Positions 1 to 64,000 of a stretch of 64,000 nt of DNA are shown here, piece by piece (the stretch's first letter is position 1; each line of letters begins with the position of its first letter). Source of the DNA: Podarcis gaigeae (Eukaryota); NCBI GenBank assembly GCA_964106915.2, contig OZ066916.1. One strand, 5' to 3'. The notes under the pieces are model-generated. The model saw only the letters and a program-made list of their open reading frames with translations, had not been told where the DNA came from and did not search any database. A program made the translations under genes and the position numbers.

Positions 1-13562: not shown

Positions 13563-14060
13563 CTTCAGCTGTTCGGTGGATGGCGCTTGCAGTGCCTTAA
13601 GTGTGACAAGGCCTATTAGGAACTGCAACCATGCTTCAAGCATACTTGGCTTTCCCACTCCTGGGGTGATTGCAGCCTATTAAACGGCATCTGGGAAGAT
13701 TTTCCTCCAGCAATCTCTGATCAAGAGCTTTTTTGGGCTTTGACCTGCATTTCCTTCAAGACTTTCTCCAAGGAGTTTTATAAGAGCAAAAACTCCAGAG
13801 GATTTATAGCCACTTCTGATTAATACCTTTTCAGGGTGGTTTCTCCCCCCCCCCCTCTTTGCAACTCTCCCACTGCTACATGGAGAAAAGCTTTCATTGT
13901 TCCTAAGGTGCTTATTTGTGACCTTTTCTCTGCTTTTCTGATTCCCTCTAACATGTTCTCGGTGAAATCCTTGGTGTGTAACCAAGACAGTTGCCGGGTT
14001 GCTACAGATTTAGAGAGCAAGTGGCTTTTAAGGTAAAAAATAAAAAATATTTCCCATATA

Positions 14061-14063
<3 letters not shown>

Positions 14064-14108
<45 letters not shown>
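14064..14108. repeat. (TA)n microsatellite
   Basis: about 22 TA units. Confidence 1.
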
Positions 14109-14111
<3 letters not shown>

Positions 14112-14709
14112 TGCAACATCTCCCATTTAAAATTTTCAAAAGTGATGTGTCAAAAGCCATTAGCAGCACCACTAAAATCAGCAATTGCACATTCCAGGGG
14201 GAAAGTGAAATTAATAGACAGCTACTGTGTGGTTCTAAATGGTGAACCAAGATTAAAGACAATTCGGGACTCATTCACACGACCATGCTTATATATGTGA
14301 ATCTAAGGAGCTGCTTTCTACTCTCAGGTTGCTGGCCCATCTAATCCCAGAATTGCCTTTTCCACTTAGCATGGCTTTTTCAAAGATGCCTGGGATCAAA
14401 CTTTGGATGAAAAATCCCATGGGCAGAGTATTGGGGGAGTTCCGTTATGCAAGCAGAAGTTATCCTGCTCCCACAATTATTTAGCTGAATACCACCCTAT
14501 GCCACACTGACTCAATTTATAGATAGATACTCAATGAGTTTTTACATGGATCACCCCACCCTCCATTGGTTAGACTGAATTTCAAAACATTAACAAATAT
14601 ATTTACTTGAATTTATTTATCACAGGTCTTTTAAAAAACAACAACCCTGATTTAAGACCCTATGTGTACTGTTCAACACTGGCTCTCTTTAATTTATCCC
14701 AAATATAAA

Positions 14710-14975
14710 AGAATGTAAGAAAAACCATCTTGGAGAAGACGATGAGACCATCAGGTTTAGCATGCTATTTCAAACAGCGGGCAATCACAATTTCCTGGAA
14801 AGCCTACAAGCAGCCCTATCCTGCTTTCATCCCTCTGTCCCTCTGTACACTGCCTCTAGAAACAGAGTTTCTATTTAGCCCTGCTAGACAAATTCTTGCA
14901 GGATAAATCTAATTCACATTTAAAGAATTTTAAGAAGTGGCCATTGCCACACTTTGCGGCAGCCAGTTTCATACA
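14710..14975 (-). mobile_element. old CR1 3' fragment
   Basis: degenerate reverse complement of the CR1 3'UTR and ORF2 end (gaatgtaagaa...gtggccattgccacactttgcggcagccagtttcat). Confidence 0.45.
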
Positions 14976-15026
14976 TTTTAACTGGTGGTACCTGTGTTAT
15001 GCAATGCACTCTCTGCTGAAATATAA

Positions 15027-16400
15027 GCGGTCCCATCTGTATTGGCATTCCGTCGGCTTTTGAAGGCACGCCTGTTTACACAGGCATTCTCCTGTTTTAA
15101 TTGCTGTGCTGCTTTACTGTGATTGTTTTAGTGCACATTTTAATCATAGGTGTTGATGTTTTACTGTTTTAATATGATTGTTTTTAATAATGGCATGTTT
15201 TTAATTATTCTGTATTTTGTTGTTGTTTAGTCATTTAGTTGTGTTCGACTCTTCGTGACCCCATGGACCAGAGCACGCCAGGCGCTTCAGTCTTCCACTG
15301 CCTCCCCAGTTTGGTCAAACTCATGTTGGTAGCTTCAAGAACACTATCCAACCATCTCGTCCTCTGCCGTCCCCTTCTCCTTGAGCCCTCAATCTTTCCC
15401 AACATCAGGGTCTTTTCCAGGGCGTCTTCTCTTCTCATGAGGTGGCCCAAGTATTGGAGCCTCAGCTTCAGGATCTGTCCTTCCAGTGAGCACTCAGGGC
15501 TGATTTCCTTCAGAATGGATAGGTTTGATCTTCTTGCAGTCCATGGGACTCTCCAGAGTCTCCTCCAGCACCATAATTCAAAAGCATCAGTTATTTGGTG
15601 ATCAGCCTTCTTTATGGTCCAGCTCTCACTTCTATACATCAGTACTGGGAAAACCATAGCTTTAAGTATATGGACCTTTGTCGGCAAGGTGATGTCTCTG
15701 ATTTTTAAGATGCTGTCTAGGTTTGTCATCGCTTTTCTCCCAAGAAGCAGGAGTCTTTTAATTTTGTGACTGCTGTCACCATCTGCAGTGATCATGGAGC
15801 CACGAAAGTAAAATCTCTCACTGCCTCCATTTCTTCCCCTTCTATTTGCTAGGAGATGATGGGACTAGTGGCCATGATCTTAGTTTTTTTGATGTTGAGC
15901 TTCAGACCATATTTTGCACTCTCCTCTTTCACCCTCATTAAGAGGTTCTTTAATTCCTCCTCATTTTCTGCCATCAAGGTTGTGTCATCTACATATCTGA
16001 GGTTGTTTATATTTCTTCCGGCAATCTTAATTCCGGCTAGGGATTCATTCAGTCCAACCTTTCGCATGATGAATTCTGCATGTAAGTTAAATAAGCAGGG
16101 AGACAATATACAGCCTTGTCATACTCCTTTCCCAAGTTTGAACCAATCAGTTGTTTCATATCCAGTTCTGACTGTAGCTTCTTGTCCCACATAGAGATTT
16201 CCCAGGAGACAGATGAGGTGATCAGGCACTCCCATTTCTTTAAGAGCTTGCCATAGTTTGCTGTGGTCGACACAGTCAAAGGCTTTTGCGTAGTCCGTAT
16301 TTTAACAATGCACAATTGGTTTTTATGGTTTGGGAGCAGCTTAGAAGCGATCTTTGCATTAAGCAGTATACACATTCATCATCATCATCATATTAATAAC
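15027..16400 (+). mobile_element. L2 3' end/UTR split by a Bov-B insertion
   Basis: ctttgaaggcacgcctgtttacacaggcatt, then T-rich UTR to about 15216; resumes at about 16297 with gcagcttagaag...aagcagtatac and a (CAT)n tail. Confidence 0.55.
15217..16295 (-). mobile_element. Bov-B (RTE clade) LINE, 5'-truncated, with disrupted RT/C-terminal coding sequence
   Basis: translation DYAKAFDCVDHSKLW, SPCLFNL, NNLRYVDDTTL, DAFELWCWRR, LMLGKIEG; 3' end ccatggggtcacgaagagtcgaacac and (CAA)n tail; in-frame stop at about 15849; possible TSD gtatttt. Confidence 0.95.
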
Positions 16401-17249
16401 AATAAACTATGAGTTATCCGATGATACCAATGAGCAAATTCCTGAGCAGTTAAAACAATAAATAAAAAGATTTGCTGTTCTTCATGGTCCTGGTCCAGTG
16501 CTGCCTCAGGCAAACATCAAAGCAAAAATCAGACGGAATTATGGTTTGTATGTGATAGCAAGACATAGCTTAAAAAACTACAGTTTACTATAAACATGCA
16601 ACCATAAATGGTGGTGCACACTGTTCAAATCACATTTGTACTTCTCCTCCTTTCCCCAGGTGGTTGGAAACACTGGCTCAGTGAACCAGCAGTCATGGTA
16701 TGTTTTTCTCCAAACAAAACACAGGAGGAATCCGAGGGCATAATATATGAGTACATTTTGCTTGCTTATGGCAAGCCATAGTTTGTCCATCTATGTTTAC
16801 TTACCATTACATGTGGGCAGGGCACTGTCTTCAAGAAAAATACAAAAAGGTAGATAAGATTTTTTTTTAAAGACAAAAATAATTGTCAGTGACACACTGC
16901 AGTCTGAATTTCACAAGAAGTTTGTGTGAAAATACATGAGGTAGCACTTTTCATGTTTTAAGATGCTATTTTGCTAATACGGTGAACAGAGCAAGTAATC
17001 GCTGGGTTAAAAGAGAAAATCTCTCAACAAGTAGCAGTGTTTTCTCCAAGGTCACCAATTACTTTTTTAAACACAGCCCTGGATCACTTCATGGTTCACC
17101 TGTTTTAACTTGTCCAACCTGCCTCCTCTTGATGTGAACGGACTTTTAATGGTATTTCTGTACTTGTGTAGAAAATTTCCAATAAATCCTTATACACACT
17201 CTTTTTTTATATGAAAAAAAGTTGACTGAAGAACTCTTTGCCCCTTTCT

Positions 17250-17470
17250 GGGCTGTATCCACCTAAGTCATTGACCAAGTAAAACCATTTCCACCTGTGC
17301 AGTGGAACTTCTCTCTGAACTCCCATGTGATCCTCACACCTCCCTAAAATCTCTGGGAGCTTCTCCCAGGCCTCCTGAACAGACTGTGGGGGTAGAAAAG
17401 GGAAAGGGGAAATTTTGTTGTGCAACCAGAAGTTGTTTCACTTGCACGATTACTTAGTTGGATTTAGTCC
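17250..17470. mobile_element. non-autonomous DNA element (MITE)
   Basis: terminal inverted repeats gggctgtatccacctaagt / acttagttggatttagtcc; a related internal sequence recurs at about 62535-62720. Confidence 0.6.
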
Positions 17471-17670
17471 TCTAACCTCAGTGTCCCTTCCAACCCTAGA
17501 ATTCTATGATTCTGTGATTCCATGTTTTTATGAAACCTCAAGCTCTAGTATAATAAGAAAATGAGAAAAAAGTATCTCTGCTCACATTTTCCTTATCATT
17601 CATAATTTCAACTTTGTTTTGAACCTTTTATAGTCCGTCACCACGTGAGGCTATTCAAAAGACTGCCTGT

Positions 17671-17700
17671 GTAGCAGTAGTCGTTGTTGTAGTAGTAGTA

Positions 17701-17753
<53 letters not shown>
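17671..17753. repeat. (GTA)n/(TAA)n microsatellite (L2 tail)
   Basis: compound trinucleotide repeat abutting an L2 3' end. Confidence 0.95.
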
Positions 17754-18137
17754 TTATTATTTATACCCCGCCCATCTGGCTGGGCTTCCCCAGCCACTAT
17801 GTGGGGCTTCCAACAAAATATTAAAATACAGTAATGCATCAAACATTAAAAGCTTCCCTAAACAGGGCTGCCTTCAGATGTCTTCTAAAAGTCTGGTAGT
17901 TGTTTTTCTCTTTGACATCTGGTGGGAGGGCGTTCCACAGGGCGGGTGCCAGTACCAAGAAGGCCCTCTGCCTGGTTCCCTATAACTTGGCTTCTCGCAG
18001 TGAGGGAACCATCAGAAGGCCCTCAGCGCTGGACCTCAGTGTCCGGGTAGAACGATGGGGGTGGAGACGCTCCTTCAGATATACTGGGCCAAGGCCGTTT
18101 AGGGCTTCAAAGGTCAGCACCAACACTTTGAATTGTG
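17754..18137 (-). mobile_element. L2 LINE 3' fragment
   Basis: minus strand encodes QFKVLVLTF..LNGLGPVYLKE...RAFLVLAPALWNALP...; 3'UTR ccagccagatgggcggggtataaat; very similar to 57536-58234. Confidence 0.9.
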
Positions 18138-19154
18138 TCTATTTGAGGTTTCCAATGCTTTAAGATTGGGGTTCATAAGCTCTGCTCATTGGACCAGTTT
18201 GACAGGTGAGCACAAGAGACAGGACCTTCTCTGCAATTTGGGTCATTTGGATGCAGTAGTCAGAAAAACTTTTTAAGATGTACATTTTTCAACTGAGTTT
18301 TGGCTGATATTTCCTTTGGAAATACTGCTGTTTCGTTGTTTTGCTGCTGTGGCTTTTTGGAATTGTTTTATGTTGGTTTATATTTTATGATCTTCTTGTT
18401 TTTGCATTTAGAATCTTGAAAGTTTTATTGTGGTGTGTGATGGTGTTTCGTTATATGCTTGGACTACTGCTTTCTGACTTGGGTAGACATGGTCCAGAAA
18501 GGCAGCCTATAAATATTTTTATTTATTTACATTTTCAGGCACGGCCTTTCATCATCCTTTCTCCCCTCCCGCTAAACTTGCAATCTCCAAATGTTTTCTT
18601 TTCCCTCATGAAAAAGAGGCTACAACTCTTTGGTCATTCTGATGGAGTTTTTGTTTTTTTAATGATTCTCTTTTTATGATGGGCAGGCCAGATCAGTCCA
18701 CAGTGCTTCATATGCAGTACATTGTAGGCTTACATGAAGCCGTTGTGAAATTCGCCATGATATTTTTAATCCTTTTCATAATAATCCATTTTACAAATAA
18801 ATTTTATTAATTCAAAATATTGCAAAAGAGGCAATTCTACCAACCACGGGTGACTTTTTTCAGATGGGACATTTAAAGGTGCATGTCTACAAGATATCAG
18901 GATGTTGATGGAACGCGGCTCTAGTTCTCTGTAGCTTTTGAAGGTGTTGTTAACAACAACTTGGGGGTACCGCAGCTTTGCCAACGGAGGCTCAAGTGCC
19001 TTCATTGTCCAGCAGTGCCTTTAACAAGCTTTAACTAATATATCACTATGACAATTCGTGGACAGTGATAACTTGGCAAGTAGAGTCCAGTCATTGGCAA
19101 CTTCTTGACTTGACTACTACAGTGCACTCTATATATCTCACAACCTCAGAGAAG

Positions 19155-19484
19155 TATACCTGAAGGAGCATCTCTACCCGCATCATTCTGACTGGACACT
19201 GAGGTCCAGCGCCGAGGACCTTCTGGTGATTCCCTCACTGCGAGAAGAGCCAAGTTACAGGGAACCAGGCAGAGGGCCTTCTCGGTAGTGGCACCCTCCC
19301 ATCAGATCTCAAGGAAATAAGCAACTTTCTGACTTTGGAAGATGTCTGAAGGCAGCCCTGTTTAGGGAGGTTTTTAATGACTGATGTTGTAATGTATTTT
19401 TAATCTTTGTTGGAAGCCCAGAGTGGCTGGGGAAACCCAGCCAGATGGGTGGGGTATAAATAATAAATTGTTATTGTTATTATT
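19155..19484 (+). mobile_element. L2 LINE 3' fragment
   Basis: same family as 17754-18137 (tacctgaaggagcatctc...ggaaccaggcagagggccttctc...ggggtataaataataaatt). Confidence 0.9.
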
Positions 19485-19669
19485 GGGCTGCCCTTGAATC
19501 TGGCCCAAAAGATGAAGCTGGAGCAAAACACTGCAGCACTGTTGCTCTCTGTGGCAACCTATCAACAATGTGTGACTCCTCAAGTGAAAGCATAGCACTG
19601 GAATTTTGCACATTGCATTTGCTACAGAGCTGGATCCAAGCTTTTTCTACTGGTATATAAAGACCAATG

Positions 19670-19800
19670 TGGTTCTGGACCAAGATATCTGTCAAGCTGC
19701 CTTTCCTGTGTCTCTAGAACCTGCTTTGAGCACCAGGTCTCTGGAATCCCCTTTGCTCTGAAGTGAAGCAAGCCCCAGCATTCTTGTTTCCGATGCTTGC
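19670..19800 (-). mobile_element. highly degenerate CR1 ORF2 fragment
   Basis: reverse complement resembles the [16 protein letters not shown] region. Confidence 0.4.
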
Positions 19801-21054
19801 TGAACACGTTTCCTTTCTCCAAAGCCCTCCCAAATTTTCTGTTCCCATTTATGCAGTTTTAATTCCAATTCAATAGTGTGTTTTTTTAAGGTTTTAATGA
19901 TGTTGTACAATGTGTGTCGTATTTTAGATTCCATTTCCATACACTGCCTGGGTACTCTCTGAAATGCAGAGTGCTGCATAATTTTGAAATAAAGATATTT
20001 TAGTAAATAAAGATATTTAAGTAAATAAACCTCAGCAGAGGAGTGATCCCTAACACTGCAGAGCAGTTCAGAAAAGGTCTCTTTGAATGTCATATCTTTT
20101 TGCCTATCCTAAGTAGTCTCCAGCTGTACCCTCAGGTCAGTGTGAAAATGGTCTTTAAAGACATCCATTATAGCTCTTCTTCTGCTAAAATATGAAGTTT
20201 GCCATGAAGATTTGATGAGCCAAATTATATTTTCACTCTCTTTTCACTCATGTGAAGTCTTTTAATTTTGATAAATCTTACAGTGGTTTTCTCAAGCTAA
20301 ATCATATTAGTGTAAATAATGCATGTTTAGGGATCACTCGTCTATGAACATGCCGTGTTTAATTGACAAGGCCTGCACATTTTTGGATCTCTTTTAAGCA
20401 GGAACATAAACCACTTTCCACTTTCCATGTTTGTGTAGCAGTTTTCTTAAAGTAAAATAAAATCCACAAACATAACTGACACACTCCTCCCCCCCCAGCC
20501 CCAAGAAACCTTTTGCCTTTCAGACTGACTCAGGTGGTGGTGTCGTAATGCTAAAAGCTTTAAATGTGTAAAAACCTGCCTAATACTCCTATTAGTGACT
20601 CTTCTAATCTATGAAATGTAATAGCAGAAGTTTTAGATGAATGTCTCAGAGGTGGACCATTAAAAATAAATTGCCCAACCTAGGGGAGATTAGAATTAGC
20701 CTCCAACCTAGAAGCACCTTGGGGTGGTTGGGTGTGGAGCCAAATTCTGAAAGCCTGCGTTCCTATCAGGAACAGCATCAGCCTCAGCATTCTTACTAAT
20801 GAAGAGACAATAGCGGCAATCATTAGACTTAGCTGTGGATTTGTTTCCTCTAGGAAGCAAATATGCAAAGTGGGGAGGGAAAAATTAATCATGGCAGTAG
20901 GATTCCTGATTTGAAATGCTTTTGATTTTGAAACAGAAACAAGGCAAGAGGAGGGAGCCCTGGTAAACAGTAAACAAAGTACATCAAAGTCGGAGGAAGC
21001 AGTGAGGAGCAATTATGGTGTGTTTTAATTAACCATAATAATGCACAGAATGTT

Positions 21055-21240
21055 CACAACATAGCACCTTTTCATGTTCAAAGGGCTTTGCAAACTAGCT
21101 AATTAATGCCCACAACAGTCTTATGAGATAAGTAATTGTAGTTTCTCTCCCCGCACCCTCCCTTTTCTGTGTGGGCCAATGAGGTGCAGAGATAGGTGAC
21201 ATGGCCAAGGACAATGGAGTGTCAGTATCAGAACTCCACC
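21055..21240 (-). mobile_element. ancient MIR/CORE-SINE-like relic
   Basis: atagcaccttttcat...caaagggctttgcaaac...taattaatgcccacaaca...atgagataagta...tgaggtgcagaga...gtgacatggccaagg matches the recalled amniote MIR antisense pattern. Confidence 0.6.
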
Positions 21241-21295
21241 ATGTCTGGAATGCCTTAAGGGCCTAACTCTAAAAGAAAAAAGACATGCACACAAG

Positions 21296-21621
21296 CATGG
21301 GTAGGTAAACTAAGGCCCGGGGGCGGGATTCGACCCAATCACCTTTTTAATTCGGCCCGTGAACGGTCTGGGAATCAGCGTGTTTTTACACGAGTAGAAT
21401 GTGTCGTTTTATTTAAAATGCATCTCTGGCTTATTTGTGGGGCCTGCCTGGTGTTTTTACACAAGTAGAATGTGTGCTTTTATTTAAAATGCATCTCTGG
21501 GTTATTTGTGGGGCATGGGAATCCGTTCTTTCTCTCTTTTTTTTCAAAATATAGTCTGGCCCCCCACAAGGTCTGAGGGACAGCGGACCGGCCCCCTGCT
21601 GAAAAAGTTTGCTGACCCCTG
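21296..21621. mobile_element. hAT-Charlie non-autonomous element (OposCharlie1/OC1-like)
   Basis: termini catgggtaggtaaact / agtttgctgacccctg; subterminal ctgtccctcagacc...ggccagactata; degenerate 8-bp TSD cacacaag/aacatgag; internal tandem duplication of about 65 bp. Confidence 0.85.
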
Positions 21622-21692
21622 AACATGAGTCTGACTATAAGGTAACTGCACTAAGGCAGCAGTAGGCAATAGCTAGGCCCTATGAAACTAGC

Positions 21693-21789
21693 CCAACCTT
21701 CCCAAACCTGGTGTTTTTAACTAAAACATCCATCTGGATTAGTGTTGCCAGCCAAAACATATGGAGGGCACAAGACTGGGGAAGCCTGA
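21693..21789. mobile_element. short hAT-type MITE
   Basis: caaccttcccaaacctggtg ... atggagggcacaagactggggaagcctg; relatives at 23888-24028, 49658-49794 and 51403-51602. Confidence 0.6.
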
Positions 21790-21912
21790 ACTAGTTGATT
21801 AACTGTATCTCATAAGAGAGTTTCAGACAAGGAGCAGAAGGAATCAGAAGCTGCATTGTACAGAATCAGACCATTTGCCCACTGAACCCAATGTCCTTGA
21901 CACTGAGGTTGT

Positions 21913-22045
21913 GTACTCGCCTTCCCTTGAGGTTTTTAAGCAGAGGCTGGATGGCCATTGCCATGGATGCTTCAGCTGAGATTCCTGCATTGCAGGGGGT
22001 TGGCCCTTGGGGTCCCTTCCAACTCTACACATCTATGATTCTGTG
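21913..22045 (+). mobile_element. CR1 3' terminal fragment
   Basis: gaggtttttaagcagaggctggatggcca...gtcccttccaactctac...tatgattctgtga. Confidence 0.85.
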
Positions 22046-22182
22046 AGTGGCAGCAGCTCTTGAGAATCTGTGGCTGAGGTCTTTCAAGTCACATGCTGTG
22101 CTATCTGGTCATTTAACTGGAGACGCCAAGGAGTGAATTTGCAGCCTTCTACACACAAAACATACACTGTATTACTTAGCTA
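22046..22182 (-). mobile_element. tRNA-derived SINE (Squam3-like), degenerate
   Basis: reverse complement gtagctaagt...gtagaaggctgcaaattcactccttggcgtctccagttaa...gagctgctgcca. Confidence 0.55.
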
Positions 22183-22210
22183 CTTAGGTTTCTAGCGGGT
22201 CCCCCATAAC

Positions 22211-22530
22211 TTCTTTCTTCTTCTTTGGCAATCACTCGTAACCGAGTAAATTTGTCTTCCGTAAACACGGTTTTAGCAATGAGTCTGTAAGTGAATGTGG
22301 AGGCCAATTCTGGATCCACACGTCCTTCCGCAGTGGGGACATTGGTTTCCTGGCGGGAGTTGATCACAATGTGGATTTGCCAAGCATGCCTTCCTCCTAG
22401 GTTTCTCCCTTGCTTCCTGAGTTTGAGTGTCTTCAAAGCCCATGACACCTTTGGTAAAGCTGTTCTCCAACTGGAGCGATCACAGGCCAGTGTTTCCCAA
22501 TTGTCAGTGTTTATACTACATTTTTTTTGC
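22211..22530 (-). mobile_element. RTE-clade LINE 3' fragment (non-Bov-B family)
   Basis: encodes C-terminal C2H2-like CPHCGRTCGSRIGLHIHLQTH; (GAA)n tail; same family as 59985-60904. Confidence 0.9.
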
Positions 22531-22740
22531 CACTAGTAGAGCCACACCCAGACCTTTTTAGCATTTGCAAGGGCACTGCACTGTGTGACATCAGACTTGG
22601 GCCTGGGACTAGAAATATATACCGTAATGGGAGTCATTGATAGTTGATGCTCCATGTAGGGTTGCCAGTTTTTCAACCGTAGTGCCTTCGTCAGCAAGAA
22701 TTCTCAGGTGAAGCTTTTTCCACCATAAATGTAAGGATTA

Positions 22741-23660
22741 AAGGTAAAAGGTAAAGGGACCCCTGACCATTAGGTCCAGTTGCAGATGACTTTGAGGTTG
22801 CGGCGCTCATCTCACTTTATTGGCTGAGGGAGCCGGCATACAGCTTCCAGGTCATGTGGCCAGCATGACTAAGCCGCTTCTGGCGAACCAGAGCAGCACA
22901 TGGAAACGCTGTTTACCTTCCCACCAGAGCAGGGGCGGCGACTTATAAAAAATATTGGGGGGGCCCATACCGGGGTCCTCGCCAAAAGATCCTGGCTGCG
23001 GGGCGCAATTCAGGAGGGCTCGGCTGGCCGGGCCCAGGCCCGCGGGGCTCCTCCGCGCTCCCCTCCCCCGGCCGGGCAGCGCCTGCAAAGGCTGCGGGCT
23101 CCGCTGCACCTCCGTCTCTCTTTCCACTGGTAGCGAGAGCGGGTGGGAGGAGGCCACCCGGGAGCCGGAACCGGGCACCAAATAAGGAGAGCGGGGCGGG
23201 CCTGGATCCTGGCCTTGTTTGGCGCTTCCCCATGGCCGGTGGCCCAGCCAAACTCGCGGCGGCGGCAAGGCGATGCCCGCGCAGGGAGGCGCCCACCCCT
23301 CGGCCCCCGCCCGGCGCTGCCGCCCCAGCACCTGCCCGCTCCTCCCAAGGGGCCTCCTCTCCCTCCCGCCTCTTCGCAGCAGTAATATAATTTTCTTAAA
23401 TTATTGGGGGGGCAGAGCCCCCCCAAATGAATTTTTGAGGGGGCTCGGGCCCCCTCAGGCCCCATGGAGTCGCCGCCTATGCACCAGAGTGGTACCTATT
23501 TATCTACTTGCACTTTGATGTGCTTTCGAACTGCTAGGTGGGCAGGAGCAGGGACCGAGCAACAGGAGCTCACCCCGTCACAGGGATTCAAACCACTGAC
23601 CTTCTGATCAGCCTAGGTTTAACCCACCTGTGGTTTAATCCACAGCACCACCCGCATCCC
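22741..23660 (-). mobile_element. full-length Sauria SINE interrupted by a hAT element
   Basis: (AAGGTA)n tail at 22741, head ending ...cccgcatccc at 23660, 13-bp TSD aatgtaaggatta at 22728-22740 and 23662-23674. Confidence 0.95.
22930..23481. mobile_element. GC-rich non-autonomous hAT-type element
   Basis: TIR caggggcggcgact / agtcgccgcctatg; perfect 8-bp TSD caccagag at 22922-22929 and 23482-23489; CpG-rich core. Confidence 0.92.
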
Positions 23661-23887
23661 TAATGTAAGGATTATCAACTGTGAATTGTTGACAATTCAG
23701 CCCCCTGAAAGGCTACAGTAGCCAATGAAAACTCTAAAGTCACTATTTTCCAAATTAACTTGCCGTAAAGCCAGTTACTCATTAAAGAGGTACAAATTTC
23801 CCCACAGGAGTCAGCAGAGCTGTCATGAAGAACACATCAACACTGAAAACAAATACAGGTGCTATGAGAGATGTTTGGGCTCTTGCA

Positions 23888-24028
23888 GAGCTAGCTACCC
23901 TGTGCCTCTCAAGATGCTGTTGAACTCCAACTCCCATCATCCCAAGCTAGCATGACCAGTGGTCAGGGCTGATGGGTGCTGGATGGAGTCCAACAACATC
24001 TGGAGGGCCACAGGTTAGCTACCTCTTA
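23888..24028. mobile_element. short hAT-type MITE
   Basis: aactccaactcccatcatcc...ggagtccaacaacatctggagggccacaggttagcta with subterminal inverted repeats. Confidence 0.65.
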
Positions 24029-25210
24029 GCCAGGGTGCTGTTTGTGAGTAGGCTTGATTGAAGGATGCACATTATATCTACAGAAAAGACAGAGGTAATG
24101 CCAAACATTGAGGACCCAATCGAGTCAGAGGTAGCAGATATGTAACCCCCCCTTCTGTACACATTACTGATGTGGATGTGCCACTAGGGTTGAGGGTACA
24201 CAGTCCCACCTGCATCATGTTGCTCACCTGGTAACTGGTTGGATGCCTTTTTTGCATATGAAGGGGAACATATATCTGTGTTTGGGGCCACCACTTGTTA
24301 GACCAGACTAGACCAGGGTATTCTACAGTCAAGTTCTTGAAGCTGTGGTGATTTTTCTCTTTTAGGGTTCAGAATACAGTCTGTCCTGGTTTTTCCCCCC
24401 ATCCCATTCTTTTCCTCCTTCAGTCTTCTCTGTGTCTCCATCCCTCCTCCCTCCTCAGGCGAGAGCTCCCCTCACATCGCAGATCCTGACAAGAACTGTA
24501 CCAATATGGGTAACAGCTCAAGTTTCACCAGAGGGAGATTTAGCCCCCCTGCAGGCAACCTTCTTTCCATCCCATCAGCCCTTAATAGTATCCTTTGTTT
24601 CTGCCCCATGGGAGGAAAATAATCCCCCCACATCTTTTCCACACCTGGGTTGGGAAACAGCAAACTTCCATCTCCAATCTGACACCTTGAAAAATGGACC
24701 AATTTGCTGACACATTTTCCCCCTGCAAGGGCTAATGCCAGAATGAATAGGCCTAAAGCCTGTGGCCTTAATTAGTTTGCAAGTTATCAAGCACAAAGCC
24801 CACCTGTTGCAGAATGTAAACAAATGTGCTTCTTCCGTGAACTGCCTGACACAGCCTTCGCCACAGCTCTTGACAATTGCCAGTCCCACACAGGATATAT
24901 GGCTGACAACCTGGAATAGTGGGATGCTACTGCAATGCAGTCTGAGGGAAAGACAGAGGCCTTGGAACCCAGACTGGGTTCAGGGAAGAATTCACTGATT
25001 TTCAGACTGTGCCCTATTTTGTAAGTGGAAGAAATTGGTCCTGCCTTAGGATTTCACTCAGTAATTTCTGGGGATGCCTTATTGAGCCGTTGGTGATTTA
25101 TAATGAAGTTAAAGCTCATATCTTCACAAGGACTATACATAACTCCTATGTCTATTAACACGCATTATCAGAGTAGTGCCAATAAGTAATAACAACAACA
25201 ATATTTATTA

Positions 25211-25345
25211 AGAAGAAGAAGAAGAGTTTGGATTTGATGTCCCGCTTTATCAATACCCTAAGGAGTCTCAAAGCGGCTAACAATCTCCTTTCCCTTCCTT
25301 CCCCACAACAAACACTCTGTGAGGTGAGTGGGGCTGAGAGACTTA
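25211..25345 (-). mobile_element. CORE-SINE (Squam2-like) 3' part
   Basis: (GAA)n then gagtttggatttgat..cccgctttatc...ccccacaacaaacactctgtgaggtgagtggggctgagagac. Confidence 0.7.
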
Positions 25346-25600
25346 ACCTTTTTCATCACTTTCCACCAAAAAAATTAAAAAAGTATCAGAGCAACTTACA
25401 AATACAATACAAAACAGCTTGACAATTATTGAAAACCAAATGCAGTGGGACAGAGCTTATCCAGCAACAGCTATAAACTGAACCAATTTTTGGGTTTTCT
25501 TTGTTTTTGTTTTCATTACAGGATGTATTTTCTGTTTTTTATATTGTGATTTTATGTCATGAACTGCCCTGAGATCTACAGGGCAGTATACATCTTTAAT

Positions 25601-25602
<2 letters not shown>

Positions 25603-25634
<32 letters not shown>
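25603..25634. repeat. (CAT)n microsatellite
   Basis: about 10 CAT units after an L2-like tail. Confidence 0.95.
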
Positions 25635-25635
<1 letters not shown>

Positions 25636-25679
25636 TCCCCAGTGAAAGAAGAGCAACGAAACAGCCCATGTTAAATTAT

Positions 25680-25950
25680 AAGATGGCTTATGCTAAAGAC
25701 TGGGCACACAGGAATGTCTCAGCATGGCATGTAAAATCTGACAATGTTGGGGCCAGGCATGTTTCCCTAGGAAGAGCATTCTGCAAATGGGGAGCCACCA
25801 CTGAAAAATCCAGTTCTTGCAGACCCATCCTCTGCATCTCCCATGGAGGAGACACATAGATGTCTCTGATACAATTGCAGGGTCCACTGTTGATTCAGGT
25901 GGAGAGAGGAGTCCTTGAGATATTGCGATCCTAAGGCACATAAAGCTTTA
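25680..25950 (-). mobile_element. degenerate L2 fragment
   Basis: ccctaggaagagcattctgcaaatggggagccaccactgaaaa, similar to 41494-41885. Confidence 0.6.
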
Positions 25951-26865
25951 TGGGCCCCTACCAGCTTGAAAGCTAAAAGTCAAAAAGAAAATTGATTATC
26001 ATGTCAAAAATGTTTCATCTGAGGGGGCTTCAATATGTGAGGGACTTGAACTGCCACAGCAGTTTTTGGTAAGAAATATATCCACAGAAGGGTGACACTT
26101 GATATTTGACACCTGAGATGTATGTTTTTAGGACCCACCCTGTTCTAAATTTAGGACCCTTCCAATTCTCAATTGTTTTAACTGATTTTAATATTGTGCT
26201 TTGCATTGCTTTGACCTACCTTGGTACTGTGTGATCAAGAGAAGGTAAGAAAACTAATAAACAAATACTAATAATTAGATACCCATGTCTGACTGGACTA
26301 CCTCCACAACCATAAAAATCATTGCATGTGGGGTGGGGAGAATGATTTCTGAAACCACTTGAAAACTCCTTTTGAGCTGATAATTTGGATGGAGCACGCC
26401 AGTCAAATGCCTTTGACCCAGGATACATAAGTCAGGTACCTTCCCACACTATGGTACTGATGCTACTCAACTGCTCACAAAGACGAGATCAAAATATGCA
26501 CACAAACTCTGGAAACTCACTGGGCTTAGAATTAGCTGTGCTTACAGGGGAAGGTTTGGGGGCCAGAAGTCCAGAGCCCCACTCAGAAGTCAGTCAGGTT
26601 GTACATCCACAGAAGTGACCAGAGGAGGAATGACCACTGAGGGGAACACAGAGAGAAAAGGCACCATGGTGCATCAACAGCAGCACAACCACACACCATC
26701 ATCTGCCCCAGCTGTAACAAAACATGTCTCTCCTGTATCCATCTCTAAAGCCACAGCAGGTGCTGTAACTCTGCAACGGTTTGACTTTCCCCCCCAAAGG
26801 TGAACTCCATTGTTTCCTGAAGACAGATGCCTACTTAGAGTACAGCCAATTTAAAATTAATATAC

Positions 26866-26998
26866 TAAGGTTACCAGATGTCCTCATTTCCTAGGGACAG
26901 CCCCCAGATTTACAAATCAGTCCCCGGACAGAATCTATCTATTTAGTAGGAAGCTGAAAAGTGTCCCCAGATTCAGTGAGAAAAATCTGGTAACCTTA
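26866..26998. mobile_element. hAT MITE nested in a short palindromic element
   Basis: perfect TIR taaggttaccagat / atctggtaacctta; 8-bp TSD taatatac/taatatgc. Confidence 0.85.
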
Positions 26999-27082
26999 TA
27001 ATATGCTTGAGTAACTTAGATGCATTAATTGCAATGAGTCTACTCTGAGAAGGTCTGAATCTATCTCTACATTTGTAATATA

Positions 27083-27313
27083 CAGTGGTACCTCAGGTTA
27101 AGAACTTAATTCGTTCTGGGGCTCCATTCTTAACCTGAAACTGTTCTTAACCTGAGGCACCACTTTAGCTAATGGGGCCTCCCGTTGCCGCCGCACGATT
27201 TCTGTTCTCATCCTGAAGCAAAGTTCTTAATCCGAGGTACTATTTCTGGGTTAGCGGAGTCTGTAACCTGAAGCATCTGTAACCTGAAGTGTCTGTAATA
27301 CGAGGTACCACTG
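27083..27313. mobile_element. Tc1/mariner-superfamily (Tigger-like) MITE
   Basis: TIR cagtggtacctc / gaggtaccactg, TA TSD. Confidence 0.92.
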
Positions 27314-27324
27314 TAGAAAGGATC

Positions 27325-27544
27325 CGGGGCCAGCTCTACCGATAGGCAGAGTGAAGCAGCTGGCCCAAGCAGTTAGATCTAGGTGTTGTGATAGGGCAGC
27401 AAATTGTGAGAAATTTTTTTTGCCTCAAGTGCCAAAATCAGTTGACCAGCCTTTGGTATTCCCTTGGGGGCAGGGACAGAGGAAGAGAGAGAGCATATTT
27501 TGGTGTCCAAACCTCAGGCCTCAAAATGTCTTCGACTGGCTCTG
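27325..27544. mobile_element. non-autonomous DNA element (MITE)
   Basis: ggggccagctctaccgataggcagagtg ... aaaatgtcttcgactggctctg imperfect TIRs; relative at about 9284-9546. Confidence 0.5.
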
Positions 27545-28058
27545 AAATGTTCTATTGGAAAGTTCCCACATTTCAGAACCTCCCTGCATATCAAATACTT
27601 ACACACCATAGATAAGTTCAGGCTAGAAGTGTTTTCACCGACATATAAGTGGTTTCGGCACTCCCTCCCTCAGCCACGTTTTCCTGTGGATGTGTTAATA
27701 TGGCTATCACTGGCTGTCATTCACTTTCTCTACCTGCGTGATGGGGATTACAAAGAAATACCTCAAGTAGTTGTTAGGTCTGCGATCCTAAATATATTAC
27801 TAGCAGGTAAGCCCCACTGAACACAGCAGGACTTACTTCCAAGTAAGCATGCCCAGGATCGCTGCTCTTCTTCATTATGAAGAACAAAATAACCTCTAGC
27901 TAATCCTTATCTTTAAGCTTTCTGGCACCAAGTCATCCCCCCCACAAAGATTCAATCATGATAGATGGGTGCAAATACAATAAAATGTAAGTTGTTGGCT
28001 GCTATAGGAATATTATTAAATCCCACACTCATGACTGTAGAAATTAGATAAAAATATC

Positions 28059-28166
28059 CAGGGGGTAACTATGTCTTGTGGCACCTTAAAGACTAATCAA
28101 TTTTATTATGGCATAAATTTTTTGGTCCCTTTAAAAAAAATGCCACGAGACTCTCTGTTGTTTTAG
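28059..28166. mobile_element. Penelope-like remnant (degenerate inverted repeat)
   Basis: tcttgtggcaccttaaagactaat...ttggtccctttaaa...tgccacgagactc. Confidence 0.6.
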
Positions 28167-29421
28167 ATAAAAATGTGGATGCCACGACTTGTTTGCTTTC
28201 TAAATGAGGCTAGCACATTTTCTACTAGGGATTCTGCTAGCATGAGACAAGTTTATTATTATTATTATTTGTCAATTATTTAAACCTGCAGAAGCCCCAG
28301 AGTGTTAATTTATTATAAATGCTGTATATAATGTTTTGAATTAGAATTACCTATGGTGAGCTTGTAAACTTTTCCGCTCACTTGTATGCTATATGTCTAG
28401 AAGAAACAATTGCAGTGACAGGCTATCCCTCATAATCCCCCTCTTCAGACTTATGCTCACAAAAGGCTCTAAATACTGAAGATGTTGTGAGGGAGGAGAA
28501 ACATCTTCCAAACAAGTAGTTTCTCCATTCCAGCCCAGGTAACAAAGAGCCCTCTGGAATTTTCCTTGGGCCTCAGCAGAGCTGGCCTCTGGGTCTTAGG
28601 GACACCTGCTGCTTAAGCCATCGGTCAATAGATTAACTACAGCTATTACTAAGTGCTTAGAAAAGCAGGCGATGTGGCAGAGCAAACAAAATCAACCTTG
28701 CGTTTTAACACATGTTAATTCAAAATTTAATAAATTGGATGGGGGAGGGGGGGGAGAATGCTGAGAACTGCAAAACAAAAACAAAAAAGGGGGGAAATCT
28801 CTCTAAACACATTTGCTTTCTGCAAGCAAAGTATCAGATGGCAGATGAAATGTCTTTATGGCAGCTGACAAAGAAAAGAATTCTCTTTCTCCTTTGCAAG
28901 AATCTTTTCTCACTTCCCCCCATCCTCTCCTTCCTCCCCCCCCCCCCGCCCCATTTTATCTGCAGTTGTTCCTTGAACACACATACTTTGGGCAATGTTG
29001 AAAATGGCATTCAATGGAAAGACTATGGGAGCAGAAAATCACTGTAAACTGCTTTCAGAGGTGATCCAATGCGAACCACAAAAGCAGGTTATTGTGAGTG
29101 CAGATAGACACCAAAGGCTTGAAATTGTTCTTATTATTTGACCAGACAAAGGGAGTTTCATCCAGTACTGTAAAAAAAAAGGAAATAAAAAGAAATAAAA
29201 ATCCCTGCTTGCCTTCTGAGTGGGAAGAATCTCTCCTCAGACTTTTCACTGATGTCATTGTGGGGGTGGCGTTTAGAAGAATATCTCTGAAGGAGTTCAT
29301 GCAAGGAGAGCTGCTTAGATGCTATAAAGCTGAATGCAGAAAAATGGAACCTTGCAATCTTGTAGGACCAGTGTAATTGGGGAAAACACGACATCCATAA
29401 ATAAATAAAAATTAATAATAA

Positions 29422-29575
29422 AATTGTAGAGTTGGAAGGGACACTAAGGATCATCTAGTCCAACCCTCTGCAATGCAAGAATCTCAACTGCAGCATCCAT
29501 GACAGATGGCCAGCCAACCTGTGCTTAAAAACCTCCAAGGAAGTCCACCATGGAGAGGCAAGTTCTACACATTCA
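29422..29575 (-). mobile_element. CR1 3' terminal fragment
   Basis: gtagagttggaagggac...tctagtccaaccc..tgcaatgca...cttaaaaacctccaagg. Confidence 0.85.
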
Positions 29576-30070
29576 CTGGGAAACACAGGTGTTATGCTTG
29601 CATTTGCTGCAGCAGACCCATAGCATGTGGCTATCCTATTGTATATACACACAGATTTGCTGTGTCTCATGGAATCCAGCAGCATCCACAGGGCTGCAGG
29701 TTTCTCATTCCAGTCATCGATACCTGGGTTTCGGTTGGAGATGGGGGAGAAATTTGATTCTGTTAACTTTAAAGGTGATGATCCTTGGGCTCCTTTCTAA
29801 CACTATGATTCTGTGATTGTGATGTGATTTTGTAGCTTCTGAAATACAGTAAAACACTGCGATCCTTCGAAATCTGCACTTTGTTGAATTTTGGAACTCC
29901 CTGCCGCAGGCCCTGTTAGCTGTTCAACAACCAGTGGATGGTGACAGTAGGCCTTCTTGGTGGTAGCCCCTGTCCTCAGAACACCTGCTTTCAGGTAATT
30001 TGTGAGGTGGAAAAGTAGTTACCTTTGACCTCTTTTCTATGAACTTTTAATAGTCTGCCTTTTAAAAATA

Positions 30071-30313
30071 CAGTGGTACCTCAGATTAAGAACTTAATTC
30101 GTTCTGGAGGTCCGGCCTTAACCTGAAACTGTTCTTAACCTGAAGCACCACTTTAGCTAATGGGGCCTCCCGCTGCCACCACACCACTGGCATGCAATTT
30201 CTGTTCTCATCCTGAGGATAAAGTTCTTAACCCAAGGTACTATTTCTGGGTTAGCGAGGTCTGTGACCTGAAGTGTCTGTAACCTGAAGCGTCTATAACC
30301 CGAGGTCCCACTG
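30071..30313. mobile_element. Tigger-like MITE
   Basis: same family as 27083-27313; TA TSD. Confidence 0.92.
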
Positions 30314-30420
30314 TAGTACCGTTAGTGGGGAAAAATAACCACAAGGTCATACGGTGATATCTGAAATGTGGCATGTAACTTGACGCAGATAGCACCAACT
30401 AAATGTGATGGTCAGAGTCA

Positions 30421-30497
30421 TGAGTAGTAGTTGTAGTTATAGTAGTAGTGGTGGTAGTAGTAGTATTAGTAGTAGTAATAATAATAATAATAATAAT
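30421..30497. repeat. (GTA)n/(TAA)n microsatellite
   Basis: compound repeat; continues as (TAA)n after the SINE at 30875. Confidence 0.9.
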
Positions 30498-30874
30498 AGG
30501 TAAAAGGTAAGGTAAAGGACTCCTGGATGGTTAAGTCCAGTCACAGGCAACTATGGGGTTCAGCGCTCATCTTGTTTTCAGGCCGAGGGAGCCAGCACTT
30601 GTCCACAGACAGCTGTCCAGGTCATGTGGCCAGCAGGACTCAACCGCTTCTGGCGCAATGGAACACCATGATGGAAACCAGAGCACACGGAAATGCCGTT
30701 CACCTTCCCGCCACAGCGGTTCCTATTTATCCACTTGCACTGACGTGCTTTTGAACTGCTAGGTTGGCAGGAAATGGGATGGAGCGATGGGAGCTCACCC
30801 CATTGTGGGGATTCGAACCGCCGACCTTCTGATCAGCCAGCCCAAGAGGCTCAGTGATTTAGAGCACAGTGCCT
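30498..30874 (-). mobile_element. Sauria SINE (older subfamily with internal extra segment)
   Basis: aggtaaaaggtaaggtaaagg tail, B box gggattcgaacc, inserted into a (TAA)n run. Confidence 0.92.
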
Positions 30875-30972
30875 AATAATAATAATACATTTCTATCCTG
30901 CCCTTCCTCCCAGGGCAGCAAACACCAATATGGTAAACTGTAAAAGATGCCCAGTGTAAACAACTCAGAAGA

Positions 30973-31075
30973 ACATAAGGCTATACAATGAGCCTGATGG
31001 TCCTGGATCAGACCAATGGCCTGTTGAGGTCAGCATCCTGCTCTCACAGTGGCCAAGCAGATGCCTGTGGAAACT
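30973..31075 (-). mobile_element. CR1 3'UTR fragment
   Basis: ggatcagaccaatggcc...cagcatcctgctctcacagtggccaagcagatgcc. Confidence 0.7.
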
Positions 31076-32651
31076 CCCAAGACAAATCTCAAGACCTACA
31101 TCTTGGACATCAGCACCTTTCTTCCTGTTTCCCTATGCAAGTTTTTTAAATAAGCGACTTGTACTGTAGGAAGCTCCAGTGGTGTGTGTGTGTTTGTGTT
31201 GGCTTTTAAAAAACAACTTTATTTGTATTTTTTTATTGTTGTTGTTAACTGCCCCGGGTGCCACGTGTAGAATGGCATGGCATAAATTGAAATAAAGGAA
31301 GGAAGTCTGTTGAGAATCATCGATGCTCCACAAAGACACTGCCAAGCAGTTTCCCTGGGCTCCCCCATGGTTTTTAACACAGTAGGGCAGCATTTAGCCT
31401 TATATAAACACAGATAAGATAAATGGTTTATTGTCGCACAGTAGGTATTGCCTGCTCTATCAGCCACCATCGTGAAGCCTGAGCTGATAGCTGCTGCAAG
31501 ATACTTTAATGTTACTGATATCTCCTCTCTTTTCTTCTCTCCTCTCCCACTCTCTTCTTTTAAAAAAAAAAGTCATTTATTTTGGGTTCACATGATGGGT
31601 CAAAGTAACCAACCTGCCTCCTATATTTCATGCCCGTTATCTGGGATCAGGAGAGGGAAGATGGGAGTTGTTAAGAAGCTGCTTTGTCCATTCCAGTATC
31701 ATTAAGCCAGAATTGTGTGTGTGTCCGTGTGTGTGTGTAATAGGAGCATTTCACCCAATATCACAAGAGAACCTGGATTTACCCTTACAGTTTTGAACAC
31801 ACACAGCCTTCCTTACAGGACTCCTATTCCTTTAAGAATTGCTTACGAAGGTGGTGTTGGATTCGAGGAGGTCCTACCCTTGCTAGGGAAAGCCTGGCTA
31901 ATATATATATTTTTAATGGCCTATTAAAATAATATTAAAGCCATATTTAGGCCATTAAATAATATATATATATTTAATGGCCTAAAGTCACAAGAGCACT
32001 GTCAGAATAAAAACAACAACAACCTGTGCACATTTGCTGAGACGGCTCTGTCCTTCGTTATTACATCCGGGGCTTAACCCTGCTAAACTAACTCAATTTT
32101 AAATTAAGCCCTCTGACTTCTCGCCTGTTTTCACCTAGAGTTCATGCAGGTCACATCCTTATCATATATTTAAAGTGCTCTCACATTACTTCAACACTTG
32201 TAGCCACCCCCTGCCCCCAAATAATCACAGCAAGTGCAATTTGTTAAGGATATTGGGAATTGTAGCAGTACGAAGGGGTCTCCTAATAAACACCCTTAAT
32301 AAACTGCAGTTCCCATAATACTTTGGGGGGAAGCTAATGGGTATTAAAAGCCCTTGAAATGACGGGTGTGGATTTGAGCTGGTATTGGGTGGCATCCCAA
32401 AATGGATGCTGTGGGTGTCTCCTGCAATCTCTGGACTGTGGGTGAGATATTCAAGAACTGTTCTATCACCCCAGGGAAATGCCCGATCTACTTGTGGCAG
32501 CTCTGCCACAGCCATTTTCTGAAGAGCAGCTTTGACGAGATAGTCACCATTTAACAGATGCAATCTGTCAAGCCCCTACACAGCAACAGAGCCCCTATGA
32601 ACCTGCCAACTCTTTGTTAGCAGCCTCTGGACTCTCTCTTCCAAATAATAC

Positions 32652-32745
32652 ATAAGAAGATAAGGAGAGCCTGCAGGGTCAGACGAATGACCCATCTAGT
32701 CCAGCATCCTGATCTCACAGTGGCCACCAAGATACCTGTGTGGGA
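32652..32745 (-). mobile_element. CR1 3'UTR fragment
   Basis: ataaggagagcctgc...cccatctagtccagcatcctgatctcacagtggcca. Confidence 0.75.
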
Positions 32746-32749
32746 AATC

Positions 32750-33475
32750 AATAATGATAATAATAATAATAATTTTATTATTTGTACCTGGCCCATCTCT
32801 GGGCAGCTTCCAGAATATATAAAAGCATAAAGGTAAAGGTAAAGGTACCCCTGCCCGTACGGGCCAGTCTTGACAGACTCTGGGGTTGTGCGCCCATCTC
32901 ACTCAAGAGGCCAGGGGCCAGCGCTGTCCGGAGACACTTCCGGGTCACGTGGCCAGCGTGACAAAGCTGCATCTGGCGAGCCAGAGCCGCACACGGAAAC
33001 GCCGTTTACCTTCCCGCTGGTAAGCGGTCCCTATTTATCTACTTGCACCCGGAGGTGCTTTCGAACTGCTAGGTTGGCAGGCGCTGGGACCGAGCAGCGG
33101 GAGCGCACCCCGCCGCAGGGATTCGAACCGCCGACCTTTCGATCGGCAAGTCCTAGGCACTGAGGCTTTAACCCACAGCGCCACCTGCGTCCCTTATAAA
33201 AGCATAGTGAAACCTTAAAAAGCTTCCCTATACAAGGCTTCTTTCAGATGTCTTTTAAAAGTCAGATAACTGTTTATTTCCTTGACATCTGATAGGAGGG
33301 TGTTCCACAGGGCGGGTGCCACTATCGAGAAGGCCCTCTGCCTGGTTCCCTGTAACCTCGCTTCTCACAGTGAGGGAACTGCCAGAAGGCCCTCGGAGCT
33401 GGACCTCAGTGTCCAGGCTGAACGATGGGGATGGAGACGTTCCTTCAGGTATACTGGGCCAAGACTGTTTAGGAC
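32750..33475 (-). mobile_element. L2 3' fragment interrupted by a Sauria SINE
   Basis: (TAA)n tail at 32750-32773; 33207-33475 is near-identical to 17850-18105. Confidence 0.9.
32830..33193 (-). mobile_element. young full-length Sauria SINE
   Basis: A box tggcgctgtgg and B box gttcgaatcc on the minus strand, CpGs retained, (ACCTTT)n tail, 12-bp TSD tataaaagcata at 32818-32829 and 33195-33206. Confidence 0.96.
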
Positions 33476-33844
33476 TGTTTATTGTGTTCAGAAGTGTTAT
33501 TGTCTCCAACTGTGGAGGCGCAGAATAGCCAGCAGATTATGCTAGAATCTGGACCTAACCTGGACCATCGTTTTAGATGGTCATCGGAAGTGATGAAGCA
33601 CACCATAAACATTTCTTCCTCACCCTCCCATGTCCTACAACAGCCTCTACATTCCTGATGTTTTTAAAAAGTAAAGCTTTCTCACCCTGGTAAACGTAGC
33701 ATGTGCAATTTTGGTTTTTTAATTCATTTTAATAATAGCACCATCCGGACAACAGGAACGTAATGGGATTTGCTGCTGCTGCCCTGTTGCTAAACACATT
33801 TACTTGGGGGGGGGACATAATTTTCTTGTGGAAAACATTAATAT

Positions 33845-34030
33845 NNNNNNNNNNNNNNNNNNNNNNNNNNNNNNNNNNNNNNNNNNNNNNNNNNNNNNNN
33901 NNNNNNNNNNNNNNNNNNNNNNNNNNNNNNNNNNNNNNNNNNNNNNNNNNNNNNNNNNNNNNNNNNNNNNNNNNNNNNNNNNNNNNNNNNNNNNNNNNNN
34001 NNNNNNNNNNNNNNNNNNNNNNNNNNNNNN
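33845..34030. other. assembly gap (N run)
   Basis: 186 N. Confidence 1.
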
Positions 34031-34183
34031 CAGCCCTGGTGAACCTGAATATGCCCATGCCAGCCCAGATGCTAATGCTAGGCCTGCGTGCCACTGCCCC
34101 CATCATCTGATACTGTATGGCTGGTCATCCTCTATCCACCCAAGTGGTTTTCCCCCCCTGGGGGTACTCATGGGTACGCAGTA

Positions 34184-34393
34184 CAGTGGTACCTCAGGTT
34201 GCATACGCTTCAGGTTACAGACTCCGCTAACCCAGAAATAGTACATCGGGTTAAGAACTTCAGGATGAGAACAGAAATCGCGCAGCAGCAGTGGGAGGCC
34301 CCATTAGCTAAAGTGGTGCTTCAGGTTAAGAACAGTTTCAGGTTAAGAACAGACCTCCAGAACGAATTAAGTTCCTAACCCGAGGTACCACTA
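34184..34393. mobile_element. Tigger-like MITE (opposite orientation), inserted in another MITE
   Basis: TIR cagtggtacctc / gaggtaccacta, TA TSD; host sequence gggtacgcagTA|ccggcac is split. Confidence 0.9.
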
Positions 34394-34431
34394 TACCGGC
34401 ACTCTCTCCCCTCCCCAAATGTTAAAAGTTT

Positions 34432-34571
34432 CATGGAATCATACAGATGGAAGGGACCTCAAGGGCCATCTAGTCCAAACCTCCTGCAGTGCTGGAGTCT
34501 TTCGTCCAACCTGGGACTCAAATCCACAACCCTGAGATTACGAGTCTCATGCTCTACCGGCTGAGCTATCC
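34432..34571 (-). mobile_element. SINE with tRNA-Lys(CTT)-derived head and CR1-derived 3' tail
   Basis: minus strand ggatagctcagccggtagagcatgagactcgtaatctcagggttgtggatttgagtcccaggttggacg, then the CR1 end ggactagatggcccttgaggtcccttcca...tatgattccatg. Confidence 0.85.
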
Positions 34572-34819
34572 TGTGAGTGTGGCACTTACTGTAACAACTT
34601 CATGGTGAGTGCTGGCACCTTTCTCTGTCTCTATCTCTGCACTTTATTTTATTATGTAAGATACTGAGAGTATTTCAACTGGATTCGTGTGTAGGTTGGT
34701 AGTTTCATGAATTTATTTTTTTACAATTGCTAGAATAGGCAGAAAAATCATCAAGTGATCGCCAAGGCCCTCATCCATTTTCAAGTGGTTCATTGGGGGA
34801 AAGGATTGGGAACTACTGG

Positions 34820-34925
34820 TCTCCACTGACTGATAGCAGCTCTCCAGGGTTTCAGACTGGGGACATTCTCAGGCCTACCTAGAAATGCCAGGAATTGAAC
34901 CCAGGACTTTCTGCATGCAAAGCTT
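34820..34925 (-). mobile_element. Squam3-like SINE
   Basis: gcagctctccagggtttcagac...atgccaggaattgaacccaggactttctgcatgcaaagc. Confidence 0.75.
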
Positions 34926-35149
34926 TGCCACATTCACCCCTAGGTATGTGGTCGTGGTATGCTACCAACCCTACCCTGAACATATTAAGGCATAAACGAG
35001 TCCTGCCGATTTCAGCAAAACTTATTTCCAAGCAAGGGTGCTTATGATCGCACACATTTCTTTGAAAAAATATTGAATGAAATCACAAACAGGACCATTA
35101 ACATTTTCATTGTTAACTTTTTCTGGAAATGAGTTTCGTTCACCAAGAC

Positions 35150-35434
35150 CATGGGTAGGCAAACTAAGGCCCGGGGGCCGGATCCGGCCCAATCACCTTC
35201 TAAATCCAGCCCGCGGACGGTCCGGGAATCAGTGTGTTTTTACAGAAGTAAAATGTGTCCTTTTATTTAAAATGCATATTATTAAAATGCAAAATAAAAA
35301 TCCTTTTTATTTAAAATGGGTTATTTGTGGGGCATAGGAATTCATTCATTTTTTTCCAAAATATAGTCTGGCCCCCCCATAAGGTCTGAGGGACAGTGGA
35401 GAGGCCCCCTACTGAAAAAGTTTGCTGACCCCTG
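35150..35434. mobile_element. hAT-Charlie non-autonomous element (OC1-like), second copy
   Basis: same termini as 21296-21621; TSD accaagac/actaaggc. Confidence 0.88.
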
Positions 35435-36084
35435 ACTAAGGCACATACGCAATCACTTTTTATATTTTGGATGCTGCTGTCATACAGCAGACTCTGCTTC
35501 CACAATTGCCCACCTTCCCATTTCTCCCTTCTCTCCAATATTTATTTAAAATGCATCATGTGGTTGCTAATCTAGGGATGCAGACCCCCTAAGATGAGCA
35601 CGCTGGCTGTTTCCACAGAAGCGTCCTCGTTTTCTGTTCTACACTTTCCCCCTAGAGGATGTGAGACGTTGTCTTGAAGCAGAAGCTGATTTGTGCGGGT
35701 GGGTTTGCTTTAAAGTGATTTTGGTTCCTGGCTTCATCTGCCTGTTATTTGGGAAAGCAAGGGCAGCGTATGATGCAGTGGTGCTCTATCGCTTGATCCA
35801 ATTTCTTGCAGGTACAATGGAGCCAACAGACACACAGCTCTGCTGCCTGAAAAGCCTCGGCCTTTCAGTTCAATGGATGAGGCAGTCTTCTGCAGACATC
35901 CCTTCTTTGCTCTTGAAGAGATGGAAGTCTCCTCCACTGAAGCAAATGGAGAAGACAGAATATGCAGGACCTCCCCATGCCCACTGGAGAATATGCAGGG
36001 CTTATCTCTTAGTACTGTAGCAATAAAACTGCTAGCACATTTGCAAAACTAAGCAGAATCCAGTATGGTTTCAAATGGGATGGG

Positions 36085-36165
36085 AGATCGCATGTTGAGA
36101 TTCCTGTAATACAGGGGATTTGGGACTAGATGAGCCTCAAGTTCCCTTCCAGGTCTATGATTCTG
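36085..36165 (+). mobile_element. CR1 3' terminal fragment
   Basis: gagattcctgtaatacagggg...ggactagatga...cccttccaggtctatgattct. Confidence 0.65.
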
Positions 36166-36948
36166 GATCAGAGGGTTCCTTGCTCTTACATTAGAGCAAT
36201 TTTTGCAAAAATAAATAAATAGATAAGCCATGGGAGAATGGGTTCAGGGTAGTGGTACTGGGGCAGGAAGTCTATAGCCTTTTACCTTTGCATCCACCTC
36301 CTCCAAAATAGCCCCACTATAGAGAAAAGAAGAAGAAATGGACCAGCTTGGTGGTGATAGCAATTTGACACCTCCCTCCCCCCCAAAAAATGCCACGGGG
36401 AGAGAAGAACAATTGCTGTTGCAATCAAATCTGGACTCCCTGCCCCCTCTCCAGCTATTTTTTAGGTAAAAATGAAAATGTCAAGATATGGTTGATCAGT
36501 GGTTTTCTGCAGCTGTATAGATTTTGGCCCTTAGCTACAAGGCTGCTCCAGAACTACACAGGGTCCTATGTGTTCATAGGATCAGGGGGGAAAGTGAAAT
36601 AAAGGCATTCCCCAGACCATTAGGATTAAATCCATCTTTCTAGGAACTATGGTTCAAATCAAGAGTGTCATCCTCTGCATCACCTGTATCCATAAGTTTC
36701 CAAAAGCATGTTAGAAACCAAAAGGTGTTCTGATTAACATTAATGGTGGAAGCCCCTGTGTGTATAGGTACTTCAGTCTTTTCTATCTCCTTCCCCATGC
36801 AACATGCAATATGTTTTTTTTTTCAGTTACTAGTGACACTCGGCTGTTGCTTCAAAACTGGGGAGGGGGAACCAAGATAGAGGAGAAGGAAAAGTTGCTG
36901 GTTTCATTAGAACAATTTCTAGAGGACAGAATGTTGGGCAGCCACATG

Positions 36949-37124
36949 CAGCGCCAGATTACCAAATAGGCAGAGTAGACACCAGCCTTTTAGGGGCCCC
37001 GCGACAATGGATCAAAATAATATTGATTTGATCTTGTAAGAAAATTACAATCAAGCTTTCTTAGCTCAATGTGAGGGGGGACCCTAAGATTTCGACTTCC
37101 TCCACAGGGTTTAATCCGGCACTG
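36949..37124. mobile_element. hAT MITE
   Basis: TIR cagcgccagatta / taatccggcactg; perfect 8-bp TSD gccacatg. Confidence 0.88.
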
Positions 37125-37132
37125 GCCACATG

Positions 37133-37240
37133 AGTCTGATGCAGCGAAAACAAAGAATCTTGTGGTGCCTTTAAGACTAACAAATTTATTATACGGCACA
37201 AGATTTGATGGATTAGGCCCCACTTTGTCAGAAGCATCCT
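37133..37240. mobile_element. Penelope-like terminal-repeat fragment with decayed hammerhead motif
   Basis: aaaacaaagaatcttgtggtgcctttaagactaacaaatttatt; the minus strand reads ctgacaaagtgg...ccatcaaatctt. Confidence 0.65.
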
Positions 37241-38009
37241 TTAAATCTTCCTAACTGCTCTGTAGTGTAGATTGAAAATGTACTCTGAAAAGAGAGGGAG
37301 GGAGAGGTAGAGGGAGAGAGAAATCCCAGCTGATGGCTGTCTTGCTCTAACCCTTTCCAATCACAGGCTAGCAGTTAAAATAATCCTCACCTACTGGGCA
37401 TCTAGTGGAGTTGATCTACCTTTTCTGTTGGGAGGTTCATGTCCAGTCAAGCTTCATTAATCTGGTCCGAGCCCTGAACGATCACAAATATAACACCAAA
37501 CAGCTACACCTGTTTATCGAGTCAGTTCATTTCCCCCTCCCTGGCTCCACACTGAAAAGGAGCATTAATTAAAACAGTAAACAAACGAGCTCCTATTCTA
37601 AATCAGAGCTGCAGGCAACGGAGAGATAACTTAGACTCTTGAGAAGAGGGATTTCCAGTTAATTTATGGAATCGACTGTCATTCTCAGGGCAAGAAGGCT
37701 TTACTTAGTAGGGGAATTGAAGCAGACAGCCTGTGTCTAAACACTTCTTTTTCACAGAATATCTTCATTTCTCTCTCCCCCCCCCCAAACCTTCCTGTTT
37801 GAATTTTTAATCAGCTTGGCTTTGACTTTTCAATGGAGGAAGTAGCTCAGTTTTTGCCTGCTATGTCTAGCTCCTCACATTTTCTAGGATTGGAGTTGGT
37901 TGTGATCTACCACTAAATTGGCCCCATTTACCGTTGTGTGTGTAGCCACAAGGGGAAAAAAGAAGCCCCCCATTTGGGATTTCCTATGGGATAGTGAGGA
38001 TCACCTGTA

Positions 38010-38240
38010 CAGTGATACCTCGGGTTAAGAACTTAATTCGTTCTGGAGGTTTTTTCTTAACCTGAAACTGTTCTTAACCTGAGGTACCACTTTAGCTAAT
38101 GGGGCCTCCTACTGCCGCTGCGCGATTTCTGTTCTCATCCTGAAGCAAAGTTCTTAACCCGAGGTATTATTTCTGAGTTAGCGGAGTCTGTAACCTGAAG
38201 CATCTGTAACCTGAAGCGTCTGTAACCCGAGGTACCACTG
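38010..38240. mobile_element. Tigger-like MITE
   Basis: TIR cagtgatacctcggg / cccgaggtaccactg, TA TSD. Confidence 0.92.
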
Positions 38241-38479
38241 TATAACAAATAATAGTAGGATACAATTTTCAGATAATGAAAATTTTCAGATAATGCAGAT
38301 AATGGAGTCCGGGCATGTATCTTCTTCTGAGTCCACAGACACCTATTCCGATCCAGTAAGAGAGATCTGCAAAACTGTAGCTGTGCATTGAAACAACTAC
38401 ACTGGCTAATGGTCTGCTTCCAAACGTAATTCAAAAGTGGAGGTTAAGACCTTTTTAAGCCCTATATTCACTCATTCAT

Positions 38480-38590
38480 TCATTCATTTATCACATTTAT
38501 ATTGTGCCTTGCCTCCAAGGAGCCAAAGGCCACACTTTATCCTCATTAACAGCCCTGTGAGGTAGGTTAGGCAGAGAGAAAGTGCCACAC
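38480..38590 (-). mobile_element. degenerate CORE-SINE fragment
   Basis: tttatcctcattaacagccctgtgaggtaggttaggcagagaga. Confidence 0.6.
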
Positions 38591-40084
38591 TTGTGCAGTT
38601 CAACTTGTAAAAAAAATGAACAGGAAGATCTTTCGTTTCCAAAAGAAAGAGTCAATCTGATTGGGGGGCATAGATCTTAAGTAGCCCTCTCTGGGCCAGC
38701 TCACACACTTGCACCTGACCACACATTCGGCACACAATACAGTTGAAAGTGTCAATGGAGTCCATTGGAAAGCCTTGGGTCTGTGGTGTGATGTCTCCCT
38801 TACCTGTGCAAGCTAACACCTGGTTCAGCAATGAACATGCGGGGCTGGCCTGCCCATGAGCGGCAAAAGTCCTAGGCACCCCACTCACTGAAATCTCATG
38901 AGATCTTGCAGGCCACACAAGATCTCATAATATTCCAGCTCTGCCATGCCATGCAGGTAAGGGAGGCTGGCAGCATGGAGCAGTGGTGACAGCATGGTGG
39001 GGTTGTTTGTTTCATTTTACCTCAAGCAGTGAAACGGGACGTGGCACCTCCTGTGGACATACTTGGGTAAACCTCAGTTTCCCCATAGGTAAAGCTGGAA
39101 TAAAACTCCTTCTTCTGGAAAACAATGTTGTCTTTGTACTTAACCCCCTCCTGTGCATGGAAATTCAACCCCTAATTAGTGACTGATGCCTCAATCTTGA
39201 ATCGTTCTCCTATAAGGCTGTGAGAAGCTCTGCCTTATAGAAAGTATGAGCAAGGCCTACAGCAGGCAGGTGAAATATTAAAGGAATATTTGGCCTAGAA
39301 TTGAATTGCTACCGTCAAGCACGATGTCAGTCTTCTTCACTCCGAGACTGTTTCTCAACTCAGATTTCTGTTGGGACTCTCTAACTTAGGTAATTAATAT
39401 ATTAGATGGATGTTTTATTTTTATTTCAGGCTGGGGTTTAGAATTCTTCGATTTGCAGTATCACAACCAAATTGTAGTTTTCAAAAAAATTATAGACAGT
39501 CCCAAGGCAGAAAAACAAATTTCCTCTCTGAATCTTTGTCACTTCATCCTCCTTGAGAGAACGGGGAACGTCTGGTACATATTTCAAATCATCCTGCTTT
39601 ACTTGTGGCGTATCCAGTAATCATGTTGACAAATTAATGGTAGAGAATTAGTTGTACATTAAAGATTGAAACTGTATTATGCGGTACATTGTCATAAAGA
39701 GATATAAAACAATAGGAAAATAAATGTAAATGAATTCAGGCTGGTGACATGTAAAACGCTTAGACTGACATCTGTACACTTAACAACTTCCAGAGCTCTG
39801 CTTTATTACACATAAAGTAAGAGTGAGGTATAAGAAGGGTTGGGGAAAGTCATCCTTTGCTCAGATCTACAAAAGCATTGGAATTCATGTTTTTTCCAAG
39901 AGAGGCAGTAAGTCCAATGGAAACCTGCCCAATCCCATGTGCTGTTATGGTTACTGCAGTGCAAACAGATATTTGTCCTGCAATGGCTGAAGTGGGATTT
40001 CATTGACGGGCTGGTATGCAAAGGCAAGCCACCACAAATACCCCCTGCTCCTTTGTTGCACTGATTTGTAATGCAAAAAGGAGC

Positions 40085-40330
40085 CTAGGAAGAGGGCCTT
40101 TTCAGTTGTGGCTCCCTATTTGCATGGGCATAGCTGGGGGGGCAGGGGGCAGCTGCCCCCCAAATCAATAAAAATACTTAACTAACTTAGGTTCTGCCTC
40201 CCTAACAAAATTCCTGGCTACTCCCTTGCCCATTTGTGGAATGCTCTCCCAGGGGAGGTCCACCTGGTACCTGTACTAACATCTTTTTGGTGTCAGGTAA
40301 AAATATACCTCCCCCGCTCTGGGCTTTTGA
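40085..40330 (+). mobile_element. L2 3' fragment interrupted by a MITE
   Basis: agagggccttttcagttgtggctccc | tttgtggaatgctctccc (RAFSVVAPxLWNALP). Confidence 0.7.
40123..40228. mobile_element. short hAT MITE
   Basis: TIR catgggcatagc / gctactcccttg; TSD cctatttg/cccatttg. Confidence 0.8.
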
Positions 40331-40701
40331 TGGACTACGTTGATGTTGTTCACTTTTAGTTGTGCTGCCGGCGCTTTCTGCTGCTGTTATTGGGGTTTGC
40401 TTCCGGTGTTGTCTTTTACAAATTGCAAGTATTTTTGTGCAAATGTGTTTTTCTTATACTCCATCTTTACTTATGCCAAAGGGCAAGTCAGGAGTCAGAA
40501 CTGTGCAGCAAGTCATAAACCGTAAGATAAAACAGGAGGCAGAACCAACTAATATCCAAGGGTACCAAACACACTGATAAGGTCAAGCAAGTGAAACAGG
40601 AAGTCCTTATATTCTTTCCTGCCCAGGAAGATCCCATGAGCCACCTTGGGTATGGTAGTCGGTTACGAGCCTAAAGGTTCTTGCAAGTGAAGTGATTCAC
40701 T

Positions 40702-40828
40702 CAGTGCTTTTTTCCTAAAAAAATATTTAGGGGTACATCTCATTGAAATACTGCCCCTCAATGAGGCCAAACTTAAAATGTTTAGGGGTATGCATACACC
40801 TGTGTTCCCCCAGGGAAAAAAAGCACTG
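40702..40828. mobile_element. short hAT MITE
   Basis: TIR cagtgctttttt / aaaaaagcactg; TSD gattcact/gattcacc. Confidence 0.85.
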
Positions 40829-41190
40829 GATTCACCACTCGGTGCAGTCTCAGATAGACCCCACAGACCCTGACAACATCAGAGCTCTAGTTTATCAAGA
40901 AGGATACTAATTGTTTTGATATCCCGCCCATGAGTGAGTGATGGATGAGCATTTCTATATAAAGTAACTGTAGGGTCGTCATCACGTTAGATTCAATGAG
41001 CAGTCAGTTAGTGTACAAACCAGTTGAGCTATATAAATCAGCCGGAGTACACTTTTTCACACTATACACTTCCACATGTGTGGAGATGACTTGTACTTAC
41101 GTTGAGTGTAATGGGTGAACAAGTATTTTTAATAAAGCCAGTTTCAAACAATGAATCATATGCCGGCATGACTAAAAAATAAAACACAAC

Positions 41191-41410
41191 GCTGTATAGT
41201 GGTTAGAGCCCCAGAGTAGGATCAGGGAGGTTTGTGCCAAACCACTCAAAGCATGAAGTTCACTGGACGACTTTGGTCTAGTCGTTGTTGTTTTTCAGCC
41301 TTGCCTACCTCAGACGGCTGTTGTGAAGATTGCAAGGGAGAGAAAAAGAACCATTACACCAGTGCCAGAGTTCCTTGGGGGAAATGGCAGGGCAAAAAAT
41401 ATATAATAAA
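41191..41410 (+). mobile_element. degenerate CORE-SINE
   Basis: gtatagtggttagagc...tcagccttgcctacctcagacggctgttgtgaagat. Confidence 0.6.
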
Positions 41411-41493
41411 TGTAATACATGTTGGATCAGCAGCACAGTGTCGCAGTGTGGGTTGCTTACTGTTTAAACACACCATTCATTCTCTGTCCTGGT

Positions 41494-41885
41494 ATTATTA
41501 TTATTATTATTATTAATTTGTATACAACCCTATACCCACAGGTCTCAGGGCGGTTACAACATAAAATCAGAATATAAAAACACAAAATACATAATCAAAA
41601 CAAAAACAACCCCCTCCCCCAACACATTTTAAAAGGGCATTGGATGTCAATCAGGCCAAGGCCTGGTTAAAGAGGAACATTTTTGCTTGGTGCCTAAAGG
41701 TGTATAAAGAAGGCGCCAGGCGAACCTCCCTGGGGAGAGCTTTCCACAGATGGGGAGCCACTGAAGAGAAGGCCCATTCTTGTGTTGCCACCCTTTGGAC
41801 CTCTCGTGGAGGAGGCACATGAAGAAGGGCCTCAGAAGATGATCTCAGGGTGCAGGTAGATTCATAAGGAAAGAGACGGTCCTTT
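41494..41885 (-). mobile_element. L2 3' fragment with (TAT)n tail (second L2 family)
   Basis: minus strand RMGLLFSGSPSVESSP-like / RAFSVAAPxLWxxLP region; UTR tacccacaggtctcagggcggttacaac. Confidence 0.8.
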
Positions 41886-44800
41886 TCTTCTTCTCTCTGC
41901 AGCCAGTCAGCATTCCACAGTCACTAAGCACACTTTGTCCTTACTGGGCTGTTTTAGGGGTTCCCAGCTAAATTCGATCGCAACACCAAGGGCTGGTATT
42001 CAATGCTAGTCCAGCCTGGAGTAGACCTATTGATATTAGTGCACATGGTTCATTTTTTTCAGCGAGTCTACTCTAAAGCAGGACTTGGCTGAATATAACC
42101 TCAGCAATCCACGCCGTGGTAACTTCTGAGAGGACTGTATGAAAAGATTTTTGGGTCCGTTCCCCCCTTGCAACTGCTCTCAAATCAATCTCTCTTCTTA
42201 AAAAAATGTATTAAGAAGCAGGCTGGGGAGGATTCGGCGCTACCCCACCCGCCTCGCTCTCATAAATACCAAAGTGAGATTGCTTCCAGGGCCACCAGCC
42301 CTTCGACTTTCAAGTAGGGAGTGGACACTACTGTGCCGGCTAATTATAAGGATTCAGTTTCCTGGTATGAAGGAATGTGCTACCTGCAGCAAAGGATGCA
42401 TGAGCGATCAGGAACCAGAGAGGGACGGGGAGGAGGAAGCCGAGCTGAATGCCACATAGAACTGAAGCCGTAGCCCCAGGTTTATACCCACAATCCTGGC
42501 CCCTGCCGGGAGACTAATCACTTGGCCATTCTCATTTGCTGTTGTCCAATCAATTCCTGAATGGCAAAACTTCACAATGCGGAGTATGAATTAGAAGGGA
42601 GGGGTGGGGGGTGGGATGGTGGAAATAAATGTGGGTGCAGAAGGGTTTTTTGTGGTGGTTGGGTTTTTTCCCCCCTTCTTTTTTGCAACAATACCAAACT
42701 GAGCCTTTGAGAGAGGACAACAGACGGACAAAGGCACGGCGGAAATAGGAGTAACTTTTGGAGGCCCTCATAGCTCTTGTCAATAAGAGTTAGTGCCATA
42801 ATGGTAGCATTGGCCCCTCTATTGTATTGCAGAACCGTTGTTTGTAAGCTGTTTTATTTTATTTTTGAAAAATAAAGCCATAAAATGGAACATTTTCTTC
42901 TTGCCTTTGTCTGGAAAATACTGAATTGGACCAAATGTCCTCCTTGTGTGTTTGCTGGATGGTTATTTTTTATGTATATATAATCATTTACAACCTGCAT
43001 GAAGAACTTACATTTCACCTTCCCTCCCCTCTCTGAAGAATAGGAAAGCATACTGAGCCAGACAGATGTCAGGCCCCTGTTTTAAAATTTAGCTTTGTTT
43101 ACCCAACAGAATGGAATTCATTACGATGCAAAAATGGCTCAATTTTGTGACCTCTTTTTTTTCATAATCCAAAGTGTCGACAATATCAAAAAGCTCATTT
43201 GAAGGTCACAGGTTTATGTATCTATTCTCTTAAGTGTTTCAGAAAATTTATATGGAGAATGCCTAAAGTGGAATATGTGCAAACATAGTCTTCATTGTTT
43301 ACCCTAACCTTGCCATTATTATCAGATAGACAGTGTGTAGGAAAAAAGCATTAAAAGCTATTATGAGCAATGGAATTTCCCTCCCTTTTCTTACCAGAAG
43401 ACTTTTCATTTTAGCCCCTGATCTGAAAAGGTCACTTTTTCATTCTTTGCACTTGGTTCTTTTTATAACTTCTATATTTCAAGCATGGGGAGGGAAAAAA
43501 ATCTTTGGTTAAACTATTTTTCATCCCTGCAAGTAGTAATTCATTTTATTGCATCTGGATGTTTTACATGTAGTTCCAGTCGGCATTTTGATGACATCGG
43601 CAGCTATAAAAGCCGAAAGCAAGGTGGGGTGTTTGTTTGTTTTAAAACCAGGTGCCCCCCGCCCTGCTTGAATAATTTAAAATTGGCAGAATTAATAAAT
43701 CGTGAACTTCTGCCTAATCTGAAGATGTGAAATGATTTAATTTTGTTATATATAGTGGCATATGGTTTGACAGGCCAGCTAATATTTAACTGTTACTTAA
43801 TTCCTCCAGTTCTCTGCCTTTTGTTAAAGGAACTTTCCTGGCTGGATCTTGTTGCTCCGGTCCATGCTAATTGCAGCTTGCATTATATTACAAATGGCTT
43901 TGTAAAGAAAACTATACCGTAAACCTGGAAAGTTGCATGTTTCTATTTGCACAAACTTGATGCACTTATTTTGAGAGGGTCATTGCAAAGGGAAGCTGTA
44001 TAGGCCGTAAGAATGTCCCGTATAATAAGCTTAAACAGAACCTTTTGTCAAGCCCAGTATTCTCAGGCCTGAAAATTAGGCCTCCTTTTCCTAACTGCAA
44101 GCTGAAGTGGTTCATTACTGCGGCTTCCTTCGCCGGGCCTTGGCCCAGCCAATCCCCCCCAGTACTCAAGGTCTGTAACTTCCTTAAAAAGGAAGAAGGA
44201 AAACAGGCTACACAAAGGTCTTGTTAGCACTTCCTATGCGAAATTAGCAGCTTTCTAAAAGGTACAACTCCAATTACCTCACATAGTGGGGACGCACACA
44301 AACCCAACAAAGACTCCAGTCTTGCAAGTGACATTCTGTCTTTCTAGAGTTACTTCCCTAATTAGGAGTGAAGAAGGCCTATTCTAGTGAGTGCATCTAT
44401 TTACAGTGGGGCACAATGCTTTAACTTGAGCGTCTTTCTGAAAGACCAGTGTTAAAAAACACAAGTGCTCTTTTGGCAAAGCTGTCTATGGAGAAGCACC
44501 ACATTCCTAACGGTTACACCCTCTACAGAAAAAAAGAGAGAGAGATTGAGAGAGAGGGAGAGGGAGAGGGGAAAAAAAAGTGTAGGTCCTTCTACCATCA
44601 AACCCGCCCCACCACCGGTATTGTTCACACTTCAAGATTCGTTTTAGACAATAAAGCTTCTGCCCAGTGAGCGCTGGGAATTACAGTGGACAATGGAGGA
44701 GGCATTCTTAAGAGTGTCTAATGATGGGGGGGAAAAGAAAAATATTTATTGCTTTTGACAGTTTCACAAGGGGCAAAAATCCTTGTCATGGTTTAAAGTT

Positions 44801-45404
44801 TCCACAGCTGTTTGGAGGGGAGGGTGGCGCCTACGGACTGGAAACAGTTCGACGTCTTTGTTTAGCAGGCCAAGCGCAAAAGGGGCCAAGCTGTGAAATT
44901 AAAGATGTAAGTTCATTAAGGTAAGAGAAATTGCGCCAGCGTGGTTGTTGGTACAGGTGTAAGCTGCGGGTCAAGATGGCCCCAACCTATTTGCATATTG
45001 CTTGCTTGACATGGGAAGATACCTTTTTCTGAATCCATGTGTAGAGATATATATAGAGAAAGGCTTTATTTCTATATTTATATGTTTATATATATTTATT
45101 TAGCTCCCTCTTTTTTTCTATAGGCCCCTTTTCACTATAAAGGGCCTCAAAGAGGTTTACAAAACAAGCAACAGAATAAACACATGAGCCAAATAAGTAG
45201 GCATTTAAAACAGATATAGATACAGATATAGATAGGCACTTGTACCTTGGCAGATAGTGGTCTACATGCCATCCACTTTCACATTCTCGTTGAGAAATAA
45301 AGCAAGTTTGTCCTTGCTTCCAAATGCAACACATCTGCATTTGTTCAGGAACACATCCATCCACCCATCATTCTTTTCCACCTCTGTTGCCTTTCCCATA
45401 GCCT

Positions 45405-45505
45405 AATTTAGATTGTAAGCGCCTTGTGGGAAGAGACCTGCCTATTATTTATTTGGCGTGTAAAAACTCTGTAAAAGCATCACATAGTTGCTTAAATAAT
45501 TAATA
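45405..45505 (+). mobile_element. ancient L2-type 3' end
   Basis: ttagattgtaagcgccttgtgggaagagacc ... gttgcttaaataat resembles the conserved L2 3' terminus. Confidence 0.55.
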
Positions 45506-48500
45506 GTGTTGTTGAAGACAATTAGGAAACAGACCCATTTGCACAGATGGGTTATCTATCTGTCTATTTGTGTCTATATGTCTTTCAGTGTATTTGTCTG
45601 TCTGTCTCTCTGTCAGTATCTATCATTTCCCCCACATGGTTTTATCACAGATTTTGACGGTGACACTTCCTTTGCTCTCTTATCTCTCATTAAAAGTTGT
45701 TTTGAAAATCCATGGTTCTTGCTGCAAATGAACCCAGATTATTAACATTTATTCCATGTGGGGCTTTGTTTTGTTTTGTTTTACCTCAGAAGACTGCAGC
45801 TTGTTAAGAGGAAGGTTGTTAAATTGTTCTGTTCTTCTCCACAAGGCTCATAGCAAGTGAAATTTTCTTTAAAAATTAATTTCAGAAAGGAAAGTGATCA
45901 CGCTCTGTAGCTGCAATGCTGCTGTAATGTTCATGCTGCCTATATGATCCATACCCAGGAGATAAAAGTAAAATCTGTGCCTAAACTCATCCAAATGGAA
46001 GGAACTGACAGCAAAGTCTCAAAGCATGCTTTTAAAAAGTAAGTCTCATTGAAACACAGAGTTGTGTTTGATTCTGAGGCTATAGATCACTTGCATGTGA
46101 TGATGTCAGTGTGATATTTAATGTGCAATTAGGCTGTAAAGTTAATTTTAATGCTCGTTTTCAAATAAGACAAGTAAGTCATTATCATTACATTTTGAGA
46201 GCTTTAGGTTGTAATCCTAAAAACACTTAACACAAAGTAAACCCCACGGATACAGCGGAACTTGCTTTTTTTTGTAAACATGCAGAGAATTGATTGTGCT
46301 ACATGTTTCATTTCTGGATAGAGAGAGAGAGGGAGCGCATCATGGATGCAGAACTGAGAGAGTATCTAATTTCATCATTTTGCGAAGCAGTGGTTTAGAT
46401 AAATGACCTTTTGCACACAATTGTTTTGCAGAGGTCAATTTTTAAACTATTGTTCAGTTTTGTACCTGAGAAGAGAGTGCAGTTTAAAGCTGATGGGCTA
46501 CTTTTCTGCAATTGCACCCATATTGTGATGCTGCATCGCCCTTGATAGAAAGAAACGTCTGTCTTGAGACAGTGGCATAGCCTGCTTGGAACACTAATGT
46601 CCACATATCTATCTGCCGTTCTCTCATTCAATTTTTAGCGCGTGTGAGAAGCTTTTAAAAGGCAGACTTTTCTATAGCAAGGCTTCCTGATTCAGGCATT
46701 CTGCCTCTGTTTCGAAGCCAGGTCTGTTTTGGATAAGTGCTTCATTGTCTCTCATTCTGTCTTGGGCAGAATATTGAAATATTTATCTTGGATTGGGGGT
46801 CTAATTCTGCTCAGCAGACATCAGTCAAAAGTGTTCCATTGACTTTGGGTTGCAAGTTGATCTGTCCTGGGTTTTCTCCCCATTTATTTCTCTTGAGCAA
46901 GATGCCTTAGGAAAAAAAGGTGGATAATCTTCAGGAAGTGGGGAACAACAGCCTTGCTAATGCACAGGAGAATCTGCTGTTATCAAAGAGTGGTTTTTCT
47001 TCTTCTTCTTTTTGCTCAGACACAAAATAATTATTCTCTTTCCCCCCTCCCCATCCTTCCCCCCCCCCCTTTGGCAACAAACAAGCAGAGAAGCTGATGT
47101 CTTTGCATAAGAGAACTGCAGCAGCGACTTGCAACCCTACCAGTCAATTTTTTAAAAGGTAGGCTTAACACTCTCTTTTTCATGTGTGAATAATGGATTC
47201 TGTTTTGCTACATAAAGAATTATTTGAAATGGTGCAGCCGAGTTAAAACATACATCCGTTTAAAACCAATTTAGCATTTGCATTCAGAGATATTTCAGAT
47301 GCCCCATGTTTTATGCAGCTTTCCACTCCTTTTAGCAAAAGGTGAGCTCTCCAAATGATAATTTGGTGTATTTGAAAACATGCCCGTAGAATGGTGTGAG
47401 TCTCTTTATTGAGTTATTAACATTTCATATCTGTCCATATTGCTAGCACTTTCTTTCATGCTTTAACTATTTAACCGATCTGTTCTATTTTAAAATGTAC
47501 AGCAGTGCTCAGAAGCATTAAATATCAGTTATTGTCAAAGGTTTGTGTTTGTATTTTGTTTCATTAAAAAAACAAACAACATGGAGATGCACCTTTTACT
47601 AACAACTGCAGTCAAATAAATTACTAAGACCACCAAAATGTAACACACCAAATACTAATCACAAGTTTGCAGTAAAGAACACTACAAGTGGAAGTATCAC
47701 AATACAGTACACTGTATTTGCAACTTGTAAAAAAAGCATAATCTGATGAGAGAGAATTTGCAATAAAGGAACTCTTATTACACAAATATATATTTATTCA
47801 AGAAAGAGAATATTGTTTACCTTGAAGTGTGTGCTTTTTATCCAGTATTAATTTACCCAGAAAAAGAGGAAAAATATATTTCCAAATGTATCAGAATGTT
47901 GAAGATGTTGCTATCAGTTATTCACCTAGCTGATATATAAATATAGGCTATTACTGCTTAGATGTAATTCCAAGTATAAGCTCAGCCCTGTGATGCTACC
48001 TATATTTTAATATTTCTATTCAAGCAGATGTAAAAAATGACATTGAATGGGTAGACATATGCCCATGGACAACACAATATTTACAGATTCAGAGAATCTC
48101 ACCCCATATAATTTTAGAAATATGTGCTGGTGTAGCTAAAATGGATAATTTTTGACAAACATCCCATTCTTAAAAAATATGTACCTGGAAGTAAGATTCC
48201 ATTAATTTCAACTGAATTTAGGATCACAACCAAGGTAGTGTTTTAGAAATGCCTAAAAGTAGCCATTTCAAATACTCTTACATAATTGTATTAGACTTTT
48301 TAACAATATCATAATTCTTAATAAATTGTTATTTCCTAACAAACTTTAGGCTGGGTTTTTAAAAGTAACACCCATTTTCCCCCTGTCAATGTTGTTAACA
48401 TAAAAACATTAATTTTATTTGCTCAAAAACTATAAGGTTTCTTTTTTACAATTGATGGAATTCAGTCTGAAACAATTTTTAAAAAAATTGTTCCCTTGGG

Positions 48501-49657
48501 AAAATATATCAAACTTACAGACCAGTCCTAGAAGGAAAAACCACTTTGTCTATGACACTTACTTCCAAGTAAGTGTGCAGAGAAAAGAAGTGCCCATTTC
48601 TGATTTCTTCTAAGTATACAATTAATTCAAATGCAGTCACTAGGAGGGTGTATTTGCAGTGGATATTTGGTTTGGGGTATATAACTGAATGGCTGGGAAA
48701 AACTTTTAAAATGCTAAATTATCACCGCTTTGCATATATGTATATATTTGTGTGTGTGTGTGGAAAATACTCTCATTAAAGAGGTGGACCACGAATCTGA
48801 AGAAAGTGTATGAAGTGTAGCATGCAAAACTAAAATGCACTTTCCAGGTAAATAAAATTGGAAAATGTGCTTACAAATTCTGCTGTGCTGCATTTTTTCT
48901 CCTGCCCTCTGCAGTTCTGAATTTCTTCTGCTCCTATTCTGAGGATTAGCAATTTAAGTTATGTATTAAACATATCTGGCAAGCTCAATCTAAGAGTCAT
49001 TATACATGTTTTAATAGCAAAAAATGTGTCATTGCCAGACACAATTTTAATATTTCAAGATATGCTTCTTTCCCTTAATAGCCTGATTAGCAAATTTACT
49101 TGGAAGGGTAGTTTTAAGATGCATATTGTGGCCGGCAAAATAAATATCCAAGATACTTCCCCCCCCCCCCACCCCTTTTTTTAAAAAAGGTTTTTTATGC
49201 TTAAACAAATTTCTGCAAATCAGTGTGTATTTATTTATTTATTTATTTAATTAAAGTCTTTGCTAAGAATATGTACAAAAACTTTGCAATGTACACTATA
49301 TTTCCAGTCCCTAATTTGAAGGCCCTGGATAGATTATTAGGCCTTGATCCATGAAAAACATATGCACTTATCATAAGTCATGGCATGCTGGCATGGTCTT
49401 GAATATTTGAAAAAAGAAAATAGATATATTTGCTTTTCCATAAGTAAATAAGGCATTTCCATCGTGAGCAAGATAACTGTGATGTCTTTGTGGTTTGGTG
49501 TTGTGCCACACCTAAGAATTATTGTTGTTGTTTTTTTTACATGCCAGCTTCAAAAGATCCCTTCCCTTGATCCCTTCCCTTGACCTGGGAAGTCACAACA
49601 GGGATCTGTCTATCTGTTCAACATCCCCGCAGCTCTGAAAGATGTCATAGGTTAGAC

Positions 49658-49794
49658 CAGGAATGGGAAACTGTTGATCCTCATGTGCTGTTGGACTCCA
49701 ACTCCCATCAGCCTCATGAAGCATGGCCAATGGTTAGGGATAACAGGCGTTGTAGTCCAATAACATCTGGCAGTCATAAATTCCCCCATCCCTA
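49658..49794. mobile_element. short hAT-type MITE
   Basis: caggaatgggaaa ... ttcccccatcccta; TSD ggttagac/aattagac; internal ggactccaactcccatc/gttgtagtcca inverted repeat. Confidence 0.7.
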
Positions 49795-50214
49795 AATTAG
49801 ACCTAAACATTACTGCTAAAAATGGCCCCTTCGTGTTGACGTCACCTCCAAAAATGTAGTCAATGCATAGTATCTGATGGCTTTACGTTGTCTATTTCCC
49901 TGCCCAACCAATGTGGATGAGGAAACTCACATGATGGTGAAGCTGTGTCATGGAGATGTATGGCAGAATAGAGAGGGAGAATATGGAGGTTGCTTTTTTC
50001 ACCAGCATCACACTAGTGCATGCAATCTGTCTTTCTGGGTACATCAGTGGTCTCAGCTTTATCACTGTCAACACCCACCTTGATCTAGTATAAGGTGAAA
50101 TTGGATTCCTGGTGGCTCTAGCTCACAGGTGTGGAAGATGAGTGGTAGAAAAGTCATGTTGCAACTTGCATGGCTACGAGGTTGTTAGAGAGACAGGATG
50201 GTTCTTTGGGTCTG

Positions 50215-50665
50215 GGTTTTTTCAGTCTAGAAAAATGGCAGGCAAGGGGGAGACATGATAGAGCTGCAAAAATCTGAGTATTGTGTGAAGGAAGTGGATA
50301 TACAGAAGTGTTTCTTCCCACCTTTCTTTCTCACAACACTGGAACCTGGGTTCAGCCACAGAAAGTGAATGGGGAGAGATTTGGGACAGGCAGAAGGAAG
50401 TACTTCTTAACTCACCCCATAGTGAAACTATGGGATTTGCTACCAATAAAATGTAGCAATAACCACCTATAAGGATGGCTGTAATAGGAGGGGAAAAACA
50501 AGTTCATGGAGCATAAAGTGATCAATAGCTACTAGTCATGATGGCTAAATATTACTTCCAGTGCTATAGGAAGTGATAACAGCTGCTAGGAATCATCTGT
50601 GTGGAGAGTGCCATGGGAATAGAATGCTGGATTAGATAGGCCTTTGATTTGATCCAACAGGGCTT
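50215..50665 (+). mobile_element. old CR1 ORF2 end + 3'UTR
   Basis: FSLEK..RGDMIE, RFGTGRRKYFLTHPIVKLWDLLP, then a UTR ending gctggattagataggcct..tgatccaacagggct. Confidence 0.8.
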
Positions 50666-50938
50666 ATGGGTTGCAATTTAGCAACCCGTGTCTCAGTAAG
50701 TATTCGGGTGCCATAAATTAGGTTCTCACAACTTGTGACCAATCTTACAACTTGGACTCAATAAATCTTACGTTTTGACAGCCAGTCTGGTGCTTCAAGA
50801 AGGATGGGGACGTGAAGCACCAAATATATCACAAAACAGAGAGAGAGGAGGCAGATTATATGTTGAAAAAACAACAGTGTAATTCTATGCATGCCAGAAT
50901 TAGAAGACGTGTCTACTCCCAGGGAAATGTGCATAAGT

Positions 50939-51164
50939 TAAGGGCTGCCATATGTCCGGGTTTTCCTGGACACGTCAGGGAATTTGGGCGGAAAATGGCA
51001 TCTAGGCAGATTTTCGGCAAATCGGAAGGAAATAAATGTCTGGGGAAACGCAGACATGTGGCAAAGGGGGAGATAATAATAATAATAAATTAAAATTTTA
51101 AAAAGGCCAAAAACTTTGCTTTTGGGAGGAGATGTTTTTCACTTTTGGGAATATGGCAACCCTA
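50939..51164. mobile_element. hAT (Blackjack-like) MITE
   Basis: TIR agggctgccatat / atatggcaacccta; TSD gcataagt/gcataaac. Confidence 0.75.
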
Positions 51165-51402
51165 GCATAAACCCAAATGCAGCCCAAAAGTACTGTTCCT
51201 TTAGGCCAGGACTGAGGAACTTGTGGCCTTCCAAGCATTGTTGGCAGCCCTAACTATTTCTGAACCATGGACGTACTAACATCTAGGTTTCACATCCCAG
51301 CATTAAATCATTATGTGTGTGCATGTCTATGTGTGCATGTGGACCAAATATATTTGATGTATTTGAAAATAATCACACAGAAAGGAAATTGACACCATAA
51401 GT

Positions 51403-51602
51403 CAACCTTGGCCAACCTGGTGCCCTCCATACGTTTTGAACTACAACTCCCATCAGCCCCTGTCAATAGGTGCTGATTGGGACTGTTGCGAGCTGTAGTC
51501 CAAAATGTTTTATTTTTTTAAAAAAGAGTGCCGCTCTACAACACAAATAGTTTCAAGGTGGCCTGCAGATACACATGGAAGGCACCAGGTTGGTCCAGGC
51601 TG
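51403..51602. mobile_element. short hAT-type MITE with internal extra segment
   Basis: caaccttggccaacctggtgccctcca ... tggaaggcaccaggttggtccaggctg. Confidence 0.75.
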
Positions 51603-52302
51603 CCGTAAGTATTCAAAAAATGTATGCTATCTCTCGTCACACACCACCCTTCCTCTTTATGGCAGTCCAGTCCATTCAGAAATTTCAGAATTATACCTTA
51701 ATTGTGCCATAAAGGTGAGGCACCATGGTGGCCGCCACAGCAGAAAACAGCTCCTGAACCGAGCCAGAGTAAACGGCTCTGGCTGGCTGGCTCCTGGGCT
51801 GCTAGGACTGCTGCCGCCTGCGCCGATAGGAGAGAAGAATCGGGGGCGCCCGGTGCGTCTATCAGAGGAGCCGAACCCCCCCCCTCCCCATTACCTTGAT
51901 CAAGCTGGGCACTCACCCAACAACCCAGAGGAGCTCCAGGACCAGGAGGACCACGGAGCTAATGCGAAGAGGGGGAAGGAAAGGGGGAAAGAGAAAGAGA
52001 GAAAGAAAAAGGAGTCCCAACCTTACTGTTGCTGCTGCCATCGCTGCCGCTGATGGGAAAGAAGAGGAGAGTACGCACCACTGAGGAGACTGCGGGAACC
52101 CCAGAGAAGCCCTCAAGACACAACCCAGATGGGACACAAATGACTGCCTAATCCAGACGCTCTGTAAAAGCCACCAGTCAACAACGCCTGTGCAGCTCAG
52201 CAACATCCAGGAACCACCACCGCCACCACTCCAAATCACAACACCCTCCTCCCCAAGAGGACATCAAGCAGTCCTTAAACCAAAAACATCAGTGAGACTG
52301 CA

Positions 52303-53258
52303 TTGACACCAACCAGGGAGATGGCAAACATCACTGAGAACACAACACACACACCCCACCAAGATGAGAATGACACAAGAACAAAACAAGAACTGAAGGA
52401 AGTGAAAACAAGACTAACAGAACTACTGAAGGTGTTTAGTGACCTGACCTCCAAAGTGGAAACTCTAGAAAACAAGAACCAAATACAAGAAAGAATAATA
52501 GAGGAGTACCGAGAGAAAAACACACGTGTGAATAATAAGTTGGCTGAACTAGAAAGCCACCTGGAAAGAATAGAAACGGAAAACACAGAAATGAAAATCA
52601 AACAAGCAGACCTCAAAGATTGCGGTAGATGCTGCAACATCCACTTCTGCAACTTTCCTGAAAAAGTGGAGGAGAAAACCCCAGCAAACCTAATTGTTCG
52701 CTGGCTGAAAAATACTATCCCAAACCTGGCACTCAAGGTAGATGACCTGGGGAGGGCTCACAGAGCCCTAAAACCTATGCCGAACCCCCCCCCCCCCAAG
52801 AGACATCATTGTAATAATAATAATAATAATAATAATTGTGTGCTTCACACCCTACAAAAAGAAAGGTATGGAACAACCTCAGAAACTCAACCAACCTTCG
52901 ATATGGAGACAACCCAATATTGGCCTTACAGGATTTATCTCAGGACACCCTAAATCGGAGGAAAAGCCTACGCCCATGCACCCAGCATCTCCAACAAGCA
53001 GGGATCAAGTACCGATGGGGCTTCCCCTTCTGCCTCATTGTAACAACCAACAGAGCACAACACATGGCTACCAACATACCCAACGTTGGCGTCACAAAGA
53101 CGCTTAACACCGTCTCACTGACCACCCCCTATTGCAAACGACAGGGAGGACGGCCTGCCCCTGAACCAGGCCCTCCACACCAGCTGAGACTTAGAACCAA
53201 CCGACTAAACACCAGAAGGCCCCCAAAACCCCAAAAACACCTATATGACTACATATAG
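52303..53258 (+). pseudogene. L1 ORF1 remnant (coiled coil + RRM/CTD), frameshifted
   Basis: heptad-rich region, DLKDCGRCCNIHFCNFPE (DLENRSRRNNI..PE-like), RAHRAL, LQDLSQDTLNRRKSL..., IKYRWGFPF; (TAA)n insertion at 52812-52836. Confidence 0.85.
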
Positions 53259-53379
53259 GATACTCTCTATAATTTACCCCCAACTCTTTAACCCAAATCT
53301 AATCCTAATCCCACTAGTCCCCCACCCACAACACGCTAGGTCAGTGCAACCCATTGGTTCGTTAAACAACACAAAGTTG

Positions 53380-54911
53380 GGCCCACAGGTAAACTTTGCA
53401 AAGTCAGAAGCTATGTGCTTCAACACCCCTCCTCACACCCAAAAAGAACTCACTAATGTCACCAAAATAAAACTTTGCCACACCAAGTTCAGATACCTAG
53501 GGGTACAAATAACCAGAAACCTCAATAAATTGTACCTCCACAACTACAAGCCCCTGTGACAACAAATGAACAAAGACTTAAAGAGATGGAACAACATGAA
53601 TTCCACTCTTTCAGGCAAAATAGCCATGATCAAAATGATCACCCTCCCAAAATTAACCTACCTATTCCAAACCCTCCCAATCTGGATTCCCCCAACCCAA
53701 CTCCGCAGATGGCAGAGAAAACCACACTCTTTTATCTTTTCACATAAAAACCAAGAATAAGCCCCAAATACCTGCACCTCCCCACCTCAGAAGGAGGATG
53801 GGGAATCCCCAACATAGAAGCATATTACATTGCCAACCAAATACGCCATATAATCCCATATATACTAGAAGATGAGACAAAACCATGGATACACTTAGAG
53901 AGGAACACAATTGAAAATACCTACACCACAGCATACCCACTCCTACCAAACTAACTAAGGAAAATTCCCACAACATTTAACAGGTACACACAGACCATGC
54001 TCAAAACATGGAAAACAGAAATAGGCAAACTATCCCCAACCCCATCCCCAATAATTCCCCATGTGTACCACCCATTATTCCACCATGCAGCACAAAACCT
54101 CCAGATAAAAACCTGGCAAACCAAAGGCTTCTATCGCCTAATAGACTTCTATAAAAATAACAAACCTTTGTCAACACAAGAAATACAGGACAAACTATAA
54201 GACTATAAGATACCCAAATGCCTTGGTTAGCACAACACCAATTACATGCCCTCTTAAACAATCCAGCAGTAAAATCAGCAGTAACTAGGCCCCTGACAAC
54301 CTTCGAAAACCTTCTCCTAACAACAAAGGGACACGGTAAAGGGATGGTATCTGCAGTATACAAAATACTACTCCAAAATCCCACGAACCTCCTAGACACA
54401 ATCAAAAACCAATGGGAGGATGACATAGGCTATGAGATTAACCCCACTCAATGGACCAGAATGTGGTCTAAACCCCCCCCCCCCTTTAAATCCATATCAA
54501 CGAAAAGAAAAGAATTCACTCTGAAACTCACCTACAGGTGGTTCCTTAAAACCCAGAAAACTATGTAAAATAACTAAGCATGTATTAGCATTCACCCCAG
54601 AATTGACCCTACTAAACATCTTCCAAGACAATAATGCCCACAAAGAACTCATAACCCACCTACTTTCAGCAGCCAGAAACATCATAACCAGACACTGGAG
54701 AGACCAGTCAGGAGTAAGCATGGACCAATGGTACCAAATAGTATGGGAAACAGCCTTACTAGAAAAATTAACTAATAAACTAAAACTGACACGGGGACAA
54801 ATAGAAGAAGATGCCTTCACCCCGGTATGGCTCCCCTTTATCACACACACAGCCCAACAAGACAATGACAAAAATCCACCAACAACATACAAATCAAGAT
54901 GGCTAACCTGA
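53380..54911 (+). pseudogene. L1 ORF2 C-terminal remnant (late RT/thumb onward), with stops and frameshifts
   Basis: VNFAKSE, FRYLGVQIT, LSGKIAMIKMITLPKLTYLFQTLP, GGWGIPNIEAYYIANQ, WEDDIG, LLSAARNIITRHW. Confidence 0.88.
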
Positions 54912-55569
54912 TCCAAAACACCCACCCACCCCACTCACACATGTAAACAAAGATCACCACAACCAATCACAAATAAACAACCACACCCTAGGCCAACCCC
55001 AACCTCTCTCACCACCAAAGGAACACAAGTGAACAGCAGAGAACCTGCACAAGCAACGCTGACACAAAACCCCACATATATGAAGTAAAATAGAAATATC
55101 GCCACCCCACCCCCACTCACCTTTCCCCCTCTACCTCTTTCCCCCTTTTCTTCCTAATGTCTCAACAAATGAAACTGATCTGTAAAAAATGTTACTTGAA
55201 AAAAAGAGAGAGACATTGCACATACTTTTGTAAACCAAGAAAATCTTTAATAAAAATAAAATAAAATTGTGCTATAAATGTGTGAACCCTCCGGGAGATA
55301 ATTCATAGACTTGTACAGGAAAGAAGAAACCATCATTTGTAATCAATATCCAATTAATTCCCTAGGCTTAACAATTTCCGCAATGATTAAAAAAACCTCC
55401 TGCACTAGAAATATTGTCTTCAGATAGCCCTACTGAGCCCAGGTTTTCTGTAGGACTGACCACTAGAATTATAGCAACTAAACACATGAATAATGCTGCA
55501 TTCATCTGTCTGTCTGTCTGTCTGTCTGTCTGTGTATCATCTATCTATCTCCCATCAATTTATTAGTGA

Positions 55570-55990
55570 TCTCCCCACCACCTACCACTGAATTTCTGTT
55601 CAGTTCGCATTTAATTAAAACTTTCTGAACAATATTGAAATAAAATAGAGGCCACCCTTCAAAAATTGTACTTTTAATAGATTTGCTGTTCAGTTCTCCA
55701 GCCAAATAAGGTGTGCAGACATGCCCGTACTAGGGTAAAGTGTGCAAATAAATGCATAGGTTAGTGAAAATAACTCACAAAATGCATCGCAGTAAGGGAA
55801 AATTGCTTTTCAAAAATGTGTGCCTTAGCCAAAACTGCATGAAAAGTGTGTTCATTAGGGGGAATGTGCACGAAAATGTTTATAAATTTGTATTTGCAAT
55901 TTAACCAAAATTCACAAATTCCTGCGGAAATGTTGAGAACTGAATTCAAGACTGGAAAAATTAGAAACAGGCATATTCGTCATTCCCTGC
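55570..55990. mobile_element. AT-rich non-autonomous DNA-transposon-like repeat
   Basis: ttcagttcgcattt... internal aaaatg(t/c) repeats ... ending cattccctg; similar start at 29735-29775. Confidence 0.5.
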
Positions 55991-56829
55991 TCTTAACAAA
56001 AATAGTCAAGATTTTGAAATGTAGTACATGCCAGCAAATTAATTTTATTGTTTTATTCATTACTCAGATTGCTAAAACAGGGCAGATTACAGCGTAGAAA
56101 AATAAAGTGGTGCCATCACACTCAAATGATGAAAGCAGGTAAAATATAACAAATGAAGTTATCATCTGTAACTCTGGACTGTCATAAAACTTTGACAGAG
56201 AGTCCCATCAATGCCATCAGACTCCTGCAAAGGCAGAGGTATGTTTTCATTTGGCACCTGAAGGTGTGTCAGATGCAGTTGCCAAACAAGGCCGTGCCTT
56301 GTTTACAGGTAAAGTTTACAGGTTAGCAATGTTCTTAGGCAATCTGGTAAATAGTATGTACAGTATACAGTGTACACGAATGTACAGTGAGACATTGGTC
56401 ATCTCTGCTGTATTGAATGGATGCAGCAGATCCTGTATCATAAGTGTTTTTCAGTGAAATGAATGCAGCTTAGTCATAGATTCAGGGTGGGGAAACTCCT
56501 CCTCATTTGGCACTCTGTTTGGTCCCCAGGCTGCCCCCTGACTTTCCAGACCCCAGCCTACTATACAAAGGTAAAATTAACATTCATTGCTCCATCCACT
56601 TTGCCTCTGGCTCTGTCAGGATCCTAGAGCCCTCCCAGCTCCTTCCCAAAGCTGGGAAGGTGCTAACTAGACTTAGGGGAGGAAGTGGGAAGAATCTAGC
56701 ACCTTGCTTACCCAGCTCTGGGAAAGCAGTTTGAGGCCTGCGGAGAGGAGCCCCTCAAATGTTGCCAAGGGCTGCCCAAAATGCCTTGAGGGTTGCATTG
56801 GACCACCTTGTGCTATGGAATTGTAGGTG

Positions 56830-57535
56830 ATCAGAACACGAGTCAGCTGTGTGGTATGACTGCAAAAAGGATGGGCAAAATTGTAGGCTGCATCAATAGA
56901 TGCAGAATTAATGGAACTTTGTTCTGCACTAGTGATATATCATCTGAAGTACAGTGTCCAATTCTGGATCTTGCAGTTTGAATTCTTCTGTGCAAAGCTT
57001 GTAAACTGCGCGTGGGGAACCTCTGGCCTGACACAGATCCCAATTTGGCCTTTCCCCCAAACCACACCCACCTACCCTATACCGGACGTCTTATGTGATG
57101 TCATGTGTGATGCACTCAATCACAGAGTCGATCCATGCAGAGAGCAGCTTTGCCAGCCCTATGTTTGGTGCTTTGCCAAGCAAAGGGCGGCAAAACCCCA
57201 TGCGCTATCGTTCCCAAGTGCCTGGCAGCCAACTGGCTATTGAGTCCTTGGGAAGTGCTGCGCAAGGGACACCTGGGTGGGACAAACCGCCTGTCAGTCA
57301 TCTGACATAACGATGCCTGGTGATTGACAAGAGAGTTGTCCAGCCCACCTGTCAGCACCAGCCTATGGAGGGTGAGGACAGATAGCAATCTGGCCCATCA
57401 GGCCAAAAAAGGTTCCTTGATCTGGACAAACTGGAACAGTTTCAGAGGAGTACAATGAAGGTGGTCAGTGGGGGGAAAGTCCCATGAGAGGAAAGCTGGA
57501 GGAACCAGGTATGCTTAGCCTGGAAAAGAGAAGAG
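56830..57535 (+). mobile_element. degenerate CR1 ORF2 fragment split by a MITE (about 57005-57420)
   Basis: GCINR, YSVQFW before the MITE; DKLEQFQRS...GMLSLEKRR after it. Confidence 0.65.
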
Positions 57536-58192
57536 TGAATGTTCAGGTCAATTCTGTGTCCAGGGCAGCTGTTTACCAGCTCCATCTGGTACGCAGGCTG
57601 AGACCCTATCTGCCCATGGACTGTCTCGCCAGAGTGGTGCATGCTATGGTTATCTCTCGCTTGGACTACTGCAACGCGCTCTATTGGGGCTACCTTTGAA
57701 GGTGACCCAGAAACTACAAAAATCCAGAATGTGGCAGCTAGACTGGTGACTGGAAGCGACCACCGAGACCACATAACACTGGTCTTGAAAGACCTACATT
57801 GGTTCCCAGTACGTTTCCGAGCACAATTCAAAGTGTTGGTGCTGACCTTTAAAGCCCTAAACGGCCTCGGCCCAGTATACCTGAAGGAGCATCTCCACCC
57901 CTTTCGTTCAGCCCTGACACAGAGGTCCAGTGCCGAGGACCTTCTGGCAGTTCCCTCATTGTGAGATGCCAAGTTACAGGGAACCAGGCAGAAGGCCTTC
58001 TTGGTAGTGGCACCCACCCTGTGGAATGCCCTCCCACTAGATGTCAAAGAGAACAACAACTAACACGCTTTTAGAAGACATCTGAAGGCAGCCCTGTTTA
58101 GGGAAGCTTTTAATGTTTGATGGACTACTCTAGTTTAATATTTTGTTGAAAGCTGCCCAGAGTGGCTGGGGAAACCCAGCCAGATGGCGGGG

Positions 58193-58234
<42 letters not shown>
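57536..58234 (+). mobile_element. L2 LINE 3' portion with (TAA)n tail
   Basis: VHAMVISRLDYCNALY, IQNVAARLV, LHWFPVRFRAQFKVLVLTFKALNGLGPVYL. Confidence 0.95.
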
Positions 58235-58236
<2 letters not shown>

Positions 58237-58288
58237 ACTGGGTTGAAGAAAAACCTAGTCATAATCAGTGCAGATCCTTTGAAATCAT

Positions 58289-58372
58289 TGGGGAGGGGCT
58301 ATAGCTCAGTGGTCCCAGCTTCAGTCCCTGGCACTGTAAGGTGGGGTTGGGAGAGACCCCTGCCAGCACTGG
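58289..58372 (+). mobile_element. Squam3-like SINE, internally deleted
   Basis: ggggaggggctatagctcagtggt...ttcagtccctggca...gggttgggagagacccctgcc. Confidence 0.6.
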
Positions 58373-59445
58373 GGTGCCTGCCTGACGTCTGCCTGGAGGG
58401 TGTGTGTACTGTGCCCCATTGGGGTAGTGGTGGTGGAAATACTCGGGGGGGCATAAAAATGGGGGGGCCAATGAAGGTCAGTTGGCGGGGAGTAAGAAAT
58501 GCCCCTATTTTCATCTGAGGAATGTTGGGAGGTATGTCTATTAAAGGCATGGGGCAGGCACATATTAATAGTCCGTGTGGGGTATCCAATGTTGATCAGA
58601 CCCAAAGCAGATCCATTGAAACCAATGGACTTTGGTGCATTGAGTTCAAGGGGCCTACTGTGATGTTGTTGGATATTATTGAATAGTACCATGGAATGGG
58701 TACCGTAAATTCTTAGAATTTGTTCGAAATCTACAGTATTTATTTCTGAGGTTGGTCTTCAAATGCACAAATCATATGCAGTCTTTAGCAGGAGAATGAT
58801 TATAGCCGTAATGGAAATTCTCAGTGTGGATTTGAACGTTATTGATGTCTGAGTGACAAAATACTTACATATAGCATGTGCCTATGGAGTTGCCTGCGTG
58901 ATCTCTGAATCCAGACTGCAGAACTGAAAACAATCAGAAAGGAGCCCTTTCTTCATGACGTACTGTTTGCTGTGTTAAGTGTTGGCTTATTTATGCGGAG
59001 TTTGGAAAATCTGCCATCGAGCAAGGGGCCATCCATCAGCTAAGGAAATGAAAAGGCATTTGGGAATGGGAATTATAAGGACACAGAAAGAGACACGCAC
59101 AGAGAGAAATAGACAGGAGCCAGTCTCTTCTAAGTTCTTAGTTTGGGCACCAAGTTAAGACACAAAAGCATTTGCAACAACATTGTGGGAAGAAAGAATA
59201 AAAGCGAGGCTGTACAGCCATTAAGGCAATTAAGGAAAGATTAAGGTTGCTTTTTGTTGAAAGACCCATTAATCAATAGGCCAGAATTCACAGCATGTTG
59301 CAAAACATAAGTCTACAAAAAAAAAAAAGAAGGAAAAAAAGGAAGAGGGGGCAGGGTGGGGGCACAGACCAAACCACTGGCCCCAATTCAGAGTTCCTCT
59401 TGAGAAGCAGTGGACTGTGTATAAGCTGCTGCATTCAAGGATCAG

Positions 59446-59580
59446 NNNNNNNNNNNNNNNNNNNNNNNNNNNNNNNNNNNNNNNNNNNNNNNNNNNNNNN
59501 NNNNNNNNNNNNNNNNNNNNNNNNNNNNNNNNNNNNNNNNNNNNNNNNNNNNNNNNNNNNNNNNNNNNNNNNNNNNNNNN
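59446..59580. other. assembly gap (N run)
   Basis: 135 N. Confidence 1.
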
Positions 59581-59984
59581 AGGGATACCTGAAGCCACAC
59601 ATGCACACCCAAAGGAGATAAGAATTTAATGCTACCAATTAGTGCTATGACGAATCTTGCCTTCAGATTTCCAGATGATTTTTTGTCCCATGTGAAAGAG
59701 GCTGGATTCCTCTTGTCTCTGCCTCTTTCTCAGGAGGCTTGAGAAATTCACAAAATTTGCAGTTTACACTTGCCTTACACATGACGTGGCCAAGCGGGTG
59801 TGAGTAAGTGAACAGCCTCTTTCATTGTGCAATTATTTCTTGGCACTCTGCAATCTTCCCAGCCCACACTTCCTAAAAACTCCATGATGTCCATGTTCGC
59901 TGCGCTTTCCTGTGAGTGCATGTTGGAAGGCTGAAGGGTGCAGACTGCAAGAGTGCGGATGGGTAGAATGCACTCACATAAGGT

Positions 59985-60857
59985 TAGACAAACCAAAATG
60001 CTTGTTTACAAAGCTATTGTACTACCAACCTTACTGTATGCTTGTGAAACATGGACCACTTATAAACGCCATCTCCAACTCCTCGAAAGATTCCATCAAC
60101 AGTGTCTCCAGAAATTTTTACATGTCACTTGGGAATACAGGTGAACTAATACCAATAACACTAATACTGGAAGAAGCAAAGATCACCAGTGCTGAAGCAA
60201 TGATTCTTCAACATCAACTTTGTTGGACTGGTCATGTTGTTCGGATGTCTTCCAAAGCAACTACAGTGGTACCTCAGGTTCAGACACTTCAGGTTACAGA
60301 CTCCGCTAACCCAGAAATAGTACCTCAGGTTAAGAAATTTGCTTCAGGTTGAGAACAGAAATCGCGCAGCAGCGGTGTGGTGGCAGCGGGAGGCCCCATT
60401 AGCTAATGTGGTGCTTCAGATTAAGAACAGTTTCAGGTTAAGAACAAACCTCCAGAACGAATTAAGTTCTTAACCCGAGATACCACCGTGTAATGCTGGA
60501 AAGTGTAATGCTGGTGGTCAACAAAAAAGGTTTAAAGACAAGGCAATTTTTTAAAAAATGTAGTATAAACACCAACAATTGGGAAACACTGGCCTGCGAG
60601 TGCTCCAATTGGAGTACAGCGTTTACCAAAGGTGTCATGGGCTTTGAAGACACTCGAACTCAGGACGCAAGGGAGAAATGTGCTTAGAGGAAGGCACGCT
60701 TGGCAAATCCACACAGTGATCAACTCCTGCCCAGAAACCAATGTCCCCACTGTGGAAGGATGTGTGGATCCAGAATTGGCCTCCACACTCACTTGCAGAC
60801 TCATTGTTAAAACCGTGTTTATGGAAGACAATCTTACTCTGCTATGAGTGATTGCCA

Positions 60858-60904
<47 letters not shown>
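59985..60904 (+). mobile_element. RTE-clade LINE 3' portion with (AAAG)n tail, split by a MITE
   Basis: TKMLVYKAIVLPTLLYACETWT..LERFHQQCL, WTGHVVRM, WETLACECSNW, C-terminal CPHCGR; tail at 60857-60904. Confidence 0.93.
60264..60488. mobile_element. Tigger-like MITE inserted in the RTE LINE
   Basis: left TA+cagtggtacctc; right end gagataccaccg is degenerate. Confidence 0.9.
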
Positions 60905-60905
<1 letters not shown>

Positions 60906-61369
60906 GAAAACACTGGTCACCTGGGAAGTAAGGCAAATGCAACAAAAAGCCAACATCCCACTCATTATTCCCTTGGATAATTTTCTAACTAAATTTACTT
61001 TCTCATTCATTGAGGATAAATGGTCTGGGAAACATCTTGGCACATCGCTAGGACCAAGTTTGTGTTTAGAGGTTCCGTGGGCATTGGATACATCATCCTT
61101 CTATGTGAACTGTTTTTCCCCATGAGGGATTGCAATGTATGAAAGCAGTAACTAAATATATCTTAAGCCAAATGATGTGGAGGCGTCGTAGTGAAAATTC
61201 CTGTTGTTTTGCATAAATCAAAGGCCTCTGTAAACAGGCAGGTTTTCAGCATGCACTGAAACTGCACAATCATTGGCACATGTCTTCTTTTTAAACACGT
61301 GCACTGTAAACCTATACCCGTCTACCTGGGAGTAAGCCCCTTGGAATCCAGAGAGACTTACTATGCCCA

Positions 61370-61731
61370 ACATGCCTGTCTCTGCCCCTCCCTCTTCTGG
61401 TCCTGGGAGACTAGGGGGAGGAGAGATGGTCACAGCCAGAGGGGGAGACACCCTGGCTTTGTCACCAACCTGACTCATCTCTGCCTCTTGGCCTCCCTCT
61501 TCTCCGGCTTCCGCCTCTGCTTCTGATTTGGGATTTCTCTCTGCCATAGACTCTCCCTGCTCACCACGCCCTGTTACCTCTTCAGCTTCTGACACCTCCT
61601 CCTCCCAGGCTTCTCCTTCTGACCACTTGACATAGTCCCACCACCAGTCCCCTGGCTCTGAGTCTTCTTCCCATGGGGGTTCCCCAGCTGGTGCCTCCCA
61701 CTTTTCCTCTGTGTCCAGCCAGTCTACAACA
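61370..61731 (-). mobile_element. probable LTR fragment (Gypsy-like), 5' part
   Basis: minus strand begins TGTTGTAGACTGGCTGGACACAGAGG, purine-rich; resembles a recalled lacertid LTR family; no CA end found. Confidence 0.6.
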
Positions 61732-62511
61732 GGATGAATTTTAAAAGGGAGAAATGTAAAGTATTGCGCTTGGGCAAAAAAAAAATGAGAGGCACAAATA
61801 CAAGATGGGTGACACCTGGCTTGAGAGCAGTACATGTGAAAAGGATCTAGGAGTCTTGGTTGACCACAAACTTGACATGAGCCAACAGTGTGACGCGGCA
61901 GCTAAAAAAGCCAATGCAATTCTGGGCTGCATCAATAGGAGTATAGCATCTAGATCAAGGGAAGTAATAGTGCCACTGTATTCTGCTCTGGTCAGACCTC
62001 ACCTGGAGTACTGTGTCCAGTTCTGGGCACCACAGTTCAAGAAGGACACTGACAAACTGGAACGTGTCCAGAGGGGGGCAACCAGAATGGTCAAAGGCCT
62101 GGAAACGATGCCTTATGAGGAACGGCTAAGGGAGCTGGGCATGTTTAGCCTGGAGAAGAGGAGGTTAAGGGGTGATATGATAGCCATGTTCAAATATATA
62201 AAAGGATGTCACATAGAGGAGGGAGAAAGGTTGTTTTCTGCTGCTCCAGAGAAGCGGACACGGAGCAATGGATCCAAGCTACAAGAAAGAAGATTCCACC
62301 TAAACATTAGGAAGAACTTCCTGACAGTAAGAGCTGTTCGACAGTGGAATTTGCTGCCAAGGAGTGTGGTGTAGTCTCCTTCTTTGGAGGTCTTTAAGCA
62401 GAGGCTTGACAACCATATGTCAGGAGTGCTCTGATGGTGTTTCCTGCTTGGCCGGGGGTTGGACTCGATGGCCCTTGTGGTCCCTTCCAACTCTATGATT
62501 CTATGATTCTA
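61732..62511 (+). mobile_element. young CR1 LINE, 5'-truncated
   Basis: ORF 61805-62374 [55 protein letters not shown]; ends ctatgattctatgattcta. Confidence 0.97.
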
Positions 62512-63106
62512 GGAAGGAAGACAGTTTCCAGCTATTCCTCTTCCCTCTGGAGCCTGCCACGTCCTCCCAAATCTGCTCCAAGGGGTCCTTCAACCCTCCA
62601 GAGCAGATTTTGGGGAGATGAGGTGCTATGGAGGGTGGGGAGTGCTGAAAATTGCCTTGCTTGGTATTCGGCTGACTGATACTTTCGTCAGCACAGTGGT
62701 GCCACTTGAATCCCCCCGTTATTTCCTTTTTAACTCTGATTTGTGGGAGAATATTTAGTTATTGAATTAATACATCTACTTGAAAAAACCTATTTGACTC
62801 TACCCAAGAGCAAGTCCTGCAATATGATGATTCACAGAAGGGCCATTTCCACAGTAGGCCTTTGGCTCTGGAACAAGCTTCCCTCAAAGGCGTATCTGTC
62901 TCTCACATTATCGAGTTCTTTCAGGCACCAACTCAAAACATTTTATCTATCCAGGCTTTTGCAGTTCAATAAATAGACGATGAACTCCTAATTAGCACTG
63001 TTTGTACTCCTTTTTAATACTTTGGTACTAAATTTTTAGTGCCTATGTGTTTTTAGCTCTGTTTTTAAATGTTTGGTGTACAAACATAGCTATGCCTCAG
63101 TGGCAT

Positions 63107-63232
63107 AGCTATTAACATGAGTTTGACCAAACTGCGGGACGCAGTTGAAGACAAGAGTGCCTGGTGTGCTCTGGTCCATGGGGTCACGAAGAGTCGGACA
63201 TGACTAAACGACTAAACAACAACAACAACAAC
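63107..63232 (+). mobile_element. Bov-B 3' terminal fragment
   Basis: aacatgagtttgaccaaact...ggtccatggggtcacgaagagtcggacatgactaaacgactaa + (CAA)n. Confidence 0.92.
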
Positions 63233-63592
63233 ACACACATACATACATAATTTTATTTGAATGCTGCCTTTCCACAGTTCAAACCATGCTCAAGGCAGCT
63301 TACAACATGTAAAAAACACATAACATAACAAAAGTAGTCATAAACAAGAAACAAAACATGAAAAAATATAAAACCAAACCAAACTAAACAATTTCTACAT
63401 AAATTGCAAAAAAATCTAAAATAAAGATGCAAAAAACAAAAACAAAAATCCCAAACAACATTCCAGTCCAAAAGTCTGTTCAGCATCCTCAGCTTTCGTA
63501 GCTGGAGTCAGTCAGTGCTCCATCCTCCTACCCAAGTGGAAAGATGCCTGCAAGGCAGGGAGCAGGTCTTTCAGGCCAAGGTGGTAATCAAA

Positions 63593-63742
63593 CTACCTTA
63601 TACTGAGCCCAGATCATTGGTCCATTTAGCTAAGTGTTGTTGACTCTGACTAGCAACTACTCTCCACAGTCTGAAGCAGGTGCTTTTCCCATCCTGACCT
63701 AGAGATTACATGATTGAACATGGGACCTTCTGCATGCAAATA
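63593..63742 (-). mobile_element. Squam3-like SINE
   Basis: ccttatactgag..cagatcattggtccatttagct...gattgaacatgggaccttctgcatgcaaa. Confidence 0.75.
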
Positions 63743-64000
63743 AGCCCAAAGTTGATAATAAGCGAAATCATGGCTCAGGTGGGATTAGAACCATGGCCTT
63801 TCCTGTTCACAGCCACTGCATCATCTGGCTGCGTGAAACTAACTCTCCTATTTGCTCCACACCAATCGCCTGCCCAATCAGAGAACTCTCCTATTGCTTC
63901 TGAAATGTGCTCCGGCTAGGGATCTGGTGATCTTCCAGGGGAAGTGAGGTTTCACAGAATGGAAGCTGCTACAAAGACCACTTCTGTTAAGAGCAGCTGT

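What the first reader, a model, noticed from the sequence alone, without database searches (positions are those of the whole stretch)
22922..23489. Pack-type hAT element carrying a CpG-island-like core with an ETS + CArG + GC-box cluster
Seen: a 552-bp insertion inside a Sauria SINE, so it is younger than the SINE and demonstrably inserted. It has TIRs (caggggcggcgact / agtcgccgcctatg), a perfect 8-bp TSD caccagag, AT-flanked poly-G subterminal motifs and no transposase. The roughly 400-bp core is extremely GC-rich, non-repetitive and keeps about 45 CpGs by hand count, in an otherwise CpG-poor window. Within 60 bp it has CCGGAA (23165-23170), a perfect CArG box CCAAATAAGG (23178-23187), GGGCGGG (23194-23200) and a one-mismatch CArG CCTTGTTTGG (23213-23222). 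Established: an 8-bp TSD indicates hAT; ETS next to CArG is the SRF/TCF serum-response-element architecture of immediate-early gene promoters; Pack-type transposons capture host DNA. Inference: a non-autonomous hAT captured a host CpG-island promoter fragment and may be dispersing SRF-responsive modules. This is the best candidate for a novel system in the window.
Basis: partly seen in the sequence, partly recalled or inferred. Interest (0 to 1): 0.78.

Follow-up and report, generated by a model that had tools for sequence, protein, structure and literature searches.

The report
Cargo-carrying hAT transposon copy in lizard
A 552-base cut-and-paste (hAT-type) transposon with about 405 bases of CpG-rich, promoter-like DNA sits inside a lizard SINE; it is one slowly decaying copy of a family with tens of copies, and neither the origin of its cargo nor any regulatory role could be shown.

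Summary
A 552-bp insertion (22930-23481) lies inside a SINE. It has a perfect 8-bp target duplication, 12/14 inverted ends, G-run subterminal hairpins, no transposase, and a 405-bp core with 74% GC, 40 CpGs and CpG o/e 0.73. The four motifs are at the stated coordinates.

New here, from public-run contigs laid on the locus:
- **Ends:** they belong to a family of several thousand copies in three related lizards.
- **Core:** it is about 50-100 times rarer than the ends. It has roughly 35-115 copies in the window's species, 8-35 in a relative about 1% diverged, and 1-2 in one about 6% diverged.

So this is cargo on MITE ends, and the whole unit has amplified recently. It is not a unique capture. 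This copy differs from the family majority mainly by CpG-to-TpG/CpA changes, as methylated, unprotected DNA does.

No TIR-less donor could be sought with these tools, so host-promoter origin is plausible but unproven. The CArG+ETS pair is unlikely from composition alone (P about 0.0005), but it was picked post hoc and has no functional support.

This scan already reported what appears to be the same 552-base family on another chromosome (s1-701446). Pack-hAT elements are known in vertebrates, although multicopy ones are rare.

Verdict: a new member of a known kind, of modest interest.

The parts
22736..22929 (+). Left part of the host SINE, ending in the target octamer
   Evidence: Aligns with SINE copies at 8901-9222(-), 32828-33193 and 30498-30838. 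Very high word depth in all runs.
22922..22929 (.). Left copy of the 8-bp target-site duplication CACCAGAG
   Evidence: Identical to 23482-23489. Intact SINE copies have a single homologous octamer.
22930..22943 (+). Left terminal inverted repeat CAGGGGCGGCGACT
   Evidence: Matches the right end at 12/14. Word depth equals several thousand copies in three lizards. The family majority has C at 22938.
22944..22979 (+). Left subterminal region, AT-rich and then the G-run motif (AAATATTGGGGGGGCCC)
   Evidence: Direct-repeat family D1, copy 22950-22974. High-copy depth ends at about 22976-22985.
22980..23384 (.). GC-rich, CpG-rich cargo (core); about 405 bp with no tandem repeat, protein domain or RNA family
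   Evidence: GC 0.74, 40 CpG, o/e 0.73. Depth is 50-100 times lower than the ends but 35-115 times single-copy in the window's species. No match in Pfam, Rfam or the protein word search.
23165..23222 (+). Motif cluster: CCGGAA, perfect CArG CCAAATAAGG, GGGCGGG and CArG-like CCTTGTTTGG
   Evidence: Positions confirmed. In shuffles, CArG P=0.009, CArG within 30 bp of an ETS core P=0.0005, ETS alone 0.31 and GC boxes 0.41. No listed family variant inside the motifs (the list is incomplete).
23385..23467 (+). Right subterminal region with two G-run/C-run hairpins (23404-23426 and 23436-23457)
   Evidence: DNA fold -26.7 kcal/mol, z = -4.2, 0 of 200 shuffles as good. D1 motif copies at 23399-23423 and 23430-23454. 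Depth equals several thousand copies.
23468..23481 (-). Right terminal inverted repeat (AGTCGCCGCCTATG on the + strand)
   Evidence: The family majority has G at 23473, the mirror of the difference at 22938.
23482..23489 (.). Right copy of the target-site duplication CACCAGAG
23482..23660 (+). Right part of the host SINE

Best explanation
This is one copy of a young, multicopy, cargo-carrying non-autonomous hAT transposon of wall lizards. Its two ends are the 14-bp TIRs plus about 35-85 bp of subterminal G-run motifs and hairpins. They come from a MITE family present in several thousand copies.

Between the ends lie about 405 bp of foreign GC- and CpG-rich DNA. Its likeliest source is a host CpG island that came to lie between two transposon ends (inferred, not shown). 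A hAT transposase supplied in trans recognises the ends and cuts and pastes the whole unit, making 8-bp target duplications. In this way the unit reached tens of copies in the window's species.

The copy in the window landed in a SINE. Since then it has behaved as ordinary, probably methylated, neutral DNA that is losing CpGs. Its CpG richness reflects high GC content and youth, not protection as a working promoter.

Shown here: the insertion anatomy, the excess of ends over core, the multicopy state of the core, and CpG-biased decay. Inferred: trans-mobilisation, host origin of the cargo, and lack of function.
For: - **Anatomy:** perfect 8-bp TSD, 12/14 TIR and a SINE interrupted at a single octamer. 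Three subterminal repeat copies and two perfect hairpins. No transposase domain.
- **Single-copy baseline:** flanks have summed word depth of about 77-100 in X1 (0 differences to the window, so the same species), about 16 in X3 (about 1% diverged) and about 9-15 in X12 (about 6% diverged).
- **Depth at the ends:** 340,000-635,000 in X1, 51,000-69,000 in X3 and 40,000-76,000 in X12, which means thousands of copies.
- **Depth over the core, bins 23020-23379:** 2,800-9,200 in X1, 130-550 in X3 and 13-23 in X12. One 105-bp X1 contig has depth 1,610 and only 4 differences, which points to a recent burst.
- **CpG decay:** of 8 core positions where all laid X1 contigs differ from the window copy, 4 are CpG in the family and TpG/CpA in the window. 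Counting 23428, it is 5 of 9. That is 4 of 44 CpGs lost, against 4 changes in about 320 other bases.
- **Leads only, not evidence:** the scan's notes describe another 552-letter hAT with the same kind of cargo on another chromosome, and several other CpG-island captures by hAT MITEs in this genome.
Against: - Summed word depth of Logan contigs is only a rough proxy for copy number. The tool itself warns of this.
- No individual second copy with its own TSD was seen here.
- No TIR-less donor was found or could be searched for. The core might be the family's own internal sequence and not captured host DNA.
- The list of variant positions is truncated (155 rows not shown), so the CpG-decay count rests on few sites.
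- A CArG next to an ETS core is improbable from composition and appears unchanged in the family. A regulatory effect of some copies is therefore not excluded.
Confidence: 0.72

Rival explanations
1. It is an ordinary internally deleted hAT-N family. On this reading the GC-rich core is the element's own ancestral internal (non-coding) sequence, and the thousands of short MITEs with the same ends are further deletion derivatives. Nothing was captured from the host.
For: No donor, exon or protein domain identifies a host source.
Against: - Internal parts of hAT elements are not normally 74% GC with CpG o/e 0.73 (background knowledge).
- The core is 1-2 copies in a relative where the ends are as abundant as in the window's species. 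This fits a late acquisition better than an ancestral interior.
- There is no trace of transposase coding sequence.
- As a lead only: scan notes report many different GC-rich cargoes on hAT MITE ends in this genome.
Confidence: 0.2
2. It is a functional dispersed regulatory module. On this reading the cargo keeps promoter or enhancer activity through SRF (CArG) and a ternary-complex ETS factor. Copies would put nearby genes under serum or immediate-early control, and the CpG richness would be maintained by protection from methylation.
For: A perfect CArG lies 7 bp from a CCGGAA core, with a GC box and a second CArG-like site within 60 bp. In dinucleotide shuffles of the core, P is 0.009 for a CArG and 0.0005 for a CArG plus ETS within 30 bp. 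No family variant is listed inside the motifs.
Against: - The motif pair was chosen after seeing it, out of hundreds of possible pairs.
- ETS core and GC boxes occur at chance (P 0.31 and 0.41).
- Conservation among copies only a few percent diverged says little.
- The window copy shows CpG-biased decay.
- The RNA run laid on the locus shows at most about 4x read depth in any core bin, all with 10-12 mismatches and no clustered starts.
- The copy sits inside a SINE, with no exon evidence nearby.
Confidence: 0.05
3. It is an artefact or chance: an assembly chimera, or a fortuitous inverted and direct repeat around a GC-rich patch.
For: None beyond the general possibility. No single laid contig spans the whole stretch.
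Against: - The TSD is perfect and the TIR pattern is well above chance.
- The SINE is interrupted exactly at one octamer.
- Both the ends and the core are found in independent runs of three organisms.
Confidence: 0.02

Closest known systems
Pack-TIR / Pack-hAT elements of animals (Tan et al. 2021, PMC8277862), e.g. Pack-hAT-N8_XT carrying 291 bp of the CAPSL 5' UTR in Xenopus
   Same: Both are non-autonomous hAT elements whose ends flank a few hundred bases of unrelated GC-rich, gene-start-like DNA, moved with fresh TSDs to several sites. hAT is the commonest carrier in animals (208 of 370).
   Different: The parental (donor) locus that defines a Pack-TIR was not identified here. The copy number inferred here (tens to about 100) far exceeds the multicopy cases in that survey: only 4 of 370 were multicopy, and the frog example had 3 copies. 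The paper's main text does not mention lizards.
Plant Pack-MULEs and Pack-CACTA
   Same: They share the principle of TIR transposons carrying captured host fragments. Pack-MULE cargo is also GC-rich and biased towards the 5' ends of genes (background knowledge; PMC5861414 listed, not read).
   Different: They belong to a different superfamily with a 9-bp (MULE) or 3-bp (CACTA) TSD and long TIRs. Plant cases have identified parental genes.
Other cargo-carrying hAT MITEs noted by this scan in the same wall-lizard genome (s1-701446, s1-686464, s1-663188, s1-656164, s1-692058, s1-670733)
   Same: All are hAT ends with an 8-bp TSD and CpG-island or first-exon-like cargo. s1-701446 is 552 letters long with a 'serum response element module', so it is very probably the same family at another locus.
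   Different: These are unchecked AI notes, and I could not read their sequences. For some, a donor gene (PKD2, TAF1C) was reported; for this family none was.
Serum response element of immediate-early gene promoters (SRF plus ternary complex factor, as in c-fos and EGR1)
   Same: A CC(A/T)6GG box lies next to a GGA-core ETS site, in a GC-rich context with an Sp1-type box.
   Different: This is sequence resemblance only. No binding, inducibility, transcription start or orthology to any immediate-early gene was shown.

Membership tests
hAT superfamily, non-autonomous element | 8-bp target-site duplication | tested here: met
   CACCAGAG at 22922-22929 and 23482-23489, identical. There is a single octamer in intact SINE copies.
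hAT superfamily, non-autonomous element | Short (about 10-25 bp) TIRs beginning (C/T)A(G/A) | tested here: met
   CAGGGGCGGCGACT and CATAGGCGGCGACT (reverse complement of the right end), 12/14 identical.
hAT superfamily, non-autonomous element | Target consensus nTnnnnAn | tested here: inconclusive
   In the TSD CACCAGAG, position 7 is A (fits) and position 2 is A (does not fit). A single site cannot decide this (consensus from background knowledge).
hAT superfamily, non-autonomous element | An autonomous partner with the same ends that encodes a hAT transposase | not testable with these tools
   No eukaryotic genome search was available and there is no hAT transposase in the window. The scan notes mention hAT transposase genes in this genome, as leads only.
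Pack-TIR (Pack-hAT) | The same termini also exist without this internal sequence, so the interior is cargo | tested here: met
   Depth of the ends is about 50-100 times that of the core in X1, and over 2,000 times in X12.
Pack-TIR (Pack-hAT) | The interior is not derived from the transposase or autonomous element | tested here: inconclusive
   No Pfam domain in six ORFs, no protein relatives of similar length and no coding periodicity of note. The non-coding sequence of the autonomous element could not be compared.
Pack-TIR (Pack-hAT) | A parental, TIR-less copy of the interior in a host gene | not testable with these tools
   This needs BLASTN against the lizard assembly. The only hints come from X12: a second homologue about 12% diverged, and a few RNA reads 7-8% diverged.
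CpG island (Gardiner-Garden and Frommer criteria) | At least 200 bp, GC at least 0.5, CpG o/e at least 0.6 | tested here: met
   406 bp, GC 0.74, o/e 0.73.
CpG island (functional sense) | Kept unmethylated in the germ line, so CpGs do not decay faster than other sites | tested here: not met
   4 of 8 core differences from the family majority are CpG to TpG/CpA in this copy. That is about 9% of CpG sites against about 1.3% of other bases. The numbers are small and the variant list is truncated.
Serum response element (SRF/TCF) | A CC(A/T)6GG box with an adjacent ETS GGA(A/T) site | tested here: met
   CCGGAA at 23165-23170 and CCAAATAAGG at 23178-23187. Joint P is 0.0005 in shuffles, but this is post hoc.
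Serum response element (SRF/TCF) | SRF/TCF binding and serum-inducible transcription | not testable with these tools
   This needs ChIP or a reporter assay. The RNA run showed no transcription start in the element (table 6: none).

The most novel reading that the evidence does not exclude
A recently, and perhaps still, active Pack-hAT of wall lizards has copied a host CpG-island promoter with a working SRF/ETS module to about 100 sites. Copy number differs 5-10 fold between taxa only about 1% diverged. This would make it the most prolific gene-start-carrying DNA transposon known in an animal, and a natural experiment in rewiring genes to immediate-early control.
Probability: 0.06. Interest if true: 0.7.

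Novelty: new member of a known kind. Interest (0 to 1): 0.35.

Why it matters
Captured-DNA ('Pack') transposons are a known route for shuffling gene starts. In animals nearly all described cases are single-copy: 4 of 370 were multicopy in PMC8277862. A cargo-carrying hAT unit with tens of copies, whose copy number appears to rise steeply between closely related wall lizards, would show two things. First, cut-and-paste elements have been active very recently in squamates. Second, they can spread CpG-island-like DNA widely. That makes the family a usable marker system (presence/absence among Podarcis lineages). It also allows a modest test of whether dispersed promoter fragments acquire function. 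As a single locus, though, this copy looks inert.

Tried and rejected
- **Second copy in the window:** none. Only the element's own TIRs match at up to 2 mismatches, and BLASTN of the element against the window finds only itself.
- **Protein origin of the core:** Pfam on six ORFs gave nothing. The word search with the 151-aa ORF gave no hit among 1,388 candidates. That search sees only proteins of 83-264 aa, so it says nothing about longer proteins.
- **ATG at 23232:** rejected as a captured start codon. The family majority reads TCG there.
- **Coding periodicity:** weak and ambiguous.
- **Large HMMER search:** not run. No credible coding frame exists, any putative exon would be about 36 low-complexity codons at most, and the operators asked for economy.
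- **rDNA or other structured RNA as source:** no Rfam match in the element even at E up to 1. The single-copy depth of the core in X12 also argues against rDNA.
- **Presence/absence polymorphism:** the many joints skipping about 560 bp (table 5) come from the several hundred thousand paralogous SINE copies that lack the insertion. They confirm the empty-site structure but say nothing about alleles at this locus.
- **Expression:** the RNA run (X23) is from a species where the core has 1-2 copies. It gave read depth of at most about 4x per core bin, all with 10-12 mismatches. This is no evidence either way for the window's species.
- **Scan's findings searched by sequence:** blank.
- **Collection scans:** metagenome, bacterial-genome, viral, phage and plasmid collections were not scanned. 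They hold no lizard DNA, and exact short patterns would return only noise.

Full report
**1. The observation**

- The element spans 22930-23481 (552 bp) and is flanked by identical CACCAGAG octamers at 22922-22929 and 23482-23489.
- The ends CAGGGGCGGCGACT and, in reverse complement, CATAGGCGGCGACT agree at 12 of 14 positions. With up to 2 mismatches the pattern occurs only at these two places in 64 kb, against 0.10 expected.
- The two halves of the surrounding SINE (22736-22929 and 23482-23660) align end to end with three other SINE copies in the window. Each of those has a single octamer where this one has two. So this is a true insertion with an 8-bp target-site duplication.
- The element holds 46 CpGs. 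The core 22980-23385 has GC 0.74, 40 CpGs and CpG o/e 0.73, against 0.28 for the window.
- All four motifs are at the stated coordinates.
- No ORF of the element has a Pfam domain, and no Rfam family matches the element.

**2. Anatomy of the ends**

A motif of the form A(A/T)TNTTG(G/A)GGGGGC occurs three times in direct orientation: 22950-22974, 23399-23423 and 23430-23454 (family D1). At the right end it forms two perfect stem-loops, 23404-23426 and 23436-23457. Their DNA fold is -26.7 kcal/mol against -15.8 ± 2.6 for shuffles, z = -4.2. The left end has no significant fold. Subterminal repeats of this kind are where hAT transposases bind in Ac/Ds and relatives (background knowledge). I take them as the cis-signals for mobilisation; this is inference.

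**3. What public reads add**

I laid Logan contigs of three DNA runs and raw reads of one RNA run on 22300-24099.
- X1 matches the unique flanks with 0 differences, so it is the same species, possibly the same sample. Its single-copy word depth is about 77-100.
- X3 differs by about 1% and has single-copy depth of about 16.
- X12 differs by about 6% and has single-copy depth of about 9-15.

Depth at the element's ends is enormous in all three:

| Position | X1 | X3 | X12 |
|---|---|---|---|
| 22938 | 585,919 | 51,383 | 45,575 |
| 23428 | 634,645 | 64,081 | 75,697 |

These figures mean several thousand copies. Over the core (23020-23379) depth falls to 2,800-9,200 in X1, 130-550 in X3 and 13-23 in X12. 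That is roughly 35-115, 8-35 and 1-2 copies. Normalising to the SINE depth in each run gives the same ordering.

The tool warns that summed word depth is not a copy number, so these are orders of magnitude only. The contrasts are large, however. The ends are 50-100 times commoner than the core, and the core is itself clearly multicopy in the window's species. One 105-bp X1 contig with 4 differences has depth 1,610, about 20 identical copies.

Hence the core is cargo on the ends of an abundant MITE family, and the whole unit has multiplied recently, mostly after the split from the ~6%-diverged species. It contradicts the idea of a unique element.

**4. State of this copy**

At eight core positions every laid X1 contig differs from the window: 23012, 23078, 23099, 23232, 23233, 23254, 23267 and 23287. 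At four of these the family has CpG and the window TpG or CpA (23012, 23078, 23233, 23267). A fifth such case is 23428 in the right end. That is about 9% of CpG sites lost, against about 1.3% change at other bases. This is the signature of methylated DNA, not of a protected CpG island.

The ATG at 23232 is one of these private changes (the family reads TCG), so it is not a captured start codon. The variant table is truncated (155 rows hidden), so the counts are minimal and the sample is small.

**5. The motif cluster**

In 20,000 dinucleotide-preserving shuffles of the core:
- a perfect CArG appears in 0.9%;
- a CArG within 30 bp of CCGGAA/TTCCGG appears in 0.05%;
- an ETS core alone appears in 31%;
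- three or more GC boxes appear in 41%.

The CArG+ETS pair is therefore unexpected from composition. It was noticed after the fact among hundreds of possible motif pairs, however, and near-identical young copies cannot show selective conservation. No molecule start clusters in the element (table 6). The RNA run comes from the species with only 1-2 core copies, and it gave at most about 4x read depth in any core bin, each read with 10-12 mismatches. There is no functional evidence either way; I rate a regulatory role at about 5%.

**6. Where the cargo came from**

I could not search a lizard genome.
- The protein word search with the longest ORF found nothing. It is blind to proteins outside 83-264 aa.
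- Codon-position GC shows only a weak, ambiguous periodicity.
- The only ancestral ATG on either strand of the core is at 23273, followed by about 36 low-complexity codons and a weak GTAATA donor-like site at 23381. This is too little to search with profit, so I did not spend the large HMMER job.

First, in X12 there are two homologues: one is about 4% diverged at single-copy depth, and one is about 12% diverged with a GCGGCG insertion, and the few RNA reads are 7-8% diverged. The more diverged, possibly transcribed locus could be the donor. Second, an X3 contig of depth 130 follows the core from 23231 to 22976 and then continues for 146 nt unlike the window's left end. That could be a different left junction or a graph chimera. 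Host CpG-island origin therefore remains the likeliest reading (about 50-55% overall) but is unproven. The rival, that the core is the family's own interior, keeps about 20%.

**7. An unexplained detail**

The window copy has G at 22938 and C at 23473. These are the mirror-image position in the two TIRs, where almost all laid contigs have C and G. Either the cargo-carrying lineage descends from a minor TIR variant, or the two ends were homogenised. Depth of the window's variant is low (about 1,400 and about 170), and contigs drop rare variants, so I draw no conclusion.

**8. Comparison with what is known**

Tan et al. 2021 (PMC8277862) found 370 Pack-TIRs in 100 animal genomes. Of these, 208 were on hAT ends and only four were multicopy. 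One example is 291 bp of the CAPSL 5' UTR on hAT-N8_XT, in three copies. The present element works like these. It cannot be filed as a Pack-TIR, because the defining parental copy was not tested. If capture is confirmed, tens of copies would be unusually many.

This scan's own notes are unchecked leads. They say the genome is a wall lizard's and that the phenomenon recurs there. Another 552-letter hAT with a 'serum response element module' lies on another chromosome (s1-701446; its follow-up also failed to trace the cargo). There is a similar 523-letter note (s1-686464), and captures of PKD2 exon 1, the TAF1C gene start and unidentified CpG islands are also recorded. These agree with my depth-based finding that the unit is multicopy. 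I could not read their sequences.

**9. Verdict**

- It is a new member of a known kind, already met by this scan elsewhere in the same genome.
- Interest is 0.35, mainly for the apparent recent, lineage-specific amplification.

Noticed in passing
window 23890-24022: A palindromic MITE of about 125-130 bp folds into one long hairpin (-67.9 kcal/mol) and is flanked by TAGCTACC on both sides. It gives sub-threshold Rfam hits on both strands to miRNA families (mir-5408 30 bits against gathering score 90; MIR2950). Word depth is about 2 million in X1, meaning tens of thousands of copies. A diverged copy lies at 49686-49770.
   Followed up: partly
window 22300-22540 and 60553-60783: Another high-copy repeat (word depth about 1.5 million in X1) ends about 200 bp upstream of the host SINE. 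A second copy at 60553-60783 on the minus strand is 90% identical.
   Followed up: partly
window 32828-33193: A SINE copy still holds about 30 CpGs per 400 bp (o/e 0.85). It is the only other CpG-dense patch in the window, so CpG density alone does not mark a promoter here.
   Followed up: partly
window 22938 and 23473: The two TIRs of this copy carry mirror-image differences (G and C) from the family majority (C and G). This could be a minor TIR variant lineage or homogenisation of the ends; it is unexplained.
   Followed up: partly
window 21380-21514: A 71-bp unit is tandemly duplicated (1.9 copies, 93% match).
   Followed up: no
window 22976-23231 (X3 contig 22): In the ~1%-diverged relative, a contig of about 8-copy depth follows the core and then continues for 146 nt unlike the window's left end. 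It may be a different left junction, a longer parent or the donor, or it may be an assembly-graph chimera.
   Followed up: no
window 52303-52953: An ORF with weak coiled-coil-type Pfam hits (ATG16, HAUS1; below cut-offs) lies inside the L1 noted by the scan at 51700-55278. This is consistent with an L1 ORF1 coiled coil.
   Followed up: no
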